Assembly: GCF_003334785.1 (NCBI RefSeq) | Contig: NZ_QOWV01000004.1 | Reading direction: 5' to 3' (one strand) | DNA from: Escherichia coli | Lineage (GTDB): Bacteria; Pseudomonadota; Gammaproteobacteria; Enterobacterales; Enterobacteriaceae | DNA length: 64,000 bases | Shown: positions 1-64,000 of the stretch, piece after piece | How positions within the stretch are numbered: position 1 is the first letter of the stretch | Layout: each line of letters opens with the position of its first letter | The notes under the pieces: generated by a model | The model's database searches: none | What the model was told of the DNA's origin: nothing | What the model saw: only the letters and a program-made list of their open reading frames with translations | Position numbers and translations under genes: made by a program

Positions 1-621
1 TGGAACGCGGGCGGCGTGGAACTGTACCTGACCGGTGATGCCAACGACTATGTCGGTAAAGGCATGGCGGGCGGCTTAATCGCCATTCGTCCTCCGGTTG
101 GTTCCGCCTTCCGCAGCCATGAAGCAAGCATTATCGGCAACACCTGCCTGTATGGCGCGACCGGTGGTCGTCTGTATGCCGCAGGCCGCGCGGGTGAACG
201 TTTCGGCGTGCGTAACTCCGGTGCTATCACCGTGGTAGAAGGCATTGGCGACAACGGTTGTGAATATATGACGGGTGGTATCGTCTGCATTCTGGGTAAA
301 ACCGGCGTTAACTTCGGTGCGGGCATGACCGGCGGTTTCGCTTACGTTCTCGATGAAAGCGGCGATTTCCGCAAACGCGTTAACCCGGAACTGGTCGAGG
401 TCTTAAGCGTTGACGCTCTGGCGATCCATGAAGAGCATCTGCGTGGTCTTATCACCGAGCATGTGCAGCATACCGGCTCTCAGCGCGGTGAAGAGATTCT
501 GGCGAACTGGTCAACCTTCGCCACTAAATTTGCGCTGGTTAAACCGAAGTCCAGTGATGTAAAAGCACTGCTGGGTCACCGTAGTCGTAGCGCAGCTGAG
601 TTGCGCGTGCAGGCGCAGTAA
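1..621 (+). CDS. gltB: Glutamate synthase large subunit, C-terminal fragment (5' end outside window)
   Basis: Open frame from position 1 to stop at 621; GXGXG-rich C-terminal domain; followed 12 nt later by gltD. Confidence 0.9.
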
Positions 622-2052
<1,431 letters not shown>

Positions 2053-2067
2053 GCGAGGTAACAATGA

Positions 2068-2092
2068 ATTCGCCAGACTGTGTCTGGCGAAT
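2068..2092. repeat. Solo palindrome ATTCGCCAGAC-tgtg-TCTGGCGAAT, same family as the yhcG repeats
   Basis: Near-perfect inverted repeat read directly 15 nt after gltD stop; not followed by a T-run. Confidence 0.6.
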
Positions 2093-2611
2093 CAAATTAC
2101 TGACGAAGTGCGCGTTGTTTTCTGGCAAATGCGGCATGAGCGTTTGACCTTTCCTATAATAGGGATAATTTTCAATAAATTGTGCTTTGTTCACCAAGTC
2201 TGATGAGTGAAGCACATCAAGCAATTTCTCATTTACAATCCGTCTCAATTACTTGTTAACACCTCTGACAATACCGATTCTGCAAGCTATTCAGTCTTTT
2301 CATTCCATGTAAATTGTCTCGATATTAATATACAAAATATGAATATAAAAAACCAATATATTATCCTTAATTATCTATATATTTTCCTATTTTTCAGCGC
2401 AAACATTCATGTAATGAATAATTATCACCACAAACCACCTCACCAGCACCTTATTATTCACATGATCGTAACTATAAAATTCATTAAATAAATACATCCC
2501 AGCAAGTTGGCTATTTCTGAACGAGTTATTTATTTACATTCACAAACAGATATATATACTGCTTCAGCTTTTTATTTTAAAAAATAAATTTGTTATTAAG
2601 GATATGTTCAT

Positions 2612-3376
2612 ATGTTTTTCAAAAAGAACCTCACAACAGCTGCTATTTGTGCAGCACTTTCTGTTGCAGCATTCAGTGCCATGGCAACAGATTCAACTGA
2701 TACAGAATTAACTATCATCGGCGAGTATACCCCTGGTGCATGTACCCCAGTTGTTACGGGCGGCGGCATTGTTGACTATGGGAAACATCATAACAGTGCG
2801 CTGAATCCGACCGGTAAAAGTAATAAACTGGTTCAACTGGGCCGCAAAAACAGCACATTAAATATAACCTGCACAGCACCAACGCTAATTGCTGTAACCT
2901 CCAAGGATAACCGTCAGTCGACCATTGTAGCGTTAAACGACACATCCTATATTGAAAAAGCTTATGATACTCTCGTAGATATGAAGGGAACGAAAAACGC
3001 CTTTGGTTTAGGTTCTGCGCCTAATGGACAAAAAATTGGCGCTGCATCCATTGGTATTGACAGGTCTAATGGTGGGATTCACGCGGCGGACGATACAGGT
3101 GAAATTCCTGTCGACCTGATTCAAACTGACCACTGGTCAGCAGCGACCCCCACATGGAAAGCCTCATCTAATGGCGCATTCTGCTCGCTGACAAGTTGCT
3201 CAGCAATCGAGCGCGGTTATTCTGTTGCAAAAACAGGGGAACTGACACCTGTTGCCATTACAGCGGTCACCTTCCCGTTACTGATTGATGCTGCGGTAAA
3301 TGACAATACTATTCTTGGTTCTGATGAAACGATCAAACTGGATGGTAACGTCACTATCAGCGTTCAGTATTTATAA
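2612..3376 (+). CDS. gltF: Fimbrial-like secreted protein (DUF1120 type), first gene of yhc chaperone-usher cluster
   Basis: ATG with AAGGA SD; N-terminal signal peptide; C-terminal ...VTISVQYL resembling YhcF C-terminus; 500-bp AT-rich upstream region. Confidence 0.85.
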   Translation: MFFKKNLTTAAICAALSVAAFSAMATDSTDTELTIIGEYTPGACTPVVTGGGIVDYGKHHNSALNPTGKSNKLVQLGRKNSTLNITCTAPTLIAVTSKDNRQSTIVALNDTSYIEKAYDTLVDMKGTKNAFGLGSAPNGQKIGAASIGIDRSNGGIHAADDTGEIPVDLIQTDHWSAATPTWKASSNGAFCSLTSCSAIERGYSVAKTGELTPVAITAVTFPLLIDAAVNDNTILGSDETIKLDGNVTISVQYL

Positions 3377-3547
3377 GAACTTGTAATACAGTTTTTATTT
3401 TTACGCATTAACCAGTTAGCTATAACTCGGACAGATTATGCCCTATGACATGGTCTGTCTTAATCAATCTCATCGCAAACAGTGCATAACATATATTAAC
3501 AATATGTTTCTGCGTTATTTATCATTATTACAGGAGTTTTAATTTAA

Positions 3548-4222
3548 ATGCTCAGACACATTACATTCACTGTATTTATAACAACATCAATGAATACCTT
3601 AGCCACAGGGATGGTTCCTGAAACATCAGTATTGCTGGTTGATGAAAAGCGTGGTGAAGCTAGTATTAATATTAAGAATACAGATGATCATCCTTCATTG
3701 CTTTACACCACCATTGTTGATTTGCCTGAAAGCAATAAATCAATTCGTTTAATCCCGACTCAGCCCGTTATTCGTGTTGAAGCCGGTCAAGTACAACAGG
3801 TTCGATTTTTACTTCAGGCGACTGTTCCTCTGCAATCAGAAGAGCTGAAACGCGTAACGTTCGAAGGTATTCCACCAAAAGATGACAAGAGCAGCAGAGT
3901 TACTGTTTCAATTCGTCAGGATCTACCTGTACTGATCCACCCGGCTTCCCTGCCGGAAGAGCGAGAGACCTGGAAATTCCTGGAATGGCGTAAAAATGGC
4001 GACCAAATTGAGATTAGCAACCCCAGTAATTATGTCGTTCGTATGACCTTACAATTTAAAACGCTCCCTTCAGGAAAAACGGGGGCTATAAATAAGACCT
4101 ATTTTCTACCACACACCAGTACAACTACTGCATTAACAAACGCTACGGATACAAAAGTCGAGTTTTACCCAGCCAGCCGATATGGTTATCGCGGTAATAA
4201 ATATGTCACTGACTTAAAATAA
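3548..4222 (+). CDS. yhcA: Periplasmic fimbrial chaperone (PapD-like), 224 aa
   Basis: ORF with signal peptide; position between fimbrial subunit and usher. Confidence 0.85.
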   Translation: MLRHITFTVFITTSMNTLATGMVPETSVLLVDEKRGEASINIKNTDDHPSLLYTTIVDLPESNKSIRLIPTQPVIRVEAGQVQQVRFLLQATVPLQSEELKRVTFEGIPPKDDKSSRVTVSIRQDLPVLIHPASLPEERETWKFLEWRKNGDQIEISNPSNYVVRMTLQFKTLPSGKTGAINKTYFLPHTSTTTALTNATDTKVEFYPASRYGYRGNKYVTDLK

Positions 4223-4242
4223 CTTTGCCTGGAGCGACAAGG

Positions 4243-6624
4243 ATGTTAAAAAAAACGTTACTGGCCTACACCATTGGTTTTGCCTTTTCTCCCCCAGCCA
4301 ATGCAGATGGTATAGAGATTGCCGCTGTTGATTTTGATCGGGAAACATTAAAATCACTAGGTGTAGATCCTAATATATCGCATTATTTTTCCCGTTCAGC
4401 CCGTTTTTTGCCAGGTGAATATTCACTGATAGTATCAGTAAATGGCGAAAAAAAAGGCAACATTGCTACGCGCTTTGATGAAAATGGCGACATTTGTCTT
4501 GATCAGGCATTTCTGCAACAAGCCGGTTTAAAAATTCCTTCTGAAGAAAAAAATGGCTGTTACGACTATATATTGTCCTACCCGGGTACCACAATCACAC
4601 CATTACCTAACCAGGAAGCGTTAGATATTATCGTTTCACCACAGGCGATCATTCCCATAGGGTTGGATCTCACAAACGCAGCAACTGGTGGAACAGCTGC
4701 GCTGCTAAACTACTCTCTGATGAGCAGCCGTGCAGAATTTTCTAATGGGAGTTCGGACTACTCCCAGGCTGCACTTGAAGGCGGGATTAATATTAATGAC
4801 TGGATGTTACGCAGCCATCAGTTCCTTACACAAACAAATGGCACATTCAGTAACCAGAACTCGTCAACCTACCTTCAACGTACCTTTACAGATCTTAAAA
4901 CACTCATGCGAGCAGGTGAAGTTAACCTCAATAATAGCGTGTTGGAAGGAGCCAGTATTTACGGTATCGAAATCGCACCGGACAACGCATTGCAAACCAG
5001 CGGCAATGGTGTGCAAGTTACTGGTATAGCCAACACCTCTCAGGCTCGTGTCGAGATTCGTCAACAAGGAGTTTTAATTCATTCCATTCTGGTTCCTGCG
5101 GGCGCATTCACTATCCCTGATGTACCTGTTCGCAATGGTAATAGTGATCTTAATGTCACCGTTGTCGAAACAGACGGTAGTTCGCACAACTATATTGTTC
5201 CCTCCACCCTGTTTAATCAGCATGTAGAAAGCTTCCAGGGTTATCGCTTCGCGATAGGGCGGGTAGACGATGACTATGACGAATCACCTTGGGTAATTAG
5301 TGCATCGAGCGGATGGAATCTGACACGCTGGAGTGCAATGAACGGCGGCGTTATCGTAGCAGAAAATTATCAGGCGGCATCAATCCGGTCGAGTCTGGTT
5401 CCCCTGCCCGATTTAACAGTGAGCAGCCAAATTAGTACATCGCAGGATACGAAAGACTCACTGCAAGGACAGAAATATCGTCTTGACGCGAACTACAATC
5501 TCCCATTTTCACTTGGGCTAACAACCAGCCTCACTCGATCTGATCGCCATTATCGCGAACTGTCTGAAGCGATTGATGATGATTATACCGATCCGACTAA
5601 AAGCACTTATGCGCTTGGTTTAAACTGGTCTAACTCCATTCTGGGTGGTTTCAACATCAGTGGCTATAAAACATATAGTTACGACGGTGACAATGACTCA
5701 AGCAACCTTAATATTAACTGGAACAAAGCGTTCAAACACGCCACGGTTTCCGTCAACTGGCAGCATCAACTTAGTGCTTCAGAAAATAATGAAGACGATG
5801 GTGATCTGTTCTACGTCAACATCAGTATTCCATTTGGCAGATCAAACACCGCCACACTGTATACTCGCCATGACGATCATAAAACCCACTATGGTACTGG
5901 TGTCATGGGAGTCGTCTCAGATGAGATGTCCTACTATGTGAATGCTGAACGAGATCACGACGAACGTGAAACGAGCTTGAACGGCAGTATCAGTTCCAAT
6001 CTCCATTACACCCAAGTCAGCCTTGCCGCAGGAGCAAGCGGCAGTGATAGCCGTACTTACAACGGTACGATGTCAGGTGGTATTGCCGTACATGATCAGG
6101 GAGTGACCTTTTCACCGTGGACTATCAATGACACTTTCGCCATCGCAAAAATGGATAACAATATTGCAGGTGTCAGAATTACATCTCAGGCAGGCCCAGT
6201 ATGGACAGATTTTCGGGGTAATGCCGTCATTCCATCAATCCAGCCGTGGCGAACATCAGGAGTTGAGATCGATACCGCCAGCTTGCCAAAAAATGTCGAT
6301 ATCGGTAACGGCACAAAAATGATCAAACAAGGCCGTGGTGCAGTAGGGAAAGTCGGATTCAGTGCGATAACACAACGCCGTGCATTACTCAATATCACAC
6401 TTTCCGACGGCAAAAAACTGCCCAGAGGCGTTGCGATTGAAGATAGTGAAGGCAACTATCTGACAACATCAGTGGATGACGGTGTTGTATTCCTCAATAA
6501 CATCAAACCGGACATGGTGCTAGATATAAAAGATGAGCAGCAATCATGCCGTATTCACCTTACATTCCCAGAAGATGCACCAAAAGATGTGTTCTATGAG
6601 ACAGCAACAGGAGAGTGCCAATGA
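4243..6624 (+). CDS. yhcD: Outer-membrane fimbrial usher, about 793 aa
   Basis: Large ORF; start trimmed from TTG at 4225 to ATG at 4243 preceded by GGAG; usher-like size and composition. Confidence 0.85.
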   Translation: MLKKTLLAYTIGFAFSPPANADGIEIAAVDFDRETLKSLGVDPNISHYFSRSARFLPGEYSLIVSVNGEKKGNIATRFDENGDICLDQAFLQQAGLKIPSEEKNGCYDYILSYPGTTITPLPNQEALDIIVSPQAIIPIGLDLTNAATGGTAALLNYSLMSSRAEFSNGSSDYSQAALEGGININDWMLRSHQFLTQTNGTFSNQNSSTYLQRTFTDLKTLMRAGEVNLNNSVLEGASIYGIEIAPDNALQTSGNGVQVTGIANTSQARVEIRQQGVLIHSILVPAGAFTIPDVPVRNGNSDLNVTVVETDGSSHNYIVPSTLFNQHVESFQGYRFAIGRVDDDYDESPWVISASSGWNLTRWSAMNGGVIVAENYQAASIRSSLVPLPDLTVSSQISTSQDTKDSLQGQKYRLDANYNLPFSLGLTTSLTRSDRHYRELSEAIDDDYTDPTKSTYALGLNWSNSILGGFNISGYKTYSYDGDNDSSNLNINWNKAFKHATVSVNWQHQLSASENNEDDGDLFYVNISIPFGRSNTATLYTRHDDHKTHYGTGVMGVVSDEMSYYVNAERDHDERETSLNGSISSNLHYTQVSLAAGASGSDSRTYNGTMSGGIAVHDQGVTFSPWTINDTFAIAKMDNNIAGVRITSQAGPVWTDFRGNAVIPSIQPWRTSGVEIDTASLPKNVDIGNGTKMIKQGRGAVGKVGFSAITQRRALLNITLSDGKKLPRGVAIEDSEGNYLTTSVDDGVVFLNNIKPDMVLDIKDEQQSCRIHLTFPEDAPKDVFYETATGECQ

Positions 6625-7166
6625 AACGGATAATAACAGGATGCCTGCTGCTGAACTTCGCCATGGCCGCTCAGGCAGAGTGTAATATCTCCAGTAGCAT
6701 ACAAAATATCGACTATGGCAAACGAAGTGCTGCCATGCGCCAAGTTGACCGGGGTAAAACAACACAATTAGCAGACAGAACAATCACGCTGGTAATGCAA
6801 TGCGATCAGGACGCTCATATTCGTGTTCAGTTGAATACCGCTAATATTTCCAACAACGGATTTGGATTTGGCCCGAATGGTTCATTAAATCTGATCGCCA
6901 GCGATGCATTTTCAGGTAGTAACAATCTCGACCTGGCGTTAGCCAGTGGCAAAAATGACAATCCGGGCAGCACAGGAACAGCATCAATTAGTACTTCCCC
7001 CAATAATTGGCTGGTGTTTATGCAAAATGGTCAAGAAGTGGTAATTGATAGCGGTAAAAGCGTTAGCCTCACACTGACAATGGCTCCAGCTTTTAAGGAT
7101 GAAGGGGAACTAACCGACATGACAGATATTACAGGCAATCTGACGGTCCTGGTGGAGGCAAAATGA
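6621..7166 (+). CDS. yhcE: Fimbrial-like protein (DUF1120 type), uninterrupted here
   Basis: ATG at 6621 overlapping yhcD stop (ATGA); signal peptide MKRIITGCLLLNFAMAAQA; AGGAG SD. Confidence 0.75.
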   Translation: MKRIITGCLLLNFAMAAQAECNISSSIQNIDYGKRSAAMRQVDRGKTTQLADRTITLVMQCDQDAHIRVQLNTANISNNGFGFGPNGSLNLIASDAFSGSNNLDLALASGKNDNPGSTGTASISTSPNNWLVFMQNGQEVVIDSGKSVSLTLTMAPAFKDEGELTDMTDITGNLTVLVEAK

Positions 7167-7879
7167 ACAATGTAAAATTACTGATTGCCGGAAGTGCCTT
7201 TTTTGCCATGTCAGCGCAAGCCGCTGATAGAGTATCAATTGACGTTAAGGTGACTCTGGAAGCTGCAGCTTGTACTCCAATACTAAGCAACGGCGGAGTT
7301 GTTAACTTCGGTAGTCATTCAGTCAATAGACTTTCAACGCAGCACTACACACAGATTGGAACACGTAATATTAATATGACTATAACTTGCGAATCCGCTA
7401 CCGGCATTGCGATTACCGCTCGTGATACACGAATGGATAGTATGACCACCGGAAAAGATAGTGGGGGTCAGAGTGGTGTAAAATATACCTTAAATGGCGG
7501 AGGTTATATTAGCCAGACAACGCGCTTATTCGGCTTAGGGAAAACAAAAGATAATAAAAATATCGGTAGTTATGCCGTGTTAATTGATAGCAACAACATT
7601 AGTGCCAGCAATGGTAGCCAGACGTTAGCTGTATCAATAGCAGGTGCAGATGCCGTCATAACAGGGCAAAAAAGAGCATGGCAAACGCTCACCGCTTATC
7701 CGCTTGCAGTCGATCAAAGCTATTATTACACCTTTGTAAAACCAGGTGAAACAACCCCAACTCCTGTAACGAACGCCATTATACCGCTTCAGGTGAGCGC
7801 ATCTATCGCGAATGATTTAGGCGGTTCAGAAAAAATCGAACTTGATGGGAAAGCTGTGATAAGCGTAGTCTACTTGTGA
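7163..7879 (+). CDS. yhcF: Fimbrial-like protein (DUF1120 type), 238 aa
   Basis: ATGA overlap with yhcE; signal peptide; C-terminal ...VISVVYL shared with GltF. Confidence 0.8.
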   Translation: MNNVKLLIAGSAFFAMSAQAADRVSIDVKVTLEAAACTPILSNGGVVNFGSHSVNRLSTQHYTQIGTRNINMTITCESATGIAITARDTRMDSMTTGKDSGGQSGVKYTLNGGGYISQTTRLFGLGKTKDNKNIGSYAVLIDSNNISASNGSQTLAVSIAGADAVITGQKRAWQTLTAYPLAVDQSYYYTFVKPGETTPTPVTNAIIPLQVSASIANDLGGSEKIELDGKAVISVVYL

Positions 7880-8063
7880 TAACAATGCCGGACAGGAGTA
7901 CTATCAGGCATTCGTTTTATACGATCGGTTAATGTTTCAGGAAAGCTCTTCGCATATCTTGGGGAAAGTAAATGTAATACGCTGTTCTTAATTGTTCAGT
8001 GCTCACCCCCCAGAGTATAGCTCATTCCATTATTCAACTTAGCTCCATATAAAGGGACAGATA

Positions 8064-9191
8064 ATGGAATCGCTCTCAGAAGGAACCACAGCAGGCTACC
8101 AGCAAATCCACGACGGTATTATTCATCTGGTCGATAGCGCCCGGACGGAAACGGTACGTAGCGTTAACGCGTTAATGACCGCGACGTACCAGGAAATTGG
8201 CCGACGAATTGTCGAATTTGAACAAGGTGGCGAGGCCAGGGCTGCGTATGGTGCGCAGCTAATCAAGCGACTATCAAAGGATTTATGTCTAAGGTATAAG
8301 CGTGGGTTCTCTGCAAAAAACTTACGCCAAATGAGGCTTTTTTACCTCTTTTTTCAACATGTTGAAATTCGCCAGACAATGTCTGGCGAATTAACACCAT
8401 TGGGAATTCCGCAGACACCGTCTGCAGAATTCCCATCGGCAAAGATTTGGCAGACGCTGTCTGCCAAATCTTTCCCCTTGCCCAGGTCCACCTACGTCCG
8501 TTTACTTTCCGTTAAAAACGCTGACGCCCGCAGCTTTTATGAAAAAGAGACGCTCCGCTGTGGCTGGTCTGTTCGCCAGCTAGAGCGGCAAATTGCGACC
8601 CAGTTTTATGAGCGGACACTACTGTCACATGACAAATCAGCCATGCTGCAACAACACGCTCCTGCCGAGACGCATATTCTTCCGCAACAGGCGATACGCG
8701 ATCCCTTTGTGCTCGAATTTCTGGAATTGAAAGATGAATATTCAGAATCCGATTTTGAGGAGGCGCTGATCAACCACCTGATGGATTTCATGCTGGAACT
8801 TGGGGATGATTTTGCCTTTGTTGGTCGGCAGCGAAGGTTACGCATTGATGACAACTGGTTTCGTGTCGATCTGCTGTTTTTCCACCGCCGTTTACGCTGC
8901 CTGCTAATCGTCGATCTAAAAGTGGGCAAATTCAGCTATAGCGATGCCGGACAGATGAATATGTATCTCAACTACGCCAAAGAGCACTGGACGCTACCGG
9001 ATGAAAATCCGCCCATCGGTCTGGTTCTCTGTGCAGAGAAAGGAGCCGGAGAAGCGCATTATGCTCTGGCAGGTTTGCCTAACACCGTTCTGGCAAGCGA
9101 ATATAAGATGCAACTACCTGATGAGAAACGACTCGCAGATGAACTCGTTCGAACACAGGCGGTGCTAGAGGAAGGCTATAGACGCCGTTAA
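8064..9191 (+). CDS. yhcG: DUF1016 / PD-(D/E)XK nuclease-superfamily protein, 375 aa
   Basis: ORF 375 aa; C-terminal region has candidate D ... (I/V)DLK PD-(D/E)XK motif (RVDLLFF ... LIVDLKVGK); contains in-frame 39-bp repeats. Confidence 0.85.
   Translation: MESLSEGTTAGYQQIHDGIIHLVDSARTETVRSVNALMTATYQEIGRRIVEFEQGGEARAAYGAQLIKRLSKDLCLRYKRGFSAKNLRQMRLFYLFFQHVEIRQTMSGELTPLGIPQTPSAEFPSAKIWQTLSAKSFPLPRSTYVRLLSVKNADARSFYEKETLRCGWSVRQLERQIATQFYERTLLSHDKSAMLQQHAPAETHILPQQAIRDPFVLEFLELKDEYSESDFEEALINHLMDFMLELGDDFAFVGRQRRLRIDDNWFRVDLLFFHRRLRCLLIVDLKVGKFSYSDAGQMNMYLNYAKEHWTLPDENPPIGLVLCAEKGAGEAHYALAGLPNTVLASEYKMQLPDEKRLADELVRTQAVLEEGYRRR
8360..8480. repeat. 3x tandem 39-bp repeat, each unit carrying a 13-15 bp-arm palindrome (core CAGAC-N-GTCTG), in frame inside yhcG
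   Basis: CAGAC cores at 8373, 8412, 8451 (39-bp period); palindromes 8366-8392, 8402-8434, 8441-8473; encodes three 13-residue peptide repeats (x-I-x-Q-T-x-S...). Confidence 0.75.
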
Positions 9192-9204
9192 TTTCAGCGG
9201 TTTC

Positions 9205-9232
9205 GAATTCTGCAGACAGTGTCTGCAGAATC
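9205..9232. repeat. Solo palindrome GAATTCTGCAGAC-ag-tGTCTGCAGAAT, same family
   Basis: Inverted repeat read directly, 14 nt after yhcG stop. Confidence 0.6.
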
Positions 9233-9250
9233 TTTAAAACGAACTAAGTT

Positions 9251-10583
<1,333 letters not shown>

Positions 10584-10587
<4 letters not shown>

Positions 10588-11273
10588 AGCACCGCCTTTT
10601 TCATCGCTGTGTTGTACCACTGACAAATGTGCTCAAGACGCGTGATTGCAGAACCGACCGTCACCGCCCACGCGCCGTGGCGCATCGCATCCGCCGCCTG
10701 AGCAGGCGTGTTGTAACGCCCTTCGGCAATCACCCGACATCCGGCGTCGCTCAACGTTTTCACCAGCGCCAGATCCGGCTCTTCTGGCGTTTCAGGCGTG
10801 GTATAGCCAGAAAGCGTAGTGCCAATAATTTCGGCTCCCAGCTTTTGGCATGCCAGGCCGTCTTCCGGCGTTGAGCAGTCGGTCATCGCCAGTAAACCGT
10901 GATGGTGAATACGTGCCAGCAGCGTTTCAACAGGCACCGGACGCGGGCGGTCGGTGCCGTCAATGGCGATAATGTCCGCGCCCGCCTGCGCCAGCGCATC
11001 AACATCTTCAATATAGGCCGTGATGCGTACCGGAGAATCCTCCAGATCGCGTTTCACAATTCCAATAATCGGCACGCTCACCACCGCACGCGTGGCTTGC
11101 AGATTTGCCACACCTTCAATGCGAATGGCAACCGCGCCCGCCTGTTCTGCCGCTAATGCCATGGCGGCGACGATTTCGGGTTTATCGAGCGGGCTGTCCG
11201 GAACCGGCTGGCAGGAGACAATCAGGCCACCGTTAGCAGCGATTTTTTGATCCAGTTGTGCAAGTAACGACAT
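10584..11273 (-). CDS. nanE: N-acetylmannosamine-6-phosphate 2-epimerase, 229 aa
   Basis: Start trimmed to MSLLAQLD with AAGGGAAG SD; operon context. Confidence 0.9.
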
Positions 11274-11320
11274 ACATCTTCCCTTAGCGAAAGGCCCGGT
11301 ACATAGACCGGGCAACAGGA

Positions 11321-25410: not shown

Positions 25411-25774
25411 TCTCTGCCCCGTCGTTTCTGACGGCGGGGAAAATGTTGCTTATCCCTCTCAACCCCCTGCTTTCCCCTGCGATTAATTTAACGAATAGTG
25501 CGTTTTACTGCGACATGTCATTCACACAATGAATACATAAGGTAAAAAAAGCACATTATGCAAAATTCATTATCTAATTGAAAAAACTAGAATTAACGAT
25601 AAATAACCGTATTTTTAATTCTTTTTTGTTATTAAAATTCACATTTTTAACACTTAGTATCAACTGAAACAGTTAGCGCGGTATTAATTAGCTCAATAAT
25701 TAGTGTATACTTGATTTTGTGATATGGGTCACGAAACAAAGGCCCAGCTAAAAGATTATGTCGAGGTAAAAATC

Positions 25775-26038
25775 ATGAAAATCAAAACCACTGTTGCTGC
25801 ATTAAGCGTACTTTCTGTTCTCTCTTTCGGTGCATTCGCTGCCGACTCCATTGATGCTGCACAAGCACAAAATCGTGAAGCAATCGGGACCGTATCCGTA
25901 AGTGGTGTGGCGTCTTCGCCAATGGATATGCGTGAAATGCTGAACAAAAAAGCGGAAGAGAAAGGCGCAACGGCCTACCAGATTACTGAAGCTCGTAGCG
26001 GTGACACCTGGCACGCTACGGCTGAACTGTACAAATAA
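25775..26038 (+). CDS. yhcN: Small secreted stress protein YhcN (DUF1471/BhsA family), 87 aa
   Basis: Start trimmed to MKIKTTVAAL with GAGGT SD; signal peptide; C-terminal ...ATAELYK. Confidence 0.85.
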   Translation: MKIKTTVAALSVLSVLSFGAFAADSIDAAQAQNREAIGTVSVSGVASSPMDMREMLNKKAEEKGATAYQITEARSGDTWHATAELYK

Positions 26039-26065
26039 ACCCTCATCGTCTTGTCCGACGATATT

Positions 26066-26091
26066 GCCCCCGGTTCGGGGGCTTTTTTTTG
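26066..26091 (+). terminator. Intrinsic terminator after yhcN (GCCCCCGGTTCGGGGGC + T8)
   Basis: Perfect GC hairpin followed by 8 T read directly. Confidence 0.8.
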
Positions 26092-26093
26092 CG

Positions 26094-26366
26094 CTAATGA
26101 CGAACATTAAAACGCAAATGCCCTTCCAGCTCTTCCTCTGCCTCATCAAACAGCAATATTAACGCGCCAAAACGGCGACGCGTTTTCTCTCCCAGATGAA
26201 CAAATTCAATCTCAAGTGGTAGCGGCAGGACATCGTTCATTAACACATCCCATAGTGAGTCGAGATCGCGTACCTTATCTTTCGCCAGACCAAAGGTTTG
26301 GCTAAAGTCACGATAAAAATCCTCCTGACTCTCAATCTCATCAAAATCAAAGGTATAAATATTCAT
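26094..26366 (-). CDS. yhcO: Barstar-like (ribonuclease inhibitor family) protein, 90 aa
   Basis: 90-aa acidic ORF; family assignment from memory of YhcO; no adjacent nuclease gene. Confidence 0.8.
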
Positions 26367-26457
26367 CTGTTGCCACCGTCACGTTTCGCGGCGAGTTCTG
26401 CCGTGCATCGCTAAGTATAGCCATGAAAAAACCGACGCTTTTGGCGTCGGTTTTGAC

Positions 26458-28425
26458 TTAACTATCGGTCAACGCATGTTGATACTTATGGAGCATCCCC
26501 GCCAGCCGATTTACCGGTTCCGTCACCTGCGGTGGCGCTTGCCAGATGCGTAGCTTTTCCTGGTAGATTTCCAGTTCTTCCAGCAACTGGCCAAAGTACC
26601 GACGACGTTTATCATCGCTACGGGCAGATATCACATGGTCTGCTGTGCGGCGCATTTGTCGGTGAAACGCCGATAAATCCTCGTTAACCGGGATCGGTGC
26701 ATCACGCAGGCGCTGGTGCGCGATAATCATCGTCAGCGCCAGGCGAAATTTCGGCAAATCCCCTGGGAACTTATTCATCAGCAAAAACAGCTGCTGATAA
26801 AGTGCCGGGAGGTGGTTCTCTTTACGACGTGCCACATTGGTAGTCATCGCGGAAACAGCGGCAGAAACAAACTGATTAAGCAGTACACGTCCGGTCCTGT
26901 CGCGCGATTTATCCCGCACCAGCAAAATAACGGTGAACGCGAGCACACAGCCGACGATTTGCCCTAATGCGCTGTCGAGAAACTGACTGAAATGGAAAGT
27001 CATCGGGTTATCCAGCACGATAATATTTATGGTGCTGGCCAGTGCCCCCATCGAGCCCAGTCGCCGTTTCTGTACTTCTATACCGAGGAAGAATCCCAGC
27101 ACTGCCAGGCTAATGCACAGCAGCAACATGCTCTGTTGGGTATTAGGGATAATCACCAAAAAGTAGAGCAGCCCTAACGGCAGCGCGGCCAGCGTCCCGT
27201 AGATAAAGTCGATCGCCACCATGCGTGGATTCGGCAAACGCATTGCCAGTGACGTCACTACCGCAATCATCACCATTGCACCACTGCCGGAAGTCCAGCC
27301 CGTCCACAGCCAGAAAAGCGTGCCCAGAATGCAGGAAAGTGTGGTTCGCCAGAAGTTAACCATTGCATGATGACGTTCGGCTGACTCTACTTTTACTTCC
27401 GGTTCGCCTTGCAGGATCTCTTCTTCGGTGGCGTTGATTTTTGTGTTACTGATAACGCCGCGCTTGAGAAGCTGATAACGCGTTGCCGCCGCGACCCAGC
27501 TATAAATGGTGACAGGCGTTTCCCGTTCCCCGGTCCAGGCGATAACTCTCCGCAGGCGTTTGAGCTGCTTGTGGACGTCCTGCGCGGTTTCTACCGGCGT
27601 GTCAAAAAATTCGCGGAAAGTATCAGTGATCAATTCCGGGCGCGTATTCTGAATAAGATAAGTTTCGCAGGATTGGGTAATCAGCGTCAGCGATAGCGTA
27701 TTGATCGCTTTTAAACGTCGATTGGCCCGCGCCCAGCGGGAAGATTCCATATTCAGGTTGCTGCGCATGCCTTGTAGCGCCGTGGTGCGTCGCACCAGGT
27801 CGCCCCAGGCTTTATCGACAACTTCACCATCGCCATGCTTGATACAGAGTTGCATTAATTGATATTGCGCGACCAGCAAACTTTCCAGCTCTCGATCCAC
27901 TTCTTGTTTGATCGATCGCGGAGAAAAGAGCAAATCCGCCATAATCGCACACACAATACCGATAACGATCTCGCTACAACGTTCGACGGCAAACTGCGGC
28001 GTAAGCAATGGTTCCGGCTGAATGGTGATCACAATGATCAGCGCGGTATAACCGGCCAGCCCCCACGCATACGAGTTTTCTATTCGTACCAGCGAGGATA
28101 TCCAGGTACAAAAACCGGCCCAGATACAGCACACCAGAATCATCAATAATGGTGCGCGGATCATCGCAATGATGATCACCAGTCCGGCAATACAGCCAAT
28201 AAATGTGCCGATGATGCGCAAAAAGCCACGATAGCGAATAGCGCCAGAATACGGTTCACCTCCCGCAGCAAAGGCCGGACCGGCGGCAACAATCGCCGCT
28301 GTCAGTACCGCCCAGCGTGGCGTTTCCAGCTGGAAGTGAAAGCCAACAAACAGCGCCAGTACAATGGCGGTCGCCAGTTTTACCGCAAAGCGAATATGTT
28401 GGTTAGCAATGGAGAAAATACCCAT
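26458..28425 (-). CDS. aaeB: Aromatic carboxylic acid efflux pump subunit AaeB, 655 aa
   Basis: Large polytopic membrane ORF downstream of aaeA. Confidence 0.9.
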
Positions 28426-28430
28426 CGTGA

Positions 28431-29363
28431 TTAACCAAACTCACGCAGGCGATGGGCCATTTTACGGAAGAACGAATCCTGGCTTTCGTCGCGATCTTGT
28501 TTGCCAGTGACCACCACTGTAGCAGTGGTGCCCGCAGGCCAGATGTTCTCTTGCTGGTTGTCGAGACGAATACGAACCGGAACACGTTGCGCAAGACGCA
28601 CCCATTCAAGGTTAGAGTCTATAGTCGCCATCCCTTTGTCGTCACGCGTGCTGCTGGCGTTGGTGACCCCTGCGGCAACACTATCAACAGTCCCTTTCAG
28701 CACTTTGTTACTGCCAAGCGGCGTGATCTCTGCACGATACCCCGGACGCACCCCTTCCAGCTTAGTTTCTTCCATATAGGCCAGTACATAGAAGGAGTTC
28801 TGTTTCACCAGCGCAACCGCCGTTGATCCTCGAGTAATAAACTCACCGGTATAGACGTTGAGGTTGGTCACCCAGCCATCTGCTGGCGCGCGGATCACCG
28901 TGCGTTCAAGATCCAGTTTTGCCAGATCGCGGGTCGCCTGCGCTTTCGCTAACTGATGCAGAACCGTTTGTAGTACGTTGTTGGCCTGGTCGATCTCTTC
29001 GCGAGACATCGCCTGCACACCGAGACGGTTACGACGTCCGGCCTCCTGGCGTTTCTCCTGTGCCAGTACCTGATAATAAGCAACATCGGCTTGCGCTTCC
29101 TCAAGCGCCTTTTGATAGCGCGGCTGGTCGATGGTGAACAGTATCTGTCCTTTTTTCACCAGCTGGTTATCATGAACATTCACCTGGGTAATGAGTCCAG
29201 AAACGTCCGGCGCGATCGCAACGACGTCAGCGCTAAAGCGCGCGTCACGCGTCCAGGGGGATTCGGTGTAATAGACCCAGGCATTAAAAATTGCGATGAA
29301 GGCCAGAATGACTAATACGACCGTGATGGCCGTACGGGAGAATTTTCTTATTAGTGTTTTCAC
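28431..29363 (-). CDS. aaeA: Efflux pump membrane-fusion subunit AaeA, 310 aa
   Basis: N-terminal TM anchor plus HlyD-like periplasmic region. Confidence 0.9.
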
Positions 29364-29370
29364 TTCAACC

Positions 29371-29574
29371 TCAAACGAACAGTCGCGATATCAAATAAAA
29401 CAAGCAGCAATAGAGCGCGGTGTTGAACAACGCCGGATGCCAGACAAAGTCGTAGATACCTGTTGGCACAAGTACCCGGCGCACCAGCCAGAAAATCGCC
29501 AGTGATAAAAGCAATTCAAAAAATATCGGTGGGAAGGACAGCCCAAACACCACGATAACGGGAAACAGACTCAT
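29371..29574 (-). CDS. aaeX: Small membrane protein AaeX, 67 aa
   Basis: Start trimmed to [16 protein letters not shown]; two hydrophobic helices; operon-leading position. Confidence 0.8.
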
Positions 29575-29756
29575 GTTGACCTTGGTTGTAAAGAGAGAGC
29601 AGGCGTTATTATTTTCAGCATCTGTCGCCGCAGAGAAGGGCATGGAAAGCCGGGCGAGAGCAACATTGCTGTAGATTGATATTTAATATATTAGCGTAAC
29701 TGTTATGCTGTTATCTATATTATGTGATCTAAATCACTTTTAAGTCAGAGTGAATA

Positions 29757-30686
29757 ATGGAACGACTAAAACGCATGTCGGTGTTTGCCAAAGTAGTTGA
29801 ATTTGGCTCTTTTACCGCCGCCGCCAGACAGCTACAGATGAGCGTTTCGTCCATCAGTCAGACGGTATCAAAACTGGAAGATGAGTTGCAGGTAAAGCTG
29901 TTAAACCGTAGCACACGCAGCATTGGCCTGACCGAAGCCGGTAGAATTTACTACCAGGGCTGCCGTCGTATGCTTCATGAAGTGCAGGATGTTCATGAGC
30001 AACTGTATGCCTTCAATAACACCCCCATCGGGACGCTACGCATTGGCTGTTCTTCAACTATGGCACAAAATGTTCTCGCCGGGCTGACAGCCAAAATGCT
30101 GAAAGAATACCCAGGTTTGAGCGTCAATCTGGTTACCGGAATTCCAGCCCCCGACCTGATTGCCGACGGTCTGGATGTGGTGATCCGCGTCGGCGCGTTG
30201 CAGGATTCCAGCCTGTTTTCCCGCCGTCTGGGCGCGATGCCAATGGTGGTGTGCGCCGCGAAAAGCTATCTCACACAATACGGCATACCGGAAAAACCCG
30301 CCGATTTGAGTAGTCATTCATGGCTTGAATACAGCGTGCGGCCCGACAATGAATTTGAACTGATCGCACCGGAAGGGATCTCGACTCGCCTGATCCCACA
30401 AGGAAGATTTGTGACTAATGATCCGATGACGCTGGTGCGCTGGCTGACGGCGGGTGCCGGGATCGCCTACGTGCCGCTGATGTGGGTGATCAACGAGATC
30501 AATCGTGGGGAGCTGGAGATCCTGCTGCCGCGTTACCAGTCAGATCCACGCCCGGTTTATGCGTTATATACCGAAAAAGATAAGCTGCCGCTGAAGGTAC
30601 AGGTCGTGATCAACTCGCTGACGGATTATTTTGTTGAGGTCGGTAAATTGTTTCAGGAGATGCACGGGCGCGGGAAAGAGAAGTAA
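29757..30686 (+). CDS. aaeR: LysR-type transcriptional activator of aaeXAB, 309 aa
   Basis: N-terminal HTH (FTAAARQLQMSVSSISQTVSKLE) typical of LysR; divergent from aaeX. Confidence 0.9.
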   Translation: MERLKRMSVFAKVVEFGSFTAAARQLQMSVSSISQTVSKLEDELQVKLLNRSTRSIGLTEAGRIYYQGCRRMLHEVQDVHEQLYAFNNTPIGTLRIGCSSTMAQNVLAGLTAKMLKEYPGLSVNLVTGIPAPDLIADGLDVVIRVGALQDSSLFSRRLGAMPMVVCAAKSYLTQYGIPEKPADLSSHSWLEYSVRPDNEFELIAPEGISTRLIPQGRFVTNDPMTLVRWLTAGAGIAYVPLMWVINEINRGELEILLPRYQSDPRPVYALYTEKDKLPLKVQVVINSLTDYFVEVGKLFQEMHGRGKEK

Positions 30687-30724
30687 TTCATATTGTACTG
30701 TTACGTTGTACAAACCTGTGCCAA

Positions 30725-30780
30725 CGGGTTCCCCTCACCCTAACCCTCACCCCAAAGGGGCGAGGGGACCGTTCGTGCAC
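30725..30780. repeat. Box C-like GC-rich intergenic repeat
   Basis: GTTCCCCTCACCCTAACCCTCACCCCAAAGGGGCGAGGGGACCG read directly; resembles my recollection of the Box C family. Confidence 0.4.
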
Positions 30781-30819
30781 GTAGAAAGATTAATTATCCT
30801 TCTGAAAATAGTGAAATTA

Positions 30820-32280
<1,461 letters not shown>

Positions 32281-32309
32281 TTAGTTACTGCAGTAGAGGA
32301 TTTTTTACG

Positions 32310-32535
32310 GCTGCCGGATGCGGCGTGAACGCCCTATCCAGCCTACGGTTATGTTCCGGTTTGTAGGCCTGATAAGACGCACAGCGTCGCATCAGGCAAC
32401 GGCTGTCGGATGCGGCGTAAACGCCTTATCCGACCTACGGTTATGTTCCGTTTGTAGGCCTGATAAGACGCACAGCGTCGCATCAGGCAACGGCTGCCGG
32501 ATGCGGCGTGAACGCCCTATCCGACCTACGGTTAT
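32310..32535. repeat. BIME: cluster of about five REP palindromic units
   Basis: Alternating GCCGGATGCGGCGTGAACGCCTTATCCGGCCTAC-type and TGTAGGCCTGATAAGACGC...GCATCAGGCA-type units read directly. Confidence 0.85.
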
Positions 32536-32603
32536 GTTCTGGCTCGTTGGCCTTTGGCAACGATTATCCTATGAGATTGGGGCAATTACGCGCCCTCGTC
32601 AAA

Positions 32604-35600
32604 TCATTGCGCTTTTTCTTTACGCGGTTGGCGCAACACTTCGTTGATTTGCGGATCGTCCAGCGGACCCGAAATGTGATAGCGCAAAATGGAGACTTTG
32701 CTCCACAGCGGCCCCAGCACTTTACTGGCGGCAAACACTGCCGCGCCAACAATGGGGTTAACCGCAAAAGCCGCAGCCACGCCCACCGTCGCAGAAATCT
32801 CTGGTGCGACAACCGCTTCCATATTCAGGTCGCGACGTACCAGATTTACCGACCCTTTCATGGCGATATCCGCCTCCAGGCCATCCACCAGCGTGTCGTC
32901 GGTGTGCATAACGCCGTCTTTAATCCACGCGGTGCTGCGAATGGAGTCAAAATAGAACCCTTCGCCAAAAGTGTCTCTGAAATCAAAACGCAGCTTACGC
33001 ATCAGGGCATCTACGCTCAATAAGCGCAGCAATTGCCCGGCATGTCCGGTATTGATTTCGGTAATTTCGCCTTTACCCAGTTGAGTATGAATGATGCCAT
33101 TCAACGTCGCTTCATCTGGCTGCCAGGGTGCTTTGCGCCAGTGTAAATCGTAATCCACATTAAATGACGACTGGCGTATGGGCGTCGTGACACCAAAAAA
33201 TTCTGCGGCGGCATCAATTTTCTGCCCGCGCAGTTTTCCTTTCAGCGAGGTACGTTCATTCCCCGGATTATTAACCCATTCACCATCGGCAGTAAGCCGC
33301 GAGAAACCAGTATCAATCAGTCCATTGGTCAGCGTTAACGTATCGCCAGAAATGGTGATATCACTGTCAATGCGACCGAATTTTTGCCCCCAGAACCAGC
33401 ACTCTGTGCATCGTATTTGGGCGTCCGGCCAGCCACGGAAGTTAATGCGCTCCGTTGTCGGGAAAGGTGATGACGGCGTTGAATCACCACGAGTTTTCGC
33501 CACGCTCGGGTTGTAATAAAGATATTTGATATTCGCCAGCCACGGCGCGTTATTACGCATCGCTAGCGTGGCGTTGATTTCACGCCCTTGCGCTTCAACC
33601 AGGGTGCCATTTGCCGTCGGTTGCGAAACAATACTCAGGTTATTCCATTGCTGATTTCCCAGTGACAACATAGGCGTACGTAACGTTATGTGTTGTGGGA
33701 AACTCGCTGCACCACCGACACTCTCCGCAGCGCCTTTCTGGAACAGGGCCAGCCACTCGGCACCATTCATCGGCGGCATATTGAGTTCAACGCCACTTTG
33801 TTCCGGCAACGGCGGGAGCGTTTTACTGTCTGCCGCCCAAATAGCACGATCGAGCGTCAGCTTTTGACCGAGCAACCAGCGGCTATTGAAATGATTATCC
33901 GCACCAGCCTGTCCGGTTAATTCAAAGCTGTTGAGATTGCCATCAACCTTAACGTTTACCGCTAGTGGTTCACCCGCAGGTTTGGCTAACGGTGAAGGTA
34001 AGTGACTGCTCACATTCTTTAGATCGCCGTTCAGCTCTATGTTATAGGTCGCACCAGCATGATAAGGCAGATCAATGCCCACTTTACCATCCCACGCCAC
34101 GCTGCCACTCAATGCTTCGTTCACCGCTTCAGGCAGAACGCCGGTTTTCGCCGGTTGCCAGTTACCGTTGAGGTTTACCGCTACCTGGTAGGCTTTTGCC
34201 CCTTCTTTGGTGGAAAAATCCACGTTCAACGGCTGATTAAACCAGCTTGCTGTCAGTGGTTCACTTTGCAGATCGCTATTGATAAAGCTGAATTTACCGC
34301 TCAAATTTTTCAGGGTGCTGTCGAGTGGTTTGATAAACAGACTGTTATTACGCAGCGTCACTTCACCTTTCGCGGTTACCAGTTCGCCGTTCAGCGGGAT
34401 ATCAAGATGTAAGCGAGCATTCACATCGCCGTCGAGCTGGAGTTCTTGCAGGGTCGCACCCAGAGAATCTTTCAGCGGTGTCTCATCAAAGTAAGGGCCA
34501 ACGGCTTTACCCGGACCTTTAATGTCAGCGTCAATCAGCAGTTTTTCTTTTGAGTAGTCAGGGATCACTGCGGTAAGATTACTCGCGCGCACGCCGCCCA
34601 GATTAACGCCATCGGTTTTCATCCATAAACCGTCGTTAATAAAGTCCAGTTCAATATCAAGGTTAGTTAATGCAGGCCAGTCCGGCTGGAAGGCAAACTT
34701 CGCGTTGCGCAGCGGCACCAGCACTTCAAACTGACCTTCGTTGTGTTTATAGGGGAAGAGTTGCGGATTGCCACCATAAACCAGCGTCGCGTTATCCGCT
34801 TCACCGCCCTGAATCGCGCCACTTAAGTAATCAACCAGGTCTTTACCCATCAAGTTTTCCGGGAAATAGCGCCAGGCTTGTGAACCATCATCGGTACTGA
34901 TGCCAGCCAGAATACCCAGCCAGGGTTCATCGTTAGCAGGTTGCAGGTAACGAAAACCGCCGCGCGCATGGACGGCTTTGGCTTTAACGTCAATATTACG
35001 CCCATCCAGCTGGAAACCTTTGTTATTGTTCAGCCAGCTTATAGTTGCCTGGCCGTCGGCGATTTCTAGTGGCGCACGGAATACCGTTTCGTAAGGCATC
35101 TTTGCCTGCTTCATCGACGCGGTAAGCAAACCATTTTCAACGCTGCCGGAAAGCGTCCCGGAGAAGTGTTCCGCACCCGGTAATAATTTCCATTGCTTCC
35201 AGGCCAGATCGCTCCACGATGCCTGAAAACGGGTCTTGTCTGCCGCCTGAAGCGGGATATCCAGCGCCAGAGTGTTAATCTTGCCGCTCGGTTGTGTGGA
35301 GCGCCAAACATCACCCAGTGCAGGTGAAAGTTTCGCGGCCAGCGGGCGTATGCCCTCCAGGCCTGCCAGCTCCAGATTACTGGCGCGAATCCGGAGTTCG
35401 TCACTGCGTTTATTGTCTTTGCCGCCAACGTCCTGTTCCGGTATCCAGGCCAGCGTCAATGCTCCGCTCGGCCAGGGTTTGCCGTCCATCGTGATCCGTG
35501 TATCGGGAATAGAGAACTGCCAGCCCGGATTTTCACGCGTAATATGCGCGGTCAGATTATCCACCGACAGCGTATGCGTTTGCTTCTCGCCCAACCAGCT

Positions 35601-36404
35601 GGCACCGCCCTGTTTCAGCCAGACGTCACCGCCGGTTACATCGCCTTTGTCGATCGTCATCCAGCCTTCAAGGGAGAACTGTGCCGTTTCCAGCGCAATA
35701 TTGTCCTGCATCCATTTACCGAGCCACGGCTTCAGGTCGATGTCATCCGCCTGGAGCCAGACGCGACCATTGCTTAACAACCCCTCATCATCGCGCAAAT
35801 CCATGCGCACCTGCATCACGCCGTGCTGTCCGGTAAGGCTGGAGAGGCTTACCAGGCCTTCCGCACGGTGTCGACGTGGATCGTTCAGCCAGGTGAGTTG
35901 TGGGATCGCCAGCTCGGCGCGCTGACCGGATGGCGTCAGGAAACTGACTTCACTGTCGCGAAGATCGAAATGGTCAAATTGACGAAGAAACAGATCGCTG
36001 ATGTGACTGGCTTCCAGACTGTCATCACTACCACCGCTGGTGATAGGAGTGTTGGTGCGAAAGCGCAGCTGCCAGAAAGTGAGGTCGCGAAACTGCCAGC
36101 GCATATGTAACAGGCTCTGCCAGACATCCAGCGCCAGAGTAACGCGTTTAACCGAAAATTCGCCGCCATCTTTTAGTTCTGCACGGATGTCGTGTGCTTC
36201 AAGCGTCGGGCCAAAATTCTGCCAGCTGGCTGAGAGCTGACTGGCTTCTACCGGCATGCCAGTCGCGGATTCTATTTTGTTGAGGATTTCCGGACGCCAG
36301 GCGTCAAGATGCGGTAAAGCAATACGCAGGCCGCTAACCAGCAGGGCAGCGATCACAACGAGCGCGGCTCCAGTAAGCAGTAAAATCCCCGGCAATCGCC
36401 TCAC
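32604..36404 (-). CDS. yhdP: AsmA-like inner-membrane-anchored envelope protein YhdP, 1266 aa
   Basis: Very large ORF with single N-terminal TM segment. Confidence 0.9.
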   Translation of the reverse strand: MRRLPGILLLTGAALVVIAALLVSGLRIALPHLDAWRPEILNKIESATGMPVEASQLSASWQNFGPTLEAHDIRAELKDGGEFSVKRVTLALDVWQSLLHMRWQFRDLTFWQLRFRTNTPITSGGSDDSLEASHISDLFLRQFDHFDLRDSEVSFLTPSGQRAELAIPQLTWLNDPRRHRAEGLVSLSSLTGQHGVMQVRMDLRDDEGLLSNGRVWLQADDIDLKPWLGKWMQDNIALETAQFSLEGWMTIDKGDVTGGDVWLKQGGASWLGEKQTHTLSVDNLTAHITRENPGWQFSIPDTRITMDGKPWPSGALTLAWIPEQDVGGKDNKRSDELRIRASNLELAGLEGIRPLAAKLSPALGDVWRSTQPSGKINTLALDIPLQAADKTRFQASWSDLAWKQWKLLPGAEHFSGTLSGSVENGLLTASMKQAKMPYETVFRAPLEIADGQATISWLNNNKGFQLDGRNIDVKAKAVHARGGFRYLQPANDEPWLGILAGISTDDGSQAWRYFPENLMGKDLVDYLSGAIQGGEADNATLVYGGNPQLFPYKHNEGQFEVLVPLRNAKFAFQPDWPALTNLDIELDFINDGLWMKTDGVNLGGVRASNLTAVIPDYSKEKLLIDADIKGPGKAVGPYFDETPLKDSLGATLQELQLDGDVNARLHLDIPLNGELVTAKGEVTLRNNSLFIKPLDSTLKNLSGKFSFINSDLQSEPLTASWFNQPLNVDFSTKEGAKAYQVAVNLNGNWQPAKTGVLPEAVNEALSGSVAWDGKVGIDLPYHAGATYNIELNGDLKNVSSHLPSPLAKPAGEPLAVNVKVDGNLNSFELTGQAGADNHFNSRWLLGQKLTLDRAIWAADSKTLPPLPEQSGVELNMPPMNGAEWLALFQKGAAESVGGAASFPQHITLRTPMLSLGNQQWNNLSIVSQPTANGTLVEAQGREINATLAMRNNAPWLANIKYLYYNPSVAKTRGDSTPSSPFPTTERINFRGWPDAQIRCTECWFWGQKFGRIDSDITISGDTLTLTNGLIDTGFSRLTADGEWVNNPGNERTSLKGKLRGQKIDAAAEFFGVTTPIRQSSFNVDYDLHWRKAPWQPDEATLNGIIHTQLGKGEITEINTGHAGQLLRLLSVDALMRKLRFDFRDTFGEGFYFDSIRSTAWIKDGVMHTDDTLVDGLEADIAMKGSVNLVRRDLNMEAVVAPEISATVGVAAAFAVNPIVGAAVFAASKVLGPLWSKVSILRYHISGPLDDPQINEVLRQPRKEKAQ

Positions 36405-36471
36405 CCGTCACTCCTTGTCTGCTAAAAATGTGACTCAAAAACCCTTTGCCGGATGGCGGCCCAGCATCTGT

Positions 36472-37941
36472 TTACATCATTACGACGTCAAACTGCTCCT
36501 GGTTATAGAGCGGTTCAATTTGTACTTTAACCTGTTTGCCAACGAAAATTTCCACTTCCGCCAGCGAGTGTGACTCTTCGCCTTTCAAGGCTTCAGCTAC
36601 TGCCGGAGAAGCATAGACCAGGAAACGGTCGGAGTCGTAAGCATGGTGGACACGAACAATCTCGCGCATGATTTCATAGCATACCGTTTCCACGGTTTTC
36701 ACCGTTCCGCGACCGTGGCAGGTTGGGCATTCGTTACACAGTACGTGCTCAATGCTTTCGCGGGTGCGTTTACGCGTCATCTCCACCAGCCCCAGCGCCG
36801 AAAAACCATTAACGCTGGTTTTCACCCGGTCTTTGCTCAACGCCTGCTCCAGCGAGTGCAGCACTCGGCGGCGGTGATCTTCATTATTCATATCGATGAA
36901 ATCAATAATGATAATCCCGCCCAGATTACGCAACCGTAACTGGCGAGCGATAGCCTGCGTCGCTTCAATATTGGTATTGAAAATGGTGTCGTCCAGATTG
37001 CGATGACCGACAAACGCTCCGGTATTGATGTCCACGGTGGTCATCGCTTCGGTCTGGTCGATAATGAGATAACCACCGGATTTCAGTTCTACTTTGCGTT
37101 CCAGCGCTCGCTGGATTTCGTTTTCGACATCAAAGAGATCGAAAATCGGCTGGCGTCCTGTGTAATGCTCCAGCTTGCTTGTCATCTCGGGAATGTACTC
37201 CGAGGTGAACTCAAGTAACGCTTCGTAAGTCAGGCGTGAGTCAACGCGAATGCGGTCCAGTTCGGCATCGGCGAAATCACGCAGAACACGCTGCGCCAGC
37301 GCCAGTTCGCCGTACAGCTGATAACGGGTCTGCGGGCGTTTTTTACGCTCCATAACTTTGGTCCAGACGCGTTTCAGATAAGCGGCATCGGAGGCCAGTT
37401 CAGCCTCGCCAACCCCTTCCGCTGCGGTACGGATGATAAACCCGCCCTGCTCGTCGCAATACTCTGCGACCACTTTTTTCAGGCGTTCACGTTCTGATTC
37501 GCTTTCAATACGTTGGGAAACCCCAACGTGAGAAGCCCCTGGCATAAACACCAGATAGCGAGAAGGGAGCGTGATATCGGTGGTCAGGCGCGCACCTTTA
37601 GTGCCAAGCGGATCTTTCACCACCTGCACCATCAGATCTTGCCCCTGACGAACCAGTTCCGAGATGTCGCGCACCGTGAATTGCTTTTGTTCTTCACCCG
37701 CCACACATTCGGTGTGCGGCATGATGTCGGATGCATGAAGAAACGCGGCTTTATCCAGCCCAATATCTACAAAAGCCGCCTGCATACCCGGAAGTACACG
37801 ACTTACACGACCCTTGTAGATATTGCCTACTATTCCGCGTCGCGCCTCACGTTCAATATGAATTTCCTGCAGAATACCGCCATCAATATACGCCACTCGC
37901 GTTTCCGAAGGCGTTACGTTTACTAACAATTCAGCCGTCAT
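36472..37941 (-). CDS. rng: Ribonuclease G, 489 aa
   Basis: Start trimmed to [22 protein letters not shown]; S1 domain and RNase E/G catalytic region. Confidence 0.9.
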
Positions 37942-38524
37942 GTTTATCCCTTTTCTCACGCAGTGCGTTAAAATTACTTAATAATTCATACGTTTCAACC
38001 AGCGGTAAGCCGACTACGGCGTGATAGCTGCCATTTATCTTCCTGACAAAACAGCCACCCAGCCCCTGAATACCGTATGCACCTGCTTTATCTAACGGTT
38101 CATCGCTGGCGACATAGCCCGCGATGTCTTCGTCTGTTAACGTTCTGAAAGTCACATCGGTGACCACCAGGCAATCGAGAATGTGCTGGCTGTCGGCCAA
38201 CGCCACTGCTGTCATCACCTGATGGGTCTGACCCGATAATTTGCGCAACATCTGCGCCGCATGCTCTGCGTCGCGCGGTTTCTCCAGCACTTCTCCGTTC
38301 AGGATAACGATAGTATCCGCACCCAGCACCGGGAGATCCTTCGCCGTTTGCGCGACACCTGCCCGTGCTTTCTCGCGCGCCAGACGCACAACATACTGCT
38401 GCGCGCTCTCCTGCGGCTGACGCTGCTCCTCAATGCCCGTAACAATACGTTCAAAGGTCACGCCAAGTTGCGCAAGTAACTCCTGACGACGCGGAGAACC
38501 GGAAGCTAAATACAGAGAAGTCAT
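37931..38524 (-). CDS. yhdE: Maf-family nucleoside triphosphate pyrophosphatase, 197 aa
   Basis: Start trimmed to [17 protein letters not shown]; 11-nt overlap with rng start. Confidence 0.9.
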
Positions 38525-38532
38525 AGAAACCT

Positions 38533-40124
<1,592 letters not shown>

Positions 40125-40189
40125 AAGTTATGCGTATTCTCGTATCAGACCAGGCAGGGTAAACAGACACTTCCCCTGCCTGCATCCGA

Positions 40190-41359
<1,170 letters not shown>

Positions 41360-41537
41360 TTACAAATCTCTGCCTGAGTCCAGAAAGGCTTAATGCATCA
41401 GCAGCATTCCTCGCCTGTTTGCAACCGCGTAAGGTCATTCATCTGCATATGTGCTGCAACAATCTGGCGAGCAGACAAGCACACTCCCATGAGACGCAGC
41501 GCGCGTTATTCTACGTGAAAACGGATTAAACGGCAGG

Positions 41538-43478
41538 TTAAACCGAGTATCTTTGTGAATATTTTTTCACGTTAGTATCAAGTGGCTGTGAGGACGCGAA
41601 AAAATCCCCTTGCCCGCCTGTAACACCGCGCTGAATCAGGGTCTGCCACTCGCTTCGCGAACGCACGCCGGTGGCGTAAACCTGGGTGCTGGTCCCGGAG
41701 CAGGCTTCCACCAGGCTTTGAACCAGCAGCTGGTTCTCCGTTCGCTTCTCAATGTTTCTGACCAGCCCCGGATGGAGCTTGAGTAACTCAACATTAAGTT
41801 CTTTGATCCAACTGGTACTTACCAGCGTCAAACCAGCCTGGTTGACGGCTACCCGTACCCCTAAAGCATTCACTAAACGAATAACAGGTTGTAAACGACT
41901 GATATGTTGACCTACATCGGCCTCTGCAAGTTCAATAATTATGCGTTTTCGTTGTGATTTTTCACATTGCATTAACGTATCGCGCAGCCAACGCTGAAAA
42001 CGCGGGCGAATCAGCGACTCAACGGTAACCTGAATCGCCAGATTTTCCTCTGGCCAGTAACGCAATAGTGGAATAAGACGGCTGATTTGCAGACGGTCAT
42101 ACTCTTCCGATAAGCCAAACTGCAAGACCATCGGCATATACTCCGCCGAGCTAACCTCTTCATTACCATCGAAGATGCGGCACATGAGTTCGCGATGATG
42201 AACCTGACCTTCGCGAGTAACCGCCGGTTTTTGATAAAGGCGCGGGCCGCCGCGACTGAGCATTTGCTCGATAAGCGTACGCCAGCGAACATTACCGCGT
42301 CCTTTTTCAGGCAACGAGTCATCGTAAATAGCCCAGCTATTGCCGCCCTGCAATCCCGCATTACGCGTGGCAGACTCTGCATGTTCCATTACCTGCTCGG
42401 TATCCTGACCACTACGCCAGGCGCAGATACCAATGTGGATCATATCGTCGCGATCGAGCATTTTATTGTTCGGCAAGGTATCAACGGCTTTGATTAACTG
42501 ACCGGCGATGCTCTCTGCCTCTTTTAACGTCCGGTGCGGTAACAGCGCAGCAAAATCACTGCGGTGGTAACGCGCCAGCAGTGCGCCAGGGTAGCGCATC
42601 ATAAATGTCGACAGCAGATTCGTCAGAGTGAAGAACTGTTCTTCAACCTGGCTGTGCCCCCAGGTATCGCTCAACATATTGAAATCCGGCAGACGAATCA
42701 TCATCACGATCCCGTGGGTACCTACTTTCTCCTGATCTTCCAGTAACGTTGCTAACTGATTATCGAAAAAGAGTCGGTTATTGAGGCCGGTTTTCACGTC
42801 CTGGGCGGCATAAGAGCGGATCAGCGTATCAAGACGGCTGTGTTGTTCGCGTGCGTTCTGAATTTCACGAAGCAGCGTATCCAGCGCACTGCTGGTTCTG
42901 GGCGGCCATTCATAGATGGTTCCCAACACATTAGAGCCACGCTCACCGTTTAAGATACGAGTAGCCCGGGTTTCCAGCAATTCTTGCCCGGCAAGTTGCC
43001 GTTGTAACCAGCGTACCGCCAGGAAGAGCATAACAATGATAAAGCCAATCGCCCCCGTGAGCGGCGCGGTGGTCATCAACGAATGGAAATAGTTGCCCAT
43101 CGGATCCTGATAAACCAGACGCAACGACATCCCCGGATGCTTTATCAACGGAACGCTCAGTTCGCGAAACAGATCGCTGGAGCCAACTGGACGATAACTA
43201 CCATTTCTGGCCAGGGTATAAACCTGTTTATCACCATGGAGCAGGTCTACACGAACGATATCTGCCGACATCATTAATTCGGTAATTTGTGGCCTTAATA
43301 CGCTGAAGTCATTCGACACAAGGTGGGTATCAATCGCCGTCGCCACCGCCTGAACGCGATGACTAAACTTATACTGAATGGCGTTGTAGAAACTTAGCGA
43401 ACAGCCCAGCAAAGTCACAAAAATTGTTAACCCGGTGAGCAGCGTAACAAAGGCCGAAAATTTCGTCGTTAATCTCAT
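41538..43478 (-). CDS. csrD: Degenerate GGDEF-EAL membrane protein CsrD (targets CsrB/CsrC for RNase E decay), 646 aa
   Basis: N-terminal TM segments followed by GGDEF-like and EAL-like regions. Confidence 0.9.
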   Translation of the reverse strand: MRLTTKFSAFVTLLTGLTIFVTLLGCSLSFYNAIQYKFSHRVQAVATAIDTHLVSNDFSVLRPQITELMMSADIVRVDLLHGDKQVYTLARNGSYRPVGSSDLFRELSVPLIKHPGMSLRLVYQDPMGNYFHSLMTTAPLTGAIGFIIVMLFLAVRWLQRQLAGQELLETRATRILNGERGSNVLGTIYEWPPRTSSALDTLLREIQNAREQHSRLDTLIRSYAAQDVKTGLNNRLFFDNQLATLLEDQEKVGTHGIVMMIRLPDFNMLSDTWGHSQVEEQFFTLTNLLSTFMMRYPGALLARYHRSDFAALLPHRTLKEAESIAGQLIKAVDTLPNNKMLDRDDMIHIGICAWRSGQDTEQVMEHAESATRNAGLQGGNSWAIYDDSLPEKGRGNVRWRTLIEQMLSRGGPRLYQKPAVTREGQVHHRELMCRIFDGNEEVSSAEYMPMVLQFGLSEEYDRLQISRLIPLLRYWPEENLAIQVTVESLIRPRFQRWLRDTLMQCEKSQRKRIIIELAEADVGQHISRLQPVIRLVNALGVRVAVNQAGLTLVSTSWIKELNVELLKLHPGLVRNIEKRTENQLLVQSLVEACSGTSTQVYATGVRSRSEWQTLIQRGVTGGQGDFFASSQPLDTNVKKYSQRYSV

Positions 43479-43629
43479 CCTTGTGTTAACTCCGATAGTG
43501 AGGAAGCGGGCATACTAGCAAATCAGATTTATCTCGCAATTTATTGCGCTTCATCGGCTTTGCTTTTCCATTAGCGAGTATAGTCTTCAGAAATTATTTT
43601 CCAATCCATCATGCACATGAGGACCACTT

Positions 43630-44604
43630 ATGCAGGCGTTACTTTTAGAACAGCAGGACGGCAAAACTCTCGCATCAGTACAGACTCTGGACGAAAGTCG
43701 CCTGCCGGAGGGCGATGTCACGGTCGATGTTCACTGGTCGAGCCTGAACTATAAAGATGCGCTGGCGATTACCGGTAAGGGAAAAATCATCCGTAATTTT
43801 CCGATGATTCCTGGGATCGATTTTGCCGGAACTGTACGCACCAGCGAAGATCCGCGTTTTCATGCCGGTCAGGAGGTGTTACTCACTGGCTGGGGCGTTG
43901 GTGAAAACCACTGGGGTGGGCTGGCGGAGCAGGCGCGAGTGAAAGGTGACTGGCTGGTTGCCATGCCGCAAGGGCTGGACGCGCGTAAAGCAATGATTAT
44001 CGGTACTGCCGGTTTTACCGCCATGCTGTGTGTGATGGCGCTGGAAGATGCCGGTGTTCGCCCGCAGGACGGGGAGATTGTCGTGACGGGTGCCAGTGGT
44101 GGCGTCGGCAGTACCGCCGTGGCGCTGCTGCATAAGTTGGGTTATCAGGTCGTTGCCGTTTCCGGTCGCGAAAGTACCCATGAATATCTGAAAAGTTTAG
44201 GTGCTAGCCGTGTTCTCCCTCGTGATGAGTTTGCCGAATCCCGTCCTCTGGAAAAACAAGTCTGGGCTGGGGCAATTGACACCGTTGGCGACAAAGTGCT
44301 GGCAAAAGTGCTGGCGCAAATGAATTACGGCGGCTGCGTGGCGGCCTGTGGTCTGGCGGGTGGTTTTACTCTGCCAACCACGGTCATGCCATTTATTCTG
44401 CGTAATGTCCGTTTGCAAGGGGTGGATTCAGTAATGACGCCACCAGAACGCCGCGCACAAGCCTGGCAGCGACTGGTCGCCGATTTACCGGAATCATTCT
44501 ATACCCAGGCGGCAAAAGAGATATCTCTGTCAGAGGCACCGAACTTTGCCGAGGCCATCATTAATAACCAGATCCAGGGTCGCACGCTGGTGAAGGTTAA
44601 CTAA
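43630..44604 (+). CDS. acuI: NADPH-dependent acrylyl-CoA reductase / MDR-family oxidoreductase, 324 aa
   Basis: MQALLLEQQDGKTLASVQTLDESRLPEGDVTVDVHWSSLNYKD...; GASGGVG cofactor motif. Confidence 0.9.
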   Translation: MQALLLEQQDGKTLASVQTLDESRLPEGDVTVDVHWSSLNYKDALAITGKGKIIRNFPMIPGIDFAGTVRTSEDPRFHAGQEVLLTGWGVGENHWGGLAEQARVKGDWLVAMPQGLDARKAMIIGTAGFTAMLCVMALEDAGVRPQDGEIVVTGASGGVGSTAVALLHKLGYQVVAVSGRESTHEYLKSLGASRVLPRDEFAESRPLEKQVWAGAIDTVGDKVLAKVLAQMNYGGCVAACGLAGGFTLPTTVMPFILRNVRLQGVDSVMTPPERRAQAWQRLVADLPESFYTQAAKEISLSEAPNFAEAIINNQIQGRTLVKVN

Positions 44605-45581
44605 CCATTTAGCAGGGAATAATAAGAGAGGGAACTCATTTTGAAATCATTATTCAATCGGTTAACGGGAAAAGCGGTTAGCCGGACAGCTTTCGTCGAA
44701 CACCTTGGTCAGGAAGTTATACAACATCATCCAAACTGGAAAGTCATGATTTCGACTGACCACAAATTGATGCGCATTGATACTCCACTAAACAGCTATT
44801 ATTGATACGCCTCCGTCGCCTGTTAGGTTTATGGTGCTTTGCCTGGGCGACGCTACGCTTAGCCCCTTACTTATTTCTGGTACCATGGGGTGAATAATCT
44901 GATTTTGTTTGACTACAAATTAATCACTCGAACCTATTTAATGCTGAGCATTGTCAATCGGTTAATTTTGCGTGCTTTAGCATTCACATCTATCCAGACG
45001 ATGCAGTGAAAATTGGGTAATCCCCAGCAACCGCTGCGTAATGTCGTCTATCTTGTCGCGATCCTGGCATCCCTACATTATTTGTGGTCTGTGAAGATTA
45101 TCTCATTGCAGCCCCTCATCTTCGCAGGGCTGGCTTTTCAGCTTTTCACCTTACGTTATAAGAAGTTCCGTCGATGATGGCGCTAATTTCGTGAATTGTG
45201 CGGCTTGTTGCAAATTACACGGTGTTGAAGGTTATTTACATGTTAGCTGTTGATTATCTTCCCTGATAAGACCAGTATTTAGCTGCCAATTGCTACGAAA
45301 TCGTTATAATGTGCGACCTCGTCCTCCCTGACGCAGTTTTTGCGCTGCGGAAAAGGTGACATTGGCGCAACGAAGGTATATTTTGTTTTTTGCCGGAGGA
45401 TAGCAGCAGATCGCTGCACAATGTCCGTCAAGTCTAACATTGACACTCTGGGGCAAAATAGACCGGCGTCCCGGCCTGCTGGAATTTATCGCTATGCATA
45501 CAGCTGTCGGGGCATACGCTTTACAGACGGCGGTGAAACGCCTGTCACAATCACACTAAACAAAGAGTACGGAACCCACTC

Positions 45582-46052
45582 ATGGATATTCGTAAGATTA
45601 AAAAACTGATCGAGCTGGTTGAAGAATCAGGCATCTCCGAACTGGAAATTTCTGAAGGCGAAGAGTCAGTACGCATTAGCCGTGCAGCTCCTGCCGCAAG
45701 TTTCCCTGTGATGCAACAAGCTTACGCTGCACCAATGATGCAGCAGCCAGCTCAATCTAACGCAGCCGCTCCGGCGACCGTTCCTTCCATGGAAGCGCCA
45801 GCAGCAGCGGAAATCAGTGGTCACATCGTACGTTCCCCGATGGTTGGTACTTTCTACCGCACCCCAAGCCCGGACGCAAAAGCGTTCATCGAAGTGGGTC
45901 AGAAAGTCAACGTGGGCGATACCCTGTGCATCGTTGAAGCCATGAAAATGATGAACCAGATCGAAGCGGACAAATCCGGTACCGTGAAAGCAATTCTGGT
46001 CGAAAGTGGACAACCGGTAGAATTTGACGAGCCGCTGGTCGTCATCGAGTAA
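45582..46052 (+). CDS. accB: Biotin carboxyl carrier protein of acetyl-CoA carboxylase, 156 aa
   Basis: Pro/Ala-rich linker and biotinylation motif EAMKMMN. Confidence 0.95.
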
Positions 46053-46062
46053 CGAGGCGAAC

Positions 46063-47412
46063 ATGCTGGATAAAATTGTTATTGCCAACCGCGGCGAGAT
46101 TGCATTGCGTATTCTTCGTGCCTGTAAAGAACTGGGCATCAAGACTGTCGCTGTGCACTCCAGCGCGGATCGCGATCTAAAACACGTATTACTGGCAGAT
46201 GAAACGGTCTGTATTGGCCCTGCTCCGTCAGTAAAAAGTTATCTGAACATCCCGGCAATCATCAGCGCCGCTGAAATCACCGGCGCAGTAGCAATCCATC
46301 CGGGTTACGGCTTCCTCTCCGAGAACGCCAACTTTGCCGAGCAGGTTGAACGCTCCGGCTTTATCTTCATTGGCCCGAAAGCAGAAACCATTCGCCTGAT
46401 GGGCGACAAAGTATCCGCAATCGCGGCGATGAAAAAAGCGGGCGTCCCTTGCGTACCGGGTTCTGACGGCCCGCTGGGCGACGATATGGATAAAAACCGT
46501 GCCATTGCTAAACGCATTGGTTATCCGGTGATTATCAAAGCCTCCGGCGGCGGCGGCGGTCGCGGTATGCGCGTAGTGCGCGGCGACGCTGAACTGGCAC
46601 AATCCATCTCCATGACCCGTGCGGAAGCGAAAGCTGCTTTCAGCAACGATATGGTTTACATGGAGAAATACCTGGAAAATCCTCGCCACGTCGAGATTCA
46701 GGTACTGGCTGACGGTCAGGGCAACGCTATCTATCTGGCGGAACGTGACTGCTCCATGCAACGCCGCCACCAGAAAGTGGTCGAAGAAGCGCCAGCACCG
46801 GGCATTACCCCGGAACTGCGTCGCTACATCGGCGAACGTTGCGCTAAAGCGTGTGTTGATATCGGCTATCGCGGTGCAGGTACTTTCGAGTTCCTGTTCG
46901 AAAACGGCGAGTTCTATTTCATCGAAATGAACACCCGTATTCAGGTAGAACACCCGGTTACAGAAATGATCACCGGCGTTGACCTGATCAAAGAACAGCT
47001 GCGTATCGCTGCCGGTCAACCGCTGTCGATCAAGCAAGAAGAAGTTCACGTTCGCGGCCATGCGGTGGAATGTCGTATCAACGCCGAAGATCCGAACACC
47101 TTCCTGCCAAGTCCGGGCAAAATCACCCGTTTCCACGCACCTGGCGGTTTTGGCGTACGTTGGGAGTCTCATATCTACGCGGGCTACACCGTACCGCCGT
47201 ACTATGACTCAATGATCGGTAAGCTGATTTGCTACGGTGAAAACCGTGACGTGGCGATTGCCCGCATGAAGAATGCGCTGCAGGAGCTGATCATCGACGG
47301 TATCAAAACCAACGTTGATCTGCAGATCCGCATCATGAATGACGAGAACTTCCAGCATGGTGGCACTAACATCCACTATCTGGAGAAAAAACTCGGTCTT
47401 CAGGAAAAATAA
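46063..47412 (+). CDS. accC: Biotin carboxylase, 449 aa
   Basis: Start trimmed to [16 protein letters not shown] with GAGG SD; ATP-grasp fold. Confidence 0.95.
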
Positions 47413-47428
47413 GACTGCTAAAGCGTCA

Positions 47429-47457
47429 AAAGGCCGGATTTTCCGGCCTTTTTTATT
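47429..47457 (+). terminator. Intrinsic terminator after accBC (AAAGGCCGGA-ttt-TCCGGCCTTTTTT)
   Basis: GC hairpin + T-run read directly 17 nt after accC stop. Confidence 0.75.
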
Positions 47458-47520
47458 ACTGGGGATCGACAACCCCCATAAGGTACAATCCCCGCTTTCT
47501 TCACCCATCAGGGACAAAAA

Positions 47521-47763
47521 ATGGACACTCGTTTTGTTCAGGCCCATAAAGAGGCGCGCTGGGCGCTGGGGCTGACCCTTTTGTATCTGGCAGTTTGGTT
47601 AGTAGCCGCTTACTTATCTGGCGTTGCCCCCGGTTTTACCGGCTTTCCGCGCTGGTTTGAGATGGCCTGCATCCTGACGCCGCTGCTGTTTATTGGACTG
47701 TGCTGGGCGATGGTGAAATTTATCTATCGCGATATCCCACTGGAGGATGACGATGCAGCTTGA
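47521..47763 (+). CDS. yhdT: Small inner-membrane protein YhdT (DUF997), 80 aa
   Basis: Two hydrophobic helices; 3' end overlaps panF start. Confidence 0.8.
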   Translation: MDTRFVQAHKEARWALGLTLLYLAVWLVAAYLSGVAPGFTGFPRWFEMACILTPLLFIGLCWAMVKFIYRDIPLEDDDAA

Positions 47764-49204
47764 AGTAATTCTACCGCTGGTCGCCTATCTGGTGGTGGTG
47801 TTCGGTATCTCGGTTTATGCGATGCGTAAACGGAGCACCGGCACCTTCCTTAATGAGTATTTCCTCGGCAGCCGCTCTATGGGCGGTATTGTGCTGGCGA
47901 TGACGCTCACCGCGACCTATATCAGTGCCAGTTCGTTTATCGGCGGGCCAGGAGCTGCTTATAAATACGGGCTGGGCTGGGTATTGCTGGCGATGATTCA
48001 GCTTCCTGCAGTCTGGCTTTCACTCGGTATTCTCGGCAAGAAGTTTGCGATTCTTGCGCGCCGCTACAATGCAGTGACGCTGAACGATATGCTGTTTGCC
48101 CGCTACCAGAGTCGTCTTCTGGTGTGGCTGGCGAGTTTGAGTTTGCTGGTTGCGTTCGTTGGTGCGATGACCGTGCAGTTTATCGGCGGTGCGCGCCTGC
48201 TGGAAACCGCGGCGGGTATTCCTTATGAAACCGGGCTGCTGATTTTTGGTATCAGCATTGCGTTATATACCGCCTTTGGTGGCTTTCGCGCCAGCGTGCT
48301 GAACGACACCATGCAAGGGCTTGTGATGCTGATTGGCACCGTTGTGCTGCTTATTGGCGTAGTACATGCCGCTGGCGGCTTAAGTAACGCAGTACAGACC
48401 TTGCAAACCATCGATCCGCAACTGGTTACGCCACAAGGCGCTGACGATATTCTGTCGCCTGCCTTTATGACGTCGTTCTGGGTACTGGTGTGTTTTGGCG
48501 TGATTGGCCTGCCGCATACTGCGGTGCGCTGTATCTCTTATAAAGACAGCAAAGCCGTACATCGGGGGATCATCATCGGTACGATTGTGGTCGCAATTCT
48601 GATGTTCGGTATGCACCTGGCCGGAGCGTTAGGTCGGGCGGTGATCCCCGATCTCACCGTACCGGACCTGGTGATCCCAACGTTAATGGTAAAAGTGCTG
48701 CCACCGTTTGCTGCCGGGATCTTCCTGGCTGCACCGATGGCTGCGATCATGTCGACAATTAACGCCCAACTGCTGCAAAGTTCCGCTACGATCATTAAAG
48801 ATCTCTATCTGAATATCCGTCCGGATCAAATGCAAAACGAGACGCGTCTGAAGCGGATGTCGGCGGTAATTACGTTAGTTCTCGGCGCGTTGCTGCTGCT
48901 TGCCGCCTGGAAGCCGCCAGAAATGATCATCTGGCTGAATTTGTTGGCCTTCGGTGGGCTGGAAGCCGTTTTCCTGTGGCCGCTGGTGCTGGGTCTTTAC
49001 TGGGAACGCGCCAACGCCAAAGGCGCGCTAAGTGCGATGATCGTTGGCGGCGTGCTGTATGCCGTACTCGCGACGCTGAATATTCAGTACCTGGGCTTCC
49101 ACCCTATCGTGCCCTCGTTACTACTAAGTTTGCTGGCTTTCCTGGTCGGAAACCGTTTCGGTACATCCGTCCCGCAAGCTACCGTTTTGACTACTGATAA
49201 ATAA
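47753..49204 (+). CDS. panF: Sodium/pantothenate symporter, 483 aa
   Basis: Start chosen at ATG 47753 ([10 protein letters not shown]); SSS-family polytopic transporter. Confidence 0.9.
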
Positions 49205-49215
49205 AGAGTTTTGCC

Positions 49216-50097
49216 ATGCCTTGGATCCAACTGAAACTGAACACCACCGGCGCGAACGCGGAAGATCTTAGCGATGCGCTGATGGAAGCGGGTGCCGTTT
49301 CTATCACTTTTCAGGATACCCACGATACGCCAGTATTTGAACCGCTGCCGGGCGAAACGCGCCTGTGGGGCGACACCGATGTGATTGGTCTGTTCGACGC
49401 TGAAACCGATATGAACGACGTGGTGGCGATTCTGGAAAACCATCCGCTGCTCGGCGCAGGCTTCGCGCATAAAATCGAACAACTAGAAGATAAAGACTGG
49501 GAGCGCGAATGGATGGATAATTTCCACCCGATGCGCTTTGGTGAACGACTGTGGATCTGCCCTAGCTGGCGTGATGTGCCGGACGAAAACGCCGTCAACG
49601 TGATGTTAGATCCAGGGCTGGCGTTTGGTACGGGTACCCATCCAACCACCTCTCTGTGCCTGCAATGGCTCGACAGCCTCGATTTAACCGGTAAAACAGT
49701 CATCGACTTTGGCTGTGGTTCCGGCATTCTGGCGATCGCGGCGCTGAAACTGGGTGCAGCAAAAGCCATTGGTATTGATATCGATCCGCAGGCGATTCAG
49801 GCCAGCCGCGATAACGCCGAACGTAATGGCGTTTCTGACCGTCTGGAACTCTACTTACCGAAAGATCAGCCAGAAGAAATGAAAGCCGACGTGGTGGTCG
49901 CTAACATCCTTGCAGGCCCATTACGTGAACTGGCACCGTTAATCAGCGTCCTGCCGGTTTCAGGCGGTTTGCTGGGCCTTTCCGGTATTCTGGCAAGCCA
50001 GGCAGAGAGCGTTTGTGAAGCTTATGCCGATAGCTTCGCACTGGACCCGGTCGTGGAAAAAGAAGAGTGGTGCCGTATTACCGGTCGTAAGAATTAA
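49216..50097 (+). CDS. prmA: Ribosomal protein L11 methyltransferase, 293 aa
   Basis: [10 protein letters not shown]...; SAM-binding [10 protein letters not shown] motif. Confidence 0.9.
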
Positions 50098-50354
50098 CCT
50101 TCGCATCGCCGTAGGGTGACGCGGGGCGAAGTGCGAGCAAGCTCACAAAAGGCACGTAAATTTGCCGATTATTTACGCAAATTTGCGTGCCAAAATTTTC
50201 ATTCATAAAGAAAAATTGAGAACTTACTCAAATTTCTTTGAGTGTAAATTTTAGTCACTATTTTCTAATATGATGATTTTTATGAGTAATTATCGCACCA
50301 CGCTCATTTTAAATGCAATTCTTTGATCCATCTCAGAGGATTGGTCAAAGTTTG

Positions 50355-50392
50355 GCCTTTCATCTCGTGCAAAAAATGCGTAATATACGCCG
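50355..50392 (+). promoter_or_regulatory. dusB-fis promoter (-35 TTCATC, 16-nt spacer, -10 TAATAT, GC-rich discriminator)
   Basis: Hexamers and GCCGCC discriminator read directly about 40 bp upstream of dusB ATG; A/T tracts upstream consistent with Fis/IHF sites. Confidence 0.55.
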
Positions 50393-50425
50393 CCTTGCAG
50401 TCACAGTATGGTCATTTCTTAACTC

Positions 50426-51391
50426 ATGCGCATCGGACAATATCAGCTCAGAAATCGCCTGATCGCAGCGCCCATGGCTGGCATTACAGACAGACCTTTT
50501 CGGACGTTGTGCTACGAGATGGGAGCCGGATTGACAGTATCCGAGATGATGTCTTCTAACCCACAGGTTTGGGAAAGCGACAAATCTCGTTTACGGATGG
50601 TGCACATTGATGAACCCGGTATTCGCACCGTGCAAATTGCTGGTAGCGATCCGAAAGAAATGGCAGATGCAGCACGTATTAACGTGGAAAGCGGTGCCCA
50701 GATTATTGATATCAATATGGGTTGCCCGGCTAAAAAAGTGAATCGCAAGCTCGCAGGTTCAGCCCTCTTGCAGTACCCGGATGTCGTTAAATCGATCCTT
50801 ACCGAGGTCGTCAATGCAGTGGACGTTCCTGTTACCCTGAAGATTCGCACCGGCTGGGCACCGGAACACCGTAACTGCGAAGAGATTGCCCAACTGGCTG
50901 AAGACTGTGGCATTCAGGCTCTGACCATTCATGGCCGTACACGCGCCTGTTTGTTCAATGGAGAAGCTGAGTACGACAGTATTCGGGCAGTTAAGCAGAA
51001 AGTTTCCATTCCGGTTATCGCGAATGGCGACATTACTGACCCGCTTAAAGCCAGAGCTGTGCTCGACTATACAGGGGCGGATGCCCTGATGATAGGCCGC
51101 GCAGCTCAGGGAAGACCCTGGATCTTTCGGGAAATCCAGCATTATCTGGACACTGGGGAGTTGCTGCCCCCGCTGCCTTTGGCAGAGGTTAAGCGCTTGC
51201 TTTGCGCGCACGTTCGGGAACTGCATGACTTTTATGGTCCGGCAAAAGGGTACCGAATTGCACGTAAACACGTTTCCTGGTATCTCCAGGAACACGCTCC
51301 AAATGACCAGTTTCGGCGCACATTCAACGCCATTGAGGATGCCAGCGAACAGCTGGAGGCGTTGGAGGCATACTTCGAAAATTTTGCGTAA
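50426..51391 (+). CDS. dusB: tRNA-dihydrouridine synthase B, 321 aa
   Basis: [26 protein letters not shown]...; TIM-barrel flavoenzyme motifs. Confidence 0.9.
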
Positions 51392-51416
51392 ACAGAAATA
51401 AAGAGCTGACAGAACT

Positions 51417-51713
51417 ATGTTCGAACAACGCGTAAATTCTGACGTACTGACCGTTTCTACCGTTAACTCTCAGGATCAGGTAACCCAAAAACCCCTGCGT
51501 GACTCGGTTAAACAGGCACTGAAGAACTATTTTGCTCAACTGAATGGTCAGGATGTGAATGACCTCTATGAGCTGGTACTGGCTGAAGTAGAACAGCCCC
51601 TGTTGGACATGGTGATGCAATACACCCGTGGTAACCAGACCCGTGCTGCGCTGATGATGGGCATCAACCGTGGTACGCTGCGTAAAAAATTGAAAAAATA
51701 CGGCATGAACTAA
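51417..51713 (+). CDS. fis: Nucleoid-associated DNA-binding protein Fis, 98 aa
   Basis: [45 protein letters not shown]... Confidence 0.97.
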
Positions 51714-51741
51714 TTCAGGTTAGCTAAATGCTTGATTAAAA

Positions 51742-51776
51742 AGGCGCTACTCGGCATGGGGAAGCGCCTTTTTTAT
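51742..51776 (+). terminator. Intrinsic terminator after fis
   Basis: GGCGCT...AGCGCC hairpin followed by TTTTTT. Confidence 0.7.
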
Positions 51777-51798
51777 AGGTGTCACAAAGGGAGTGACC

Positions 51799-52683
51799 AT
51801 GAGAACAGGATGTGAACCGACCCGGTTTGGTAATGAAGCTAAGACCATTATTCACGGTGATGCGCTTGCCGAACTTAAAAAGATCCCCGCCGAAAGTGTC
51901 GATCTGATCTTTGCCGACCCACCATATAACATCGGTAAAAATTTTGATGGTCTGATCGAAGCCTGGAAAGAAGATCTGTTTATCGACTGGCTGTTTGAAG
52001 TGATTGCAGAGTGCCACCGCGTTCTGAAAAAGCAGGGCAGCATGTACATCATGAACAGTACGGAAAACATGCCCTTTATCGATCTCCAGTGCCGCAAGCT
52101 TTTTACCATCAAAAGTCGCATCGTCTGGTCATATGACAGTTCTGGAGTGCAGGCGAAAAAACACTACGGCTCCATGTACGAACCCATCCTGATGATGGTG
52201 AAAGACGCAAAGAACTACACATTCAACGGTGATGCTATTCTGGTAGAAGCCAAAACCGGATCGCAGCGCGCGTTGATCGATTATCGCAAAAATCCTCCAC
52301 AGCCTTACAATCATCAAAAAGTACCGGGTAACGTTTGGGATTTTCCGCGCGTGCGTTATTTGATGGATGAATATGAAAACCACCCGACGCAAAAACCGGA
52401 AGCCTTACTGAAACGCATTATTCTCGCCTCTTCCAACCCAGGCGATATCGTTCTCGACCCGTTTGCTGGTAGCTTTACTACCGGTGCCGTAGCCATCGCC
52501 AGCGGACGAAAATTCATTGGTATTGAGATCAACAGCGAGTACATCAAAATGGGGCTTCGACGGCTGGATGTCGCGTCGCATTACTCTGCGGAAGAACTGG
52601 CGAAAGTGAAAAAAAGAAAGACCGGCAACCTGTCAAAACGAAGCCGGTTAAGCGAAGTTGACCCCGATCTCATTACAAAGTAA
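51799..52683 (+). CDS. yhdJ: Orphan N6-adenine DNA methyltransferase, 294 aa
   Basis: Start trimmed from GTG to ATG 51799; motif IV DPPY and SAM-binding FxGxG in translation. Confidence 0.85.
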   Translation: MRTGCEPTRFGNEAKTIIHGDALAELKKIPAESVDLIFADPPYNIGKNFDGLIEAWKEDLFIDWLFEVIAECHRVLKKQGSMYIMNSTENMPFIDLQCRKLFTIKSRIVWSYDSSGVQAKKHYGSMYEPILMMVKDAKNYTFNGDAILVEAKTGSQRALIDYRKNPPQPYNHQKVPGNVWDFPRVRYLMDEYENHPTQKPEALLKRIILASSNPGDIVLDPFAGSFTTGAVAIASGRKFIGIEINSEYIKMGLRRLDVASHYSAEELAKVKKRKTGNLSKRSRLSEVDPDLITK

Positions 52684-52766
52684 AGGATGTGTAAGCCTGG
52701 TTTTCAGATTATTCATTTCGTGTATATTTCCTGCCAGACTTGGTTAAACATGCACAGGCTCAGGTA

Positions 52767-52946
52767 ATGATTCGCAAGTATTGGTGGCTCGTCGTTTTCG
52801 CTGTCTTCGTTTTTCTGTTTGATACTTTACTGATGCAGTGGATTGAACTGCTGGCAACAGAAACAGACAAATGCCGCAATATGAACTCAGTTAATCCACT
52901 AAAACTGGTTAACTGTGACGAACTGAATTTTCAGGACAGAATGTGA
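52767..52946 (+). CDS. yhdU: Small membrane protein YhdU (DUF2556), 59 aa
   Basis: Start trimmed to MIRKYWWLVVFAVFVFLF; single TM helix. Confidence 0.6.
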   Translation: MIRKYWWLVVFAVFVFLFDTLLMQWIELLATETDKCRNMNSVNPLKLVNCDELNFQDRM

Positions 52947-52948
52947 AT

Positions 52949-53611
52949 TTACATGACACTTAATTCATTCGTTTGATGAATTAATTTCGTTATGTTTTCA
53001 TCTGGCATGAACATTCTTAATACGTTATCGACCAGAGCGGGGGCTTGTTTATAAAGATCATAACCCGCCATATTCATTAACCAGTTTTGAACAATTCCGC
53101 TGAAGGCACCATCAATAATAATCATCACAACATCTAAATCGAGGTTATTTGCTACACAACCTTGTTGCTGACACGCCTGCAATACTTCGCGGAGAGTCTG
53201 CGGATTAAAGCCCATCTTTTCGCGTATCACTCCCTCGGCCAGCATCTCATCATTAAATTCACATTTGTGATATAAGATTTTCAGCAACGCCTGCTGGCGG
53301 GGAATTTTGGCAATATATTGCAAGCCGACAATCAATTTTTCACGCAATTGTTGAAACGGGTCATGCTCTAATCCAGCCGTCAAGTGTTCCTGGATTAACT
53401 CCCGCAATGAAGGCTGTTGCAACCACATCTCATTAAACAGTTGAGTCTTGTTTTCGAAGTGCCAGTAGATAGCGCCACGCGTAACGTTAGCGGCGTCGGC
53501 AATGTCGTTGAGCGTCGTCTTGCTTACGCCATGCTGCGCAAACTGGGCGATGGCAGTTTCAATCAGTTCTTGCCGGGTCTTCAGAGCTTCGGCTTTGGTT
53601 CTTTTTGCCAT
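52949..53611 (-). CDS. envR: TetR-family repressor of acrEF (EnvR/AcrS), 220 aa
   Basis: N-terminal TetR HTH (LNDIADAANVTRGAIYWHF); divergent from acrEF. Confidence 0.9.
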   Translation of the reverse strand: MAKRTKAEALKTRQELIETAIAQFAQHGVSKTTLNDIADAANVTRGAIYWHFENKTQLFNEMWLQQPSLRELIQEHLTAGLEHDPFQQLREKLIVGLQYIAKIPRQQALLKILYHKCEFNDEMLAEGVIREKMGFNPQTLREVLQACQQQGCVANNLDLDVVMIIIDGAFSGIVQNWLMNMAGYDLYKQAPALVDNVLRMFMPDENITKLIHQTNELSVM

Positions 53612-54009
53612 GATTAATTATTCAGGAAATAAATATATTCGACACAGAGTGAGAAAATAGCGAAGGTTAATCTATCACCTAATGTGTATTTATACGAGAG
53701 GCTAATATTGAGTTGCTATAAATCGTTAAATAAATAATATATATTATTTACCTAAGATACATTCACTACATCAATATATATTTCAATTTACGAGGTTTTA
53801 ATTCTGCCTCTTTCAACCCGCGTCAAAATAAAACAGTAGAATATTAATCTTTTTTTGTGTTTATGTGCCTTGAGATGCCTGTATTCATAACTATTCCTTA
53901 CATCGACGAATGATAATTTGTAGGATAGCGAACTGTATTTTTCTTTCTGCGAGTTAACGCGTTGCCTTTTTGGGTAAATAACGCGCTTTTGGTTTTTTGA
54001 GGAATAGTA

Positions 54010-55167
54010 ATGACGAAACATGCCAGGTTTTTCCTCCTGCCCTCCTTTATTCTGATCTCCGCGGCTTTAATCGCCGGTTGTAACGATAAGGGAGAAGAGA
54101 AAGCTCACGTCGGTGAACCGCAGGTTACCGTTCATATTGTAAAAACGGCCCCGTTAGAAGTTAAGACTGAATTACCAGGCCGCACCAATGCTTATCGTAT
54201 AGCCGAAGTTCGCCCACAGGTTAGCGGGATCGTACTGAATCGCAATTTCACTGAAGGCAGCGATGTGCAAGCAGGCCAGTCCCTGTACCAGATCGATCCC
54301 GCGACCTATCAGGCAAATTATGACAGCGCGAAAGGCGAACTGGCGAAAAGTGAAGCCGCCGCCGCCATCGCGCATTTGACGGTAAAACGTTACGTTCCGC
54401 TCGTGGGTACGAAATACATCAGCCAGCAGGAGTACGACCAGGCCATTGCTGATGCTCGTCAGGCCGATGCCGCCGTGATTGCCGCAAAAGCCACAGTCGA
54501 AAGCGCTCGCATCAATCTTGCTTATACCAAAGTCACTGCGCCAATTAGCGGACGTATCGGCAAATCGACTGTGACCGAAGGCGCTCTTGTCACTAATGGG
54601 CAAACGACTGAACTGGCGACTGTCCAGCAGCTCGATCCTATCTACGTTGATGTGACCCAATCCAGCAACGATTTTATGAGGCTGAAGCAATCCGTAGAGC
54701 AAGGAAATTTGCATAAGGAAAACGCCACCAGCAACGTAGAGTTGGTCATGGAAAACGGTCAAACCTATCCCCTGAAAGGTACGCTGCAATTCTCCGATGT
54801 GACCGTTGATGAAAGCACCGGCTCCATAACCCTACGTGCTGTCTTCCCTAACCCGCAACATACGCTTTTGCCGGGTATGTTTGTGCGTGCACGGATTGAT
54901 GAAGGCGTCCAACCTGACGCCATTCTTATCCCGCAACAAGGCGTTAGCCGCACACCGCGTGGTGATGCAACCGTGCTGATTGTTAACGATAAAAGTCAGG
55001 TTGAAGCGCGCCCTGTCGTTGCCAGTCAGGCGATTGGCGATAAATGGTTGATTAGTGAAGGACTGAAATCTGGCGATCAAGTCATTGTCAGCGGCCTGCA
55101 AAAAGCGCGTCCGGGAGAGCAGGTTAAAGCCACTACCGATACCCCCGCAGATACTGCATCGAAGTAA
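54010..55167 (+). CDS. acrE: RND efflux membrane-fusion lipoprotein AcrE, 385 aa
   Basis: Lipobox LIAGC; periplasmic adaptor architecture. Confidence 0.9.
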   Translation: MTKHARFFLLPSFILISAALIAGCNDKGEEKAHVGEPQVTVHIVKTAPLEVKTELPGRTNAYRIAEVRPQVSGIVLNRNFTEGSDVQAGQSLYQIDPATYQANYDSAKGELAKSEAAAAIAHLTVKRYVPLVGTKYISQQEYDQAIADARQADAAVIAAKATVESARINLAYTKVTAPISGRIGKSTVTEGALVTNGQTTELATVQQLDPIYVDVTQSSNDFMRLKQSVEQGNLHKENATSNVELVMENGQTYPLKGTLQFSDVTVDESTGSITLRAVFPNPQHTLLPGMFVRARIDEGVQPDAILIPQQGVSRTPRGDATVLIVNDKSQVEARPVVASQAIGDKWLISEGLKSGDQVIVSGLQKARPGEQVKATTDTPADTASK

Positions 55168-55178
55168 GGTAATCTGAC

Positions 55179-58100
55179 ATGGCAAACTTTTTTATTCGAC
55201 GACCGATATTTGCATGGGTGCTGGCCATTATTCTGATGATGGCGGGCGCACTGGCGATCCTACAATTGCCCGTCGCTCAGTATCCAACAATTGCACCGCC
55301 TGCGGTTTCTGTTTCAGCAAACTATCCGGGCGCTGATGCGCAGACCGTGCAGGATACGGTGACGCAGGTTATCGAACAGAATATGAACGGTATCGATAAC
55401 CTGATGTATATGTCCTCCACCAGCGATTCCGCCGGTAGCGTGACAATTACCCTTACCTTCCAGTCCGGGACCGATCCTGATATCGCGCAAGTGCAGGTGC
55501 AGAACAAACTCCAGCTCGCCACGCCGTTGCTGCCGCAGGAGGTTCAGCAGCAGGGGATCAGTGTTGAAAAGTCCAGTAGCAGCTATTTGATGGTGGCGGG
55601 CTTTGTCTCTGATAACCCAGGCACCACACAGGACGATATCTCGGACTATGTGGCCTCTAACGTTAAAGATACGCTTAGCCGTCTGAATGGCGTCGGTGAC
55701 GTACAGCTTTTCGGCGCACAGTATGCGATGCGTATCTGGCTGGATGCCGATCTGCTAAACAAATATAAACTGACACCGGTTGATGTGATTAACCAGTTGA
55801 AGGTACAGAACGATCAGATCGCTGCCGGACAGTTGGGCGGAACGCCAGCGTTACCAGGGCAACAATTGAACGCCTCGATTATTGCTCAGACGCGGTTTAA
55901 AAATCCGGAAGAATTCGGCAAAGTGACCCTGCGCGTAAACAGTGACGGCTCGGTGGTACGCCTGAAAGATGTCGCACGGGTTGAACTTGGCGGTGAAAAC
56001 TATAACGTTATCGCTCGTATCAACGGAAAACCGGCGGCGGGCCTGGGGATTAAGCTGGCAACCGGCGCGAATGCTCTCGATACCGCGAAAGCCATTAAGG
56101 CAAAACTGGCGGAATTACAGCCATTCTTCCCGCAGGGAATGAAGGTTCTCTACCCTTATGACACCACGCCATTCGTCCAGCTTTCTATTCACGAAGTGGT
56201 AAAAACGCTGTTCGAAGCCATTATGCTGGTGTTCCTGGTGATGTATCTGTTCTTGCAGAATATGCGAGCAACGCTGATCCCCACCATTGCGGTACCCGTG
56301 GTGTTGTTAGGGACGTTTGCCATCCTCGCCGCTTTTGGTTACTCCATCAACACACTAACGATGTTCGGGATGGTGCTTGCCATCGGGCTGCTCGTCGATG
56401 ATGCGATAGTGGTGGTGGAGAACGTCGAGCGCGTGATGATGGAGGATAAGCTCCCGCCAAAAGAAGCGACGGAAAAATCGATGTCGCAAATTCAGGGCGC
56501 ACTGGTGGGTATCGCGATGGTGCTGTCAGCGGTATTTATTCCGATGGCATTCTTCGGCGGTTCTACTGGGGCAATTTATCGCCAGTTCTCTATCACCATC
56601 GTTTCGGCAATGGCGCTTTCTGTTCTGGTGGCATTGATTCTTACCCCTGCGTTATGTGCAACGCTGCTTAAACCCGTCTCTGCTGAGCATCACGAAAATA
56701 AGGGCGGTTTCTTCGGTTGGTTTAATACCACCTTCGATCATAGCGTTAACCACTACACCAACAGCGTCGGCAAAATCCTCGGATCCACAGGACGATATTT
56801 ACTGATCTATGCGCTGATTGTTGCAGGAATGGTGGTGTTGTTTTTACGTCTTCCGTCTTCCTTCTTACCTGAAGAGGATCAGGGTGTCTTTCTGACCATG
56901 ATTCAGTTACCCGCTGGCGCGACGCAAGAGCGGACGCAAAAAGTGTTGGATCAAGTTACGGATTACTATCTGAAGAACGAGAAAGCGAACGTTGAAAGTG
57001 TCTTTACGGTTAACGGCTTTAGCTTCAGCGGCCAGGCACAAAACGCCGGTATGGCCTTCGTCAGTCTGAAACCGTGGGAAGAGCGTAATGGTGACGAAAA
57101 CAGTGCGGAAGCGGTAATCCATCGTGCCAAAATGGAATTGGGCAAGATCCGCGACGGTTTTGTCATTCCATTCAATATGCCAGCCATTGTTGAACTGGGC
57201 ACGGCAACGGGTTTCGACTTTGAGTTAATTGATCAGGCTGGGCTGGGTCACGATGCCCTAACCCAGGCCCGTAACCAGTTGCTTGGTATGGCGGCGCAAC
57301 ATCCTGCCAGCTTAGTCAGCGTGCGCCCTAATGGCCTGGAAGACACCGCGCAGTTTAAACTGGAAGTTGACCAGGAAAAGGCGCAGGCATTAGGTGTTTC
57401 ACTTTCTGACATCAATCAGACCATTTCAACGGCGCTGGGTGGGACTTACGTTAACGACTTCATCGACCGTGGTCGCGTGAAAAAGTTGTATGTTCAGGCG
57501 GATGCCAAATTCCGTATGCTGCCAGAAGATGTCGATAAACTTTATGTCCGCAGCGCCAACGGCGAAATGGTGCCATTCTCGGCCTTTACCACTTCACATT
57601 GGGTGTATGGCTCTCCGCGACTGGAACGCTACAACGGTCTGCCGTCAATGGAGATTCAGGGGGAAGCCGCGCCAGGAACCAGTTCCGGCGATGCCATGGC
57701 GTTGATGGAAAACCTTGCGTCAAAATTACCTGCGGGCATTGGTTATGACTGGACGGGTATGTCGTATCAGGAACGCTTATCGGGAAACCAGGCTCCCGCT
57801 CTGGTAGCAATTTCCTTTGTGGTTGTTTTCCTGTGCCTTGCTGCACTCTATGAAAGCTGGTCAATTCCTGTCTCGGTTATGTTGGTAGTGCCGTTAGGGA
57901 TTGTCGGCGTGCTGCTGGCGGCGACACTCTTTAATCAAAAAAATGACGTCTACTTTATGGTGGGCTTGCTAACGACAATTGGCTTGTCGGCCAAAAACGC
58001 TATTTTGATCGTTGAGTTCGCTAAAGATCTCATGGAGAAAGAGGGTAAAGGTGTTGTTGAAGCGACACTGATGGCAGTACGTATGCGTCTGCGTCCTATC

Positions 58101-58283
58101 CTGATGACCTCTCTCGCCTTTATTCTCGGCGTATTACCGCTAGCTATCAGTAACGGTGCCGGCAGTGGCGCGCAGAACGCTGTGGGTATCGGGGTAATGG
58201 GAGGAATGGTCTCTGCAACGTTGCTGGCAATCTTCTTCGTACCGGTGTTCTTTGTGGTGATCCGCCGTTGCTTTAAAGGATAA
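55179..58283 (+). CDS. acrF: RND multidrug efflux transporter AcrF, 1034 aa
   Basis: [36 protein letters not shown]...; 12-TM RND architecture. Confidence 0.95.
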
Positions 58284-58535
58284 ATCAGAAACATAAAGGC
58301 GCTTTCGGGTGCCTTTATTATTTCCAGTGAAACCCATAAAAATTAATAAGATATTCTTCTGCTCACTCTTTAAAAGCTTTCTATAGTTCCCGCTCCCTTC
58401 ACTATTTTTACAATTCACATAATTTGTCATTATTCATTCCGCAAGATTTATAACCTCCGGTGATAAAATGGCATTCAGCTCGTTAATAAGAGAGTTAACT
58501 TATTAAGCGTTAGCGTTTATTACTGAGGTAACACC

Positions 58536-58757
58536 ATGAAAAGATTAATTCCTGTGGCATTGCTCACCGCATTGCTGGCGGGCTGTGCTCACGATTCGCC
58601 CTGCGTTCCGGTTTATGACGATCAGGGTCGTCTGGTTCACACCAATACCTGTATGAAAGGCACGACTCAGGATAACTGGGAAACGGCTGGGGCTATTGCC
58701 GGCGGGGCAGCTGCTGTTGCTGGCCTGACGATGGGGATCATCGCTCTATCGAAATAA
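58536..58757 (+). CDS. yhdV: Small lipoprotein YhdV, 73 aa
   Basis: Lipobox LLAGC; Gly/Ala-rich C-terminal hydrophobic segment. Confidence 0.8.
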   Translation: MKRLIPVALLTALLAGCAHDSPCVPVYDDQGRLVHTNTCMKGTTQDNWETAGAIAGGAAAVAGLTMGIIALSK

Positions 58758-58764
58758 CTGAACA

Positions 58765-58790
58765 GGGCGCGGAGTTCCGCGCTCTTTTTA
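58765..58790 (+). terminator. Intrinsic terminator after yhdV
   Basis: GCGCGGAGTTCCGCGC hairpin followed by TCTTTTT. Confidence 0.6.
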
Positions 58791-59187
58791 ACGATACAGT
58801 ATCTCTCCATAAGATAAAATATTGCTATATTCTGCTGGGTAATTCCCTGCTGATTTAGCATGTTACATCGCGTTATTTCGCTGCTTTCGAAATAACGCAT
58901 CAATTTAATTTTCACACTTCCCACCAGAAATATACTCACGCTAACAATCATTATTCTGCTTAGTAAAACACGCGTAAATATTTTGCGCCAAAATGTGGCG
59001 CATGTTTCATTTTCGCACCATTGCGGGGCGCTGTTTTTATTATTTCCTGTCTACACTCAGCTTATTGCGACGCGAAATCGTGCGCAAAAGCTGGCACTAC
59101 TTTTGCTTATAAGAGGATGGCCACAGACAGGTAAAAGACGTTTCCCAAACGTCCTATAACGATAATTTTCGCCTCACAGGAAGCATT

Positions 59188-60213
59188 ATGAAAAAGATGA
59201 TGATAGCCACACTGGCTGCCGCCAGCGTGCTGCTTGCCGTTGCAAATCAGGCGCATGCTGGCGCGACGCTTGATGCCGTTCAGAAAAAAGGTTTTGTGCA
59301 ATGCGGGATCAGTGATGGATTACCTGGGTTCTCTTATGCCGATGCTGACGGTAAGTTTTCAGGTATTGATGTTGATATTTGTCGTGGTGTTGCCGCTGCT
59401 GTATTTGGTGACGACACGAAAGTGAAATATACCCCGCTCACTGCAAAAGAACGCTTCACCGCTTTACAGTCAGGGGAGGTGGATTTGCTCTCCCGTAATA
59501 CGACCTGGACTTCATCTCGCGATGCCGGGATGGGAATGGCATTTACCGGCGTCACTTATTACGACGGCATTGGCTTCCTGACGCACGATAAAGCGGGGCT
59601 AAAAAGCGCGAAAGAACTGGATGGCGCTACCGTCTGTATTCAGGCGGGTACTGATACCGAACTCAACGTCGCCGACTACTTCAAGGCAAACAATATGAAG
59701 TACACACCGGTGACTTTCGATCGCTCTGACGAATCAGCGAAGGCACTGGAATCTGGTCGCTGCGATACGCTGGCCTCGGATCAATCACAACTGTATGCCC
59801 TGCGCATCAAATTAAGCAACCCAGCTGAATGGATTGTCTTACCGGAAGTTATCTCAAAAGAACCGCTTGGTCCGGTAGTTCGTCGTGGCGATGATGAATG
59901 GTTCTCGATTGTACGCTGGACGCTTTTCGCCATGCTGAATGCTGAAGAGATGGGCATCAATTCCCAGAACGTCGATGAAAAAGCGGCTAATCCAGCAACG
60001 CCTGATATGGCACATCTGCTGGGTAAAGAAGGCGATTACGGCAAGGATCTGAAGCTGGATAATAAATGGGCCTATAACATCATCAAACAGGTGGGTAACT
60101 ACTCGGAAATTTTTGAGCGTAACGTAGGTTCAGAAAGCCCGCTGAAAATTAAACGTGGGCAAAATAATCTCTGGAATAACGGCGGTATTCAGTACGCACC
60201 GCCCGTGCGTTAA
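59188..60213 (+). CDS. yhdW: Periplasmic substrate-binding protein of polar amino acid ABC transporter, 341 aa, reading frame intact
   Basis: Signal peptide MKKMMIATLAAASVLLAVANQAHA; SBP family 3-like; uninterrupted ORF. Confidence 0.85.
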   Translation: MKKMMIATLAAASVLLAVANQAHAGATLDAVQKKGFVQCGISDGLPGFSYADADGKFSGIDVDICRGVAAAVFGDDTKVKYTPLTAKERFTALQSGEVDLLSRNTTWTSSRDAGMGMAFTGVTYYDGIGFLTHDKAGLKSAKELDGATVCIQAGTDTELNVADYFKANNMKYTPVTFDRSDESAKALESGRCDTLASDQSQLYALRIKLSNPAEWIVLPEVISKEPLGPVVRRGDDEWFSIVRWTLFAMLNAEEMGINSQNVDEKAANPATPDMAHLLGKEGDYGKDLKLDNKWAYNIIKQVGNYSEIFERNVGSESPLKIKRGQNNLWNNGGIQYAPPVR

Positions 60214-60280
60214 GTCGGTGTGAGGTAACGAGCGTCGCTACGGCGGCGCTCTCTTCAGCGTTATGCTTTCCGAGGTTTCT

Positions 60281-61462
60281 ATGTCTCATCGCCGCTCAAC
60301 CGTTAAAGGCTCACTCTCTTTTGCCAACCCTACGGTTCGCGCCTGGTTATTCCAGATCCTTGCCGTTGTTGCTGTTGTCGGCATTGTTGGTTGGTTATTT
60401 CACAACACTGTAACGAATCTCAATAATCGTGGCATTACTTCAGGTTTTGCCTTTCTGGATCGCGGCGCTGGCTTCGGTATTGTCCAGCATTTGATCGATT
60501 ACCAGCAGGGCGACACCTACGGACGCGTTTTTATTGTCGGCTTACTCAATACGCTACTGGTTTCTGCATTGTGTATTGTGTTCGCTTCTGTTTTGGGCTT
60601 CTTTATCGGTCTGGCGAGACTTTCGGATAACTGGCTGCTACGAAAGCTTTCCACAATTTATATTGAGATCTTCCGTAATATTCCCCCGCTGCTGCAAATC
60701 TTCTTCTGGTACTTTGCCGTGTTGCGCAATTTGCCCGGACCACGCCAGGCTGTGAGCGCGTTTGATCTGGCCTTTTTGAGCAATCGTGGGCTTTATATTC
60801 CGTCACCGCAGCTGGGAGACGGATTTATTGCGTTTATCCTGGCTGTTGTTATGGCTATAGTCCTTTCTGTTGGGCTATTCCGCTTTAATAAAACATACCA
60901 GATAAAGACCGGACAACTGCGCCGCACCTGGCCGATCGCCGCAGTGTTGATCATTGGTTTGCCTTTACTGGCGCAATGGCTTTTTGGCGCAGCACTACAC
61001 TGGGATGTCCCAGCCCTACGAGGCTTTAACTTCCGCGGCGGGATGGTTTTAATTCCTGAACTGGCAGCCTTAACGCTGGCACTTTCGGTTTATACATCTG
61101 CATTTATCGCCGAGATTATCCGCGCTGGGATCCAGGCAGTGCCTTATGGTCAACATGAAGCGGCTCGGTCACTGGGATTACCCAACCCGGTTACGCTACG
61201 CCAGGTCATTATTCCCCAGGCATTGCGGGTGATTATTCCACCGTTAACCAGCCAGTATCTCAACATCGTCAAAAACTCCTCTCTTGCCGCCGCTATTGGC
61301 TATCCCGATATGGTTTCGCTGTTTGCCGGCACCGTGCTGAATCAGACGGGGCAAGCCATCGAGACGATAGCCATGACCATGTCGGTCTATCTGATTATCA
61401 GCCTGACTATCTCGCTGCTGATGAATATCTATAACCGCCGCATCGCGATCGTTGAACGCTAA
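60281..61462 (+). CDS. yhdX: ABC transporter permease, 393 aa
   Basis: Start trimmed to MSHRRSTVKG with GAGG SD; polytopic permease. Confidence 0.85.
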   Translation: MSHRRSTVKGSLSFANPTVRAWLFQILAVVAVVGIVGWLFHNTVTNLNNRGITSGFAFLDRGAGFGIVQHLIDYQQGDTYGRVFIVGLLNTLLVSALCIVFASVLGFFIGLARLSDNWLLRKLSTIYIEIFRNIPPLLQIFFWYFAVLRNLPGPRQAVSAFDLAFLSNRGLYIPSPQLGDGFIAFILAVVMAIVLSVGLFRFNKTYQIKTGQLRRTWPIAAVLIIGLPLLAQWLFGAALHWDVPALRGFNFRGGMVLIPELAALTLALSVYTSAFIAEIIRAGIQAVPYGQHEAARSLGLPNPVTLRQVIIPQALRVIIPPLTSQYLNIVKNSSLAAAIGYPDMVSLFAGTVLNQTGQAIETIAMTMSVYLIISLTISLLMNIYNRRIAIVER

Positions 61463-61471
61463 GGAGTCATG

Positions 61472-62575
61472 ATGACAAAAGTATTGCTGTCTCATCCCCC
61501 GCGCCCGGCGAGCCATAACTCAAGCCGCGCGATGGTGTGGGTGCGAAAAAATCTGTTCTCCAGCTGGAGCAATAGCCTGCTGACTATTGGCTGCATATGG
61601 TTGATGTGGGAACTGATCCCACCGTTGCTGAACTGGGCATTTTTGCAGGCTAACTGGGTTGGCTCAACGCGTGCCGACTGCACAAAAGCCGGTGCCTGTT
61701 GGGTCTTCATCCACGAACGATTTGGTCAGTTTATGTATGGGCTTTACCCACACGACCAACGCTGGCGAATTAACCTCGCATTACTGATTGGGCTTGTGTC
61801 GATCGCACCAATGTTCTGGAAAATACTCCCGCATCGCGGTCGCTATATTGCGGCCTGGGCGGTGATTTACCCACTGATTGTCTGGTGGCTGATGTATGGC
61901 GGTTTTTTTGCTCTTGAGCGGGTTGAAACCCGGCAATGGGGCGGGCTGACGCTAACTTTAATTATTGCATCAGTTGGGATTGCGGGGGCGCTACCGTGGG
62001 GGATCTTACTGGCGTTAGGTCGCCGCTCCCATATGCCGATTGTGCGTATCTTATCGGTCATTTTTATCGAATTCTGGCGCGGCGTGCCGCTGATTACCGT
62101 TCTGTTTATGTCTTCGGTCATGCTGCCGTTGTTTATGGCAGAAGGCACCAGTATCGACAAATTGATCCGCGCGCTGGTTGGCGTGATCCTGTTTCAGTCA
62201 GCATATGTTGCGGAAGTCGTGCGAGGTGGATTACAGGCGCTGCCTAAAGGGCAATATGAAGCGGCAGAGTCGCTGGCGTTGGGTTACTGGAAAACTCAGG
62301 GGCTGGTTATTCTGCCACAGGCGTTGAAGCTGGTAATTCCTGGGCTGGTAAATACCATCATCGCACTCTTCAAAGATACCAGCCTGGTGATCATTATCGG
62401 GTTGTTCGATCTTTTCAGTAGCGTTCAGCAGGCAACCGTTGATCCCGCCTGGTTGGGTATGTCGACGGAAGGGTATGTTTTCGCCGCGCTGATCTACTGG
62501 ATCTTCTGTTTCAGCATGTCGCGCTATAGCCAGTATCTGGAAAAACGTTTTAACACCGGGCGTACACCGCATTGA
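61472..62575 (+). CDS. yhdY: ABC transporter permease, 367 aa
   Basis: Start at second ATG, 5 nt after AAGGAG; polytopic permease. Confidence 0.85.
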
Positions 62576-62582
62576 GGACACT

Positions 62583-63341
62583 ATGAGCCAAATTTTACTG
62601 CAACCTGCTAACGCGATGATTACGCTGGAAAACGTCAATAAATGGTATGGACAATTCCATGTTTTGAAAAATATAAATTTAACCGTGCAACCGGGAGAAC
62701 GGATCGTTCTGTGTGGCCCTTCAGGTTCCGGTAAATCGACAACCATTCGTTGTATTAATCATCTGGAAGAACATCAACAGGGACGGATCGTGGTAGATGG
62801 CATCGAACTTAATGAAGATATCCGCAATATTGAGCGCGTCAGGCAGGAAGTGGGAATGGTCTTTCAGCATTTCAATCTCTTCCCTCATCTGACCGTTTTA
62901 CAGAACTGTACCCTGGCACCGATTTGGGTACGCAAGATGCCTAAGAAAGAGGCTGAAGATCTGGCGGTGCATTACCTAGAGCGGGTGAGAATTGCCGAAC
63001 ATGCGCATAAGTTTCCCGGACAGATTTCAGGTGGTCAGCAGCAACGCGTTGCCATTGCGCGTTCGCTGTGTATGAAGCCGAAAATTATGTTGTTTGATGA
63101 GCCAACGTCGGCGCTCGATCCTGAGATGGTGAAAGAGGTGCTGGATACGATGATTGGGCTGGCGCAGTCGGGTATGACAATGTTGTGTGTAACACATGAG
63201 ATGGGGTTTGCACGAACCGTCGCTGACCGGGTAATTTTTATGGATCGTGGGGAAATAGTGGAGCAAGCTGCACCTGATGAATTTTTTGCGCATCCTAAAT
63301 CAGAGCGTACGAGGGCATTTTTATCGCAGGTAATCCATTAA
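62583..63341 (+). CDS. yhdZ: ABC transporter ATP-binding protein, 252 aa
   Basis: Walker [10 protein letters not shown], signature LSGGQQQR, Walker [11 protein letters not shown]. Confidence 0.9.
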
Positions 63342-63360
63342 TTGAATGTTAGTTCGAAAA

Positions 63361-63394
63361 GCAAAAAGGCCATCCTTTCGGATGGCCTTTCGCT
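63361..63394. terminator. rrn T2-like hairpin (AAAGGCCATCC-tttcg-GGATGGCCTTT), convergent terminator for rrnD and yhdZ
   Basis: Perfect 11-bp-arm hairpin with T-rich flank on both strands. Confidence 0.6.
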
Positions 63395-63523
63395 TGATTT
63401 GATGTCTGGCAGTTTATGGCGGGCGTCCTGCCCGCCACCCTCCGGGCCGTTGCTTCGCAACGTTCAAATCCGCTCCCGGCGGATTTGTCCTACTCAGGAG
63501 AGCGTTCACCGACAAACAACAGA

Positions 63524-63569
63524 TAAAACGAAAGGCCCAGTCTTTCGACTGAGCCTTTCGTTTTATTTG
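63524..63569 (-). terminator. rrn T1-like terminator immediately downstream of rrfF
   Basis: Minus-strand AAACGAAAGGCTCAGTCGAAAGACTGGGCCTTTCGTTTTAT, matching the well-known rrnB T1 sequence from memory. Confidence 0.7.
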
Positions 63570-63689
63570 ATGCCTGGCAGTTCCCTACTCTCGCATGGGG
63601 AGACCCCACACTACCATCGGCGCTACGGCGTTTCACTTCTGAGTTCGGCATGGGGTCAGGTGGGACCACCGCGCTACTGCCGCCAGACA
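63570..63689 (-). rRNA. rrfF: 5S ribosomal RNA (distal copy of rrnD), 120 nt
   Basis: Minus-strand match to E. coli 5S; carries U at position 3 (UGUCUGG) and GGCAGUAGCGC variant relative to rrfD. Confidence 0.9.
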
Positions 63690-63726
63690 AATTCTTTTCT
63701 AATCTGCCGAACTTTAACCTAAAAAG

Positions 63727-63802
63727 TGGTGCTGATACCCAGAGTCGAACTGGGGACCTCACCCTTACCAAGGGTGCGCTCTACCAACTGAGCCATATCA
63801 GC
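63727..63802 (-). tRNA. thrV: tRNA-Thr (anticodon GGU), 76 nt with encoded CCA
   Basis: Minus-strand GCTGATATGGCTCAGTTGGTAGAGCGCACCCTTGGTAAGGGTGAGGTCCCCAGTTCGACTCTGGGTATCAGCACCA. Confidence 0.9.
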
Positions 63803-63814
63803 ACGCTAAATTTG

Positions 63815-63934
63815 ATGCCTGGCAGTTCCCTACTCTCGCATGGGGAGACCCCACACTACCATCGGCGCTACGGCGTTTCACTTCTGAGTTCGGCATGGGG
63901 TCAGGTGGGACCACCGCGCTACGGCCGCCAGGCA
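63815..63934 (-). rRNA. rrfD: 5S ribosomal RNA (proximal copy of rrnD), 120 nt
   Basis: Minus-strand exact-looking match to canonical E. coli 5S (UGCCUGGCGGCCGUAGCGCGGUGG...). Confidence 0.9.
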
Positions 63935-64000
63935 AATTCTGTTTTATCAGACCGCTTCTGCGTTCTGATTTAATCTGTATCAGGCTGAAAATCTTCTCTC
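63935..64000 (-). other. 23S-5S spacer of rrnD (window ends before the 23S gene)
   Basis: Minus-strand GAGAGAAGATTTTCAGCCTGATACAGATTAAATCAGAACGCAGAAGCGGTCTGATAAAACAGAATT is the conserved spacer preceding 5S. Confidence 0.6.

Follow-up and report, generated by a model that had tools for sequence, protein, structure and literature searches.

What is a short palindrome doing that occurs five times around the gltD-yhcG locus of Escherichia coli and, in the window (the whole stretch of DNA analysed here, 64 kb), nowhere else? The five copies listed in an earlier note on this DNA are real and all lie where it placed them. They have the form CAGAC-N3-GTCTG with ATT…AAT outer arms and start at 2068, 8367, 8406, 8445 and 9207. 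The core CAGACNNNGTCTG gives five matches in the window as compared to 0.01 expected (100 dinucleotide shuffles), a search with the 25-nt pattern allowing up to three mismatches finds the identical five sites and no others, and the other 55 kb of the window contain zero copies. The features of the locus are:

2068-2092, no strand assigned: PAL1, a solo palindrome, ATTCGCCAGACTGTGTCTGGCGAAT, i.e. ATTCGCCAGAC-TGT-GTCTGGCGAAT, 15 nt past the gltD stop (2052)
2612-7879, plus strand: gltF-yhcA-yhcD-yhcE-yhcF fimbrial cluster, between PAL1 and yhcG
8064-9191, plus strand: yhcG, 375 aa, with DUF1016_N at residues 19-184 and the YhcG_C PD-(D/E)XK nuclease domain at 208-360
8360-8398, plus strand: in-gene unit 1, core 8367-8391, ATTCGCCAGAC-AAT-GTCTGGCGAAT, coding for E-I-R-Q-T-M-S-G-E-L
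8399-8437, plus strand: in-gene unit 2, core 8406-8430, ATTCCGCAGAC-ACC-GTCTGCAGAAT, coding for G-I-P-Q-T-P-S-A-E-F
8438-8476, plus strand: in-gene unit 3, core 8445-8469, ATTTGGCAGAC-GCT-GTCTGCCAAAT, coding for K-I-W-Q-T-L-S-A-K-S
9207-9231, no strand assigned: PAL5, a solo palindrome, ATTCTGCAGACAGTGTCTGCAGAAT, i.e. ATTCTGCAGAC-AGT-GTCTGCAGAAT, 15 nt past the yhcG stop

One detail of the earlier description needs adjusting: the distance of 15 nt after gltD holds, and that after yhcG, given as 14 nt, is 15 nt. The outer arms are ATTC…GAAT in four copies and ATTT…AAAT in the third in-gene copy. The in-gene copies are spaced by 39 nt (13 codons), and each 39-nt unit is almost wholly palindromic (arms of 15-18 bp), in frame, and encodes I-x-QT-x-S; the extended arms of unit 2 are GGGAATTC…GAATTCCC, and those of unit 3 span 18 bp with one mismatch. 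The same five copies are present in K-12 MG1655 (3360632, 3368130, 3368169, 3368208 and 3368970), where the RefSeq annotation has no repeat feature at these sites, and Rfam gives no match at E <= 1 in positions 1500-10000 of the window, in agreement with the suggestion that this is not a catalogued E. coli repeat. Intrinsic terminators, already doubted, were rejected: a T-run is absent at all five sites and a terminator scan calls none of them. BLAST of the in-gene array against 5396 E. coli genomes finds 1-6 places per genome (both strands counted); judged by these counts per genome, copies at the gltD-yhcG locus would account for the places.

By its domains, YhcG is a member of the YhcG/DUF1016 family (Pfam E-values of 1.3e-36 for DUF1016_N and 1.6e-56 for YhcG_C), and it matches the PADLOC candidate defence family PDC-S02 (2.8e-131). 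The palindromes encode residues ~101-137, which are modelled as low-confidence coil (coil at 97-124, pLDDT <50 at 103-114), and according to this model the palindrome-coded segment is a disordered loop in the DUF1016_N domain. Palindromic DNA translated in frame in a tolerant part of a host protein is also what defines the Rickettsia palindromic elements, which are 100-150 bp long, restricted to Rickettsia and scattered over many unrelated genes; the element here differs in being 25-39 bp long, in occurring across phyla and in keeping to one fixed site of one protein family.

This breadth was seen when species genomes were scanned with the palindrome pattern, which returned at least 120 loci in most bacterial phyla. 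Among the matches listed, all three free arm pairs are complementary in 86 of 138 (chance: 1 in 64), and 109 of 143 strict matches (window copies included) fall in DUF1016 ORFs, with ATT as an in-frame codon in 103 of those 109. Also among the matches listed, the reading frame is 0 for 133 of 140 in-gene copies, genes carry 1-4 copies, and the spacing is a multiple of 3 in 44 of the 46 cases measured. For an unbiased estimate, we picked 61 DUF1016 genes by nuclease-domain peptides, blind to palindromes, and searched the 231 nt ending at the Trp codon of LSWSH. A palindrome with 9-18-bp arms was found at the same position in 51 of the 61 genes (84%), as compared to 3.7% of codon-shuffled windows and 2 of 132 (1.5%) other windows from the same genes; the remaining ~16% of sampled genes have lost it. 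The family comprises >21,000 clusters at 50% identity, and of the 57 I.QT.S motifs present in 150 cluster representatives, 36 fit a palindrome fully when judged at the protein level (14 expected).

The palindrome is an integral part of the coding sequence in most YhcG/DUF1016 nuclease genes, across phyla. Its general form is AATT, a variable arm, a CA(C/G)TG centre, the complementary arm and AATT, in one to five tandem in-frame units, and we found no earlier description in the literature of a palindrome inside YhcG genes. In E. coli the in-gene copies are the primary feature; the solo copies are secondary, Salmonella and Citrobacter having the in-gene copy without a solo copy. The local repeat family that had been proposed is a real family, and local in E. 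coli, but its in-gene members are not incidental, and the view of it as a bracket around the yhc cluster is incomplete or wrong.

What has been conserved is the pairing. In an alignment of the palindromes picked from the unbiased gene sample (whose existence was tested separately, as above), each of the 12 stem pairs shows changes on both sides while pairing holds in 93.5% of cells, as for a structure-conserved hairpin in general; there are 144 double-sided changes versus 45 in shuffles, and none of 500 shuffles reaches the observed number. Arm sequences differ from subfamily to subfamily, and within a gene even from unit to unit, with complementarity kept, and differing cores were confirmed on DNA in two loci (L167 and L168). 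Since the arms vary yet stay Watson-Crick complementary, it is the peptide (I-x-QT-x-S-x-E/K/Q) that follows the DNA and not the reverse, a rare case in which self-complementary DNA sets the sequence of part of a protein.

An ordinary operator family, bound by a host transcription factor that serves the gltBDF/yhc/nan region, would explain symmetric sites near gene ends in a region with known regulators. We consider it very improbable: the same element is found in DUF1016 genes of unrelated phyla and of viral contigs, where no E. coli regulator is at hand, and three of the five sites lie deep in coding sequence. Moreover, a dimeric factor needs no complementarity at the variable arm triplets, yet these triplets covary, and across subfamilies the covariation spans the whole stem.

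The pairing also bears on whether the element is read as DNA or RNA. At the inner pairs there are 5 G·U as compared to 28 unpaired combinations, and the sense-strand mismatches (17 G·T, 36 A·C and 81 other, a small sample) show no G·U tolerance of the kind expected for an RNA hairpin on the transcribed strand. With Watson-Crick pairing strict and G·T nearly lacking, a hairpin or cruciform of the DNA is favoured over a hairpin of the RNA; because the mismatch counts are small, this sequence-based conclusion, that the element works at the level of DNA and not in the mRNA, is only moderately supported. A hairpin in the yhcG transcript could serve mRNA stability or processing, cause translational pausing, or inhibit the nuclease as a cis-encoded RNA like those of type III toxin-antitoxin systems. 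The predicted RNA hairpins are indeed very stable (-15.6 to -24.1 kcal/mol, z-scores of -4.3 to -7.7), gene-proximal copies (5'UTR, in-gene, and 8-16 nt past the stop) share a transcription unit, and tandem and non-coding arrays recall antitoxin RNA repeats. Against these stand the lack of G·U enrichment, the absence of a T-run and of any Rfam match (tRNAs alone were matched in 16 loci with orphan copies), and the position of PAL1, which follows another gene, gltD. In a type III system, a tandem array of direct RNA repeats precedes the gene of the endoribonuclease that processes it, whereas the layout here is palindromic and intragenic. We regard an RNA hairpin as quite unlikely, and with G·U pairs nearly absent the RNA-processing role raised in the earlier note is disfavoured as well; the other two suggestions of the note, a protein-binding site and MITE-like copying, may hold.

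Additional extragenic copies are rare (1 of 49 in the unbiased sample), therefore any role that needs flanking sites is not general. In separate lineages such copies lie past the -10 box and ahead of the ribosome-binding site, or follow the stop by 8-16 nt. Orphan copies adjoin HsdS, HsdM, AlbA_2 and Fic genes, in whose company DUF1016 is usually found, and there are non-coding arrays in restriction-modification islands with no DUF1016 remnant; these non-coding copies retain the outer ATT/AAT and the GAC…GTC core. A GAC-N3-GTC-like palindrome tied to the control of a restriction-type nuclease gene recalls the C-boxes of restriction-modification controllers, as does the copy that a few lineages have between promoter and ribosome-binding site. 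C-boxes, however, precede a helix-turn-helix C gene and are recognised in duplex form, whereas the main site here is intragenic, there is no C protein, and positions that are not conserved show covariation.

Copies made locally, with arms that match, are seen in E. coli and in the loci L013, L064, L073 and L204. At the E. coli locus, the variable arm triplet of PAL1 (CGC/GCG) is that of in-gene unit 1, and the arm of PAL5 (CTG/CAG) is near-identical to that of unit 2 (CCG/CAG); from this agreement with units 1 and 2 it follows that copying within the locus produced the solo palindromes. Four haplotypes of the gltD-nanQ interval are common among 5426 complete E. coli genomes: A (1122 genomes, with the fimbrial cluster), C (946), D (722) and B (the rest). 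Haplotype junctions coincide with the right edge of palindromes: the A/C junction is the right edge of PAL1, and in BL21/C43-type genomes yhcG is cut exactly at the right edge of unit 3. Haplotype C keeps a perfect solo palindrome with no yhcG at the locus. PAL5 is found in haplotypes A and B and is absent from Salmonella and Citrobacter; the outgroup arrangement is a simple vertical gltD-yhcG-nanQ, and both solo copies are Escherichia novelties. Among yhcG alleles that are otherwise ~99% identical, divergence is limited to a patch at residues 84-136, and copy number differs between close alleles via in-frame deletions. The palindromes explain the breakpoints of this four-way structural polymorphism, in which, among other things, the yhc fimbrial cluster and yhcG itself are present in some genomes and missing from others.

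Junctions on palindromes, solo copies bearing the arms of in-gene units, orphan copies beside HsdS, HsdM, AlbA_2 and Fic genes, and a patchy allele mosaic centred on the palindromes are also what one would expect of a mobile or cassette-junction element, that is, a REP/MITE-like unit or a recombination site for exchange of the nuclease half of yhcG, the fimbrial cluster or restriction-modification accessory genes, with the nuclease possibly mobilising the palindrome. We consider this unlikely. The in-gene position is fixed in 84% of genes, unlike mobile DNA, the copy number per genome is tiny, there is no transposase-type partner, the outgroups have the simple vertical gene order, and where DUF1016 genes of other taxa are truncated, the ends fall at many positions rather than at the palindrome in particular.

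Known elements of this kind were compared one by one. REP sequences are imperfect palindromes of ~35-40 bp with a conserved GTAG head, extragenic, present in hundreds per genome and tied to a Y1 HUH transposase (RAYT, TnpA-REP). REP/BIME elements resemble the present family as hairpin palindromes linked to one nuclease-type gene, with copies beside the gene, often just past stops, that are rearrangement hot spots. They were rejected: the consensus here, ATT…CAGAC…GTCTG…AAT, does not fit the REP consensus, the five copies are not dispersed but lie within 7.2 kb with the primary copy inside coding sequence, and the partner gene encodes DUF1016_N and YhcG_C PD-(D/E)XK domains, not a RAYT. In attC sites (57-141 bp with extrahelical bases) and IS200/IS605 ends, as here, the stem sequence drifts but the structure and a few fixed bases persist, and some lie directly after an ORF or at gene-segment junctions. 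Integron attC sites, which have an R''/L''-L'/R' architecture and come in cassette arrays next to an IntI integrase gene, were rejected as well, the palindromes here being short, perfect, in frame in a gene and without bulges; the interval contains no integrase ORF (ORF list and MG1655 annotation) and no Y1 transposase.

Our preferred reading, to which we assign a probability of roughly 0.4, is that the five sites are copies of one DNA palindrome integral to YhcG/DUF1016 genes, with the gene's own nuclease as candidate reader. The element travels with the gene across phyla, therefore the recognising factor is most likely the gene's own product, and judging from sequence our best guess is the YhcG-type nuclease itself. 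The palindrome would act as a hairpin on single strands or as a cruciform under supercoiling, and YhcG, a nuclease that in its fold comes nearest to NucS and enzymes of the Holliday-junction-resolvase type, would act in cis by binding or nicking the palindrome once extruded. Likely uses would be limiting its own expression, or breaks behind the exchange in patches and the changes in copy number that are observed; the effect visible in E. coli would be palindromes serving as recombination junctions of the gltD-nanQ interval. More tentatively, though still as a possibility, the family at large may be a self-contained nuclease with its own DNA hairpin, reading the cruciform or hairpin in its own gene and in sporadic extragenic copies, and either throttling expression or making breaks that drive cassette exchange and loop diversification.

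YhcG and the palindrome are linked by association only. A K-12-type allele, in which Arg replaces a near-invariant Trp, and the yhcG-less haplotype C both keep their palindromes, which tells against a reading by YhcG, and the conservation of the outer ATT/AAT and QT.S core could come partly from protein constraints. Template-switching at quasi-palindromes, whose correction by this route is established in E. coli, would give the same strict covariation without selection. A neutral, self-maintaining quasi-palindrome is a serious rival, which we hold to be possible but doubtful: an ancestral palindrome in a tolerant loop, in which template-switching copies arm changes and slippage alters copy number, would be functionless but perturb replication, and so mark deletion and recombination endpoints. 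Such hot spots, too, keep their arms Watson-Crick complementary with changes on both arms, and the near lack of G·T intermediates, the disordered coding loop, the in-frame deletions between close alleles, the loss from ~16% of genes, the rarity of flanking copies, and persistence beside a probably defective allele and in genomes with no yhcG at the locus all fit. However, template-switching is a mutational process and not an element, and it predicts neither fixed outer and central bases nor copies at new sites; the copies in 5'UTRs, just past stops and in non-coding arrays of restriction-modification islands, and the constant outer ATT/AAT and GAC…GTC core of the non-coding ones, are left unexplained, and 84% retention at one position in a family of >21,000 clusters is hard to square with a deletion-prone neutral structure. 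If the neutral reading is right, it would be striking that template switching has kept a palindrome going over very long evolutionary distances.

DUF1016/YhcG is among the commonest uncharacterised nuclease families, and to our knowledge it has no known substrate; the gene-fixed palindrome is a concrete, directly testable candidate substrate or operator. Were the self-contained module real, a candidate defence nuclease would be inherited throughout the bacteria together with a cis element of a new kind. We also note that members of the family often occur in Type I restriction-modification operons, integrative conjugative elements and prophages.

By direct reading and an inverted-repeat scan, we identified five palindromes of the type ATT-NNN-CAGAC-NNN-GTCTG-NNN-AAT in the window, three of them in yhcG (8064-9191, + strand), one in each of three 39-nt in-frame repeats (units 1-3), and two as solo copies (PAL1 and PAL5; distances from ORF positions):

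2068-2092: palindrome 1 (PAL1), 15 nt 3' of the gltD stop
8367-8391, 8406-8430, 8445-8469: palindromes 2-4, within yhcG, at 39-nt spacing
9207-9231: palindrome 5 (PAL5), 15 nt 3' of the yhcG stop

An earlier note had reported these five palindromes near gltD and yhcG, and they are present, the last one lying one nucleotide further from the yhcG stop than the 14 nt it gave. The 13-nt core has 5 matches in the window vs 0.01 expected, and the 25-nt pattern with up to 3 mismatches recovers the same five sites and no others in the 64 kb. The in-gene units are palindromic over their full 39 nt, with arms up to 18 bp, and single-strand folding of the palindromes is very stable (-15.6 to -24.1 kcal/mol). 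The arm triplets differ from unit to unit (CGC, CCG and TGG); PAL1 has the variable arm of unit 1 (CGC/GCG), and PAL5 has CTG/CAG as compared to CCG/CAG in unit 2.

All five copies also occur in K-12 MG1655, whose record annotates no repeat feature in this region, so a catalogued K-12 repeat, a comparison that the note had proposed, is ruled out. An intrinsic terminator is ruled out as well (no T-run at the five sites and no call by a terminator scan), in agreement with the note's view that these are not canonical terminators, and an Rfam search gave no match to a known RNA family. Using BLAST, the in-gene array was found in only 1-6 places per E. coli genome (both strands counted), which is the number expected from the copies of this locus, so there is apparently no dispersed family in E. 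coli. The repeat family suggested earlier is real, but it is intrinsic to YhcG/DUF1016 genes (DUF1016 is the nuclease family encoded by yhcG) and is not an E. coli intergenic repeat.

Scanning one genome per species for ATTNNNCAGACNNNGTCTGNNNAAT gave at least 120 loci; those among the matches listed come from Proteobacteria, Bacteroidota, Firmicutes, Verrucomicrobia, Planctomycetes, Acidobacteria, Gemmatimonadota, Spirochaetes, Actinobacteria and one Methanosarcinales genome. Complementarity extends to all three free arm pairs in 86 of the 138 matches listed (chance: 1 in 64), and to two of three in another 38. Using an iterated HMM, 109 of 143 strict matches listed (window copies included) were placed inside DUF1016 ORFs, and in 103 of these 109 the ATT is an in-frame Ile codon. 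With a relaxed detector, 1-4 copies were found per gene among the matches listed, 133 of 140 in frame 0 and 44 of 46 measured spacings being a multiple of three. The residue after Ile covaries with those after Ser according to base-pairing (V-AQ, W-AK, F-GK and R-GE), and a few copies are read in other frames with the DNA core unchanged. Because pairing dictates the residue covariation and the other-frame copies keep the core, the comparison of sequences shows that the conserved entity is DNA rather than peptide. In viral contigs the motif occurs within DUF1016 genes and also in the form of orphans (copies outside DUF1016 ORFs).

Since the species scan was ascertained by the palindrome pattern itself, genes were refetched via nuclease-domain peptides only. 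A palindrome (at least 9 paired positions with at most 1 mismatch, in a 231-nt window ending at the Trp codon of the LSWSH motif) is present in 51 out of 61 distinct DUF1016 genes of this sample. With shuffled codons the rate is 3.7%, and elsewhere in these genes 2 of 132 windows have one. The cores vary by subfamily with complementarity kept (CAGACAsTGTCTG, GAGACagcGTCTC, GTCGTATCAcTGATACGAC, GGTCAACAagcTGTTGACC, GTCACCAAgTTGGTGAC and GCTACACAcTGTGTAGC), the outer AATT and the CA(C/G)TG centre being mostly retained; protein look-ups added two more subfamilies, one with GATTCGAGACGCGcTGCGTCTCGAATC and one with four tandem TCCACAACAgCGTTGTGGA-type units. In an alignment of 41 distinct palindromes, two-sided changes are seen at all 12 stem pairs and 93.5% of cells are paired, a covariation reached by 0 of 500 shuffles. 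Among I.QT.S motifs from a protein search (150 cluster representatives; the family has ~21,000 clusters), 36 of 57 are fully palindrome-compatible at the codon level vs 14 expected. We conclude that the E. coli sites are the local form of a DNA palindrome that is conserved in structure and built into YhcG/DUF1016 genes, together with two locally derived solo copies. We found no earlier description of this palindrome in Rfam, the K-12 annotation or the openly searchable literature. A G+C-rich DUF1016 subfamily (L219, L223-L227) has a second in-gene palindrome, TCGAGGCGGCGCGCaaGCGCGCCGCCTCGA, which encodes IEAARKRAAST in the N-terminal domain, ~250 nt 5' of the Trp codon.

The yhcG product contains DUF1016_N (residues 19-184) and the YhcG_C PD-(D/E)XK nuclease domain, and matches the PADLOC candidate defence family PDC-S02 (NCBIfam has no YhcG model). 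Units 1, 2 and 3 encode I-R-QT-M-S-G-E, I-P-QT-P-S-A-E and I-W-QT-L-S-A-K, respectively, and close homologues have one, two or three units. As the AlphaFold model (mean pLDDT 84) gives coil at residues 97-124 and pLDDT below 50 at 103-114, the repeats encode a predicted disordered loop. At residue 139 (window 8475-8483), YhcG of the window reads FPLP-R-STYV, as in MG1655, where 119 of 122 homologues have the near-invariant Trp of the LPWS/LSWSH motif; because Arg replaces this Trp, the allele of this E. coli haplotype (form A below) may be functionally impaired. A stationary-phase RNA, G0-10703, is reported to be divergent from yhcG and to overlap its 5'UTR by 128 bp (window ~7900-8063; PMC7967276).

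We propose, with a probability of about 0.4, that the palindrome would form a DNA hairpin or cruciform, which a YhcG-type nuclease would read in cis, for self-limitation or break-driven exchange. Because the arm triplets differ among the E. coli units, one reader cannot read the triplets by sequence; that each unit is nevertheless symmetric speaks for pairing within a strand and against a duplex operator bound by a dimer. The stem could instead act as an RNA hairpin, which we consider quite improbable: sense-strand arm mismatches comprise 17 G·T, 36 A·C and 81 others, and the inner stem pairs of the unbiased alignment have 5 G·U vs 28 unpaired cells (~1/4 expected from random single changes, a rough estimate). 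As wobble pairs are not favoured and Rfam has no matching family, the evidence, though small in numbers, points to DNA-level pairing or to a mutational process on DNA. Such a process could be neutral maintenance of the palindrome by template switching, which we regard as doubtful, though the strongest of the competing explanations.

About 48 copies lie outside DUF1016 ORFs among the matches listed (pattern-ascertained loci). Most of them are in intergenic gaps with no DUF1016 remnant by tblastn; remnants were found at only a few loci, so DUF1016 pseudogene remnants are rejected as the general origin of orphans. A location mainly just 3' of stops is weakly supported (of the intergenic orphans that could be measured, 11 of 36 have a stop within 40 nt and 8 of 34 a start). 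Among 41 orphan-neighbour proteins, Pfam found three HsdS, one HsdM, two AlbA_2 (three with its companion domain HATPase_c_4) and two Fic, which is the usual niche of DUF1016 genes, known to reside in Type I restriction-modification/defence islands (PMC9881135). Several unrelated lineages have a copy flanking a DUF1016 gene, placed either between its -10 box and ribosome-binding site or 8-16 nt past the stop; at L013, L064, L073, L204 and in E. coli the flanking copy shares the in-gene variable arm; flanking copies are ruled out as a general feature (1 of 49 in the unbiased sample). In the DUF1016 gene of L013 (Eubacteriales), a TAG occupies the position of the conserved Trp codon (10619-10621), and palindromes are nevertheless kept within the gene as well as in its 5'UTR and past its stop. 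Arrays of three or four palindromes that lie outside any recognisable DUF1016 gene were found at four loci, the first two being truly non-coding because stops occur in every frame:

L074 12385-12511: non-coding, Fic gene adjoining
L061 570-646: non-coding, abuts an ATG
L064 119-275: 5' of a DUF1016 gene, frame open across the copies
L018 4305-4631: in an ORF of unassigned identity

The window segment matches E. coli chromosomes at 100% identity; the window is K-12-like without being MG1655 itself. Four forms of the gltD-nanQ interval are common in 5,426 complete E. coli genomes:

Form A (1,122 genomes): gltD-PAL1-gltF/yhcADEF-yhcG-PAL5-nanQ
Form B: gltD-yhcG-PAL5-nanQ, with a T-run hairpin 3' of gltD and without PAL1
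Form C (946 genomes, including NU14 and an APEC O1:K1:H7 isolate): gltD-one palindrome-nanQ, without fimbrial genes and yhcG
Form D (722 genomes, BL21/C43 type): yhcG broken off, with an unrelated 470 bp behind it

In Citrobacter koseri and Salmonella enterica, gltD-yhcG occupies this place, with one in-gene palindrome each and no solo copy, so form B is ancestral, and both the solo copies and the three-unit array are new in Escherichia. The right edge of the palindrome is precisely where A and C cease to be homologous, so C looks like A minus everything between PAL1 and PAL5. In form D, yhcG ends directly behind the final T of in-gene palindrome 3 and its 3' part is replaced by the 470-bp segment (L165 3616-4085, E. 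coli C43(DE3)), whose 101-aa ORF is annotated 'transposase' (WP_000639208.1) and has no match in Pfam or NCBIfam. A cassette or mobile junction element, as such edges might suggest, seems unlikely to us. Breakage at the palindrome edge is not universal, since eleven N-terminal-only DUF1016 genes elsewhere end at varied positions. Two E. coli yhcG alleles share ~99% identity over residues 1-83 and 137-375 but diverge strongly at 84-136, the palindrome patch (window 8313-8471), where the other allele resembles that of Pseudocitrobacter; the patch appears to be a local tract of horizontal transfer or gene conversion with the palindromes at its centre.

Form B has a hairpin with a T-rich tail 3' of gltD (L001 1655-1700), where A and C have a palindrome instead (window 2053-2100), so the end of the gltBD transcript may differ among E. 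coli lineages. The yhcE gene is intact in the window (6615-7166) and interrupted by IS5 in MG1655.

Follow-up and report, generated by a model that had tools for sequence, protein, structure and literature searches.

An undisrupted yhc locus of Escherichia coli: a probable fimbrial operon of the beta chaperone-usher clade on a low-GC islet, with a proposed assembly mechanism

In E. coli, the beta clade of chaperone-usher systems is represented by Yhc (PMC3559732), and the stj operon is the only beta-clade system of Salmonella enterica (PMC9238391). In the beta-clade literature, no surface structure was found demonstrated for any system (PMC5216030). Earlier reviews, to the extent that they are relayed in that paper, describe beta fimbriae as lacking tip subunits. 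Intact yhc loci without the insertion sequence of K-12 have been described in ETEC strains of phylogroup A (Del Canto et al. 2017, PMC5216030). In the same work no function could be predicted for YhcE, and deletion of yhc in one ETEC strain left adherence to Caco-2 cells unchanged. Published work already covers the locus, its clade, its disruption by IS5 in K-12 and the fact that intact copies exist; the locus is an ordinary one, and the discovery value of a further copy is small. What we add to the published description of yhc is its delimitation as an accessory islet, the occurrence of its five-gene module in Klebsiella and Enterobacter, and an analysis of the folds and motifs of its proteins.

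We analyzed a stretch of 64,000 nucleotides of E. coli DNA, referred to below as the window. The region described here is very probably the Yhc fimbrial operon of the classical chaperone-usher beta clade, undisrupted and carried on a 5.9-kb islet of low GC content (Table 1), for which we propose an assembly mechanism. The assignment to the beta clade is that of published work (PMC3559732, PMC5216030, PMC9238391), and YhcD in the window is identical to K-12 YhcD at all but one residue. Both the gene content and the alignment with K-12 agree with the initial annotation, which had named the region as a gltF-yhcADEF chaperone-usher operon. The coordinates that it gave to the five open reading frames are correct, and none of the five contains an internal stop. 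For yhcD we use the RefSeq ATG start, although the longest reading frame begins at a TTG at position 4225. The proposal that all five genes are translationally coupled holds in part. Four-nucleotide ATGA overlaps join yhcD to yhcE and yhcE to yhcF; however, a gap of 20 nucleotides separates yhcA from yhcD, and an AT-rich spacer of 171 nucleotides lies between gltF and yhcA.

Table 1. Features of the yhc region, in coordinates of the window
Feature	Coordinates	Strand	Description
Accessory islet with the entire yhc cluster	2055..7934		Boundaries from a BLAST comparison of the window with an empty-site genome (L003); GC 0.431; presence/absence polymorphism
gltD-gltF spacer	2055..2611	+	Presumed regulatory region; GC 0.318
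gltF	2612..3376	+	254 aa; secreted DUF1120 protein, candidate major fimbrial subunit; Pfam PF06551, E 1.8e-45
gltF-yhcA spacer	3377..3547	+	GC 0.30
yhcA	3548..4222	+	224 aa; PapD-like periplasmic chaperone; NCBIfam NF007392, 319.7 bits (cut-off 183)
yhcD	4243..6624	+	793 aa; outer-membrane usher; NCBIfam NF011832, 1271.6 bits (cut-off 723)
yhcE	6621..7166	+	181 aa; secreted, predicted pilin fold, candidate tip/initiator subunit; uninterrupted
TTAG, unoccupied IS5 target site	6988..6991	+	K-12 junction comparison and annotation
yhcF	7163..7879	+	238 aa; secreted DUF1120 protein, candidate second polymerizable subunit

The corresponding locus of K-12 MG1655 (b3214-b3219) has the same gene order and is 99.97% identical to the window over 12 kb. 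Apart from IS5, this alignment contains three mismatches, of which one is synonymous in gltF and the others give YhcD N255 (S in K-12) and YhcG R103 (H in K-12). In MG1655 a 1195-bp IS5R copy lies within yhcE at NC_000913.3 3365556-3366750, flanked by duplicated TTAG. The window carries the empty site: alignment of both junctions shows a continuous sequence with a single TTAG. The disrupted K-12-type allele, in which IS5 occupies the TTAG that follows nucleotide 371 of yhcE, is absent from the window. The alignment with K-12 that had been suggested as a check confirms that the insertion is missing, and together with the K-12 annotation it bears out the earlier statement that yhcE is interrupted in K-12 and a continuous reading frame here.

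A survey of 5,426 complete E. coli genomes found yhcE in 1,142, uninterrupted in 783 of these carriers and with the K-12 IS5 junction in 341. Among the matches listed, every example of the junction comes from a K-12-type or laboratory strain. Intactness, which the initial annotation had put forward as special, is instead the usual state among the non-laboratory carriers listed, and it had been published earlier (PMC5216030). We see no difference of substance from the phylogroup A ETEC loci of that study, which consist of the same five genes without the insertion sequence; their 717-bp form of yhcF is the form found in the window. Other interruptions of the cluster are an IS1 in strain 1283 and an ISSen4-type element in strain EC102.

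About 79% of complete E. coli genomes lack the islet. Their empty site is clean, with approximately 53 bp in place of the islet, inside a 183-bp gltD-yhcG spacer. Its GC content is 0.431, compared with 0.565 in the left flank, 0.533 in the other flank and 0.505 in the whole window. The low GC content relative to the flanks and the presence/absence polymorphism are both as expected of an acquired islet. All E. coli copies of the cluster are at least 99% identical. We also considered a band of matches with 80-90% identity as possible divergent alleles of the operon and rejected it; the genomes concerned are without the islet, and their matches are confined to the gltD and yhcG flanks.

An identical order of the five genes, with the same four-nucleotide overlaps, is present in Klebsiella oxytoca, Enterobacter hormaechei, E. 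albertii and E. ruysiae. Synonymous divergence between these taxa is large or saturated, and the reading frames are intact nonetheless. Wherever it could be estimated in the cross-taxon comparison, dN/dS was 0.05-0.22; with the intact reading frames, this points to purifying selection on the proteins over a long time. Because the E. coli copies are nearly identical, this signal is one between taxa, not within E. coli. These observations bear on the possibility that the operon is intact on paper yet functionally dead, a silenced remnant that forms no natural surface structure and is drifting to loss. Its absence from most E. coli genomes and the repeated hits by insertion sequences (IS5, IS1 and the ISSen4-type element) would fit such a state, as would low RNA counts in K-12 (PMC10294691) and the lack of an adhesion phenotype in the yhc knock-out (PMC5216030). 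However, the retention of all five reading frames in E. coli, E. ruysiae, E. albertii, Klebsiella and Enterobacter, the purifying selection and the large share of carriers with uninterrupted yhcE make a dead remnant unlikely.

The same comparisons concern the place of gltF. Historically it has been annotated as the third member of a gltBDF operon, with a role in nitrogen or glutamate-synthase regulation, in which case it would be a chance neighbor of yhcADEF. Membership in gltBDF is still stated in some papers (PMC8403718), and in Escherichia gltF does follow gltD in the same orientation. However, 559 AT-rich bases separate the two genes, and a strong hairpin directly follows the gltD stop (positions 2067-2095; dG -22.6 kcal/mol, z -4.9). 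Moreover, the many E. coli genomes that lack the islet have gltBD without gltF. The protein itself begins with a hydrophobic leader that resembles a signal peptide, and it shares its family with YhcF, for which a pilin fold is predicted. In Klebsiella and Enterobacter a gltF-like gene stands first in the five-gene module, which there is convergent with gltD, and gltF therefore belongs to the fimbrial module and not to gltBD. We consider the historical assignment highly improbable. GltF as a partner or regulator of gltBD was likewise rejected, as the two neither co-occur nor keep a common orientation across genomes.

The region at 2100-2611 had been described as an AT-rich promoter region. It is indeed AT-rich, but its role as a promoter is unproven: ten promoter-like matches were found in the gltD-gltF spacer region, compared with 14.8 expected from shuffled sequences. 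The best sigma-70-like match in this spacer agrees at 10 of 12 positions (2533-2560). The gltF-yhcA spacer contains a sigma-70-like match at 3496-3525 and, 3' of the gltF stop, a weak AT-rich hairpin with a T-run that is not significant (z -1.2); a terminator after this candidate major-subunit gene is only an idea. Consensus scans for promoters and terminators were at or below the expectation from shuffles, and we therefore assign no promoter. A search of positions 1500-8500 of the window against Rfam at a permissive threshold matched no RNA family. In MG1655, coordinate 3362763 (yhcA/yhcD) is listed as bound by H-NS, with low RNA counts (PMC10294691). This listing and the AT-rich DNA make silencing of the cluster by H-NS plausible in the present strain as well, where H-NS on the AT-rich DNA would hold expression low.

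The chaperone and usher are readily recognized. YhcA is a PapD-like periplasmic chaperone whose sequence matches in the PDB are Caf1M (E 1.2e-10), DraB, CupB2, a SafB-type chaperone and PapD. YhcD is a full-length outer-membrane usher that covers positions 1-801 of the NF011832 profile and matches FimD (E 6.5e-32) and PapC in the PDB, and its orthologues in the Klebsiella and Enterobacter modules contain PapC_N, Usher and PapC_C domains.

The structural subunits are less typical. GltF, YhcE and YhcF had been described as three DUF1120 proteins, which is correct for GltF and YhcF (E 2.3e-47 for the latter with Pfam PF06551), but the match of YhcE to this profile is not significant (E 0.11, 13.1 bits). 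Profile-profile comparison with hhalign does relate the Cys-Cys region of YhcE to DUF1120 (probability 89.5%, E 2e-6), a distant relationship in which Cys21 of YhcE aligns with Cys37 of YhcF. In monomer structure predictions the best matches of both YhcF and YhcE are chaperone-usher pilins, with the YhcE model being a confident pilin fold closest to the pilin domain of FimH; the predicted models thus have the Ig-like fold of pilins. Sequence searches of the PDB with YhcF and YhcE gave no meaningful match, so the fold relationship is visible only at the level of structure. A search of GltF, YhcE and YhcF with PADLOC gave no match to a defence family, and a full-text literature search on DUF1120, which comprises at least 1,415 clusters at 50% identity, found nothing relevant.

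Conserved sequence features of the family also resemble those of pilins. In an alignment of 135 DUF1120 sequences, positions 24, 26, 28 and 32 (YhcF numbering) are 82-100% hydrophobic, position 30 is Gly in 123 sequences, and Cys37, Cys76, Gly229 and the penultimate Tyr237 are invariant. The N-terminal extension of GltF (...ELTIIGEY...) has the conserved Gly of the family, while that of YhcF (RVSIDVKVTLE) has alternating hydrophobic residues with Val in its place. This putative donor-strand segment is unstructured in the YhcF model. The label "non-pilin-like" that had been applied to the subunits is contradicted by the pilin matches of the YhcF and YhcE models and, in GltF and YhcF, by the donor-strand pattern, the Cys pair and the C-terminal Gly...Tyr motif. 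YhcE differs from the other two: members of its family have 20 residues before the first Cys, compared with a DUF1120 median of 38, and its C-terminus has no penultimate Tyr. An N-terminal donor strand is therefore recognizable in GltF and YhcF and not in YhcE.

From the gene content, predicted folds and motifs we infer that Yhc may assemble a fibre, as follows. All three structural proteins would be exported by signal peptides and captured in the periplasm by YhcA, which would complete their incomplete Ig-like pilin fold. YhcD would then polymerize the subunits at the outer membrane by donor-strand exchange. GltF and YhcF would polymerize via an N-terminal extension of about 16 residues with alternating hydrophobic side chains. 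GltF is the likely major subunit, given that its gene comes first in the module in all taxa examined and is followed by a spacer, and that its extension carries the conserved Gly. YhcE, which is predicted to have a pilin fold and has no N-terminal extension, is probably the tip or initiator subunit; it would accept a donor strand and give none, and could hence occupy only the distal end.

It is also conceivable, if rather improbable, that the system assembles with YhcE in another capacity: as a periplasmic accessory or regulatory factor, as a terminator or anchor, or beside an afimbrial, capsule-like polymer of GltF and/or YhcF that has no defined tip. One review, as relayed in PMC5216030, suggested that beta-clade products are afimbrial or thin fibres, on the ground that no tip subunit had been recognized. 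The closest solved relative of YhcA by sequence, Caf1M, comes from a capsule-like polymer system, and the C-terminal Tyr motif present in GltF and YhcF is missing from YhcE. However, a role other than at the tip accords poorly with the confident pilin-fold model of YhcE and with a Cys pair homologous to that of DUF1120. The N-terminal extension is consistently missing, and in the taxa examined yhcE always overlaps both the usher gene and yhcF. In donor-strand exchange as established for Fim, Pap and Saf, the donor strand is retained by terminators like PapH, so a subunit that has none cannot be proximal.

A position of YhcE at the tip leads to a broader proposal, to which we give even chances: that DUF1120 is a large, unrecognized family of enlarged chaperone-usher pilins, and that the YhcE family is a dedicated beta-clade tip, encoded directly after the usher, that has lost its donor strand. 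If this is true, IS5 inactivates the K-12 system by removing the initiator of assembly. The insertion would cut YhcE after approximately residue 124, with loss of the C-terminal strands and thereby of the initiator, and polar effects on yhcF are probable. The model of polymerizing GltF and YhcF with a donor-strand-less YhcE at the tip is concrete and testable, and supersedes both "function unclear" for YhcE and the bare label DUF1120. A strain with an intact copy, three SNPs and IS5 away from K-12 over 12 kb, lends itself to expression work on a clade with no demonstrated surface structure.

Yhc can also be compared with other chaperone-usher systems. YhcD passes the cut-off of the usher subfamily model NF011832/PRK15304, to which the Salmonella Stj usher belongs. 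GltF and YhcF match PRK15302/15303 and YhcE matches PRK15301, which are presumably the neighboring stj proteins. These subunit matches are far below the equivalog cut-offs (55-107 compared with 226-337 bits), as expected of distant relatives. SafD, AggB and SefD, which are single-domain tip or "invasin" subunits, are not known to carry a donor strand; they have no detectable sequence relationship to YhcE. Unlike the subunits of type 1 and P pili, those of Yhc do not match the classical fimbrial Pfam family, with DUF1120 alone matched, and GltF and YhcF have about 70 additional residues. YhcE is a single pilin domain without a lectin domain, whereas FimH and PapG have two domains. In other respects Yhc resembles type 1 and P pili: it has a PapD-like chaperone, a FimD/PapC-like usher and subunits of the same predicted fold, and its DUF1120 family shares with the Fim and Pap subunits an N-terminal extension of alternating hydrophobic residues with a conserved Gly, a Cys pair and a penultimate Tyr.

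We identified the gltF-yhcADEF chaperone-usher operon as five open and complete genes at the place assigned to them in the initial annotation, within the order gltB'-gltD-gltF-yhcA-yhcD-yhcE-yhcF-yhcG-nanQ-nanK (window 1-12000). The feature is real, its location is right and its interpretation was mostly right. All five genes had been described as translationally coupled, and ATGA overlaps are indeed found at yhcD/yhcE and yhcE/yhcF. However, the description is wrong for the first two junctions, because gltF and yhcA are separated by 171 nucleotides (3377-3547, GC 0.30) and yhcA and yhcD by 20. The longest yhcD reading frame begins at a TTG (4225) three bases 3' of the yhcA stop, whereas RefSeq starts the gene at the ATG at 4243, preceded by a GGAG in a better position; either may be the true start.

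Genes of the yhc cluster and the adjoining yhcG
Gene	Window coordinates	Strand	Length
gltF	2612-3376	+	254 aa
yhcA	3548-4222	+	224 aa
yhcD	4243-6624	+	793 aa
yhcE	6621-7166	+	181 aa
yhcF	7163-7879	+	238 aa
yhcG	8064-9191	+	

The interruption of K-12 yhcE by IS5 had been stated correctly: the MG1655 annotation shows a yhcE pseudogene split in two by IS5R (3365556-3366750). Alignment to K-12 extends on both sides of the element, with only three mismatches over 12 kb, and shows the window to be an empty site, with a single TTAG at 6988-6991 where K-12 has TTAG-IS5-TTAG. The element follows nucleotide 371 of K-12 yhcE (about codon 124) and thus costs the protein its C-terminal third, which comprises three strands in the predicted structure.

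The integrity of yhcE is true of this window but already known, and genome counts together with published surveys show that an uninterrupted gene is the usual state. The gene is present in 1,142 of 5,426 complete E. coli genomes, every copy at 99% identity or more, and is uninterrupted in 783 of these carriers. The exact K-12 junction occurs in 341 of the complete genomes, and among the matches listed all 40 are K-12-type or laboratory strains (MG1655, DH5alpha, C600, J53, HB101 and others). Different insertions are found in strain 1283 (IS1 in yhcE) and EC102 (an ISSen4-type element). Intact yhc loci without this element were reported earlier from phylogroup A ETEC, in a study that also noted 353 database matches to the intact YhcE protein (PMC5216030). 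Yhc was assigned to the beta clade by Wurpel et al., who described it as sporadic (PMC3559732).

The yhc genes form an accessory islet. A 6.1-kb query aligns to most E. coli at its two ends only; in FDAARGOS_1059 and O157:H7 gltD is followed 183 bp on by yhcG, and in strain C25 directly by nanQ. Alignment with an empty site places the limits at about 2055-7934, and GC is 0.431 within them, below the flanking values of 0.565 and 0.533. The same five genes, with position and orientation unchanged, are present in E. albertii and E. ruysiae. Klebsiella oxytoca and Enterobacter hormaechei also have this module of DUF1120, chaperone, usher, 176-aa protein and DUF1120 genes, with the 4-nt overlaps kept, but in the interval from sspB to gltD and in convergent orientation to gltD. 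This layout identifies gltF as the first gene of the fimbrial module and no functional partner of gltBD. In the E. hormaechei version (2710-4246 of that locus) a tandem pair of DUF1120 genes (246 and 248 aa), the extra one in front, takes the place of the single gene before the chaperone.

The neighboring yhcG encodes a PDDEXK nuclease (DUF1016) with a full-length match to PDC-S02, a candidate anti-phage defence family in PADLOC (E 2.8e-131). The gene itself varies in occurrence, being missing from strain C25 and from the E. albertii locus, and islet-bearing and islet-free strains share just 89% identity in its 5' flank.

All five reading frames are intact in E. albertii and E. ruysiae, with dN/dS of 0.05-0.22 wherever dS was estimable, and the Yhc proteins are under purifying selection. 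Synonymous divergence ranges from 0.6 to saturation, well above the adjoining gltD (0.28-0.36) for every operon gene; the alleles predate the species or moved between species. Divergence is also mosaic, with yhcE and yhcF much nearer E. ruysiae (dS about 0.6) and gltF, yhcA and yhcD nearer E. albertii, which together with the high dS suggests old alleles and recombination within the operon.

The gltD-gltF spacer (2055-2611) has a GC content of 0.318, versus 0.505 for the whole window. Silencing by H-NS fits this AT-rich composition and a published table in which MG1655 coordinate 3362763 (yhcA/yhcD) is flagged as bound by H-NS and has low RNA counts (PMC10294691). No specific promoter was found, consensus matches being at chance level. 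A strong hairpin at 2067-2095 (+), beginning 15 nucleotides 3' of the gltD stop and just within the islet boundary, has a perfect 10-bp stem (TTCGCCAGAC-TGT-GTCTGGCGAA; dG -22.6 kcal/mol, z -4.9) and no clear T-run; no Rfam family matched in the region searched. A similar palindrome gave a short BLAST match within yhcG of FDAARGOS_1059 (3039-3067 of that locus). In a laboratory-evolution study, all sequenced clones resistant to a peptide-PNA conjugate were reported to carry IS5 in the gltF-yhcA spacer, and neither flanking gene was linked to a phenotype (PMC8403718). These insertions, the K-12 IS5, and IS1 and ISSen4 elsewhere suggest that the AT-rich islet attracts insertion sequences.

YhcA and YhcD score above curated NCBIfam cut-offs as fimbrial chaperone and usher, and match the sequences of solved Caf1M/PapD and FimD/PapC, respectively. 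Of the three proteins assigned to DUF1120, GltF and YhcF match the Pfam family and YhcE does not (E 0.11). The family is large, with at least 1,415 cluster representatives that a profile search relates to GltF and YhcF. In an alignment of 135 sequences (YhcF numbering), two cysteines 39 apart, Gly135, Gly229 and the penultimate Tyr237 are invariant. Between signal peptide and first cysteine, hydrophobic residues alternate at 24, 26, 28 and 32, with Gly30 in 123 of 135 sequences. In Fim and Pap subunits, such a pattern marks the donor strand and the pilin C-terminal strand. The description of GltF, YhcE and YhcF as non-pilin-like is unsupported; these proteins are divergent pilins. In the YhcE family just 20 residues precede the first cysteine (40 of 41 sequences), compared with a DUF1120 median of 38, and YhcE therefore has no N-terminal extension after its signal peptide.

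We propose that Yhc would operate as a classical donor-strand-exchange system, in which YhcA may chaperone the subunits and YhcD assemble them. GltF and YhcF could be both strand donors and acceptors. YhcE would only accept a strand and hence take a distal position; monomer predictions and motifs make it a likely tip or initiator subunit. The Yhc locus described here is a known one in its common natural state, and its remaining value is a testable model for YhcE and the DUF1120 family. The suggested tip role is a small new step, since published accounts give YhcE no known function and hold that beta-clade systems have no tip subunits (PMC5216030).

Follow-up and report, generated by a model that had tools for sequence, protein, structure and literature searches.

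Palindromic DNA carried in frame within open reading frames (ORFs), where it adds a tolerated peptide to the protein, has a precedent in the Rickettsia palindromic elements (RPEs). These are mobile elements of about 100-150 bp, found over many unrelated genes with presence/absence polymorphism. Another close case is that of the REP/BIME sequences and their RAYT (TnpA-REP) partners. They are short hairpins in which few bases are conserved and the paired stem varies, form arrays, and flank or associate with a cognate nuclease-type gene; REPs are extragenic, occur in hundreds per genome and are paired with an HUH/Y1 transposase. The parS site of ParB/Spo0J, one copy of which is inside parB, is 16 bp long, conserved in sequence and devoid of covariation. 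In the attC sites of integrons the structure is conserved over a variable sequence with conserved outer boxes, and the site, recognised as folded single-stranded DNA, bounds exchangeable segments; attC sites have 57-141 bp, extrahelical bases and GTTRRRY/RYYYAAC cores, and require IntI. Finally, quasipalindrome hotspots and ColE1-type cruciforms have arms of 11-15 bp with loops of 3-5 nt, tend to become perfect, to duplicate or to be lost, and serve as substrates for PD-(D/E)XK enzymes that resolve junctions.

We have analyzed a window of 64 kb of the Escherichia coli genome (the whole stretch of DNA considered here, 64,000 nucleotides) in which yhcG, a gene of the DUF1016 family, contains an element that can be compared with all of these. 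Like the RPEs it is in frame, but it has 25-33 bp, is restricted to one family at one position and phase, is ancestral there and spreads only locally. Like the REPs it has few conserved bases, a variable paired stem, arrays, and copies beside a nuclease-type gene (P0 and P4 in the window, L085 and L087 among the homologs). In contrast to REP/BIME, the primary copy is intragenic, there are one to five copies per locus and the gene belongs to the PD-(D/E)XK nucleases; with copies so few and intragenic, and with no transposase family matching the neighbouring 101-aa ORF, it falls outside that class. Compared to parS, the DUF1016 stem is free in sequence but self-complementary, and the 16-bp consensus is absent. 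As with attC, segments between the palindromes are gained, lost and replaced in E. coli; however, the attC features are absent, the units being perfect stems of 25-33 bp with ATT/AAT ends and a GAC/GTC core, and no intI is annotated in the E. coli regions compared. Arms and loops resemble those of quasipalindromes and ColE1-type cruciforms, and so does the tendency towards perfection, duplication or loss. Those are properties of individual sequences, whereas here a whole protein family has inherited and conserved the element at one homologous position. In the literature searched, neither YhcG nor DUF1016 nor PDC-S02 has been linked with a palindrome or hairpin.

The yhcG palindromes in the window

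The yhcG coding sequence (8064-9191, plus strand) is an ORF of 375 aa that contains three palindromes in frame, within head-to-tail copies of a unit that start at 8352, 8391 and 8430 with a constant period of 39 nt. Palindrome 1 (arms 8366-8378 and 8380-8392, AATTCGCCAGACA a TGTCTGGCGAATT) belongs to the 39-nt unit 8352-8390, has 13-nt arms that are 100% complementary and encodes EIRQTMSGEL. Palindrome 2 (arms 8402-8416 and 8420-8434, GGGAATTCCGCAGAC acc GTCTGCAGAATTCCC) has 15-nt arms with one mismatch and encodes GIPQTPSAEF, and palindrome 3 (arms 8441-8455 and 8459-8473, AAAGATTTGGCAGAC gct GTCTGCCAAATCTTT) has perfect 15-nt arms, extendable to 18 nt with one mismatch, and encodes KIWQTLSAKS. 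The original prediction, made from the sequence of this window, had described CAGAC cores at 8373, 8412 and 8451 with a 39-nt period, near-perfect arms of 13-15 nt and three peptide repeats read in frame (EIRQTMSGELTPL / GIPQTPSAEFPSA / KIWQTLSAKSFPL). All of this held exactly, the cores reading CAGAC-N3-GTCTG. As single-stranded DNA, the three hairpins have predicted energies of -14.3, -13.8 and -15.7 kcal/mol (z -8.1, -7.5 and -7.8, respectively). Folding of the mRNA segment, proposed together with the prediction, also gave a strong structure (-69.6 kcal/mol, z -11, for the 151-nt RNA of the array).

The motif GCAGACNNNGTCTGC had 3 matches against 0.14 expected. The core CAGACNNNGTCTG was found 5 times without mismatch in the window, where 1.25 matches would be expected even with one mismatch allowed, and this count was reached by 0 of 100 shuffles. 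All five exact cores fall between gltD and nanQ. Tandem Repeats Finder reported no repeat in the array, because outside of the symmetric core the units are only 63-65% alike.

Two of the palindrome copies had been overlooked, and they answer the search for other genomic copies that had been suggested: both are at this same locus. P4 (9207-9231, ATTCTGCAGACA g TGTCTGCAGAAT) is located 16 nt past the yhcG stop, in the gap between yhcG and nanQ, which are convergent. It reproduces a linker unit together with about 14 nt of its 5' flank, with 73% identity over 40 nt as a fourth repeat copy and perfect 12-nt arms, and a read-through allele translates it as RILQTLSGES. P0 (2068-2092, ATTCGCCAGAC tgt GTCTGGCGAAT; hairpin of -12.1 kcal/mol, z -6.6) is located 16 nt past the gltD stop and marks the left edge of the gltF-yhcADEF island, which is absent in strains where gltD abuts yhcG. 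Since flanking linker sequence was carried along, the extra copies derive from yhcG and not the reverse. A terminator scan seeking a GC-rich hairpin followed by a T-tract reported none of the five copies, P0 and P4 not being terminator-like and P4 having no T-tract, and a promoter scan was likewise negative for them.

The YhcG protein is laid out as an N-terminal helical bundle, a linker (residues ~97-125), a helical HTH-like region and a PD-(D/E)XK nuclease domain. Pfam assigned the DUF1016_N and YhcG_C PD-(D/E)XK domains (E 1.3e-36 and 1.6e-56). The DUF1016_N envelope covers residues 19-184 against a model of 137 positions, so that this region has about 30 residues extra. The array is in the linker, but not strictly between two Pfam domains as had been proposed; it is inside the DUF1016_N envelope instead. 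The linker was modelled as coil with pLDDT 53-65 and is probably disordered. YhcG also matched the candidate defence family PDC-S02 of PADLOC (E 2.8e-131) and phrog_22762; there was no NCBIfam match and a PDB sequence search returned no relative. The nuclease has been predicted to resemble YraN and the archaeal HJ resolvases (PMC1189080), and we infer that the product is a predicted Holliday-junction-resolvase/NucS-like PD-(D/E)XK nuclease with a putative ParB-like helical DNA-binding region. DUF1016 genes often lie in type I R-M loci. Type I R-M linkage was discarded as an explanation of the element, HsdM adjoining only about 12% of the loci.

Conservation of the palindrome in DUF1016 genes

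A search of a library with one representative per 50%-identity cluster retrieved 21,241 proteins at E <= 0.001. We compared 166 YhcG/DUF1016 homologs (29-93% identity) from many phyla, plasmids and prophages, and in about 95% of them the corresponding place in the linker has at least one palindrome. Pairing reaches 9 or more of the 11 pairs in 157/166 genes, with a single codon phase in 148 of the 157; around 5-10% of the homologs have only a degenerate palindrome. The general form is ATT-N4/5-GAC-RNY-GTC-N4/5-AAT, an 11-bp stem with a 3-nt loop. Among 85 homologs with 54-93% identity, which span Proteobacteria, Acidobacteria, Cyanobacteria, Planctomycetes, Chloroflexi, Gemmatimonadetes, Bacteroidetes and others, 81 have no hairpin stronger than that of the linker anywhere in the gene. 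Even in viral contigs and on plasmids, remote homologs (29-40% identity) carry the palindrome, with quite different stems, and in 33 of these genes the LSWSH motif follows its centre at a distance of exactly 4 codons. Genes with one to three units are common throughout the family, the units being mostly 39 or 48 nt apart; K-12 has three in the gene and two just outside. The original prediction had regarded the element as a particularity of this gene and possibly as a mobile element inserted into it. Instead, homologs down to ~30% identity share its codon position and phase, and their comparison shows a family-wide element acting at the DNA level, ancestral to the whole DUF1016 family, with local tandem duplication of units.

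The pattern is also rather specific for these genes. Of its exact matches in viral contigs 23/41 fall in DUF1016 genes, remnants of such genes account for at least 3 others, and 92/120 matches to the tandem-pair pattern in metagenomes are in DUF1016 genes. Outside the family, the metagenome matches include protein repeats of low complexity (L253, L297) and tandem hairpin arrays that are out of frame. We considered whether the 18/41 solitary viral matches outside DUF1016 genes could be a dispersed family and rejected it, some being terminators and at least 3 DUF1016 remnants; the pattern specifies 16 bases that form a palindrome themselves, so that any perfect hairpin will match with only 8 independent bases. 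Outside of DUF1016 genes the density of comparable palindromes is 0.36 per kb, versus a concentrated peak at the linker, and copies in promoters are not generally found. A special case is L087, with 30 units upstream of the gene. There the palindrome segment is 1.5-9% variable versus 17-24% in the remainder of the unit, with no excess of variation at third codon positions. Most of its units keep the same uncorrected C·T mismatch while having diverged by ~23%, indicating that perfect pairing is not always required and leaving room for a sequence-specific duplex binding.

We have examined at which level this conservation operates. Units were taken by best-hairpin and centre scans, since indels of 3-4 codons between protein anchor and unit preclude the use of a constant distance from the anchor. 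Pairing was a condition for including units in the alignments, which accounts for part of the percentage paired; the results of covariation and codon shuffling are independent of this selection. All 11 stem pairs change on both sides. There were 279 double-sided cells versus 66.8 +/- 6.9 in shuffles (covariation score 0.645 versus 0.132), and when the partner was slid by 1-3 columns only 22-46% of cells paired. The edges of the stem are sharp, with positions 2-12 pairing and positions 1 and 13 showing no covariation beyond expectation. When codons were shuffled synonymously, 0/100 shuffles reached the observed stem in 73/85 genes (median 12 versus 5.6). Compensatory changes carry the amino acids along, e.g., R..G, L..A, V..A-Q and Q..G versus E..R. 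The 325 units had 35 G·T and 92 A·C mismatches besides 228 of other kinds. In 317/325 units the loop reads purine-N-pyrimidine, symmetrically on both strands, and the Thr codons ACC and ACT are hardly ever used. Besides, the bases of the loop-proximal and basal pairs are invariant even in GC-rich genomes that disfavour the codons ATT, ACA, TCT and AAA. That only Watson-Crick pairs are tolerated and that both strands are under the same constraint shows, at the level of sequence comparison, that the constraint acts on DNA and not on the protein or the sense mRNA. Two other possibilities were set aside. The excess of A·C over G·T could be a sign of an antisense RNA; it is concentrated at one position and explained there by Lys/Glu codon choice. 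A frameshift stimulator was suggested by TTTTTT located 12 nt upstream in K-12; this run encodes a conserved FY..F, and the slippery site is not kept in GC-rich homologs.

Rearrangement of the gltD-nanQ locus in E. coli

Among E. coli strains, yhcG alleles of 349, 362, 370, 375 and 382 aa correspond to 1-4 units, a variation in copy number that had been named as support for a slippage or mobile origin, and K-12 and O157 differ by a 78-nt indel in the gene. Comparing K-12 with the 370-aa allele (L004) by sliding identity, the only strongly diverged part of yhcG is a mosaic patch at 8289-8600 (plus strand, 33-89% identity) centred on the palindromes. Truncated alleles break at the 3' edge of palindrome 3, ...GTCTGCCAAAT|TGAGAGG (L001, L002, L330-L332), and in L171 an IS1 is inserted beside its left arm. 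In other alleles the nuclease domain has been replaced; the 101-aa replacement ORF, annotated as 'transposase', had no match in NCBIfam, PADLOC, PHROGs or Pfam. Finally, 946/5,426 E. coli genomes have an "empty site" allele with a single palindrome, whose left half is P0 and right half P4, that is, a 7.1-kb deletion leaving one palindrome. A BLAST search with the palindrome over the 5,426 genomes gave a median of 2 places and a maximum of 4 per genome, and the rows examined all correspond to this locus.

These rearrangements represent a handful of events, each probably inherited within a clade. Fragility of this kind is possible for any palindrome, even without a dedicated nuclease.

The yhcG palindromes are where this E. 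coli locus rearranges, and the site is recombinogenic. According to the original prediction, identical units in all orthologs and the lack of further copies would have indicated an ordinary linker. Units vary and further copies exist, so its reading as a recombination site or slippage-prone tract fits the data, the variant ends coinciding exactly with palindrome edges. The palindromes thus explain the plasticity of gltD-nanQ over 5,426 genomes: the number of units, the mosaic patch, the replacement of the nuclease domain and the 7.1-kb deletion.

Possible origins and readers of the hairpin

A hairpin kept by compensating changes throughout a family points to a DNA-level signal hidden in a protein-coding gene. 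The best explanation overall, which we put forward tentatively and at less than even confidence, is an ancestral DNA element that would form a hairpin or cruciform read by the candidate nuclease of its own gene. A slightly more tentative proposal is that the in-frame hairpin or cruciform may be the recognition site of the encoded nuclease, gene and site being co-inherited as one unit. The element would act as an intrastrand hairpin or an extruded cruciform and not as a plain duplex site, because within one genome the copies can differ in stem and still be symmetric, each in its own way: the five K-12 copies (four stem types) and the paired units of L009 and L085 have differing stems, each of them self-complementary. 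An 11-bp arm with a 3-nt loop is close to the lower limit for cruciform extrusion in vivo. YhcG is proposed as the reader since no factor other than the product of the gene itself occurs in all hosts of the element, so that the link between the two is an argument by elimination. It might recognise the structure within its own gene through the GAC/GTC loop-proximal and ATT/AAT basal pairs. The outcome could be self-regulation or self-marking, with local breakage, template switching and gene conversion as by-products. These would produce the gains and losses of units, the mosaic patch and the deletions bounded by palindromes.

An unlikely alternative is a functionless quasi-palindrome that perpetuates itself, intrastrand template switching during replication copying one arm onto the other in a linker tolerant to mutation. 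Template-switch correction of quasipalindromes is reportedly an established mechanism of mutational hotspots in E. coli (Ripley; the Lovett laboratory), and would produce Watson-Crick symmetry, apparent covariation, arm extension and duplication without any selection on pairing. The strictly Watson-Crick pairs with no wobble preference, the arms lengthened to 17-18 nt in L010, L041 and L081, the substitutions that a disordered linker tolerates and the symmetry of the extragenic copies in E. coli and L085 are all in line with it. However, retention of ~95% at one homologous site down to 30% protein identity is difficult to reconcile with such a process, as are the stem boundaries restricted to positions 2-12, the invariant loop-proximal and basal bases and the purine/pyrimidine rule of the loop, also in GC-rich genomes. 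The array of L087 left its mismatch uncorrected over ~23% divergence, and the low background of 0.36 per kb indicates that conserved palindromes are not general in linkers. Conservation of the site sequence in that array, mismatch included, would rather suit a parS-like duplex site bound by a dimer of YhcG (through its putative ParB-like HTH) or another regulator for autoregulation or nucleation, no hairpin or cruciform being formed, with parS in parB/spo0J as precedent for a palindromic site in the gene of its binder. The dyad symmetry of the constraints, including the unpaired R-N-Y centre, agrees with this. We consider it quite improbable, given that the inner stem varies between copies of one genome with self-complementarity kept (K-12, L009, L085). 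One protein could not read four specificities, bases that are not contacted need no symmetry, and copies are not generally found in promoters.

Just as improbable, in our view, is a hairpin that works in the mRNA, for instance by pausing ribosomes between the domains, as a site for an RNase or in translational autorepression that limits a toxic nuclease. The very stable predicted RNA fold (-69.6 kcal/mol, z -11) and the fixed ORF position and codon phase would be expected in that case, and ribosomes and RNases, being universal, would account for conservation across phyla. Yet sense-strand G·U pairs are not tolerated (35 G·T versus 92 A·C mismatches), the loop constraint is symmetric on both strands, and the extragenic copies P0, P4, L085 and L087 keep the feature outside of the yhcG ORF. 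There is no T-tract and no Rfam match, the best being mir-266, whose 23.6 bits are far below the gathering score (80). For RNase III, 11-bp stems are short. A MITE- or RPE-like mobile element inserted into yhcG and then expanded in frame would be compatible with the variable copy number and the copies outside the ORF (2068-2092 and 9207-9231), with the RPEs as precedent for in-frame insertion. It is very improbable: no empty yhcG allele was found, every ortholog examined and 157/166 homologs share site and phase, the copies are not dispersed (median 2 and maximum 4 places per E. coli genome), and P0 and P4 are gene-derived as they carry flanking linker sequence. Hardest of all to believe is an ordinary protein repeat with 13-residue units selected for the peptide and incidental DNA symmetry. 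A weak I-x-Q-T-x-S-x-E motif does recur, but codon shuffles that preserve the peptide destroy the symmetry, residues covary exactly as DNA pairing dictates, the segment is a low-confidence coil and extragenic copies stay symmetric.

Returning to a DNA hairpin or cruciform read by the nuclease of its own gene, the constraint described here means that, besides the protein, a coding sequence has a second layer under selection, in which DNA symmetry dictates the amino acids that co-occur in the linker. For a family of more than 20,000 sequence clusters, this has consequences for annotation, for dN/dS estimates and for the calling of repeats. It also provides a candidate substrate, a hairpin or cruciform with GAC-RNY-GTC at the top and ATT/AAT at the base, for an uncharacterised family of nucleases that are candidates for phage defence. 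If gene and site do form one unit, it would mean self-regulation or self-marking through DNA secondary structure, local recombination and exchange of modules, and would be a first clue to the substrate of a candidate anti-phage nuclease that is very widespread. If self-correction alone maintains the palindrome, we would have a striking case of a selfish DNA structure that has persisted across phyla.

Palindromes in and around yhcG

The window is a K-12-type segment of E. coli, with gltD (634-2052) separated from yhcG (8064-9191, plus strand) by the gltF-yhcADEF island (2055-7965), and with nanQ/yhcH (9251-9715, minus strand) downstream. The original prediction described three palindromes in frame inside yhcG, with strong secondary structure, and these are present as it had them. 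The CAGAC-N3-GTCTG cores start at 8373, 8412 and 8451, at an exact spacing of 39 nt, and translation gives the same three 13-residue peptides. The arms are 13 nt and perfect in palindrome 1 (8366-8392), 15 nt with one mismatch in palindrome 2 (8402-8434) and 15 nt and perfect in palindrome 3 (8441-8473). Folded as single-stranded DNA, each unit reached z scores of -7.5 to -8.1 against shuffles, and the RNA of the array segment a z of -11. Two further copies had been overlooked: P0 (2068-2092), on the island's left edge and 16 nt 3' of the gltD stop, and P4 (9207-9231), 16 nt 3' of the yhcG stop. The latter has about 14 nt of 5' flank in common with the units inside yhcG and is translated as RILQTLSGES in one read-through allele. 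The core pattern thus has five exact matches in 64 kb, against 1.25 expected even with one mismatch allowed; the array and its copies are not a product of chance. Tandem Repeats Finder reported no array at the yhcG units, because their similarity beyond the symmetric part is only 63-65%.

Since the DNA is palindromic, the minus strand carries an open frame at 8263-8442 with the mirror peptides ILQTVSAEF and LIRQTLSGEF, which can mislead gene callers. A divergently transcribed stationary-phase ncRNA, G0-10703, is reported to overlap the 5' region of yhcG by 128 bp (about 7880-8190; PMC7967276). The YhcG protein consists of the DUF1016_N and YhcG_C domains and matches the PADLOC candidate defence family PDC-S02 and an uncharacterised PHROG; there was no solved structure among its sequence relatives.

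Variation and rearrangement in E. coli

The palindrome was found in a median of 2 and a maximum of 4 places per genome in 5,426 complete E. coli genomes, and all the matches examined were at the gltD-nanQ locus. This low count ruled out a dispersed repeat; of the genome-wide copies that the original prediction had proposed to look for, only the neighbouring P0 and P4 were found. The copy-number variation it had also raised does occur, the yhcG alleles having one unit (349 aa, e.g. O157:H7), two units 36 nt apart with differing stems (370 aa), three (375 aa, K-12) or more than three (382 aa). Compared with K-12, a 370-aa allele is 96-100% identical outside 8289-8600 and 33-89% inside. This divergent patch is centred on the palindromes and resembles the Pseudocitrobacter sequence, suggesting interspecies gene conversion.

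The rearrangement events in E. coli are few and probably clonal, and breakpoints coincide with the palindromes. One set of genomes has a truncated yhcG, with the break falling exactly on the 3' edge of palindrome 3 (...GTCTGCCAAAT followed by TGAGAGG), and the gene's nuclease domain is swapped for an unrelated 101-aa ORF annotated as 'transposase' (WP_000639208; L001:2052-2357, also in L002 and L330-L332), directly after the palindrome. Pfam, NCBIfam, PHROGs and PADLOC gave no match for this protein, and a GC-rich hairpin of its own lies 3' of the ORF. Units 1-2 are missing too, in register, from a derivative of the truncated allele. IS1 insertions were found in yhcG. At one locus (L171:1788-2500) the IS1 ends right against the left arm of palindrome 3, and the gene lacks its N-terminal part. 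The gltF-yhcA-yhcD-yhcE-yhcF island, whose left end lies directly after the gltD stop and carries P0, is missing in many strains, where gltD abuts yhcG. In 946 of the 5,426 genomes the whole 7.1-kb interval gltF-yhcADEF-yhcG is missing, and the gap between gltD and nanQ is 67 nt with a single palindrome (e.g. L170:2943-3009 in strain 3385). The left flank of this palindrome is that of P0 and the right flank that of P4, and BLAST homology of the other allele types ends exactly at the palindrome edges. Such an empty site points to a P0 x P4 recombination event that removed the 7.1 kb, or to an att-like site.

The palindrome across the DUF1016 family

Distant homologs on plasmids of Burkholderia (62% identity), Segatella, of the Bacteroidota (39%), and Serratia (35%) each carry a palindrome of different sequence, placed at the same codon position; in Segatella and Serratia the gene lies between hsdM and hsdS. 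Salmonella yhcG has one perfect palindrome and that of Pseudocitrobacter two, plus a degenerate third. A scan of one genome per species, of which the best 80 matches were taken, added 80 homologs from many phyla, 54-93% identical; together with five others this made 85 genes, and in 81 of them no hairpin anywhere in the gene is stronger than the one in the linker. A profile of remote homologs gave 80 more genes on viral or prophage contigs, with 29-80% identity to the Serratia protein. A palindrome forming at least 9 of 11 pairs is present in 74 of them. For 33 genes the centre of the best hairpin precedes the LSWSH motif by exactly 4 codons. Stem sequences are entirely unlike one another (e.g. 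GTCGTATC/GATACGAC, GCGTCCGC/GCGGACGC, TGCTACAC/GTGTAGCA). Putting all sets together, 157 of 166 genes have the palindrome (at least 9/11 pairs), centred on the first base of a codon in 148 of the 157. Counting units in phase, 92 genes have one, 50 two and seven three, most commonly spaced by 39 nt (17 cases) or 48 nt (13 cases); the samples include near-duplicates, and counting used distinct units. Multi-unit linkers are common, so the three units of K-12 exemplify a general tendency. What emerges is a DNA palindrome that is ancient, shared across the family and of defined geometry, lies in frame in the linker and is prone to local duplication. A small mobile palindromic element inserted in frame, the leading idea of the original prediction, is very improbable when the same codon position is occupied throughout the family and the palindrome is not dispersed. 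On a Burkholderia cepacia plasmid, a gene for an HU-family DNA-binding protein (L005:502-780) shares 4 nt with the start of the DUF1016 gene; HU favours bent and cruciform DNA.

The exact pattern ATT-N3-CAGAC-N3-GTCTG-N3-AAT was found at 41 sites in viral contigs, 23 in recognisable DUF1016 genes and at least three in remnants; chance could account for the others, since a perfect hairpin needs no more than 8 independent bases to fit the pattern. In metagenomes, pairs of cores spaced by 33-54 nt were found at no fewer than 120 loci, and 92 of the 120 listed are inside DUF1016 genes. Extragenic copies also occur. A Bacteroidetes MAG has a parallel to P4: 17 nt 3' of its DUF1016 stop there is a perfect palindrome (GAATTGAAAACCGCAGAC acc GTCTGCGGTTTTCAATTC) that has the same core and arms of 18 nt. 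A Thermoleophilia MAG has five units (L085:117-310) about 0.9 kb upstream of its DUF1016 gene, each with a different, self-complementary stem, and a ribbon-helix-helix-like 98-aa ORF in between. In a Rhodothermales MAG, about 30 tandem 78-nt units (L087:38-2348), each with ATTCTCCAGACGGTGTCTGTAGAAT, lie directly upstream of the DUF1016 gene and fill a 782-aa open frame. Variability is 1.5-9% in the palindrome segment versus 17-24% in the rest of the unit, with no excess at third codon positions in the array, which is therefore probably a non-coding array of conserved sites. Six metagenomic loci (L229, L240, L259, L300, L303 and L318) have out-of-frame tandem hairpin arrays with the CAGAC-N3-GTCTG core (4-8 copies, periods of 37-52 nt), with no DUF1016 gene within the fetched stretch.

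Constraint on the nucleic acid and possible roles

Synonymous codons were shuffled within each gene, keeping protein and codon usage, and in 73 of 85 genes the observed stem was never reached in 100 trials (median stem 12 versus 5.6). Among 107 distinct units all 11 stem pairs have changed on both sides, with 279 double-sided cells versus 66.8 +/- 6.9 in shuffles and a covariation score of 0.645 versus 0.132. Sliding the partner by 1-3 columns lowers pairing from 95% to 22-46%; the 95% is partly built in because units were selected for pairing, which does not affect the covariation. Unit codons 2 and 7 change together (R/G, L/A, V/A-Q, Q..G versus E..R): the linker amino acids follow the DNA pairing. 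The palindrome is maintained by Watson-Crick covariation and the constraint acts on the nucleic acid, not on the peptide; we give hardly any credence to a repeat kept for its protein sequence. The units probably encode a disordered linker, since in the AlphaFold model (pLDDT 84.7) residues 97-125 are coil with pLDDT 53-65.

Could the palindrome work as an mRNA hairpin? Wobble pairs, which such a hairpin would tolerate, are not favoured: mismatches in 325 sense-oriented units were 35 G·T, 92 A·C and 228 others, the A·C excess being confined to one position because of Lys/Glu codon choice. Stem ends are sharp, with positions 2-12 from the centre paired and no covariation beyond expectation at positions 1 and 13. 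The loop is a 5' purine and a 3' pyrimidine in 317 of the 325 units, a rule symmetric on both strands that leaves the common Thr codons ACC/ACT almost unused. All this points to a DNA element with dyad symmetry; none of the copies was terminator-like in a terminator scan or matched an Rfam family, and we consider the mRNA hairpin improbable. About equally doubtful is a parS-like duplex site. The five K-12 copies have four stem types, L009, another comparison locus, has two perfect units with differing stems, and the five extragenic units of L085 differ in the same way. A plain duplex read by a dimer would leave unexplained why inner stems differ within one genome while each is self-complementary; intrastrand pairing, as hairpin or cruciform, would explain it. 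A functionless quasi-palindrome kept by self-correction is slightly less improbable, though still unlikely given the sharp conserved stem boundaries, the invariant bases and the 95% retention; the same C·T mismatch kept in most L087 units likewise argues against automatic correction.

Our preferred but tentative reading is that the element acts as a hairpin or cruciform and is most likely a cis site of the predicted YhcG/DUF1016 nuclease encoded around it, this junction-resolvase-like nuclease being the one factor that always travels with the element. The nuclease would recognise the palindrome in its own gene, for self-regulation or self-marking, and recombination at the palindromes would be a by-product. 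Several known elements are similar, but the yhcG element lacks defining features of each: RPEs are in-frame palindromes, REP/RAYT hairpins go with a nuclease gene, the parS copy in parB is a site within its binder's own gene, attC combines conserved structure with free sequence, and there is a resemblance to classical cruciform or quasipalindrome sequences. No paper linking YhcG, DUF1016 or PDC-S02 with a palindrome or hairpin was found in the literature, of which coverage was incomplete. We regard the element as a putative hairpin that belongs to a cognate nuclease gene and, in this case, lies within its coding sequence.

Follow-up and report, generated by a model that had tools for sequence, protein, structure and literature searches.

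yhcO of Escherichia coli, a probable relic inhibitor of an aaeB-linked barnase-barstar operon retained after loss of the RNase gene

The yhcO gene of Escherichia coli, to which none of the literature searched assigns a function, encodes a barstar family protein that very probably originated as the inhibitor of an aaeB-linked barnase-barstar operon and outlived the RNase gene of that operon. The evidence supporting this relic origin comes from synteny, phylogeny and deletions of the RNase gene caught in progress in related bacteria. The best explanation that we can offer for the persistence of the gene is that the relic inhibitor may still plug RNase active sites as a form of stationary-phase immunity, a view for which our analysis leaves the scales evenly balanced.

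The gene corresponds to an ORF running from ATG to TAG at positions 26094-26366 on the minus strand of the window, i.e. the whole stretch of 64 kb of DNA analyzed here, and encodes a protein of 90 amino acids. This protein has a computed pI of 4.48, with 21 Asp plus Glu residues versus 10 Lys plus Arg, and matches Pfam Barstar (PF01337) with E=2.4e-9 over residues 1-81 of 90. It is 100% identical to the protein in PDB entry 2CX6 ('hypothetical protein yhcO'), and entry 5F4C contains its orthologue from Salmonella. The original prediction of a 90-residue acidic protein of the barstar family is thus confirmed by its pI, the PF01337 match and the identity with 2CX6. In RefSeq the gene is labelled 'yhcO: barstar family protein' and is flanked by yhcN and aaeB. 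It is an annotated, real gene and not a chance ORF, because every one of 5426 complete E. coli genomes carries the yhcO region (1.4 kb around the gene), always with the annotated order argR-yhcN-yhcO-aaeB.

Structural comparison with barstar, which the original prediction had proposed as one of its checks, came out in favor of the family assignment. An AF2 model built with a 50-sequence alignment, which replaced a single-sequence AF2 model of pLDDT 68.6, reached pLDDT 96.1 and shows secondary structure elements in the order E-H-H-E-H-H-E. Foldseek searches of the PDB with this model retrieved 2CX6 (TM 0.99) and 5F4C (TM 0.98), followed by more than 25 chains of Bacillus amyloliquefaciens barstar with TM 0.77-0.82 (approximately 0.8), rmsd of about 2 A and probability 1.0, below which the scores fall sharply to unrelated proteins. 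The 2CX6 crystal structure, the AF2 model and the Foldseek results agree on the alpha/beta fold of barstar, with three parallel strands and four helices. Searches with phmmer of YhcO versus barstar chains gave weak matches (E=0.06-1), and NCBIfam contains no model for YhcO, nor for enterobacterial barnase or barstar. The structure, gene and family of YhcO are already in databases, both 2CX6 and 5F4C being titled 'ribonuclease inhibitor Barstar'; the 2CX6 structure has been solved since 2005.

The gene occupies a constant place among housekeeping genes (mdh-argR-yhcN-yhcO-aaeBAX), and nothing in its vicinity bears the signature of a mobile element. It is convergent with yhcN, the intrinsic terminator of which (26066-26090, plus strand) consists of a GC hairpin placed at 26066-26082 by the terminator scan and a T8 run, the stop codon of yhcO being located 3 nt past this T-run. 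On its other side yhcO is downstream of aaeB (26458-28425, minus strand), identified from the ORF list, annotation and AaeB homologues as the upstream syntenic anchor of the locus across genera. The distance between the two genes is 91 nt, and this spacer (26367-26457, minus strand) corresponds in the synteny comparison to the slot that barnase occupies in relatives, i.e. to the site of its deletion. A likely Shine-Dalgarno sequence, GGTGG, can be read 6 nt 5' of the ATG (26373-26377, minus strand), and the motif around it, ACGGTGGCAA, is conserved within Escherichia. Compared with the equivalent region of MG1655, the window shows 99.9% identity apart from one missing IS5. No RNase-toxin gene is annotated in the K-12 region equivalent to the whole 64-kb window, and tblastn searches of the whole window with three barnases (from Bacillus, Yersinia and Serratia) returned a best E of 0.56 and no barnase; the claim that yhcO has no neighboring barnase or toxin gene therefore stands.

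Homologues of yhcO in other Enterobacterales retain such a neighbor. We scanned a profile of YhcO relatives over the GTDB set, with one genome per species, and obtained 80 loci, nearly all of Enterobacterales. In 55 of these 80 loci the YhcO homologue is preceded, at a distance of 1-20 nt and in the same orientation, by a barnase ORF. The barnases encoded at the 55 loci have 52-63% identity to that of B. amyloliquefaciens, leaving aside a truncated copy from Arsenophonus that has 54% identity over a shorter stretch, and the Y. pestis copy matches Pfam Ribonuclease PF00545 with E=1.7e-15. Residues K27, D54, N58 and R59 of barnase are conserved in all 55 copies and residues E73, R83, R87, H102 and Y103 in 54 of them, the exception being the truncated copy of an aphid endosymbiont. 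An N-terminal hydrophobic segment resembling a signal was found in those enterobacterial barnases inspected, which, judging from their sequences, look like functional exported barnases. Intact barnases bearing this signal directly precede the YhcO homologue in Serratia, Yersinia, Ewingella, Edwardsiella, Xenorhabdus and others.

The gene order around these pairs is aaeA-aaeB-barnase-barstar in Serratia and aaeB-ssadh-barnase-barstar in Yersinia, Ewingella and Chimaeribacter californicus, ssadh encoding succinate-semialdehyde dehydrogenase. The corresponding orders without barnase are aaeB-ssadh-yhcO, found in Enterobacter, Citrobacter amalonaticus, Lelliottia, Kosakonia, Pseudenterobacter and Erwinia mallotivora, and aaeB-yhcO, found in Escherichia, Salmonella and Klebsiella. 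The AaeB homologues lying upstream of the barnase-barstar pair in Serratia and Yersinia show 60-65% identity, and YhcO has diverged from the Serratia inhibitor (55-57% identity) to much the same extent as the neighboring AaeB (about 63%). Where aaeB is in view (Serratia, Yersinia, Ewingella), the barnase-barstar operons of Enterobacterales contain an inhibitor that is orthologous to YhcO and sits in the same aaeB-linked slot. The paired inhibitors of Enterobacterales (Serratia, Yersinia including Y. pestis, Ewingella, Edwardsiella, Xenorhabdus) are 48-57% identical to YhcO and near-identical to it in the C-terminal half, which contains RRRFGA(L/I)(I/V)LLF(D/E). Their operons differ from the E. 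coli locus in retaining a signal-bearing barnase directly upstream, whereas E. coli yhcO is without one, and the inhibitors themselves have FG-NLDALWD-VTG where the clade of orphans, i.e. homologues without barnase, has KV-DLDSLWD plus a one-residue insertion. In a neighbor-joining tree, which rests on only 90 residues and is of limited resolution, the old orphans form one clade with a long stem, sister to the aae-linked paired clade.

Two other orphans, those of Chimaeribacter arupi and Hafnia psychrotolerans, nest within the paired clade. A clean deletion of barnase in C. arupi leaves aaeB-ssadh-barstar; the sequence of the inhibitor does not differ from that of C. californicus, in which barnase is kept. 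H. psychrotolerans carries a barnase pseudogene directly upstream of the inhibitor (tblastn E=1e-6 with Ewingella barnase), in which an in-frame deletion of the catalytic core has joined the signal/pro-region (residues 25-46) to the final 30 residues. These are two independent and recent losses of barnase. Altogether, the RNase has been lost at least three times and the inhibitor has been retained every time. This asymmetry is to be expected, given that a cell with barnase and no barstar dies (PMC8625414). No barnase remnant was detected by tblastn in the 91-nt spacer of E. coli or in any old-orphan locus. Loss in this clade took place before Escherichia, Salmonella and Klebsiella diverged from one another.

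The suggestion that yhcO might be the relic of a toxin system, which formed part of the original prediction, gains support from the intact barnase beside its homologues, the aaeB-linked slot, the phylogeny and the two recent losses. We propose that an ancestral chromosomal operon, aaeXAB-(ssadh)-barnase-barstar, would have encoded a Sec-exported guanyl RNase of barnase type together with its cytoplasmic inhibitor. The RNase gene would have been deleted in the common ancestor of the group comprising Escherichia, Salmonella, Citrobacter, Klebsiella, Enterobacter and Kosakonia, and of the two genes only that of the inhibitor could have survived alone, since barnase without barstar is lethal. Our full-text literature search returned nothing specific on the enterobacterial barnase or on the origin of yhcO; the in-situ origin from an aaeB-linked operon, together with the frozen interface shifts considered below, was not found described in the literature searched.

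Expression of yhcO appears to have its own control. The box CTATACTTA, located at 26412-26420 on the minus strand between the aaeB terminator and the yhcO start codon, is the sole copy in the 64-kb window, in which 0.14 copies are expected by chance. The box does not vary among Escherichia, Salmonella and three Klebsiella species, the remaining spacer being unalignable and varying in length from 91 to approximately 170 nt. The extended -10 consensus of sigma-S promoters has a C at -13, and a C occupies this position in CTATACTTA. Considering its uniqueness and conservation together with the RpoS data, the box is probably the promoter element of yhcO, of the sigma-S extended -10 type. Among the genes of strain EDL933 in stationary phase, yhcO ranks within the 100 most RpoS-dependent, with a ratio of 214 between wild type and rpoS mutant (PMC2907692); it is also induced by rapid acid shift (PMC2270276) and activated by LldR, in a study that called its function unknown (PMC10272880). 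The gene hence combines a CTATACTTAA-like sigma-S extended -10 with RpoS-dependent expression, the two features of an RpoS regulon member. The intrinsic terminator of aaeXAB (hairpin plus U-tract, 26426-26454, minus strand) separates yhcO from aaeB transcriptionally; its RNA fold has a stability of -16.7 kcal/mol (z = -4.9, with 0 of 200 shuffles equally stable) and is conserved in Escherichia, Salmonella, K. pneumoniae and K. oxytoca.

Boxes of this kind are found also in paired loci. CTATACT is present 3' of aaeB and upstream of barnase in 12 of the 12 Serratia loci in which aaeB directly precedes barnase, and a CTATACTTAA box likewise follows aaeB upstream of barnase in Hafnia, which hints that the ancestral operon was already driven by sigma-S. 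The homology of these Serratia and Hafnia boxes with that of E. coli is only suggestive; spacers between aaeB and barnase aligned poorly when multiple genera were compared. CTATACT was also seen in Yersinia loci and rejected there as a promoter, lying inside the coding sequence of ssadh, as it does in the ssadh of an orphan Enterobacter locus.

Purifying selection on the inhibitor is evident in both contexts. Pairwise dN/dS values, calculated by NG86 for pairs with 0.1<dS<2, have a median of 0.129 for orphans and 0.121 for paired copies, and range from 0.03 to 0.07 within Escherichia. The ORF is intact across at least nine genera, bar one contig of Citrobacter koseri that is frameshifted or misassembled, 34 of 90 positions are identical in both the orphan and the paired clades, and the C-terminal half of YhcO contains a 20-residue segment that is invariant within the orphan clade. 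From the table of residue conservation, the RNase-binding elements are predicted to be alpha2, with D36-S-L-W39-D40, and alpha4, with E75 and E79. These five residues (D36, W39, D40, E75, E79) align with D35, W38, D39, E76 and E80 of barstar and are invariant in 20 of 20 orphans; in the paired copies, D36, W39, D40 and E79 are invariant in 32 of 32, and E75 is present in 29 of 32. YhcO consequently exhibits the barstar signature of a DxxxD motif on alpha2 with its Trp, plus both Glu residues of helix 4, DxxxD being the signature of Imm-Barstar proteins (PMC3482391).

Around this unchanged core, old orphans differ from the aae-linked paired clade by five fixed changes, F31K, G32V, A37S, I47L and E74D, which are frozen in all 20 orphans; moreover, three positions are relaxed in the old orphans, namely D13, T43 and a one-residue insertion at 44. 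Of the eight positions thus shifted, seven map to segments corresponding to those by which barstar contacts barnase, i.e. the loop-helix-loop of residues 29-47 and helix 4 at residues 73-80 (hypergeometric P=7.5e-4). The pocket residues Y29, G31, T42, G43 and W44 of Bacillus barstar are not kept in YhcO (D30, V32, M43, D45/V46), in which K31 stands for barstar Y30. The G and T of this pocket are kept in the paired enterobacterial copies but are absent from the orphan clade, whereas the aromatic residue equivalent to Tyr29 is already gone in the paired Serratia and Yersinia copies, so that its absence is not specific to orphans. Position 32 of YhcO, ancestrally Gly, corresponds to barstar Gly31, which lines the His102 pocket. 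On the strength of this substitution, the affinity of YhcO for classical barnases may be reduced; the interface shifts would fit either a change of specificity or partner, or a compensation of stability after RNase loss. Schreiber, Buckle and Fersht reportedly found in 1994 that the acidic residues come at a cost to the stability of barstar and owe their maintenance to binding alone. That they persist so long after barnase was lost thus argues, from conservation, for a continuing partner of YhcO with a basic site.

Toxins of barnase type are delivered between members of the orphan clade, as follows from the Rhs tips found on plasmids and from the Rhs effectors of SPI-6. They make plausible the second suggestion of the original prediction, by which YhcO would protect against RNase toxins delivered by competitors. 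Searching PLSDB by tblastn with a barnase domain, we found an Rhs protein with the barnase motifs YREYDVN, RGSERVV and TSDHYKTF at its C-terminus; barnase-tipped Rhs proteins are encoded on plasmids of Enterobacter hormaechei, Citrobacter freundii and Klebsiella quasipneumoniae. In a conjugative IncC plasmid of E. hormaechei the gene for Rhs-barnase is followed by that for a 'barstar family protein' of 160 aa, and a survey of SPI-6 in Salmonella has described Rhs effectors having 'Ribonuclease/Microbial RNase' tips with Barstar immunity (PMC10469887). The Rhs-linked immunity protein of the IncC plasmid has no significant BLAST similarity to YhcO, and cross-protection is therefore not implied. 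Plasmid-borne Bacillus barnase kills E. coli cells that are not provided with barstar (PMC8625414, PMC10769378), from which it follows that native yhcO is not protective in ordinary, mostly exponential-phase, laboratory culture; the reason for this could be either the sigma-S-restricted expression of the gene or a real loss of affinity.

Several other accounts of yhcO have to be weighed against its being a retained inhibitor. The possibility that it is a non-functional relic drifting towards loss would agree with the lack of a cognate RNase and of a known phenotype, and with a function called unknown in the literature (PMC10272880), but is effectively refuted by dN/dS values of 0.03-0.13; the region present in 5426/5426 E. 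coli genomes, the ORF intact in nine or more genera apart from the single C. koseri contig, the 34/90 positions shared by both clades and the conserved promoter box all speak against it, and we give it almost no credence. Equally little can be said for the horizontal acquisition of an orphan immunity gene directed against competitors' toxins, akin to defense islands or orphan cdiI, even if conjugative plasmids of Enterobacteriaceae do carry barstar family immunity genes alongside Rhs toxins. We reject this on the basis of synteny and the tree, for yhcO is a core gene in a fixed housekeeping context devoid of mobile-element signatures, its divergence from the Serratia inhibitor (55-57%) tracks that of AaeB (about 63%), it branches in the tree as the sister of the syntenic paired copies and its similarity to the plasmid immunity protein is negligible. 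It is also very improbable that a cognate nuclease is encoded elsewhere in the E. coli genome, forming a pair in trans with YhcO. The idea may be entertained insofar as only the 64-kb window was inspected directly and a 68-aa fragment of PF00545 is labelled E. coli; the latter, however, is on a contig of 266 nt that may represent contamination (contaminant contigs with yhcO itself occur in Corynebacterium and Hydrogenophaga assemblies). Moreover, blastn with the barnase-barstar operon of Y. pestis gave no match in 5426 complete E. coli genomes, and the IncC Rhs-barnase tip with its immunity gene matched the Rhs core of other IncC plasmids alone and not the tip, so that these two DNA probes, of limited sensitivity, found no barnase-type sequence in those E. 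coli genomes. A protein search with the Rhs-barnase domain produced 17 hits, mostly metagenomic, in which the source protein itself was not recovered, and is hence hardly informative on how the domain is distributed in E. coli. No PF00545 protein is known from E. coli K-12.

More serious is the alternative of exaptation, by which the inhibitor would have been retargeted after barnase loss to become a sigma-S-controlled modulator of stationary phase instead of an immunity protein against barnase. Its new partner could be an endogenous protein with a basic site for binding nucleic acids, for example a toxin of RelE/YoeB type (BECR fold) or another RNase. Consistent with this are the long stem branch of the orphan clade, the concentration on the binding face (P=7.5e-4) of five type-II shifts and an insertion frozen in 20/20 orphans, a purifying selection equal to that of paired copies though barnase is absent, the inclusion of yhcO in the RpoS, acid and lactate regulons, and the failure of native yhcO to protect against Bacillus barnase. 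On the other hand, no candidate partner was identified in this analysis, the hot-spot residues for plugging RNase active sites are unchanged, part of the divergence predates the loss, as exemplified by the aromatic equivalent to Y29 that is already absent in paired Serratia and Yersinia copies, and the shifts are equally explicable as compensation of stability. We regard exaptation as rather unlikely, albeit the main rival. Its narrower form, suggested by the frozen K31, V32, S37 and loop insertion that surround an unchanged acidic plug, holds that YhcO, induced by sigma-S, has been re-specialized to regulate or inhibit an RNase-like protein of the cell itself, perhaps a RelE/YoeB-type toxin of BECR fold or another nuclease with a basic site, in stationary phase or acid stress; this is distinctly improbable.

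A present function of YhcO as retained RNase inhibitor, taken alone, comes close to an even chance, if not quite reaching it. The orphan inhibitor has been kept by purifying selection, and its conserved, probably sigma-S-dependent promoter directs transcription when cells are in stationary phase or acid-stressed. The acidic face of alpha2 (D36, W39, D40), assisted by the alpha4 residues E75 and E79, would dock into the basic active site of a barnase or N1-T1-type RNase, where it would mimic RNA phosphates and block catalysis with 1:1 stoichiometry. Its current use would be pre-emptive immunity against barnase-type RNases that enter the cytoplasm from outside, e.g. Rhs/T6SS 'microbial RNase' effectors. 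The identity, fold, synteny, loss events, selection, motif conservation and promoter element are shown by the data; we infer both that YhcO would still inhibit an RNase and which RNase this might be.

Seen as the inhibitor gene left over from a lost operon, yhcO passes from 'function unknown' to a definite hypothesis that can be tested, the operon being still intact in Yersinia pestis, Serratia and others, and the E. coli inhibitor being under strong selection and sigma-S control. Our analysis adds this testable hypothesis for yhcO and no new kind of system. The locus offers a clean natural example of the asymmetry expected in the decay of toxin-immunity pairs, with the toxin lost three or more times and the immunity gene kept. 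It also raises a practical question, namely the effect that yhcO may have on barnase-based selection in stationary-phase E. coli hosts. Were re-specialization true, it would document the domestication of a toxin-immunity protein into core stress physiology.

Among known systems, the barstar of Bacillus amyloliquefaciens (1BRS, 1BTA; PF01337) resembles YhcO in its fold (TM of about 0.8, rmsd of about 2 A) and length of approximately 90 aa, and both proteins are acidic and cytoplasmic. They have in common the L-D-x-L-W-D motif containing D35, W38 and D39 of barstar, as well as its helix 4 residues E76 and E80, at an overall identity of 27% by sequence alignment and 18-24% by structure alignment. 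Unlike the Bacillus gene, yhcO has no adjacent barnase and its expression is sigma-S controlled, and barstar residues Tyr29, Tyr30, Gly31, Thr42, Gly43 and Trp44 are replaced in YhcO by D, K, V, M, D and V, respectively. The Imm-Barstar proteins of polymorphic toxins (Rhs/T6SS 'Tox-Barnase'; Zhang et al. 2012, PMC3482391) belong to the same Pfam family as YhcO, also possess DxxxD and are specifically associated with barnase-like nuclease toxins (PMC3482391). They include examples in Enterobacteriaceae and are accessory, toxin-linked and polymorphic, often borne by plasmids or islands, whereas yhcO belongs to the core genome, is inherited vertically and has no toxin linked to it; the 160-aa example of IncC plasmids, for instance, has NLNAMDE in place of the DLDSLWD of YhcO. 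Finally, orphan cdiI genes and acquired clusters of interbacterial defense share with yhcO the condition of an immunity-type gene without toxin that possibly protects against non-self. Orphans of that kind are acquired horizontally or result when toxin tips are displaced in variable islands. In contrast to the patchy distribution in mobile or variable islands that characterizes acquired immunity, yhcO has a constant context in 5426/5426 genomes and is syntenic across genera, a fixed core gene that derives from deletion of the toxin gene in situ.

The loss of barnase from in front of its barstar-family partner can be followed in several relatives of E. coli. In Hafnia psychrotolerans, the barstar homologue is intact and is immediately preceded by a barnase pseudogene (positions 3837-3992 of locus L078); the catalytic core of this pseudogene has been deleted and the last 30 codons are joined in frame to the signal/pro-region, while a CTATACTTAA box is found upstream of it at position 3721. 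The sister species Chimaeribacter arupi and C. californicus (loci L067 and L069) have identical barstar proteins, yet the gene order is aaeB-ssadh-barnase-barstar in one and aaeB-ssadh-barstar in the other (ssadh being the gene for succinate-semialdehyde dehydrogenase). Since barnase is present in only one of two species sharing the same barstar, this comparison of sequences indicates a clean and very recent deletion of the toxin gene. The Arsenophonus endosymbiont of Aphis craccivora has a truncated barnase ORF (L063:3499-3882), from which the region E73 to H102 is missing, followed by an intact barstar homologue; this truncation may represent a fourth independent inactivation, in the decaying genome of a symbiont.

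The surroundings of yhcO also vary among enterobacteria. An additional ORF of 87-96 aa separates yhcO from yhcN in Salmonella, Enterobacter, Lelliottia, Klebsiella and others (loci L009-L025, about 4330-4610, minus strand) and is absent from Escherichia; in Lelliottia it can be assigned to the YhcN family (DUF1471) by a match to the NCBIfam model stress_YhcN at E=1e-42. With regard to regulation, the gSELEX peak of LldR at yhcO has been reported to contain two LldR-box-like sequences, each with 8/14 matches (PMC10272880). Both of these sequences (window 26215-26231 and 26280-26296) fall within the coding sequence of yhcO, not upstream of it. Elsewhere in the window, the IS5 element that splits yhcE in MG1655 is absent (about 6988-6991), and thus the source is an E. 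coli strain very close to MG1655 (99.9% identical) but not the same. The spacer between tldD and yhdP contains a tandem array of 2.7 copies of a 91-nt unit with 91% matches (window 32307-32553), palindromic, GC-rich and resembling REP/BIME elements, of which MG1655 has one unit more (the offset in the comparison of the two sequences changes by 92 nt).

Some database records of yhcO are doubtful. In two assemblies from outside the enterobacteria, the genes on a 241-nt scaffold of Corynebacterium lipophiloflavum (L016) and a 422-nt contig of Hydrogenophaga intermedia (L021), which are either identical to that of E. coli or of Klebsiella type, almost certainly reflect assembly contamination. Three 137-aa proteins from short metagenomic contigs (P0029, P0031 and P0032) are 99-100% identical to YhcO over residues 1-80 and also carry a LytTR annotation (PF04397), which probably means that the gene calls are chimeric or contain a frameshift.

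A barnase-like domain is also found as the C-terminal toxin of an Rhs protein encoded by the E. hormaechei IncC plasmid pN069_1 (L084:2116-6698), the backbone of which is of the conjugative, multidrug type. Behind this gene lie a 160-aa barstar-family gene and then a run of small hypothetical genes, which may be orphan immunity cassettes; the same Rhs tip is present on plasmids of C. freundii and K. quasipneumoniae.

Compared with the classical pair of Bacillus, enterobacterial barnases (L024:3534-3995, L048:3511-3984 and those of 53 other loci) show 52-63% identity to B. amyloliquefaciens barnase, whereas their partner inhibitors appear far less similar to Bacillus barstar, judging by the 27% identity of E. 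coli YhcO. On these identity values, conservation across phyla is much stronger for the toxin than for its inhibitor, a disparity that may stem from very unequal constraints on the two partners, or else from the pair having been transferred horizontally long ago.

Follow-up and report, generated by a model that had tools for sequence, protein, structure and literature searches.

A catalogued BoxC repeat at mRNA 3' ends between aaeR and tldD of Escherichia coli and a probable BoxC remnant between nanA and nanT

What is the GC-rich sequence that separates the convergent genes aaeR and tldD of Escherichia coli, what does it do to the transcripts that run into it from both sides, and is a shorter sequence of similar make-up between nanA and nanT related to it? 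These questions were raised by an original prediction, made without database searches, in which the two sequences were taken for hairpin-forming relatives, tentatively assigned to the Box C family and placed at operon ends, where they could act as stabilisers of RNA 3' ends or as protein-binding sites. The stretch of DNA analysed here (64,000 nt, hereafter the window) is a chromosome of E. coli K-12 type, the tested kilobase being identical to that of K-12 strains, and the matching of aaeR and tldD to NC_000913.3 gives an offset by which a window position equals the MG1655 position minus 3,359,763. The spacer between aaeR and tldD measures 133 nt, and nanA and nanT are consecutive genes of the nan operon lying 108 nt apart. 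Both GC-rich sequences are present as described, CCCCTCACCCTAACCCTCACCCCAAAGGGGCGAGGGGACC at 30731-30770 on the + strand, within the predicted interval 30725-30780, and CCCCTCACCCGGTAGGGGCGAGCGAGGGG at 12884-12912. Their arms do form hairpins, and both elements fold strongly: the aaeR-tldD element at -32.2 kcal/mol as RNA of the + strand (z -2.8) and at -35.9 kcal/mol as RNA of the - strand (z -2.6), the nan element at -32.3 kcal/mol on the - strand, which is the sense of the nan mRNA (z -5.3, 0 of 200 shuffles as good). The genes and the parts of the larger element are the following.

29757-30686, + strand: aaeR coding sequence, convergent with tldD
30820-32265, - strand: tldD coding sequence, convergent with aaeR
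12920-13813, - strand: nanA coding sequence, nan operon
11321-12811, - strand: nanT coding sequence, starting at the annotated ATG
30717-30781, no strand assigned: full BoxC unit, made of the three-arm core and a flanking imperfect inverted repeat (GTGCCAACGG ... CCGTTCGTGCAC) that lengthens the stem
30731-30766, - strand: BoxC/PIT/TMECO core CCCTCGCCCCTTTGGGGTGAGGGTTAGGGTGAGGGG, type A with one mismatch, TMECO no. 14, found by regular expression
30758-30766, - strand: arm 1, C-rich, CCCTCGCCC
30744-30752, - strand: arm 2, G-rich, GGGTGAGGG (GGGAGAGGG in most family members)
30732-30740, - strand: arm 3, G-rich, GGGTGAGGG

The identity of the aaeR-tldD element could not be settled from annotation, since the RefSeq record of MG1655 carries no repeat feature at this site, and a scan of the whole window against Rfam at gathering thresholds returned no family at either the aaeR-tldD or the nan site. 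The published catalogue of Holder et al. (2015, PMC4666352) was more informative. The element that was first called BoxC and then PIT is named TMECO in this work, with the consensus CCCTCNCCC N3-6 GGGNGAGGG N3 GGGNGAGGG; row 14 of its Table 1 gives CCCTCGCCCCTTTGGGGTGAGGGTTAGGGTGAGGGG, type A with one mismatch, at MG1655 3,390,529-3,390,494 in antisense, and its Table S2 places no. 14 between aaeR (44 nt away) and tldD (53 nt away). The 36-nt core in the window is letter-for-letter this sequence, at the same coordinate, on the same strand and of the same type, and the assignment to Box C was thus correct. The three-arm consensus has a single exact match in the window, on the minus strand of 30731-30766, and was found in none of 100 shuffled windows, up to 3 mismatches being tolerated. 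For the arm motif GGGNGAGGG, 5 occurrences in the window compare with 1.1 expected, and 4 of these 5 fall in the aaeR-tldD and nan elements.

A profile was built with hmmbuild from a hand-registered alignment of the 22 other MG1655 copies and searched with nhmmer; this alignment was preferred to one of the 36-nt cores made with MAFFT, in which the differences in length fell at the 5' end and not in loop 1. The aaeR-tldD copy is matched by this profile over 30778-30728 with 51.5 bits and E = 3.5e-15 (envelope 30780-30718). Comparison with 12 solo MG1655 copies and their flanks indicates that type A copies have ...ACGGTC ahead of the core and GAAMA... behind it, and the copy in the window has the same surroundings (ACGGTC...GAAC). 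The predicted interval of 56 nt agrees well with the BoxC unit, for which an independent survey of stem-loop families in E. coli quotes 56 bp and 32 copies from the literature, and the unit extends to 30717-30781 once the outer inverted repeat is included, positions 30717 and 30781 being paired in the RNA fold of 30715-30790. A 76-nt BoxC query found a median of 18 places per genome by BLAST in 5,426 complete E. coli genomes. The two checks that the original prediction had proposed, comparison with the published consensus and a genome-wide search for copies, therefore both came out in its favour: the consensus is matched and other copies exist. The copy at aaeR-tldD has the sequence and coordinates of TMECO no. 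14, shares with the family the flanks and an intergenic site between convergent genes, and differs only by a T in arm 2 where most copies have an A, which puts it one base off type A. We are practically certain that it is a genuine BoxC copy which the catalogue already contains; BoxC is a short repeat dispersed in enterobacterial genomes, has one C-rich and two G-rich arms and numbers about 18-23 copies per genome. BoxC was reportedly described by Bachellier et al. in the 1990s, and the PIT element by Hoyne, Maher et al. in 2000. A search for literature on TMECO and on a nanA-nanT stem-loop returned nothing further.

A role of the element at RNA 3' ends was examined against public maps of transcript termini. 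In the TRS analysis of Bar et al. (2023, PMC10687069), termini lie beside the hairpin on both strands.

30776-30778, + strand: primary 3' terminus of the aaeR mRNA (MG1655 3,390,539-3,390,541), about 10 nt past the hairpin
30736, - strand: primary 3' terminus of the tldD mRNA (MG1655 3,390,499), 8-9 nt after the hairpin formed by arms 1 and 2 and within arm 3
30719, - strand: second primary 3' terminus of the tldD mRNA (MG1655 3,390,482), 12 nt past arm 3

According to Supplementary Data 2-4 (PMC10687069), these tldD and aaeR termini are supported by more than one dataset; they come from the TRS analysis of one group and concern weakly expressed genes, and neither gene has a 3' end in the Term-seq table of Adams et al. 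(2021, PMC7815308). The same arrangement is found at other copies of the family. The hemB termini at MG1655 388,660/647 and 388,691/687 lie beside BoxC no. 5 with the same geometry as at aaeR-tldD, the ppiC terminus (MG1655 3,959,463-465) lies inside BoxC no. 20, and the frlR terminus (MG1655 3,504,902-903) lies 10 nt past BoxC no. 15. For the copies at pstA, yihS and gntP, no 3' end is present among the TRS termini listed in the part of PMC10687069 consulted, which does not argue against one there. The idea of a 3'-end stabiliser thus agrees with the public data at aaeR and tldD, where termini lie beside the hairpin on both strands.

The position of these ends could be explained by termination at the hairpin itself or by trimming of longer RNAs back to it. 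A strong GC-rich hairpin on both strands, with 3' ends at most about 10 nt away on each, is what a bidirectional Rho-independent terminator of the two convergent genes would also give, intrinsic terminators, bidirectional ones included, likewise being stable GC-rich stem-loops with RNA 3' ends a few nucleotides downstream. However, no T/U tract follows the stem on either strand, the tails being ACCGUUCG and AACCCGUU, and a scan with the terminator consensus found no terminator-like site on either strand at the aaeR-tldD or the nan element; a promoter scan likewise gave nothing relevant at either. PIT elements had neither promoter nor terminator activity in earlier reporter tests, as cited in PMC4666352. 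Furthermore, a region of Rho-dependent termination was mapped at MG1655 3,390,148 on the - strand, antisense to aaeR (Rho score 6.0, p 5.5e-18; Adams et al. 2021, PMC7815308), the score being coarse since it is computed over 800-nt windows. Without bicyclomycin, 148 reads were counted upstream of this position and 26 downstream; in its presence the counts were 231 and 243, respectively (PMC7815308). Because bicyclomycin fully restores the read-through, transcription of tldD appears to pass BoxC and to be stopped by Rho further on. In contrast with intrinsic terminators, the aaeR-tldD element thus has no U tract, and on the tldD strand it is Rho that ends transcription; we regard its being a terminator of both genes as very unlikely.

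The absence of a U tract, together with the arrest of tldD read-through by Rho, points instead to a hairpin that blocks exonucleases. RNA polymerase would read through BoxC without terminating, Rho would end transcription on the tldD strand about 350 nt beyond it, 3'-to-5' exonucleases would trim the RNA back to the BoxC hairpin, and the hairpin would set and protect the mature mRNA 3' end as REP sequences do. Trimming of Rho-terminated RNAs by exonucleases is described by Adams et al. (PMC7815308). We favour, with some reserve, the view that BoxC at aaeR-tldD is a roadblock at RNA 3' ends, the stop of trimming at the hairpin being the step that is deduced from these data. The closest parallel is with the REP/BIME (PU) sequences, which are also dispersed GC-rich intergenic palindromes, often at 3' ends or between cistrons. 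REP hairpins are said to block 3'-5' exonucleases, for example the malE-malF REP (Newbury et al. 1987), and block by a hairpin is the mechanism proposed here for BoxC. The sequences of the two families are however unrelated, BoxC having three arms and REP two, and direct reading of both elements in the window found no REP/PU motif (GCCGGATG/CATCCGGC). BoxC has, to our knowledge, been linked to neither a RAYT-type transposase nor a protein partner. The binding sites of a sequence-specific protein, the other role that had been put forward, would account for the high conservation of the arm sequences across copies, which is the only hint in this direction, yet recent spread of the repeat and its structure explain this conservation equally well, truncated alleles are common (see below) and no binding protein is reported in the papers on the family consulted here; we hold this role to be extremely improbable.

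Comparison among strains shows which part of the element is kept. The spacer between aaeR and tldD was found in all of the 5,426 E. coli genomes (5,426/5,426), with an identity to K-12 that falls into bands. An alignment of eight strains relates the differences to a run of hexamers in the core.

30732-30749, + strand: hexamer run CCCTCA, CCCTAA, CCCTCA, of which the -6 and -12 nt alleles lack one and two units, respectively
Full three-arm allele: sequence as in the window, in K-12 and O157
-6 nt allele: CCCCTCACCCTAA, a gap of 6 nt, then CCCCAGAGG... (+ strand), in several strains, e.g. ETEC-2265, GPEC606 and ExPEC XM
-12 nt allele: two hexamers gone, in SA186

Approximate counts over the 5,426 genomes, which are derived from the identity bands of three queries and are not exact genotypes, amount to 1,700-2,300 full, 2,500-2,900 -6 nt and 570-900 -12 nt alleles. 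On these band counts more than half of the genomes have lost one arm, and the truncated alleles are the majority. Since the deletions comprise whole hexamer units, slippage is indicated: the CCCTNA run would slip in the DNA, producing the -6 and -12 nt alleles while the hairpin is kept. The folding energy of every allele examined lies between -30 and -36 kcal/mol on either strand, and the persistent feature is therefore the hairpin and not the third arm. The retention of the hairpin in truncated alleles may be a consequence of where slippage can occur and not of selection. This allelic variation at aaeR-tldD fits the category of 'TMECO mutated' loci of Holder et al. (PMC4666352).

The only role proposed so far for the repeat concerns DNA. 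Its arm layout permits, as in intramolecular triplexes of H-DNA type, a purine-motif triplex on the G-rich strand, and a stable intrastrand triplex of this strand was observed in vitro by CD and NMR with type A and type B oligonucleotides (PMC4666352); in 56 strains, TMECO loci were also more variable than control loci (PMC4666352). It could thus be that the element matters as DNA alone, a triplex of the G strand during replication or transcription causing local instability, with the RNA ends being incidental, and the polymorphism of the aaeR-tldD locus among the 5,426 genomes would be in agreement with this. However, in vivo DMS footprinting does not support the formation of a stable triplex, the indels are exact steps of 6 nt within a hexamer run for which simple slippage suffices, and the commonest alleles at aaeR-tldD have no third arm: more than half of the genomes carry two-arm alleles, in which the potential for a triplex is gone with the third arm, yet the hairpin is kept in all. 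A role in DNA alone is possible and in our opinion rather doubtful; it is compatible with a role of the hairpin in RNA, and the two are not mutually exclusive.

The second element gave a less direct answer. It does not lie at an operon end, as had been supposed for both, since it sits between nanA and nanT within the nanATEK operon; the following features of this spacer are needed here.

12881-12915, - strand: two-arm hairpin UUUCCCCUCGCUCG-CCCCUAC-CGGGUGAGGGGAAA in the nan mRNA (from the fold, nhmmer and a cross-genus alignment)
12827-12841, - strand: second small hairpin GUGGGCAUCGCCCAC, not BoxC, 8-9 nt ahead of the Shine-Dalgarno sequence of nanT
12819, - strand: strong 'alternative primary' 3' terminus of nanA (MG1655 3,372,582), 8 nt after the second hairpin (Supplementary Data 2 of PMC10687069)

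In the sense of the nan operon the DNA of the first hairpin reads CCCCTCGCTCGCCCC-TACC-GGGTGAGGGG-AAA. It folds at only -19.1 kcal/mol on the + strand, and on the nan strand the extended stem (12873-12922) reaches the UGA stop codon of nanA. Only a single G-rich arm in it is exact (12885-12893), its C-rich arm is modified, and its tail, AAAUAAAC, has no U tract. Unlike BoxC/PIT/TMECO, it has two arms only and a 4-nt duplication (CTCG) in arm 1, and it is absent from the published list of 23 (PMC4666352). Since the pattern search did not find the three-arm consensus in it, the nan hairpin was filed as a probable derivative and not as a member of the family.

Several observations nevertheless connect the nan hairpin with BoxC. 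It is the second-best match to the BoxC profile in the 64 kb (10.2 bits over 12915-12875, with a borderline E of 0.028), in an alignment that lacks 12 nt over arm 2 and loop 2 and has 4 nt inserted in arm 1. Complete BoxC copies are found at the same spot between nanA and nanT in Pseudocitrobacter faecalis (L026), P. vendiensis (L029) and Enterobacter sp. kpr-6 (L066), as an inverted pair in P. faecalis and Enterobacter sp. kpr-6, and degenerate copies are found in the Kluyvera spacer. The Escherichia hairpin aligns with the copies of these neighbouring genera with a gap exactly over arm 2 and adjoins the same conserved downstream block. A two-arm hairpin is also present in all the Escherichia species among the 80 species with a nanA-nanT spacer. 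As an observation apart, the spacer of P. vendiensis (L029:2095-2497, 403 nt) holds five BoxC copies, one in opposite orientation and then four in tandem; the tandem unit of about 75 nt is made of the core and GAGAACCCGCACCCACATAACCGCTGGCGCGGTCGGTC, which points to tandem amplification at this locus and to a mobile unit that extends beyond the 36-nt core.

An independent GC-rich stem-loop with a chance likeness to BoxC arms would explain why there are two arms only and the defining pattern is missing, why the E-value is just 0.028, why the region is single-copy by BLAST and why unrelated hairpins occupy the same position in many species. Such a chance likeness would however have to produce the second-best BoxC match in 64 kb in the same orientation as the copies of the neighbouring genera, with a 10-mer (GGGTGAGGGG) and a GAAA flank that match arm 3 and its flank, and with an alignment to full BoxC copies, next to the same conserved downstream block, in which the gap is placed exactly on arm 2, and the same kind of arm loss segregates today at aaeR-tldD. 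We consider chance unlikely. The full copies in neighbouring genera, taken together with the arm loss segregating at aaeR-tldD, make BoxC ancestry the best reading of the nan hairpin, which judging from these alignments is probably a BoxC-derived remnant that lost arm 2; the earlier description of it as a shorter relative is probably right. The loss would have occurred before the genus Escherichia diversified. The full copies of the other genera could also be independent insertions into a hot spot.

In 5,409 of the 5,426 E. coli genomes the region of the nan hairpin occurs as a single copy with an identity of 95% or more over 251 nt. In a consensus fold of seven Escherichia sequences, 5 of the 19 stem pairs vary, each on one side only and with the pairing kept in the nan-sense RNA, and no compensatory double change is present among the seven; the four changes in the main stem (4/4) are all transitions on the C-rich arm. 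Because such transitions keep the pairing automatically, the variation of the stem is weak evidence for selection. The hairpin, a stable stem-loop of the nan mRNA that begins at the stop codon of nanA, may be a second exonuclease barrier or may influence the termination of nanA. No 3' end directly after it is found among the TRS termini listed in the part of PMC10687069 consulted. Reservations bear on the idea of a 3'-end stabiliser here: the nan hairpin is internal to the operon, and the only mapped 3' end of nanA, at 12819, follows a different hairpin.

Sixteen species of several genera share this second small hairpin, in which 2 of the 6 pairs carry compensatory changes on both sides; it may either set the end of a nanA-only transcript or affect the translation of nanT. 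The wider spacer was compared by scanning a genome collection with NanA, which yielded the 80 species mentioned above. In 68 of the 80, the first 60 nt after the nanA stop form a stable fold, with an MFE of -15 kcal/mol or lower, and the motif found after nanA belongs to BoxC arms in 11/80, to REP/PU-like sequences in 48/80 and to other classes in 21/80 species. In Citrobacter, Salmonella, Enterobacter and Lelliottia, REP/PU-like palindromes (GCCGGATAAGGCG...CGCCATCCGGC) lie in the first ~110 nt after nanA, so that REP/PU-like sequences fill in these species the slot that the BoxC-like hairpin fills in Escherichia. Either small repeats insert preferentially into the nanA-nanT spacer, or it is useful to have a hairpin there. 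Upstream in the same mRNA, a strong Term-seq 3' end was mapped at 13768 on the - strand (MG1655 3,373,531), 45 nt inside the nanA frame (Adams et al. 2021, PMC7815308); it is not Rho-dependent (score 1.8, PMC7815308) and could be a premature stop of the nan mRNA close to its 5' end.

Taken together, the explanation as a whole, comprising the identity of BoxC, its role at 3' ends, the slippage of alleles and the BoxC remnant in the nan spacer, is in our view likely. The aaeR-tldD copy itself is already known from a published catalogue entry at the same coordinate, and work on the family goes back to the 1990s, so that as a discovery the finding is of little weight; mildly new are the coincidence of BoxC with mRNA 3' ends, the alleles that differ by hexamer steps and keep the hairpin, and the history of the nan spacer. 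The 3' ends beside several copies give a concrete consequence at the RNA level to a repeat whose sole proposed role was genomic instability. With its full, -6 and -12 nt alleles, the aaeR-tldD locus offers a natural experiment in which hairpin and triplex are parted, and the nanA-nanT spacer illustrates how a repeat may decay into ordinary-looking hairpins inside an operon. A more far-reaching and only tentative proposal would be that BoxC is kept for its hairpin, and not for a triplex, as a two-way protector of the 3' ends of convergent or adjacent genes, and that a slot for a hairpin after nanA, filled by BoxC, REP or private stem-loops, sets the ratio of nanA to nanT expression. The termini at aaeR/tldD, hemB, ppiC and frlR, the hairpin in all truncated alleles and the stable folds in 68/80 species are consistent with this proposal and leave room for others; if true, it would contrast with the prior view of BoxC as functionless or as an instability motif.

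Concerning the distribution of the family, 67 of the 93,614 places found by BLAST with the BoxC query are on plasmids, e.g. the 70-kb plasmid NZ_AP023208.1, and the family is therefore almost, though not entirely, chromosomal. The exact BoxC/TMECO pattern occurs in at least 120 viral or prophage contigs of IMG/VR, sometimes 2-4 times per contig; among the matching contigs listed, the G+C content ranges from 32 to 74% and the sequences of the second loop are varied. The cryptic prophage CP4-6 of MG1655 contains copies no. 3 and 4. Elsewhere in the window, an isolated BoxC-like arm at 21079-21099 (CCCCTCTCCCC, with GGGAGAGGG at 21090-21098) gave a profile E of 4.3 and is probably due to chance. 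Two copies of Rfam naRNA4 (CssrE, derived from REP325), a known feature, lie between tldD and yhdP on the - strand (32366-32435 and 32457-32526; 77.3 and 71.1 bits for a gathering threshold of 59.5), and 32366-32526 holds the only REP-derived Rfam matches of the window. Near the end of the window, two 5S rRNA genes with a tRNA between them (63572-63932, - strand) were identified by Rfam as the end of an rRNA operon.

Follow-up and report, generated by a model that had tools for sequence, protein, structure and literature searches.

In the window (the whole 64,000-nucleotide stretch of Escherichia coli DNA that was analyzed), acuI and accB are separated by a gap of 977 bp. In the program-made list of open reading frames (ORFs), the longest ORFs of this gap begin with TTG or GTG (54, 54, 39, and 89 codons), and the sole ATG ORF of at least 30 codons (32 codons) is on the minus strand. 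An earlier note on this DNA was therefore right to describe approximately 1 kb between acuI and accB without a sizeable ATG ORF, and its 54-codon TTG frame at 44641, preceded by AGAGAGGGA, was read correctly, given that the translation of 44641–44805 is identical. However, the interval is not devoid of annotation, as had been supposed: the MG1655 record (NC_000913.3) contains the pseudogenes yrdF and yrdE across window 44641–45177, and both were also termed pseudogenes in a published study (J Bacteriol 2020, PMC7648144). An msrQ-like pseudogene of 400 bp, yrdE, which occupies most of the ORF-poor stretch, and an aroQ scar in the accBC leader had both been overlooked. The features of the locus are as follows:

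43630–44604: acuI, with its stop codon at 44602–44604
44625–44633, plus strand: Shine-Dalgarno-like AGAGAGGGA, 7 nt before the yrdF TTG (from sequence reading)
44641–44783, plus strand: yrdF' pseudogene (b4697), codons 1–48 of a 276-aa DUF1444-like gene, truncated by deletion (MG1655 annotation)
44784–44805, plus strand: tail PLNSYY and stop of the 54-codon frame, in msrQ-derived DNA that is out of frame (frame comparison)
44784–45186 (annotated to 45177), plus strand: yrdE' pseudogene (b4646), codons ~69–199 of an msrQ/yedZ paralogue (MG1655 annotation, tblastn, blastn)
45187–45251, no strand: spacer between the msrQ remnant and the promoter block, conserved within E. coli and variable between genera
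45252–45317, plus strand: predicted promoter block, 66 bp (promoter scan and alignment)
45318–45420, plus strand: 5' part of the predicted accBC leader, which corresponds to the aroQ 5' UTR of genera that have retained aroQ (alignments)
45421–45559, plus strand: scar of aroQ (type II 3-dehydroquinase) (tblastn and DNA alignments)
45560–45581, plus strand: aroQ–accB junction with the accB ribosome-binding region, within a block of ~70 nt that is near-invariant over eight taxa (alignment)
45582–46052: accB, with its ATG at 45582

Compared with MG1655 positions 3403000–3406500, the window has one mismatch in 3501 bp, at 44834 inside yrdE (G in the window, T in MG1655), which indicates that the window derives from a close K-12 relative and not from MG1655 itself. 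The K-12 yrdF and yrdE are the identical feature at identical coordinates in the window, although the MG1655 record gives them neither product nor history; these are supplied here. The interval was found in all 5426 complete E. coli genomes. We consider it highly probable (approximately 90%) that successive gene remnants, with a live promoter and leader behind them, make up the interval. The interval is already catalogued as a pseudogene pair and represents ordinary gene decay rather than a new kind of element; what is added here to the known annotation is a reconstructed ancestral locus and an origin of the leader in aroQ.

The truncated yrdF frame and its intact parent

The 54-codon frame is closed upstream by an in-frame TAA (44623–44625). 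E. coli strain SJ3 has an 831-bp gene that begins at this TTG and encodes 276 residues (contig L003, positions 1587–2417); PGAP places its start there, with the same signals. The window is collinear with this intact gene to ...ATTGATAC / ...ATGCGCATTGATAC (window 44783) and divergent beyond, and 44783 is also where the K-12 yrdF annotation ends. The first 47 codons of the SJ3 gene match the window frame except for two substitutions, whereas the tail of the frame differs between alleles (PLNSYY in the window vs. PPNSHY in B2-type alleles). Judged from these alignments, the 54-codon frame comprises yrdF codons 1–48 plus six out-of-frame codons contributed by the msrQ remnant. The earlier note had offered two readings of this frame, as a small protein or as a gene remnant; the second is borne out (48 codons of a 276-aa gene, annotated as a pseudogene in MG1655), and the first is not, since the frame holds 17% of the gene and six out-of-frame msrQ codons.

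An additional ~755 bp are found at the locus in a minority of E. coli genomes: the SJ3-specific segment was identified in 670 of the 5426 complete genomes (~12%), which documents a presence/absence polymorphism for an intact DUF1444-like gene in E. coli. Carriers of intact yrdF among the matches listed include O111 and other STEC-type strains. An orthologue with 93% identity is located at the same site in E. albertii, and in pairwise comparisons among the E. coli gene, the E. albertii gene, and a 76%-identical relative, dN/dS was 0.12–0.13 (three comparisons); thus, intact yrdF is under purifying selection. The family is very narrow (11 clusters), and a scan of a genome collection for yrdF matched E. 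albertii only, such that the known range of the family rests on a few metagenomic contigs.

The 276-aa parent aligns nearly end to end with the DUF1444/PRK13668 family (YtpQ-like, UPF0354), with residues 29–270 matching profile positions 15–254, but it scores far under the family thresholds: the Pfam match is weak (i-Evalue 0.006, with five of six homologues at E ≤ 0.1), and the NCBIfam model gives E 5e-5 and 23 bits against a cut-off of 221. Newer PGAP runs name the parent "DUF1444 domain-containing protein." No solved structure matched the parent by sequence. Having kept only 48 codons, and thus residues 1–48 of a protein in which the domain match spans 29–270, the window ORF is without a DUF1444 domain, and a profile search with the 54-aa peptide returned no family match.

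A 63%-identical homologue of yrdF (contig L008, positions 3898–4731) is encoded on a 5.5-kb contig together with KfrA_N, Aca2/YdiL-like, and DUF7352 genes, a plasmid- or mobile-element-like context. A plasmid origin of yrdF was considered and rejected: the four matches in PLSDB are E. coli-derived records, of which at least three are chromosome-sized.

The Shine-Dalgarno-like sequence, the TTG, and the open frame are kept in all three divergent remnant alleles compared. In addition, yrdF' starts 36 bp past acuI, and a terminator scan identified no terminator between the two. With a retained ribosome-binding site and acuI so close upstream, some translation of yrdF' is possible; low-level translation of the 54-codon frame is therefore plausible, with yrdF' probably co-transcribed with acuI, although we infer that the 54-aa product, if made at all, would have no function. 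The dN/dS over the 47 retained codons (0.26–0.5) derives from two to four substitutions and is too imprecise to prove relaxed constraint. Divergence between the window and two B2-type alleles was 3.5–4.9% in yrdF' and 5.5–6.5% in yrdE', vs. 1.6–1.9% in acuI and zero to one difference in the 395 bp before accB. The pseudogene segments therefore behave like DNA free of constraint, in contrast to the promoter and leader, which are constrained.

Remnants of msrQ and the proposed ancestral locus

The remainder of the ORF-poor stretch consists largely of yrdE', in which lesions are evident as a frameshift near 44885–44890, an in-frame TGA at 45007–45009, and a second TGA at 45175–45177; the ancestral msrQ stop is the TAA at 45184–45186. 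K-12 MsrQ matched the interval in two frames (77 and 67% identity; tblastn, E 8e-40), and window 44790–45171 aligned with K-12 msrQ codons 69–195 at 77% DNA identity over 382 nt (blastn, E 3e-83). The reconstructed yrdE' peptide matches 193 MsrQ clusters, and PGAP flags the stretch as a YedZ/cytochrome b family pseudogene in other strains. MsrQ (YedZ; PF01794 Ferric_reduct) is the heme-binding membrane subunit of the MsrPQ methionine sulfoxide reductase, and yrdE' occupies the place that msrQ has upstream of (aroQ-)accBC in other Enterobacteriaceae. However, yrdE' has lost codons 1–68 and the msrP partner (no msrP homology was detected in the window interval), and is frameshifted with in-frame stops, in place of a complete frame that encodes all transmembrane helices beside msrP.

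The C-terminus of yrdE' (...RYKKFRQWWR) is of the 199-aa MsrQ type of other genera, whereas Escherichia MsrQ is of a 211-aa type. The identity of yrdE' is 77% to the msrQ of E. coli itself and lower, 63–70%, to accB-linked msrQ genes from other genera, which fits a duplication of msrQ in the Escherichia lineage and a subsequent decay of the accB-linked copy; such a duplication may be proposed from these identities. The longer Escherichia MsrQ (211 aa) ends in an extension (...LRSLFNRLRKQ...; contig L006, positions 4060–4119) that is not found in the 199-aa MsrQ of other genera and that resembles the YrdF N-terminus (KSLFNRLTGK; window 44644–44664). The shared SLFNRL was evaluated as a trace of an old msrQ–yrdF junction, but the local alignment of the DNA was not above shuffled sequences, and the resemblance is treated as chance.

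The gene order in related genomes was used to place these remnants. Klebsiella aerogenes and Pseudescherichia vulneris have the order csrD-acuI-msrP-msrQ-aroQ-accB-accC, and Citrobacter enshiensis and a strain of the C. freundii complex have csrD-acuI-msrP-msrQ-accB-accC. In Enterobacter sp. R1, aroQ lies between msrQ and accB, and acuI is absent; Yokenella regensburgei also has no acuI, and its aroQ has decayed differently. The absence of acuI between csrD and msrP in these two (contigs L018 and L019) indicates that acuI is also variable at this locus. A metagenomic contig (L010) encodes an acuI with 91% identity to that of E. coli, followed by a yrdF (76%) and then the N-terminus of msrP. 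Two further metagenomic contigs (L015 and L016) include an apparently intact accB-linked msrQ (P0013) followed by an intact aroQ; these contigs are 100% identical to E. coli over 45056–45317 and 60–80% identical on both sides, with identity switching on the right inside the invariant promoter block and on the left at ~45056 within msrQ. Although present in two samples, this msrQ is probably a product of chimeric assembly, and it was left unused.

Comparison of the two E. coli haplotypes is informative about how the locus decayed. The K-12 haplotype keeps msrQ from codon ~69 and has lost yrdF after codon 48; the SJ3 haplotype keeps yrdF codons 49–276 and a segment downstream of yrdF, both absent from the K-12 haplotype, but its msrQ remnant begins only at codon ~94–97, such that codons ~69–96 are absent. 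The segment after yrdF in SJ3 includes a faint stretch similar to the start of msrP (FFIVRWQILKA vs. FFMKRRQVLKA; E 0.74), and the internal TGA of the msrQ remnant is common to both haplotypes. Each haplotype thus keeps material that is missing from the other, which argues for independent deletions from a fuller yrdF-msrP-msrQ ancestor.

From these comparisons, the ancestral enterobacterial order would have been csrD-acuI-msrP-msrQ-aroQ-accB-accC, to which the Escherichia lineage would have added the 276-aa DUF1444-like yrdF between acuI and msrP. An older deletion, which E. albertii and Citrobacter may share, would have collapsed aroQ. In the haplotype represented by the window (~88% of complete E. 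coli genomes), a single deletion from yrdF codon 49 to msrQ codon ~68 would have fused yrdF' (48 codons) to the frameshifted, stop-containing msrQ' (yrdE), and this fusion would end the yrdF frame after six out-of-frame codons to give the 54-codon TTG ORF. The loss at the accB locus would be tolerated because E. coli has a working msrPQ elsewhere, beside hiuH. The former aroQ-accBC promoter would now drive accBC via a leader of ~266 nt composed of the aroQ 5' UTR, the aroQ scar, and the aroQ–accB junction.

Two other explanations of the upstream half of the interval were weighed against this history. The N-terminus of the old gene might have been co-opted, such that the 54-codon TTG ORF now encodes a genuine small protein under selection, as could be argued from the Shine-Dalgarno-like AGAGAGGGA at 7 nt from the TTG, from the frame being open in the K-12-type and both B2-type alleles, and from the PGAP label "hypothetical protein" in some genomes. 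We regard this as very unlikely, given that just 48 of 276 codons are kept, with the weak DUF1444 match of the parent beginning only at residue 29; that the last six residues, which differ among alleles, are encoded by msrQ DNA read out of frame; that nucleotide divergence of the segment is two to three times that of acuI; that the peptide has no family match; and that K-12 curators treat the gene as a pseudogene. The case illustrates that a good ribosome-binding site ahead of a short TTG ORF may mark nothing beyond the stump of a deleted gene, and annotation pipelines still label this stump as a hypothetical protein in some genomes. Alternatively, the K-12 arrangement could be ancestral, and the ~12% of strains with an intact 276-aa gene could have gained it by recent insertion; the very narrow family would be in keeping with this, as would the 63%-identical homologue whose contig also encodes KfrA_N, Aca2, and further mobile-element genes. 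Yet the K-12 haplotype has the first 143 nt of the gene, with its Shine-Dalgarno sequence, which is unexpected of an empty site, and the junctions show independent deletions in which each haplotype keeps what the other lost. Moreover, E. albertii and contig L010 have the gene at the same site, and no plasmid copies were found in PLSDB. An insertion into an intact K-12-like locus is thus scarcely credible, and decay of a fuller ancestral locus by deletion is the history that we prefer.

The predicted accBC promoter and its aroQ-derived leader

The downstream part of the gap had been presumed to hold the accBC promoter and a long 5' leader, and this agrees with the present analysis. A promoter scan identified a near-consensus sigma-70 promoter in the conserved block, with −35 CTGCCA (45283–45288), a 16-nt spacer, and −10 TATAAT (45305–45310), matching the consensus at 10 of 12 positions. 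Comparison across Enterobacteriaceae, which the earlier note had proposed, showed that the block 45252–45317 is invariant in eight taxa of seven genera, except for two variable positions, and the last ~330 bp of the gap are read as functional; Escherichia, Citrobacter, Yokenella, Klebsiella, Pseudescherichia, and Enterobacter are among the taxa aligned. By its hexamers, spacing, and conservation, the block has the attributes of a sigma-70 promoter, predicted to be that of accBC, from which transcription would start near 45316 to give a leader of ~266 nt. The invariant block extends approximately 30 bp beyond the −35 hexamer on its upstream side (CCTGATAAGACCAGTATTTAG, and, on the opposite strand, a CTGGTC half-site), which suggests a putative conserved regulator site. 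FadR has been proposed for accB. No growth phenotype resulted when the site just past yrdE (45217/45218) was used as a neutral position for a kanamycin cassette (strain HC555; bioRxiv 10.1101/359208, 2018), in agreement with all needed promoter elements being located farther downstream.

Where a genus has retained aroQ, this promoter is followed by ~105 nt and then by the aroQ ATG. The ancestral ATG persists in E. coli at 45421, with ~30 degenerate codons of the N-terminus behind it; of the C-terminus, the final 15 aroQ codons are kept at 45515–45559, in a frame other than that of the N-terminal remnant, and ~310 bp of the aroQ body are deleted. In a tblastn search of a small sequence space, AroQ of Klebsiella and Pseudescherichia matched the interval with 87% identity across the 15 C-terminal residues (E 8e-6), and in DNA alignments the intact aroQ of three genera exactly fills the gap. 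The scar is therefore a syntenic homologue of aroQ (PF01220) in which the 150-codon frame is not intact. The gene is collapsed alike in E. albertii and Citrobacter and intact in Klebsiella, Pseudescherichia, and Enterobacter sp. R1. Identity between E. coli and Klebsiella is 98% over 88 nt at the aroQ–accB junction, and the ~70 nt before the accB ATG (45513–45581) are 95–98% identical between E. coli and Klebsiella/Pseudescherichia, vs. 80–84% in the neighboring leader.

The aroQ-accB-accC loci of Klebsiella, Pseudescherichia, and Enterobacter thus share the promoter block, the 5' UTR, and the aroQ–accB junction with E. coli; the difference is that E. coli, E. albertii, and Citrobacter have lost ~310 bp of aroQ, and the 5' UTR and scar would serve as a long leader of accBC. 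As read from the alignments, the long accBC leader is the aroQ 5' UTR plus the aroQ scar. The collapse of aroQ would offer a simple historical reason for the length of the leader, and narrows the search for cis elements of accBC. The scar has no feature in the MG1655 record, and no statement of an aroQ origin of the leader was found in the literature searched, a search that did not extend to the primary accBC promoter papers.

Within the leader, two blocks are invariant in the eight taxa, GTGACA (45356–45361) and GGTATATTTTGT (45375–45386), separated by a spacer that is variable in sequence and constant in length. Either a second promoter (GTGACA, 17 nt, TATTTT) or an RNA element of the leader with a terminal U-tract could account for these blocks. 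The Rfam scan returned only the Yersinia sRNA Ysr190 (45285–45384), at 25 bits vs. a gathering score of 66; an independent sRNA gene was rejected for this match, because the aligned sequence is the Yersinia homologue of the promoter together with the initial ~70 nt of the leader.

Whether the interval hides a regulatory RNA, as an sRNA or attenuator derived from the leader and transcribed from the accBC promoter, was assessed from the same data. The Ysr190 alignment ends at the invariant U-rich GGUAUAUUUUGUUUUUU, the two invariant blocks have variable flanks, and a small hairpin at approximately +15 to +35 could form in most of the eight taxa with sequences that differ between taxa. Set against this, the Ysr190 score is far below the gathering score, with promoter DNA making up the first third of the match; folding of the leader is no more stable than that of shuffled sequences (z −1.26 over 285 nt and −1.05 over its first 79 nt); RNAalifold identified a single covarying pair; a terminator scan of the interval detected no terminator-like site; and the invariant blocks can equally be read as the −35 and −10 of a second promoter. 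A regulatory RNA is therefore unlikely, and the reading of this part of the interval as a live promoter with a long leader is retained. AccB autoregulates accBC and is not known to contain a DNA-binding motif. Conceivably, 45356–45386 and the ~70 nt before the accB ATG (including the last 15 aroQ codons) are the cis element of this autoregulation, for example as a leader RNA or attenuator site; the candidate follows from blocks that are invariant across the eight taxa even where aroQ is dead. We view this proposal as doubtful, but if it is correct, the aroQ "scar" would be a retained regulatory module and not inert debris.

A GACGGCG...CGCCUGUC hairpin could also form in 45513–45581, where near-invariance leaves no covariation; this stretch is conserved in spite of the loss of aroQ coding constraint in E. 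coli.

Follow-up and report, generated by a model that had tools for sequence, protein, structure and literature searches.

The gene at positions 51799-52683 (+ strand) of the 64-kb stretch of Escherichia coli DNA analyzed here (the window) is, judged by its sequence, the already characterized yhdJ of E. coli K-12, which encodes the beta-class N6-adenine DNA methyltransferase M.EcoKII. Comparison with its relatives indicates that YhdJ is best described as an orphaned methylase of the M.EcoT22I/AvaIII/NsiI type, a better label than "CcrM-like". When the M.EcoKII identity is joined to an origin from an EcoT22I-type system and to expression by read-through from fis, the reading as a whole is very probably correct. 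Earlier publications already cover the gene, the site it methylates, its silence in K-12 and the lack of a phenotype, and what is added here amounts to minor refinements, namely that plasmid-borne EcoT22I methylases are its sister group, that the FxGxF loop is family-wide, that the terminator junction is invariant and that the cognate nuclease is rare in E. coli. The locus is of little value as a discovery, and its remaining value is practical and evolutionary.

Identity and published activity of YhdJ

The yhdJ ORF begins with an ATG at 51799, ends with a TAA at 52681-52683 and encodes 294 amino acids. A nucleotide comparison of 1061 nt that included yhdJ showed 100% identity to MG1655 and to many other E. 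coli, and in the identical genomes the gene is annotated as yhdJ, adenine-specific DNA-methyltransferase. The MG1655 copy lies at NC_000913.3 3411653-3412537, and no difference was found from M.EcoKII/YhdJ of that strain (b3262; NF008572/PRK11524) in sequence, position or neighbors. The ORF is real, and the coordinates and name given to it in an earlier reading made without database searches (the sequence-only reading) were correct. Pfam PF01555 (N6_N4_Mtase) matched YhdJ residues 34-251 essentially over the full length of the model (positions 1-218 of 221; E = 3e-64), the NCBIfam YhdJ equivalog NF008572 scored 589.5 bits against a cut-off of 292 across positions 1-294 of 294, which places the protein in that family, and the PADLOC MTase_II model PDLC03299 gave 517 bits (E = 3.7e-156). 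The Pfam and NCBIfam scores rule out a chance ORF. A GTG codon is present in frame two codons upstream of the ATG; the start used by RefSeq is the ATG.

When overexpressed, M.EcoKII methylates the second A of ATGCAT and protects against NsiI (PMC4444293; PMC13337833; PMC9150344). In wild-type K-12 the gene is silent and ATGCAT methylation is undetected by SMRT sequencing (PMC4444293; PMC9150344), genomic DNA is cut by NsiI, and deletion of yhdJ, a non-essential gene, produces no phenotype (PMC4444293). The sequence-only reading had stated that YhdJ methylates ATGCAT and is barely expressed in the laboratory, in agreement with these three reports, which also describe yhdJ as conserved across almost all E. 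coli. Among 84 E. coli strains yhdJ was prevalent and the number of core methylated ATGCAT sites was zero (PMC13360123). In S. Typhimurium, YhdJ is natively active, with ~513 methylated sites, and is the sole ATGCAT methylase, since a delta-yhdJ strain has zero methylated ATGCAT sites; it is the most condition-variable methylase of that organism, with ATGCAT methylation raised in SPI-2 medium and in a metJ mutant, and the transcriptome and virulence are almost unaffected by it (PMC9239280). The same study found a 151* truncated yhdJ to be prevalent in S. Paratyphi A. In S. enterica 4/74, the number of methylated ATGCAT sites is higher in mid-exponential phase than in late stationary phase, contrary to the trend for Dam and Dcm (bioRxiv 10.64898/2026.01.27.702048).

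Catalytic motifs and comparison with CcrM, Dam and Dcm

Motifs were placed by alignment to the solved structures of CcrM, MboIIA, RsrI, DpnA and 8urk. The catalytic, adenine-binding motif IV, DPPY, was found where the sequence-only reading had seen it, at aa 40-43 (51916-51927, + strand; regular expression on the translation), aligned to the DPPY of CcrM (6pbd) and 8urk, and F[AV]DPPYN was invariant in 81 of 81 aligned relatives among the matches listed. An HPTQKP block at aa 195-200 (52381-52398, + strand), on the 5' side of motif I, aligned identically to CcrM residues 197-202; HP[TS]QKP occurred in 80 of the 81 relatives among the matches listed, the last sequence being cut off. Motif IV (from residue 40) precedes motif I (from residue 220), the permuted order of the beta class.

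The SAM-binding loop required a correction. The sequence-only reading had described an FxGxG SAM pocket, and the aligned loop is indeed present as DPFAGSFTTG at aa 220-229 (52456-52485, + strand), opposite DPFFGVGTTG of CcrM, but its pattern is FxGxF, and a regular-expression search of the whole translation found no literal FxGxG anywhere in the protein. FAGSF of YhdJ aligned to FFGVG of CcrM and to FMGSG of MboIIA, DpnA and 8urk, so the loop occupies the FxGxG position of the solved enzymes with the last glycine replaced by phenylalanine. DPFxG[ST]F[ST]T was present in 80 of 80 relatives covering motif I among the matches listed, the majority of which have a nuclease gene as partner. Because all 80 relatives share the substitution and overexpressed YhdJ is active, the phenylalanine is a family trait and not a defect. 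Catalytic-motif substitutions, which the sequence-only reading had said would count against a methylase, are in this sense absent in any form that matters. YhdJ would carry out SAM-dependent N6-methylation of the second adenine in the palindrome ATGCAT, and every motif found here is consistent with a beta-class m6A methylase acting on both ATGCAT strands, as shown by others.

The best solved relatives of YhdJ were CcrM (6pbd, E = 3.6e-33), the methyltransferase 8urk, MboIIA and RsrI. CcrM was thus the top match among solved structures, and Broadbent et al. 2007 use "CcrM-like" in their title, as given in PMC4444293; both points would favor reading YhdJ as an orthologue of CcrM with a cell-cycle regulatory role. 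YhdJ does share with Caulobacter CcrM the beta-class fold, the motif order, DPPY and HPTQKPEALL. However, the NCBIfam CcrM equivalog NF050803 gave only 135.4 bits against a cut-off of 830, and YhdJ has 294 amino acids against 366 in CcrM, with an alignment that stops at CcrM residue 267, so that the C-terminal extension is missing. The two enzymes differ further in motif I (FxGxF against FxGxG) and in target (ATGCAT against GANTC), YhdJ is non-essential (PMC4444293), and it is far closer to M.EcoT22I, with 76% identity. Since the cut-off is failed, the C-terminal domain is missing and the target differs, YhdJ is not a CcrM orthologue, a proposal to which we assign almost no probability.

Like Dam and Dcm, YhdJ is solitary, chromosomal and near-universal in E. 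coli. Dam and Dcm are expressed and modify almost every one of their sites, whereas YhdJ methylation is undetectable in K-12 and leaves no core sites in the 84 strains. Like Dcm, which has a plasmid-borne R-M relative in EcoRII, YhdJ has plasmid-borne R-M relatives. YhdJ is not known to function in repair, replication or regulation.

Search for a cognate nuclease

Relatives of yhdJ were collected in a scan of one genome per species, which returned at least 80 loci, and all ORFs of at least 80 aa in these loci were clustered. Among the matches listed, 25 loci were enteric (Escherichia, Citrobacter and Salmonella; 75-98% identity), with fis upstream in 25 of 25 and acrS downstream in 24 of 25, and ORF clustering revealed no further conserved partner gene at them. 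Of the 56 non-enteric loci among the matches listed (58-72% identity), which came from Pseudoalteromonas, Marinobacterium, Nostoc, Anabaena, Pseudomonas, many Bacteroidota and others, 48 had an adjacent nuclease gene of ~343-398 aa, a partner seen at 0 of the 25 enteric loci. This partner was convergent and overlapping in gammaproteobacteria and cyanobacteria and in tandem in Bacteroidota, again among the matches listed. It matched PADLOC REase_II PDLC03455 (E = 1e-61 to 1e-157); neither Pfam nor NCBIfam gave a match, and PADLOC alone recognized the family. Its homologs include a protein of 343 aa from E. coli that shares 99.4% identity with an ORF of plasmid pEC22. The plasmid is described as "coding for MR.EcoT22I" in Elhai et al. 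1994, as quoted in PMC5052281. The commercial enzyme EcoT22I cuts ATGCAT. As the partner family includes the pEC22 (EcoT22I) ORF, it is the ATGCAT nuclease family, and the specificity of YhdJ fits that of its relatives.

The sequence-only reading had stated that no restriction endonuclease gene adjoins yhdJ and had proposed a search for a distant one. None was found next to yhdJ or elsewhere in the 64-kb window. At least 40 members of the nuclease family gave a best tblastn E-value of 0.07 against the window, a family HMM run on the six-frame translation gave E ~1, and R.EcoT22I and C.EcoT22I gave no tblastn match at E <= 1. No remnant of a nuclease or C gene was seen in the window or at the 25-26 enteric chromosomal loci among the matches listed. 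In 5426 complete E. coli genomes the C and R genes were present in three, each time on a plasmid (4.4-6.2 kb) and in no case on the chromosome. The yhdJ locus therefore contains the methylase of an EcoT22I-type system, has neither an adjacent nuclease gene nor a controller (C) HTH gene and, lacking R and C, is not an R-M system.

YhdJ could still be the methylase half of a working R-M system with its nuclease encoded elsewhere in the genome, given that its closest relatives are genuine R-M methylases and that the authors of PMC9239280 speculated about a role in phage defense. The absence of any similarity to the nuclease family in the window and the confinement of C and R to three plasmid-bearing genomes speak against this, and the viability of K-12 with unmethylated, NsiI-cut ATGCAT (PMC4444293) is incompatible with an active cognate nuclease. 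Nor is ATGCAT avoided in the window, where 9 sites were observed and 10.8 expected. We consider a working system of this kind extremely improbable. Avoidance of ATGCAT was also considered as a trace of past restriction and was rejected, the ratio of observed to expected sites being the same as for the control TTGCAA, a comparison that has low power in 64 kb. No ATGCAT site lies within 50000-54000.

Origin of the chromosomal gene

The pEC22 methylase was 76% identical to YhdJ over aa 1-267 without a gap, and blastn detected DNA homology to the M.EcoT22I gene of pEC22 at 51847-52622 (+ strand; 70.2%, no indels). In neighbor-joining trees of ~258 columns built from the matches listed, the three plasmid methylases were sister to the chromosomal enteric clade in 100 of 100 bootstraps, the chromosomal enteric yhdJ genes were monophyletic in 98 of 100, and the next branches were marine gammaproteobacteria and cyanobacteria. 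M.EcoT22I, carried by pEC22 and by small ColE1-type plasmids of E. coli, Klebsiella and Enterobacter, has the same FxGxF motif I as YhdJ. It differs in having 307 aa, an AT-rich gene and another C-terminal tail; its gene converges with that of the 343-aa nuclease, the two sharing a 29-nt overlap, and an HTH controller gene precedes the nuclease gene, whereas YhdJ has 294 aa, no R or C partner and a fixed chromosomal site. The GC3 of chromosomal yhdJ was 0.54, like that of fis and dusB, against 0.32 for the plasmid M gene and 0.30 for the plasmid R gene.

The orphan status proposed by the sequence-only reading holds, with no nuclease nearby, and the gene has the other marks of an orphan methyltransferase: a fixed site between fis and acrS, a host-like GC3 and strong constraint. 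Pairwise dN/dS among the yhdJ genes of Escherichia, Citrobacter and Salmonella was 0.04-0.12, at synonymous distances that reach saturation. Of the 5426 complete E. coli genomes, 5418 contained yhdJ, at a coverage of at least 80% in 5388 (at least 99.3%).

Together, the tree and the gene contexts suggest that yhdJ is a solitary chromosomal descendant of an EcoT22I/AvaIII/NsiI-type Type II R-M methylase. The simplest reading would be a single old capture of such a methylase behind the fis terminator, a view based on distance trees and on loci among the matches listed. The capture would date back to the ancestor shared by Escherichia, Citrobacter and Salmonella, with insertion between the fis terminator and yhdU/acrS; the nuclease and controller would have been missing from the start or lost later, and the gene would then have been inherited vertically under purifying selection. 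Its base composition is now host-like. The sole fis locus without yhdJ (L091) carries phage-like genes after the terminator and, considered as a clean "empty site", was uninformative.

The fis-yhdJ junction and expression of yhdJ

Around yhdJ the genes run prmA, dusB, fis, yhdJ, yhdU, acrS (opposite strand, convergent) and acrEF, which together with the sequence identity marks the window as K-12 chromosome. The upstream neighbor fis (51417-51713, + strand; stop codon 51711-51713) is the last gene of the dusB-fis operon, and the downstream neighbor yhdU (52767-52946, + strand; DUF2556, 59 aa) starts 83 nt past the yhdJ stop codon. An intrinsic terminator of fis lies at 51738-51774 (+ strand) and consists of an 11+3 bp hairpin (51738-51773) whose 3' arm takes in part of a 6-T tract (51769-51774). 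The intergenic RNA folded at -29.5 kcal/mol (z = -3.5), and 0 of 200 shuffles folded as well. A consensus terminator scan missed this element because the inner stem lengthens the "loop" beyond the limit of the scan. The coordinates and the RNA fold thus confirmed that yhdJ is placed directly after the fis terminator, with fis and yhdU as its neighbors, as the sequence-only reading had it.

The yhdJ ATG follows the last T of the terminator by 24 nt and is preceded at 5 nt by a Shine-Dalgarno sequence, AAGGGAG (51787-51793, + strand). A small hairpin with a 5-bp stem (GTCAC, 51781-51785; GTGAC, 51793-51797) holds most of this SD in its loop and is conserved only within Escherichia among the matches listed. 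The terminator hairpin was virtually invariant, and the spacing the same, at the 25 Escherichia, Citrobacter and Salmonella loci among the matches listed; only the short yhdJ leader varies between genera, and the Salmonella SD is weaker. The gap in activity between the silent E. coli gene and the active Salmonella one was also considered as an effect of the terminator or the leader; this was set aside, since hairpin and spacing are the same and the differences in the 24-nt leader do not explain it. No sigma-70-like site with at least 9 of 12 matches was found between fis and yhdJ (+ strand, 51400-51800) in a simple consensus scan, which weak or non-sigma-70 promoters may escape.

The most likely source of yhdJ mRNA would be polymerases that pass the fis terminator, because the ATG follows the T-tract at a distance of just 24 nt and the scan detected no promoter. 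Such read-through would make yhdJ expression low and would tie it to fis, and so to outgrowth and early exponential phase, and it would account for the near-silence of yhdJ in K-12. Whether expression follows growth phase through fis, as the sequence-only reading had asked, is thus a reasonable question. Support comes from the geometry of the locus, from the absent promoter, from the up-regulation of both yhdJ and fis in lag phase, in young E. coli cells (PMC2780417), and from ATGCAT methylation in Salmonella being biased toward exponential phase. That read-through is the main source of yhdJ mRNA has, in our estimate, an even or slightly lower chance of being right. The silence of K-12 is not explained by terminator geometry alone, since terminator and spacing are the same in the active Salmonella, and the rise of methylation in SPI-2 medium and in the metJ mutant points to SAM supply or site accessibility and away from fis-linked transcription. 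The tight spacing behind an invariant terminator nevertheless gives a concrete and cheap route to explaining the expression pattern of yhdJ.

Alternatively, yhdJ, possibly together with yhdU, might have a condition-specific promoter of its own that is independent of fis and responds, for example, to envelope stress via CpxR. A table of CpxR-regulated genes lists both yhdJ and yhdU (PMC9600279), which hints at separate control, and a consensus scan found no terminator-like site between the two genes. Gerganova et al. observed no significant change in yhdJ expression when a dusB-fis deletion was compared with its control (PMC4751926), a result in favor of a fis-independent promoter and against coupling to fis; this comparison is not clean, since in the control strain a cat cassette sits between fis and yhdJ. 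An own promoter would have to fit into the mere 24 nt between T-tract and ATG, where no promoter-like site was detected, or into DNA on the 5' side of the terminator, which is strongly constrained fis coding sequence. On balance we regard such a promoter as rather unlikely.

Conservation of yhdJ

The silence of yhdJ in K-12 (PMC4444293; PMC9150344), the lack of core ATGCAT methylation in 84 strains (PMC13360123) and the phenotype-free deletions in E. coli and Salmonella (PMC4444293; PMC9239280) could be taken to mean that yhdJ is a relic in decay, left silent after its R-M system was lost and now without function. Truncated alleles occur occasionally, with a stop at codon 286 in one locus (L096) and the 151* allele of S. 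Paratyphi A (PMC9239280). A relic is hard to reconcile with the dN/dS values across Escherichia, Citrobacter and Salmonella, with catalytic motifs that are intact in every enteric copy among the matches listed, with the near-universal presence of the gene in complete E. coli genomes, or with an enzyme that is active when expressed (PMC4444293) and natively active in Salmonella (PMC9239280). We consider decay very unlikely.

A speculative reading is that yhdJ is retained because it acts as a "vaccine" toward plasmid addiction modules of the EcoT22I type and is expressed only in a short Fis-linked pulse of read-through at outgrowth. If so, transient or low ATGCAT methylation would blunt post-segregational killing or entry restriction by AT-rich C-R-M plasmids, in parallel with the relation proposed for Dcm and EcoRII. 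The idea is compatible with the occurrence of the nearest relatives of yhdJ on plasmid systems in E. coli, Klebsiella and Enterobacter and with strong purifying selection on a gene that has no known phenotype, and we give it a small chance of being correct. The existence of plasmids with a cognate-type nuclease in enterobacteria suggests one testable reason for the conservation of yhdJ.

Methylase relatives and their nuclease partners

On small ColE1/Rop-type plasmids, the EcoT22I-type system was found as a compact module consisting of a controller gene (C; HTH), a nuclease gene (R; 343 aa) and a convergent methylase gene (M; 307 aa). The module occupies positions 4340-6475 of the EcoT22I plasmid pEC22 (L083; NC_025058.1), also occurs in loci L082, L084, and L086, and is carried by plasmids whose hosts are E. 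coli, Klebsiella, and Enterobacter. At their 3′ ends, the plasmid R and M genes share 29 nt. On pEC22, the sole annotation of the R gene is "hypothetical protein"; the plasmid M gene bears the annotation "yhdJ", and its product is 76% identical to chromosomal YhdJ.

Among the matches listed, 8 of the 56 non-enteric relatives of yhdJ had no neighboring ORF that clustered with the nuclease family (PADLOC REase_II PDLC03455), namely those at loci L028, L031, L032, L035, L055, L064, L079, and L080. The nuclease ORF was split or shortened in several other loci (L050, L056, L060, L068). These nuclease-less and split-nuclease loci may represent further independent orphaning events, or they may be assembly artefacts.

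Motif I and the C-terminal tail of YhdJ

Motif I of YhdJ (aa 220-229; window 52456-52485) reads FxGxF in place of the textbook FxGxG. The same FxGxF was present in all ATGCAT-family relatives that covered motif I among the matches listed (80/80). By contrast, where YhdJ has Phe, Gly is found in the five solved beta-class enzymes that match it best. The tail of YhdJ past residue 267 is not shared with M.EcoT22I. In a natural E. coli yhdJ allele (L096 3883-4740; GCA_037380685.2), codon 286 is a premature stop, leaving a protein of 285 aa whose basic C-terminal tail lacks its final 9 residues.

The fis-yhdJ-acrS region

The gene following yhdJ is yhdU (window 52767-52946, + strand), which encodes a 59-aa DUF2556 predicted membrane peptide. 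No terminator-like site was found between yhdJ and yhdU, and a weak promoter-like site lies between them at 52701-52728. Since both genes are listed in a table of CpxR-regulated genes (PMC9600279), they may be co-transcribed. In the window, only 2 nt separate the yhdU stop (52946) from the acrS stop (52949), whereas Salmonella-like loci (L089 and L092-L094; 5165-7264) carry a gene for a 699-aa MHYT-GGDEF-EAL protein between yhdU and the acrS/envR homolog.

At locus L091 (3798-7297; GCA_043358095.1), the Fis protein is identical, the fis terminator is the same, and yhdJ is absent. The T-tract is directly followed by opposite-strand genes, one of them encoding a 765-aa tape-measure-like protein, an arrangement suggestive of a prophage or island here.

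Elsewhere in the window, two adjacent naRNA4 (CssrE) matches on the minus strand (32366-32526; Rfam, 77 and 71 bits) are a REP/BIME-type repeat cluster. At the end of the window, a minus-strand tRNA-Thr (GGT) gene between two 5S rRNA genes (63572-63932) is the 3′ end of the K-12 rrnD operon.

Follow-up and report, generated by a model that had tools for sequence, protein, structure and literature searches.

The window, a stretch of 64,000 nucleotides of Escherichia coli DNA, carries the yhdWXYZ operon at positions 59188-63341 in its ordinary, undamaged E. coli wild-type form. This region is very probably the ancestral, functional allele and encodes a polar-amino-acid importer under Ntr control. 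The difference between this allele and that of strain K-12, including its exact position, has already been published, and the structure and mechanism presented here are not new.

The open reading frames and their translations give four uninterrupted, closely packed genes on the plus strand, yhdW, yhdX, yhdY and yhdZ, with gaps of 67 nt (W-X), 9 nt (X-Y) and 7 nt (Y-Z). The yhdW gene (59188-60213) is intact and encodes a periplasmic substrate-binding protein (SBP) of 341 amino acids. Its translated N terminus, MKKMMIATLAAASVLLAVANQAHA|GATLD, is a Sec signal peptide in which the n-, h- and c-regions and the AxA site are visible, with cleavage at AHA|G. The yhdX gene (60281-61462) encodes the first permease, which has 393 amino acids from the RefSeq start and contains the EAA loop HEAARSLGLPNPVTLRQVIIPQAL. 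The yhdX open reading frame spans 60263-61462, and an in-frame ATG at 60263 gives an alternative product of 399 amino acids; YhdX exceeds the length of about 220 amino acids that is usual for permeases of its family. The second permease, encoded by yhdY (61472-62575), has 367 amino acids, or 368 if the start is placed at 61469 instead of 61472, and contains an EAA loop and a family core preceded by an N-terminal extension of about 155 amino acids. The yhdZ gene (62583-63341) encodes an ATPase of 252 amino acids, in whose translation Walker A, Walker B, the signature ISGGQQQR and the H-loop VTHEM were found. The RefSeq annotation of strain EC-129, which is 100% identical, has the same four genes (YhdW is WP_000738568.1 in EC-129; YhdX is WP_000019655.1 and is identical in K-12). 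The first-pass annotation had described four intact genes spaced as in one operon and a clean yhdW frame with a signal peptide. Both descriptions hold against the reading frames, the gaps, the cleavage site and the EC-129 annotation.

YhdW matched the Pfam family SBP_bac_3 (E = 1.3e-15), and both permeases scored above the 42.2-bit cutoff of TIGR01726 (YhdX, 60.4 bits; YhdY, 69.6 bits). Permease models of 212-238 residues matched YhdY at residues 157-362 only and YhdX in split segments. The top NCBIfam matches of YhdZ were GlnQ, EhuA, TcyN, ArtP and HisP. Since its score against the GlnQ model (319 bits) falls under the cutoff of 379, YhdZ is related to GlnQ yet is not GlnQ. None of the NCBIfam equivalog models reached its cutoff for any YhdWXYZ subunit, and the specificity is therefore not readable from the curated models. 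In the PDB, YhdW aligned end to end with 4Z9N, an amino-acid-binding protein of Brucella ovis, at 58% identity over 319 amino acids (E = 5e-122); the alignment begins at residue 22 and overlaps the His tag of the crystallised construct. The second-best PDB match was 100 orders of magnitude weaker.

The operon has the components of the PAAT family (TC 3.A.1.3), namely a family-3 SBP with a signal peptide, two HEQRo-type permeases with EAA loops and an ATPase of the HisP/GlnQ class. It also has the features of the AapJQMP and BztABCD systems: an SBP of about 340 amino acids, enlarged permeases and the gene order SBP-permease-permease-ATPase. The Aap and Bzt permeases are presumably likewise enlarged (about 370-400 amino acids). 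YhdWXYZ is thus predicted to be a binding-protein-dependent ABC importer of type I that takes up polar amino acids and belongs with AapJQMP and BztABCD. The earlier assignment to the polar-amino-acid ABC transporters is supported by the SBP_bac_3 match, the two TIGR01726 matches, the GlnQ-like ATPase and the 58% identity to 4Z9N.

The E. coli systems GltIJKL and GlnHPQ have an SBP_bac_3 protein, permeases of the HEQRo family and a GlnQ-like ATPase in common with Yhd. The Yhd proteins, however, score far under the curated cutoffs (80 against 375 bits for GltI, 36 against 303 for GlnH and 319 against 379 for GlnQ), and the Yhd permeases are about 150-170 amino acids longer than those of the GltIJKL/GlnHPQ type. 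The protein 4Z9N, which is named BztA in the preprint 10.64898/2026.05.04.722672, and BztABCD of Rhodobacter capsulatus belong to the same layout of SBP, two permeases and ATPase as Yhd, but are alphaproteobacterial, unlike the enteric Yhd. In the account given in that preprint, AapJQMP of Rhizobium leguminosarum shares the subfamily architecture of Yhd and is induced by nitrogen limitation, and Rhizobium Aap has been reported to mediate efflux besides uptake. Broad specificity and bidirectional flux are features of Aap.

Citrobacter rodentium has a complete, orthologous four-gene system, in which YhdX, YhdY and YhdZ are 85, 89 and 92% identical to the E. coli proteins (10.64898/2026.05.04.722672). 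Asparagine binding and a colonisation defect were measured with this system, in C. rodentium and not in E. coli (10.64898/2026.05.04.722672). The C. rodentium YhdW binds asparagine with a Kd of 0.37 µM, and among 20 amino acids it responded strongly to asparagine alone; it did not bind valine and bound cysteine weakly and non-specifically (10.64898/2026.05.04.722672). Deletion of the C. rodentium operon did not impair growth on asparagine, not even that of asparagine auxotrophs, and no import phenotype was detected in vitro (10.64898/2026.05.04.722672). In uropathogenic E. coli (UPEC), a Yhd deletion mutant showed a log2 fold change of -2.69 in kidneys (PMC11032443). By analogy with the C. rodentium protein, there is roughly an even chance that asparagine is the main physiological substrate in E. 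coli. The first-pass annotation regarded the substrate as not firmly established, and this stands to the extent that no direct binding or uptake data on E. coli YhdW or YhdWXYZ were found in the literature searched; it is outdated with respect to the asparagine-binding orthologue.

The intact system may instead be a broad "general L-amino-acid permease" like Rhizobium AapJQMP, mediating uptake and possibly release without selectivity for asparagine, although this is rather doubtful. KEGG and other annotation group YhdZ with general L-amino-acid transporters (10.64898/2026.05.04.722672), Shea et al. regard Yhd as a nonspecific amino-acid importer (PMC11032443), and the long SBP and enlarged permeases are those of an Aap/Bzt-like architecture. 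A further point in favour is that the R. capsulatus Bzt system, as cited in the preprint, is reported to use glutamate, glutamine, aspartate and asparagine. The enteric SBP that was tested, by contrast, bound asparagine only, and it is this response to a single amino acid that argues against a broad permease (10.64898/2026.05.04.722672).

The assignment of yhdWXYZ as a nitrogen-controlled importer is consistent with its upstream region. A sigma-54 (RpoN) -24/-12 promoter, yhdWp (TGGCAC-N5-TTGCT), is located on the plus strand at 59092-59107, 81 nt before the start codon of yhdW. Nowhere else in the 64-kb window does TGGCACN5TTGCW have an exact match. In the orthologous loci from the best 80 of 482 relatives, TGGCA[CT]N5TTGCT was found in 79 of 79, lying 91-115 nt ahead of the ATG and varying in the sequence of its spacer. 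The promoter yhdWp has been called a perfect -12/-24 match (PMC7045595), and a gSELEX peak of the RpoN holoenzyme is located between yhdV and yhdX (PMC8743547).

Further upstream, sequence and conservation point to candidate activator sites at 58984-59030 (plus strand) for a sigma-54 enhancer-binding protein, NtrC or possibly ZraR. The first candidate is the palindrome TGCGCCAAAATGTGGCGCA at 58984-59002, centred about 125 nt ahead of where transcription is inferred to start. The second is an NtrC-like element, CGCACCATTGCGGGGCG, at about 59013-59030, with its centre about 96 nt upstream of that start. In 80 aligned orthologous upstream regions, the half-sites of both elements were conserved and the spacers were variable. 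The spacer of the palindrome is 2 bp longer than that of the NtrC consensus, and of the two sites the second alone is spaced in the canonical NtrC manner. The bases in 58984-59030 may accommodate NtrC; a published NtrC ChIP-seq study in K-12 assigned a peak to yhdWXYZ, which puts it among the operons of the nitrogen-scavenging regulon (PMC4066584). A scan for sigma-70 promoters was uninformative (4 found versus 5.9 expected). The hairpin at 60230-60251 between yhdW and yhdX folded no better than shuffled sequences (z = -1.44) and is therefore not claimed as an attenuator. A search of Rfam at gathering thresholds gave no known RNA element in the leader, the only matches being two 5S rRNAs and a tRNA downstream.

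In the proposed mechanism, transcription of yhdW would start from the sigma-54 promoter and require an enhancer-binding activator, which under nitrogen limitation would be NtrC; ZraR has been reported as well. A sigma-54 promoter with NtrC as its activator would give the operon a function in nitrogen scavenging and host colonisation. YhdW would leave the cytoplasm through Sec, lose its signal peptide after AHA and bind an amino acid in the periplasm; asparagine is the most probable ligand, and further amide or acidic amino acids may be bound too. Loaded YhdW would then dock on the YhdX/YhdY heterodimer, the EAA loops of which would couple to the YhdZ ATPase dimer, and ATP hydrolysis by YhdZ would power uptake. 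Gene integrity, the indel, the family assignment and the promoter motif with its conservation come from this analysis, whereas NtrC binding, asparagine binding by the C. rodentium orthologue and the fitness roles in vivo come from published work. For the E. coli proteins, we infer both what is transported and in which direction.

The operon of K-12 strain MG1655 (b3268-b3271) is at the same locus and has the same neighbours, with acrEF and yhdV upstream and the end of rrnD downstream. Its yhdW (b3268) is annotated as a pseudogene of 1025 bp, and another K-12 record describes the gene as "frameshifted", which bears out the earlier statement that yhdW is disrupted in K-12. Global alignment of positions 56000-64000 with MG1655 gave 8 differences, and the sole one inside the operon was an extra A at 59255 in the window. 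The DNA of yhdX, yhdY and yhdZ, of the promoter region and of the terminator was identical in the two. The pairwise alignment of yhdW proposed with the first-pass annotation thus yielded one 1-bp indel, so the sequences are not identical and the strain difference is real. Within yhdW, the extra A occupies nt 68 and falls in His23, a codon of the AHA|G signal-peptidase site; because of it the YhdW of the window is full length (341 amino acids). Without it, the K-12 reading frame ends out of frame after 78 amino acids. The nt-68 deletion and the 78-amino-acid product have been described in the preprint of Borde et al. 2026 (10.64898/2026.05.04.722672); the window does not carry this deletion allele.

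The loss of this A shifts the frame of K-12 yhdW in the signal-peptide region, and K-12 retains YhdXYZ but has no binding protein. A rescue open reading frame in K-12 was considered and rejected: in the frame of the mature domain, the open stretch begins no earlier than a GTG 108 nt past the ATG (305 amino acids), and a product made from there would miss the signal peptide along with some 36 residues at the N terminus and therefore would not be a periplasmic SBP. Elsewhere in the window, the single-nucleotide polymorphism (SNP) at 44834 was considered as a repair of the yrdE/yrdF pseudogene region (about 44641-45177) and was rejected, as it does not restore the gene.

It is unlikely, but conceivable, that the frameshift in K-12 is a non-neutral switch, by which a YhdW-less YhdXYZ under Ntr/ZraR control acts on other substrates. 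Such an activity would account for the phenotypes in fluoroquinolone and mecillinam homeostasis. If this were true, putting the A back at nt 68 would make the K-12 system once more an importer of asparagine or polar amino acids, and the drug phenotype would be lost. For such a test, the window, which is about 99.95% identical to K-12 across 64 kb, would provide a natural, isogenic-like allele.

Less likely still is that YhdXYZ serves mainly in antibiotic or xenobiotic homeostasis, by efflux or exclusion, and that the SBP is dispensable or modulatory even in the wild type. Lomefloxacin induces both promoters, which would fit this role, but in C. rodentium, whose system is complete, the deletion leaves antibiotic susceptibility unchanged (10.64898/2026.05.04.722672). 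The conservation of YhdW also speaks against it. Across 80 species (the best 80 of 482 relatives), the median identity was 93.5% for YhdW and 93.7% for the YhdZ ATPase, and YhdW was never disrupted. That the SBP is as conserved as the ATPase argues that the SBP-dependent function is under selection. In addition, in the established classification of ABC transporters, the type I importer architecture with EAA loops is not known for drug export. In the same best 80 of 482 relatives, which span many Enterobacteriaceae genera, all 78 loci that were usable have yhdW, yhdX, yhdY and yhdZ at full length. The YhdW proteins of other Citrobacter species in this set were 94-97% identical to that of the window; in the genome scan, the C. 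rodentium YhdW was absent among these 80.

Of 5383 complete E. coli records, 355 carry the deletion allele; the exact intact yhdW allele occurs in 3610 records. The 60 deletion-allele records that were listed, out of the 355, are all K-12 laboratory derivatives. Strain BH212, labelled with the host Homo sapiens, was considered as a natural carrier of the deletion outside K-12 and was rejected; it matches MG1655 at each of the six informative SNPs whose flanks were found, which identifies BH212 as derived from K-12. An intact operon of four genes is the usual state in E. coli and was found in all 78 usable Enterobacteriaceae loci. Since K-12 is atypical at yhdW, the phenotypes of yhdX, yhdY and yhdZ knockouts in K-12, such as altered antibiotic susceptibility, describe a remnant without an SBP. 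The main value of the comparison is therefore one of caution, in that this remnant differs from the system found in nearly every E. coli and in the majority of Enterobacteriaceae, where the intact operon is strongly conserved, nitrogen controlled and implicated in colonisation of the kidney and gut. Which substrate the E. coli system really takes up is a question of modest weight, already framed and partly answered by others.

Single-base indels are the commonest class of assembly error, which would favour regarding the strain difference as an artefact, either a sequencing error in the MG1655 reference or an assembly error in the window. The chance of this is negligible, and the artefact is refuted by the recurrence of both exact alleles, the deletion in 355 independently assembled records, of which those inspected are all of K-12 descent, and the intact form in 3610; moreover, the site, GCGCATGCTGG, has no homopolymer run, and the same deletion is independently given in the preprint (10.64898/2026.05.04.722672).

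Downstream of the operon, a GC-rich hairpin, AAAGGCCATCC-TTTC-GGATGGCCTTT, is located at 63365-63390, 24 nt past the yhdZ stop codon. It was picked up on both strands by the terminator scan and folds with -25.6 kcal/mol (z = -5.2), and none of 200 shuffled sequences was as stable. This hairpin, lying between yhdZ and the convergent end of rrnD, probably terminates transcription in both directions; the 5S rRNA of rrnD is on the minus strand at 63572-63687, and the 5S rRNAs and the tRNA were confirmed by Rfam.

The interval 59188-63341 was filled by four unbroken plus-strand open reading frames (ORFs) in the six-frame ORF list of the window: yhdW (59188-60213, 341 aa), encoding the substrate-binding protein (SBP); yhdX (ORF from 60263, RefSeq start at 60281 for 393 aa, end at 61462) and yhdY (61469 or 61472 to 62575, 367 to 368 aa), encoding the permeases; and yhdZ (62583-63341, 252 aa), encoding the ATPase. 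The gaps between them were 67, 9 and 7 nt long. A strong hairpin lies 24 nt past yhdZ (63365-63390, z = -5.2); it faces the convergent rrnD end and is likely the terminator. In a megablast search with 58900-63500, the locus was found in all 5,426 complete E. coli genomes, with coverage of at least 80% in 5,413, and the RefSeq gene names were amino-acid ABC transporter substrate-binding protein, yhdX, yhdY and yhdZ. E. coli EC-129 is 100% identical, and its annotation lists four intact genes here. The coordinates and the label "intact" given to the operon by the first-pass annotation are therefore correct.

As the first-pass annotation stated, yhdW is disrupted in K-12. The gene (b3268) is annotated as a pseudogene of 1025 bp in MG1655 (NC_000913.3), and another K-12 record labels it "frameshifted". 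Aligned globally, window 56000-64000 and MG1655 showed eight differences, and the sole one within yhdWXYZ was a one-base indel, an A at 59255 that is present in the window and missing from MG1655. This A, at nt 68 of yhdW, occupies the middle position of codon His23 in ...NQAHA/GATL..., the signal-peptidase site. The K-12 yhdW frame ends after 78 aa, and in the mature-protein frame the sole remaining ORF starts from a GTG 108 nt downstream and would lack the signal peptide. The sequence around the indel, GCGCATGCTGG, is not a homopolymer, so the site is not a slippage-prone phase switch. The strain difference has already been published, down to the nucleotide (10.64898/2026.05.04.722672).

The K-12 deletion allele was matched exactly by a 74-nt probe in 355 of 5,383 records, and the intact allele by a 75-nt probe in 3,610 records; those without an exact match to the intact probe were mostly one SNP away. 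All 60 of the carriers listed (60 of 355) were K-12 laboratory derivatives, among them MG1655 lines, C600, J53, DH1, DH5alpha, NCM3722 and RR1, and on these 60 the deletion allele is very likely exclusive to K-12. E. coli BH212 (NZ_CP029239.1) has the host label Homo sapiens, yet carries the K-12 yhdW deletion. At each informative SNP that could be located, it had the allele of MG1655, indicating that BH212 is probably a K-12 derivative.

A homologue scan covering 100,044 species, each represented by a single genome, gave 482 relatives, the best 80 of which were 90 to 99% identical and belonged to Escherichia, Citrobacter, Enterobacter, Kosakonia, Phytobacter, Trabulsiella, Lelliottia, Leclercia, Cedecea, Siccibacter, Atlantibacter, Yokenella, Pluralibacter, Buttiauxella and other genera. 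In all 78 loci of this set with enough DNA, each of the four genes was full length and in a single piece, with no gene disruption. Median identities among the best 80 were 93.5% for W, 85.6% for X, 89.6% for Y and 93.7% for Z. YhdW thus equals the ATPase in conservation and exceeds both permeases, an argument that selection acts on the SBP-dependent function. Most of the draft-genome contigs carrying these orthologous loci stop about 300 to 500 nt past yhdZ, which fits an rRNA operon conserved directly downstream across many genera. In the O157:H7 strain EC4115, IS1203 (IS3 family; NC_011353.1, 4259211-4260424) lies between yhdY and yhdZ, and yhdY is annotated 15 bp shorter (1089 bp versus 1104 bp). 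The insertion therefore cuts yhdZ off from the operon promoter in that lineage. In strain 2313 (H21), the IS is present and the permease annotation is split.

The assignment to the polar-amino-acid-type ABC transporters was borne out by the family matches. YhdW matched Pfam SBP_bac_3, and its best solved relative was 4Z9N, a periplasmic amino-acid-binding protein of Brucella ovis (E = 5e-122, 58% identity over 319 aligned residues); the next structural match had E = 2e-20. YhdX and YhdY each scored above the TIGR01726 permease-domain cutoff. In YhdY, permease models of 212 to 238 residues (GlnP, GltK, HisM, ArtQ and related) reached no further than the C-terminal ~200 residues, and in YhdX they matched only split parts, so both are enlarged permeases. 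The YhdZ translation contains the full set of ABC motifs; its top score, to the GlnQ model, was 319 bits and hence below the 379-bit cutoff. None of the four proteins reached the cutoff of a curated equivalog model. Overall, yhdWXYZ belongs to the polar-amino-acid importer family but does not correspond to any named E. coli system. Its architecture matches the AapJQMP/BztABCD subfamily, as Borde et al. also concluded (10.64898/2026.05.04.722672).

An exact sigma-54 -24/-12 consensus promoter, TGGCAC-TACTT-TTGCT, is located at 59092-59107, 81 nt upstream of the yhdW ATG, and is the sole exact match within the 64-kb window. Of 79 orthologous loci, all 79 had the motif TGGCA[CT]-N5-TTGCT at 91 to 115 nt ahead of the ATG, and its spacer bases varied. 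The alignment of upstream regions also revealed a conserved palindrome (58984-59002), a putative NtrC-like element (59013-59030) and two blocks conserved across 80 Enterobacteriaceae upstream regions. The block CTACACTCA (59049-59058), which separates the putative activator sites from the sigma-54 promoter, is a possible IHF site; GGCCACAGACAGG (59117-59131) would form the first bases of the leader, given the inferred start. The yhdW promoter has been termed a perfect -12/-24 match (PMC7045595), RpoN holoenzyme bound between yhdV and yhdX in gSELEX (PMC8743547), and an NtrC ChIP-seq peak was assigned to yhdWXYZ, beside earlier expression data (PMC4066584). After conversion of older genome coordinates (offset ~1,977 bp), both binding peaks (ChIP and gSELEX) fell within ~100 bp upstream of the ATG. 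Control by ZraSR has also been reported (10.64898/2026.05.04.722672).

In the best-supported mechanism, with substrate and direction in E. coli as we infer them, YhdW would capture a polar amino acid in the periplasm for ATP-driven import via YhdXY/YhdZ2, and the importer would be turned on by nitrogen limitation. The Citrobacter rodentium orthologue bound asparagine with a Kd of 0.37 µM and little else; its deletion had no in vitro asparagine phenotype but reduced early gut colonization (10.64898/2026.05.04.722672). Uropathogenic E. coli without the Yhd system had a significant defect in urine and a log2 fold change of -2.69 in kidneys (PMC11032443). In K-12, which lacks YhdW, deletion increased susceptibility to mecillinam and lomefloxacin (10.64898/2026.05.04.722672). 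Both the observation and the interpretation of the first-pass annotation were correct, and the intact operon is real, ordinary and already described.

The window is collinear with MG1655 from ~3,358,565 to 3,423,854 at ~99.95 to 99.98% identity. The differences found were fifteen SNPs, the absence of the K-12 IS5 in yhcE, one ~91-bp BIME/REP unit fewer and the A in yhdW. Over the last 25 kb, identity was ~100% with many natural isolates, whose sources were pigs, poultry, humans and wildlife. The window therefore represents the common wild haplotype, from which K-12 departs by a few private lesions. The IS5R that splits yhcE in MG1655 (3365556-3366750) is absent at ~6988, where one TTAG target marks the junction and yhcE forms an unbroken 183-aa ORF (6615-7166); the window thus lacks a second lesion that is private to K-12. 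The BIME/REP array that is one unit shorter than in MG1655 lies in the tldD-yhdP interval (~32300-32540). Six of the fifteen SNPs were packed into 78 bp (63496-63573), in the distal terminator region of rrnD and at the 3' end of the outer 5S rRNA gene. Such a density could stem from gene conversion among rrn operons. A G/T SNP relative to MG1655 lies inside yrdE at 44834. The yrdF/yrdE region (~44641-45177) contained nothing but short ORFs (54 aa) and is a pseudogene remnant, as in K-12.
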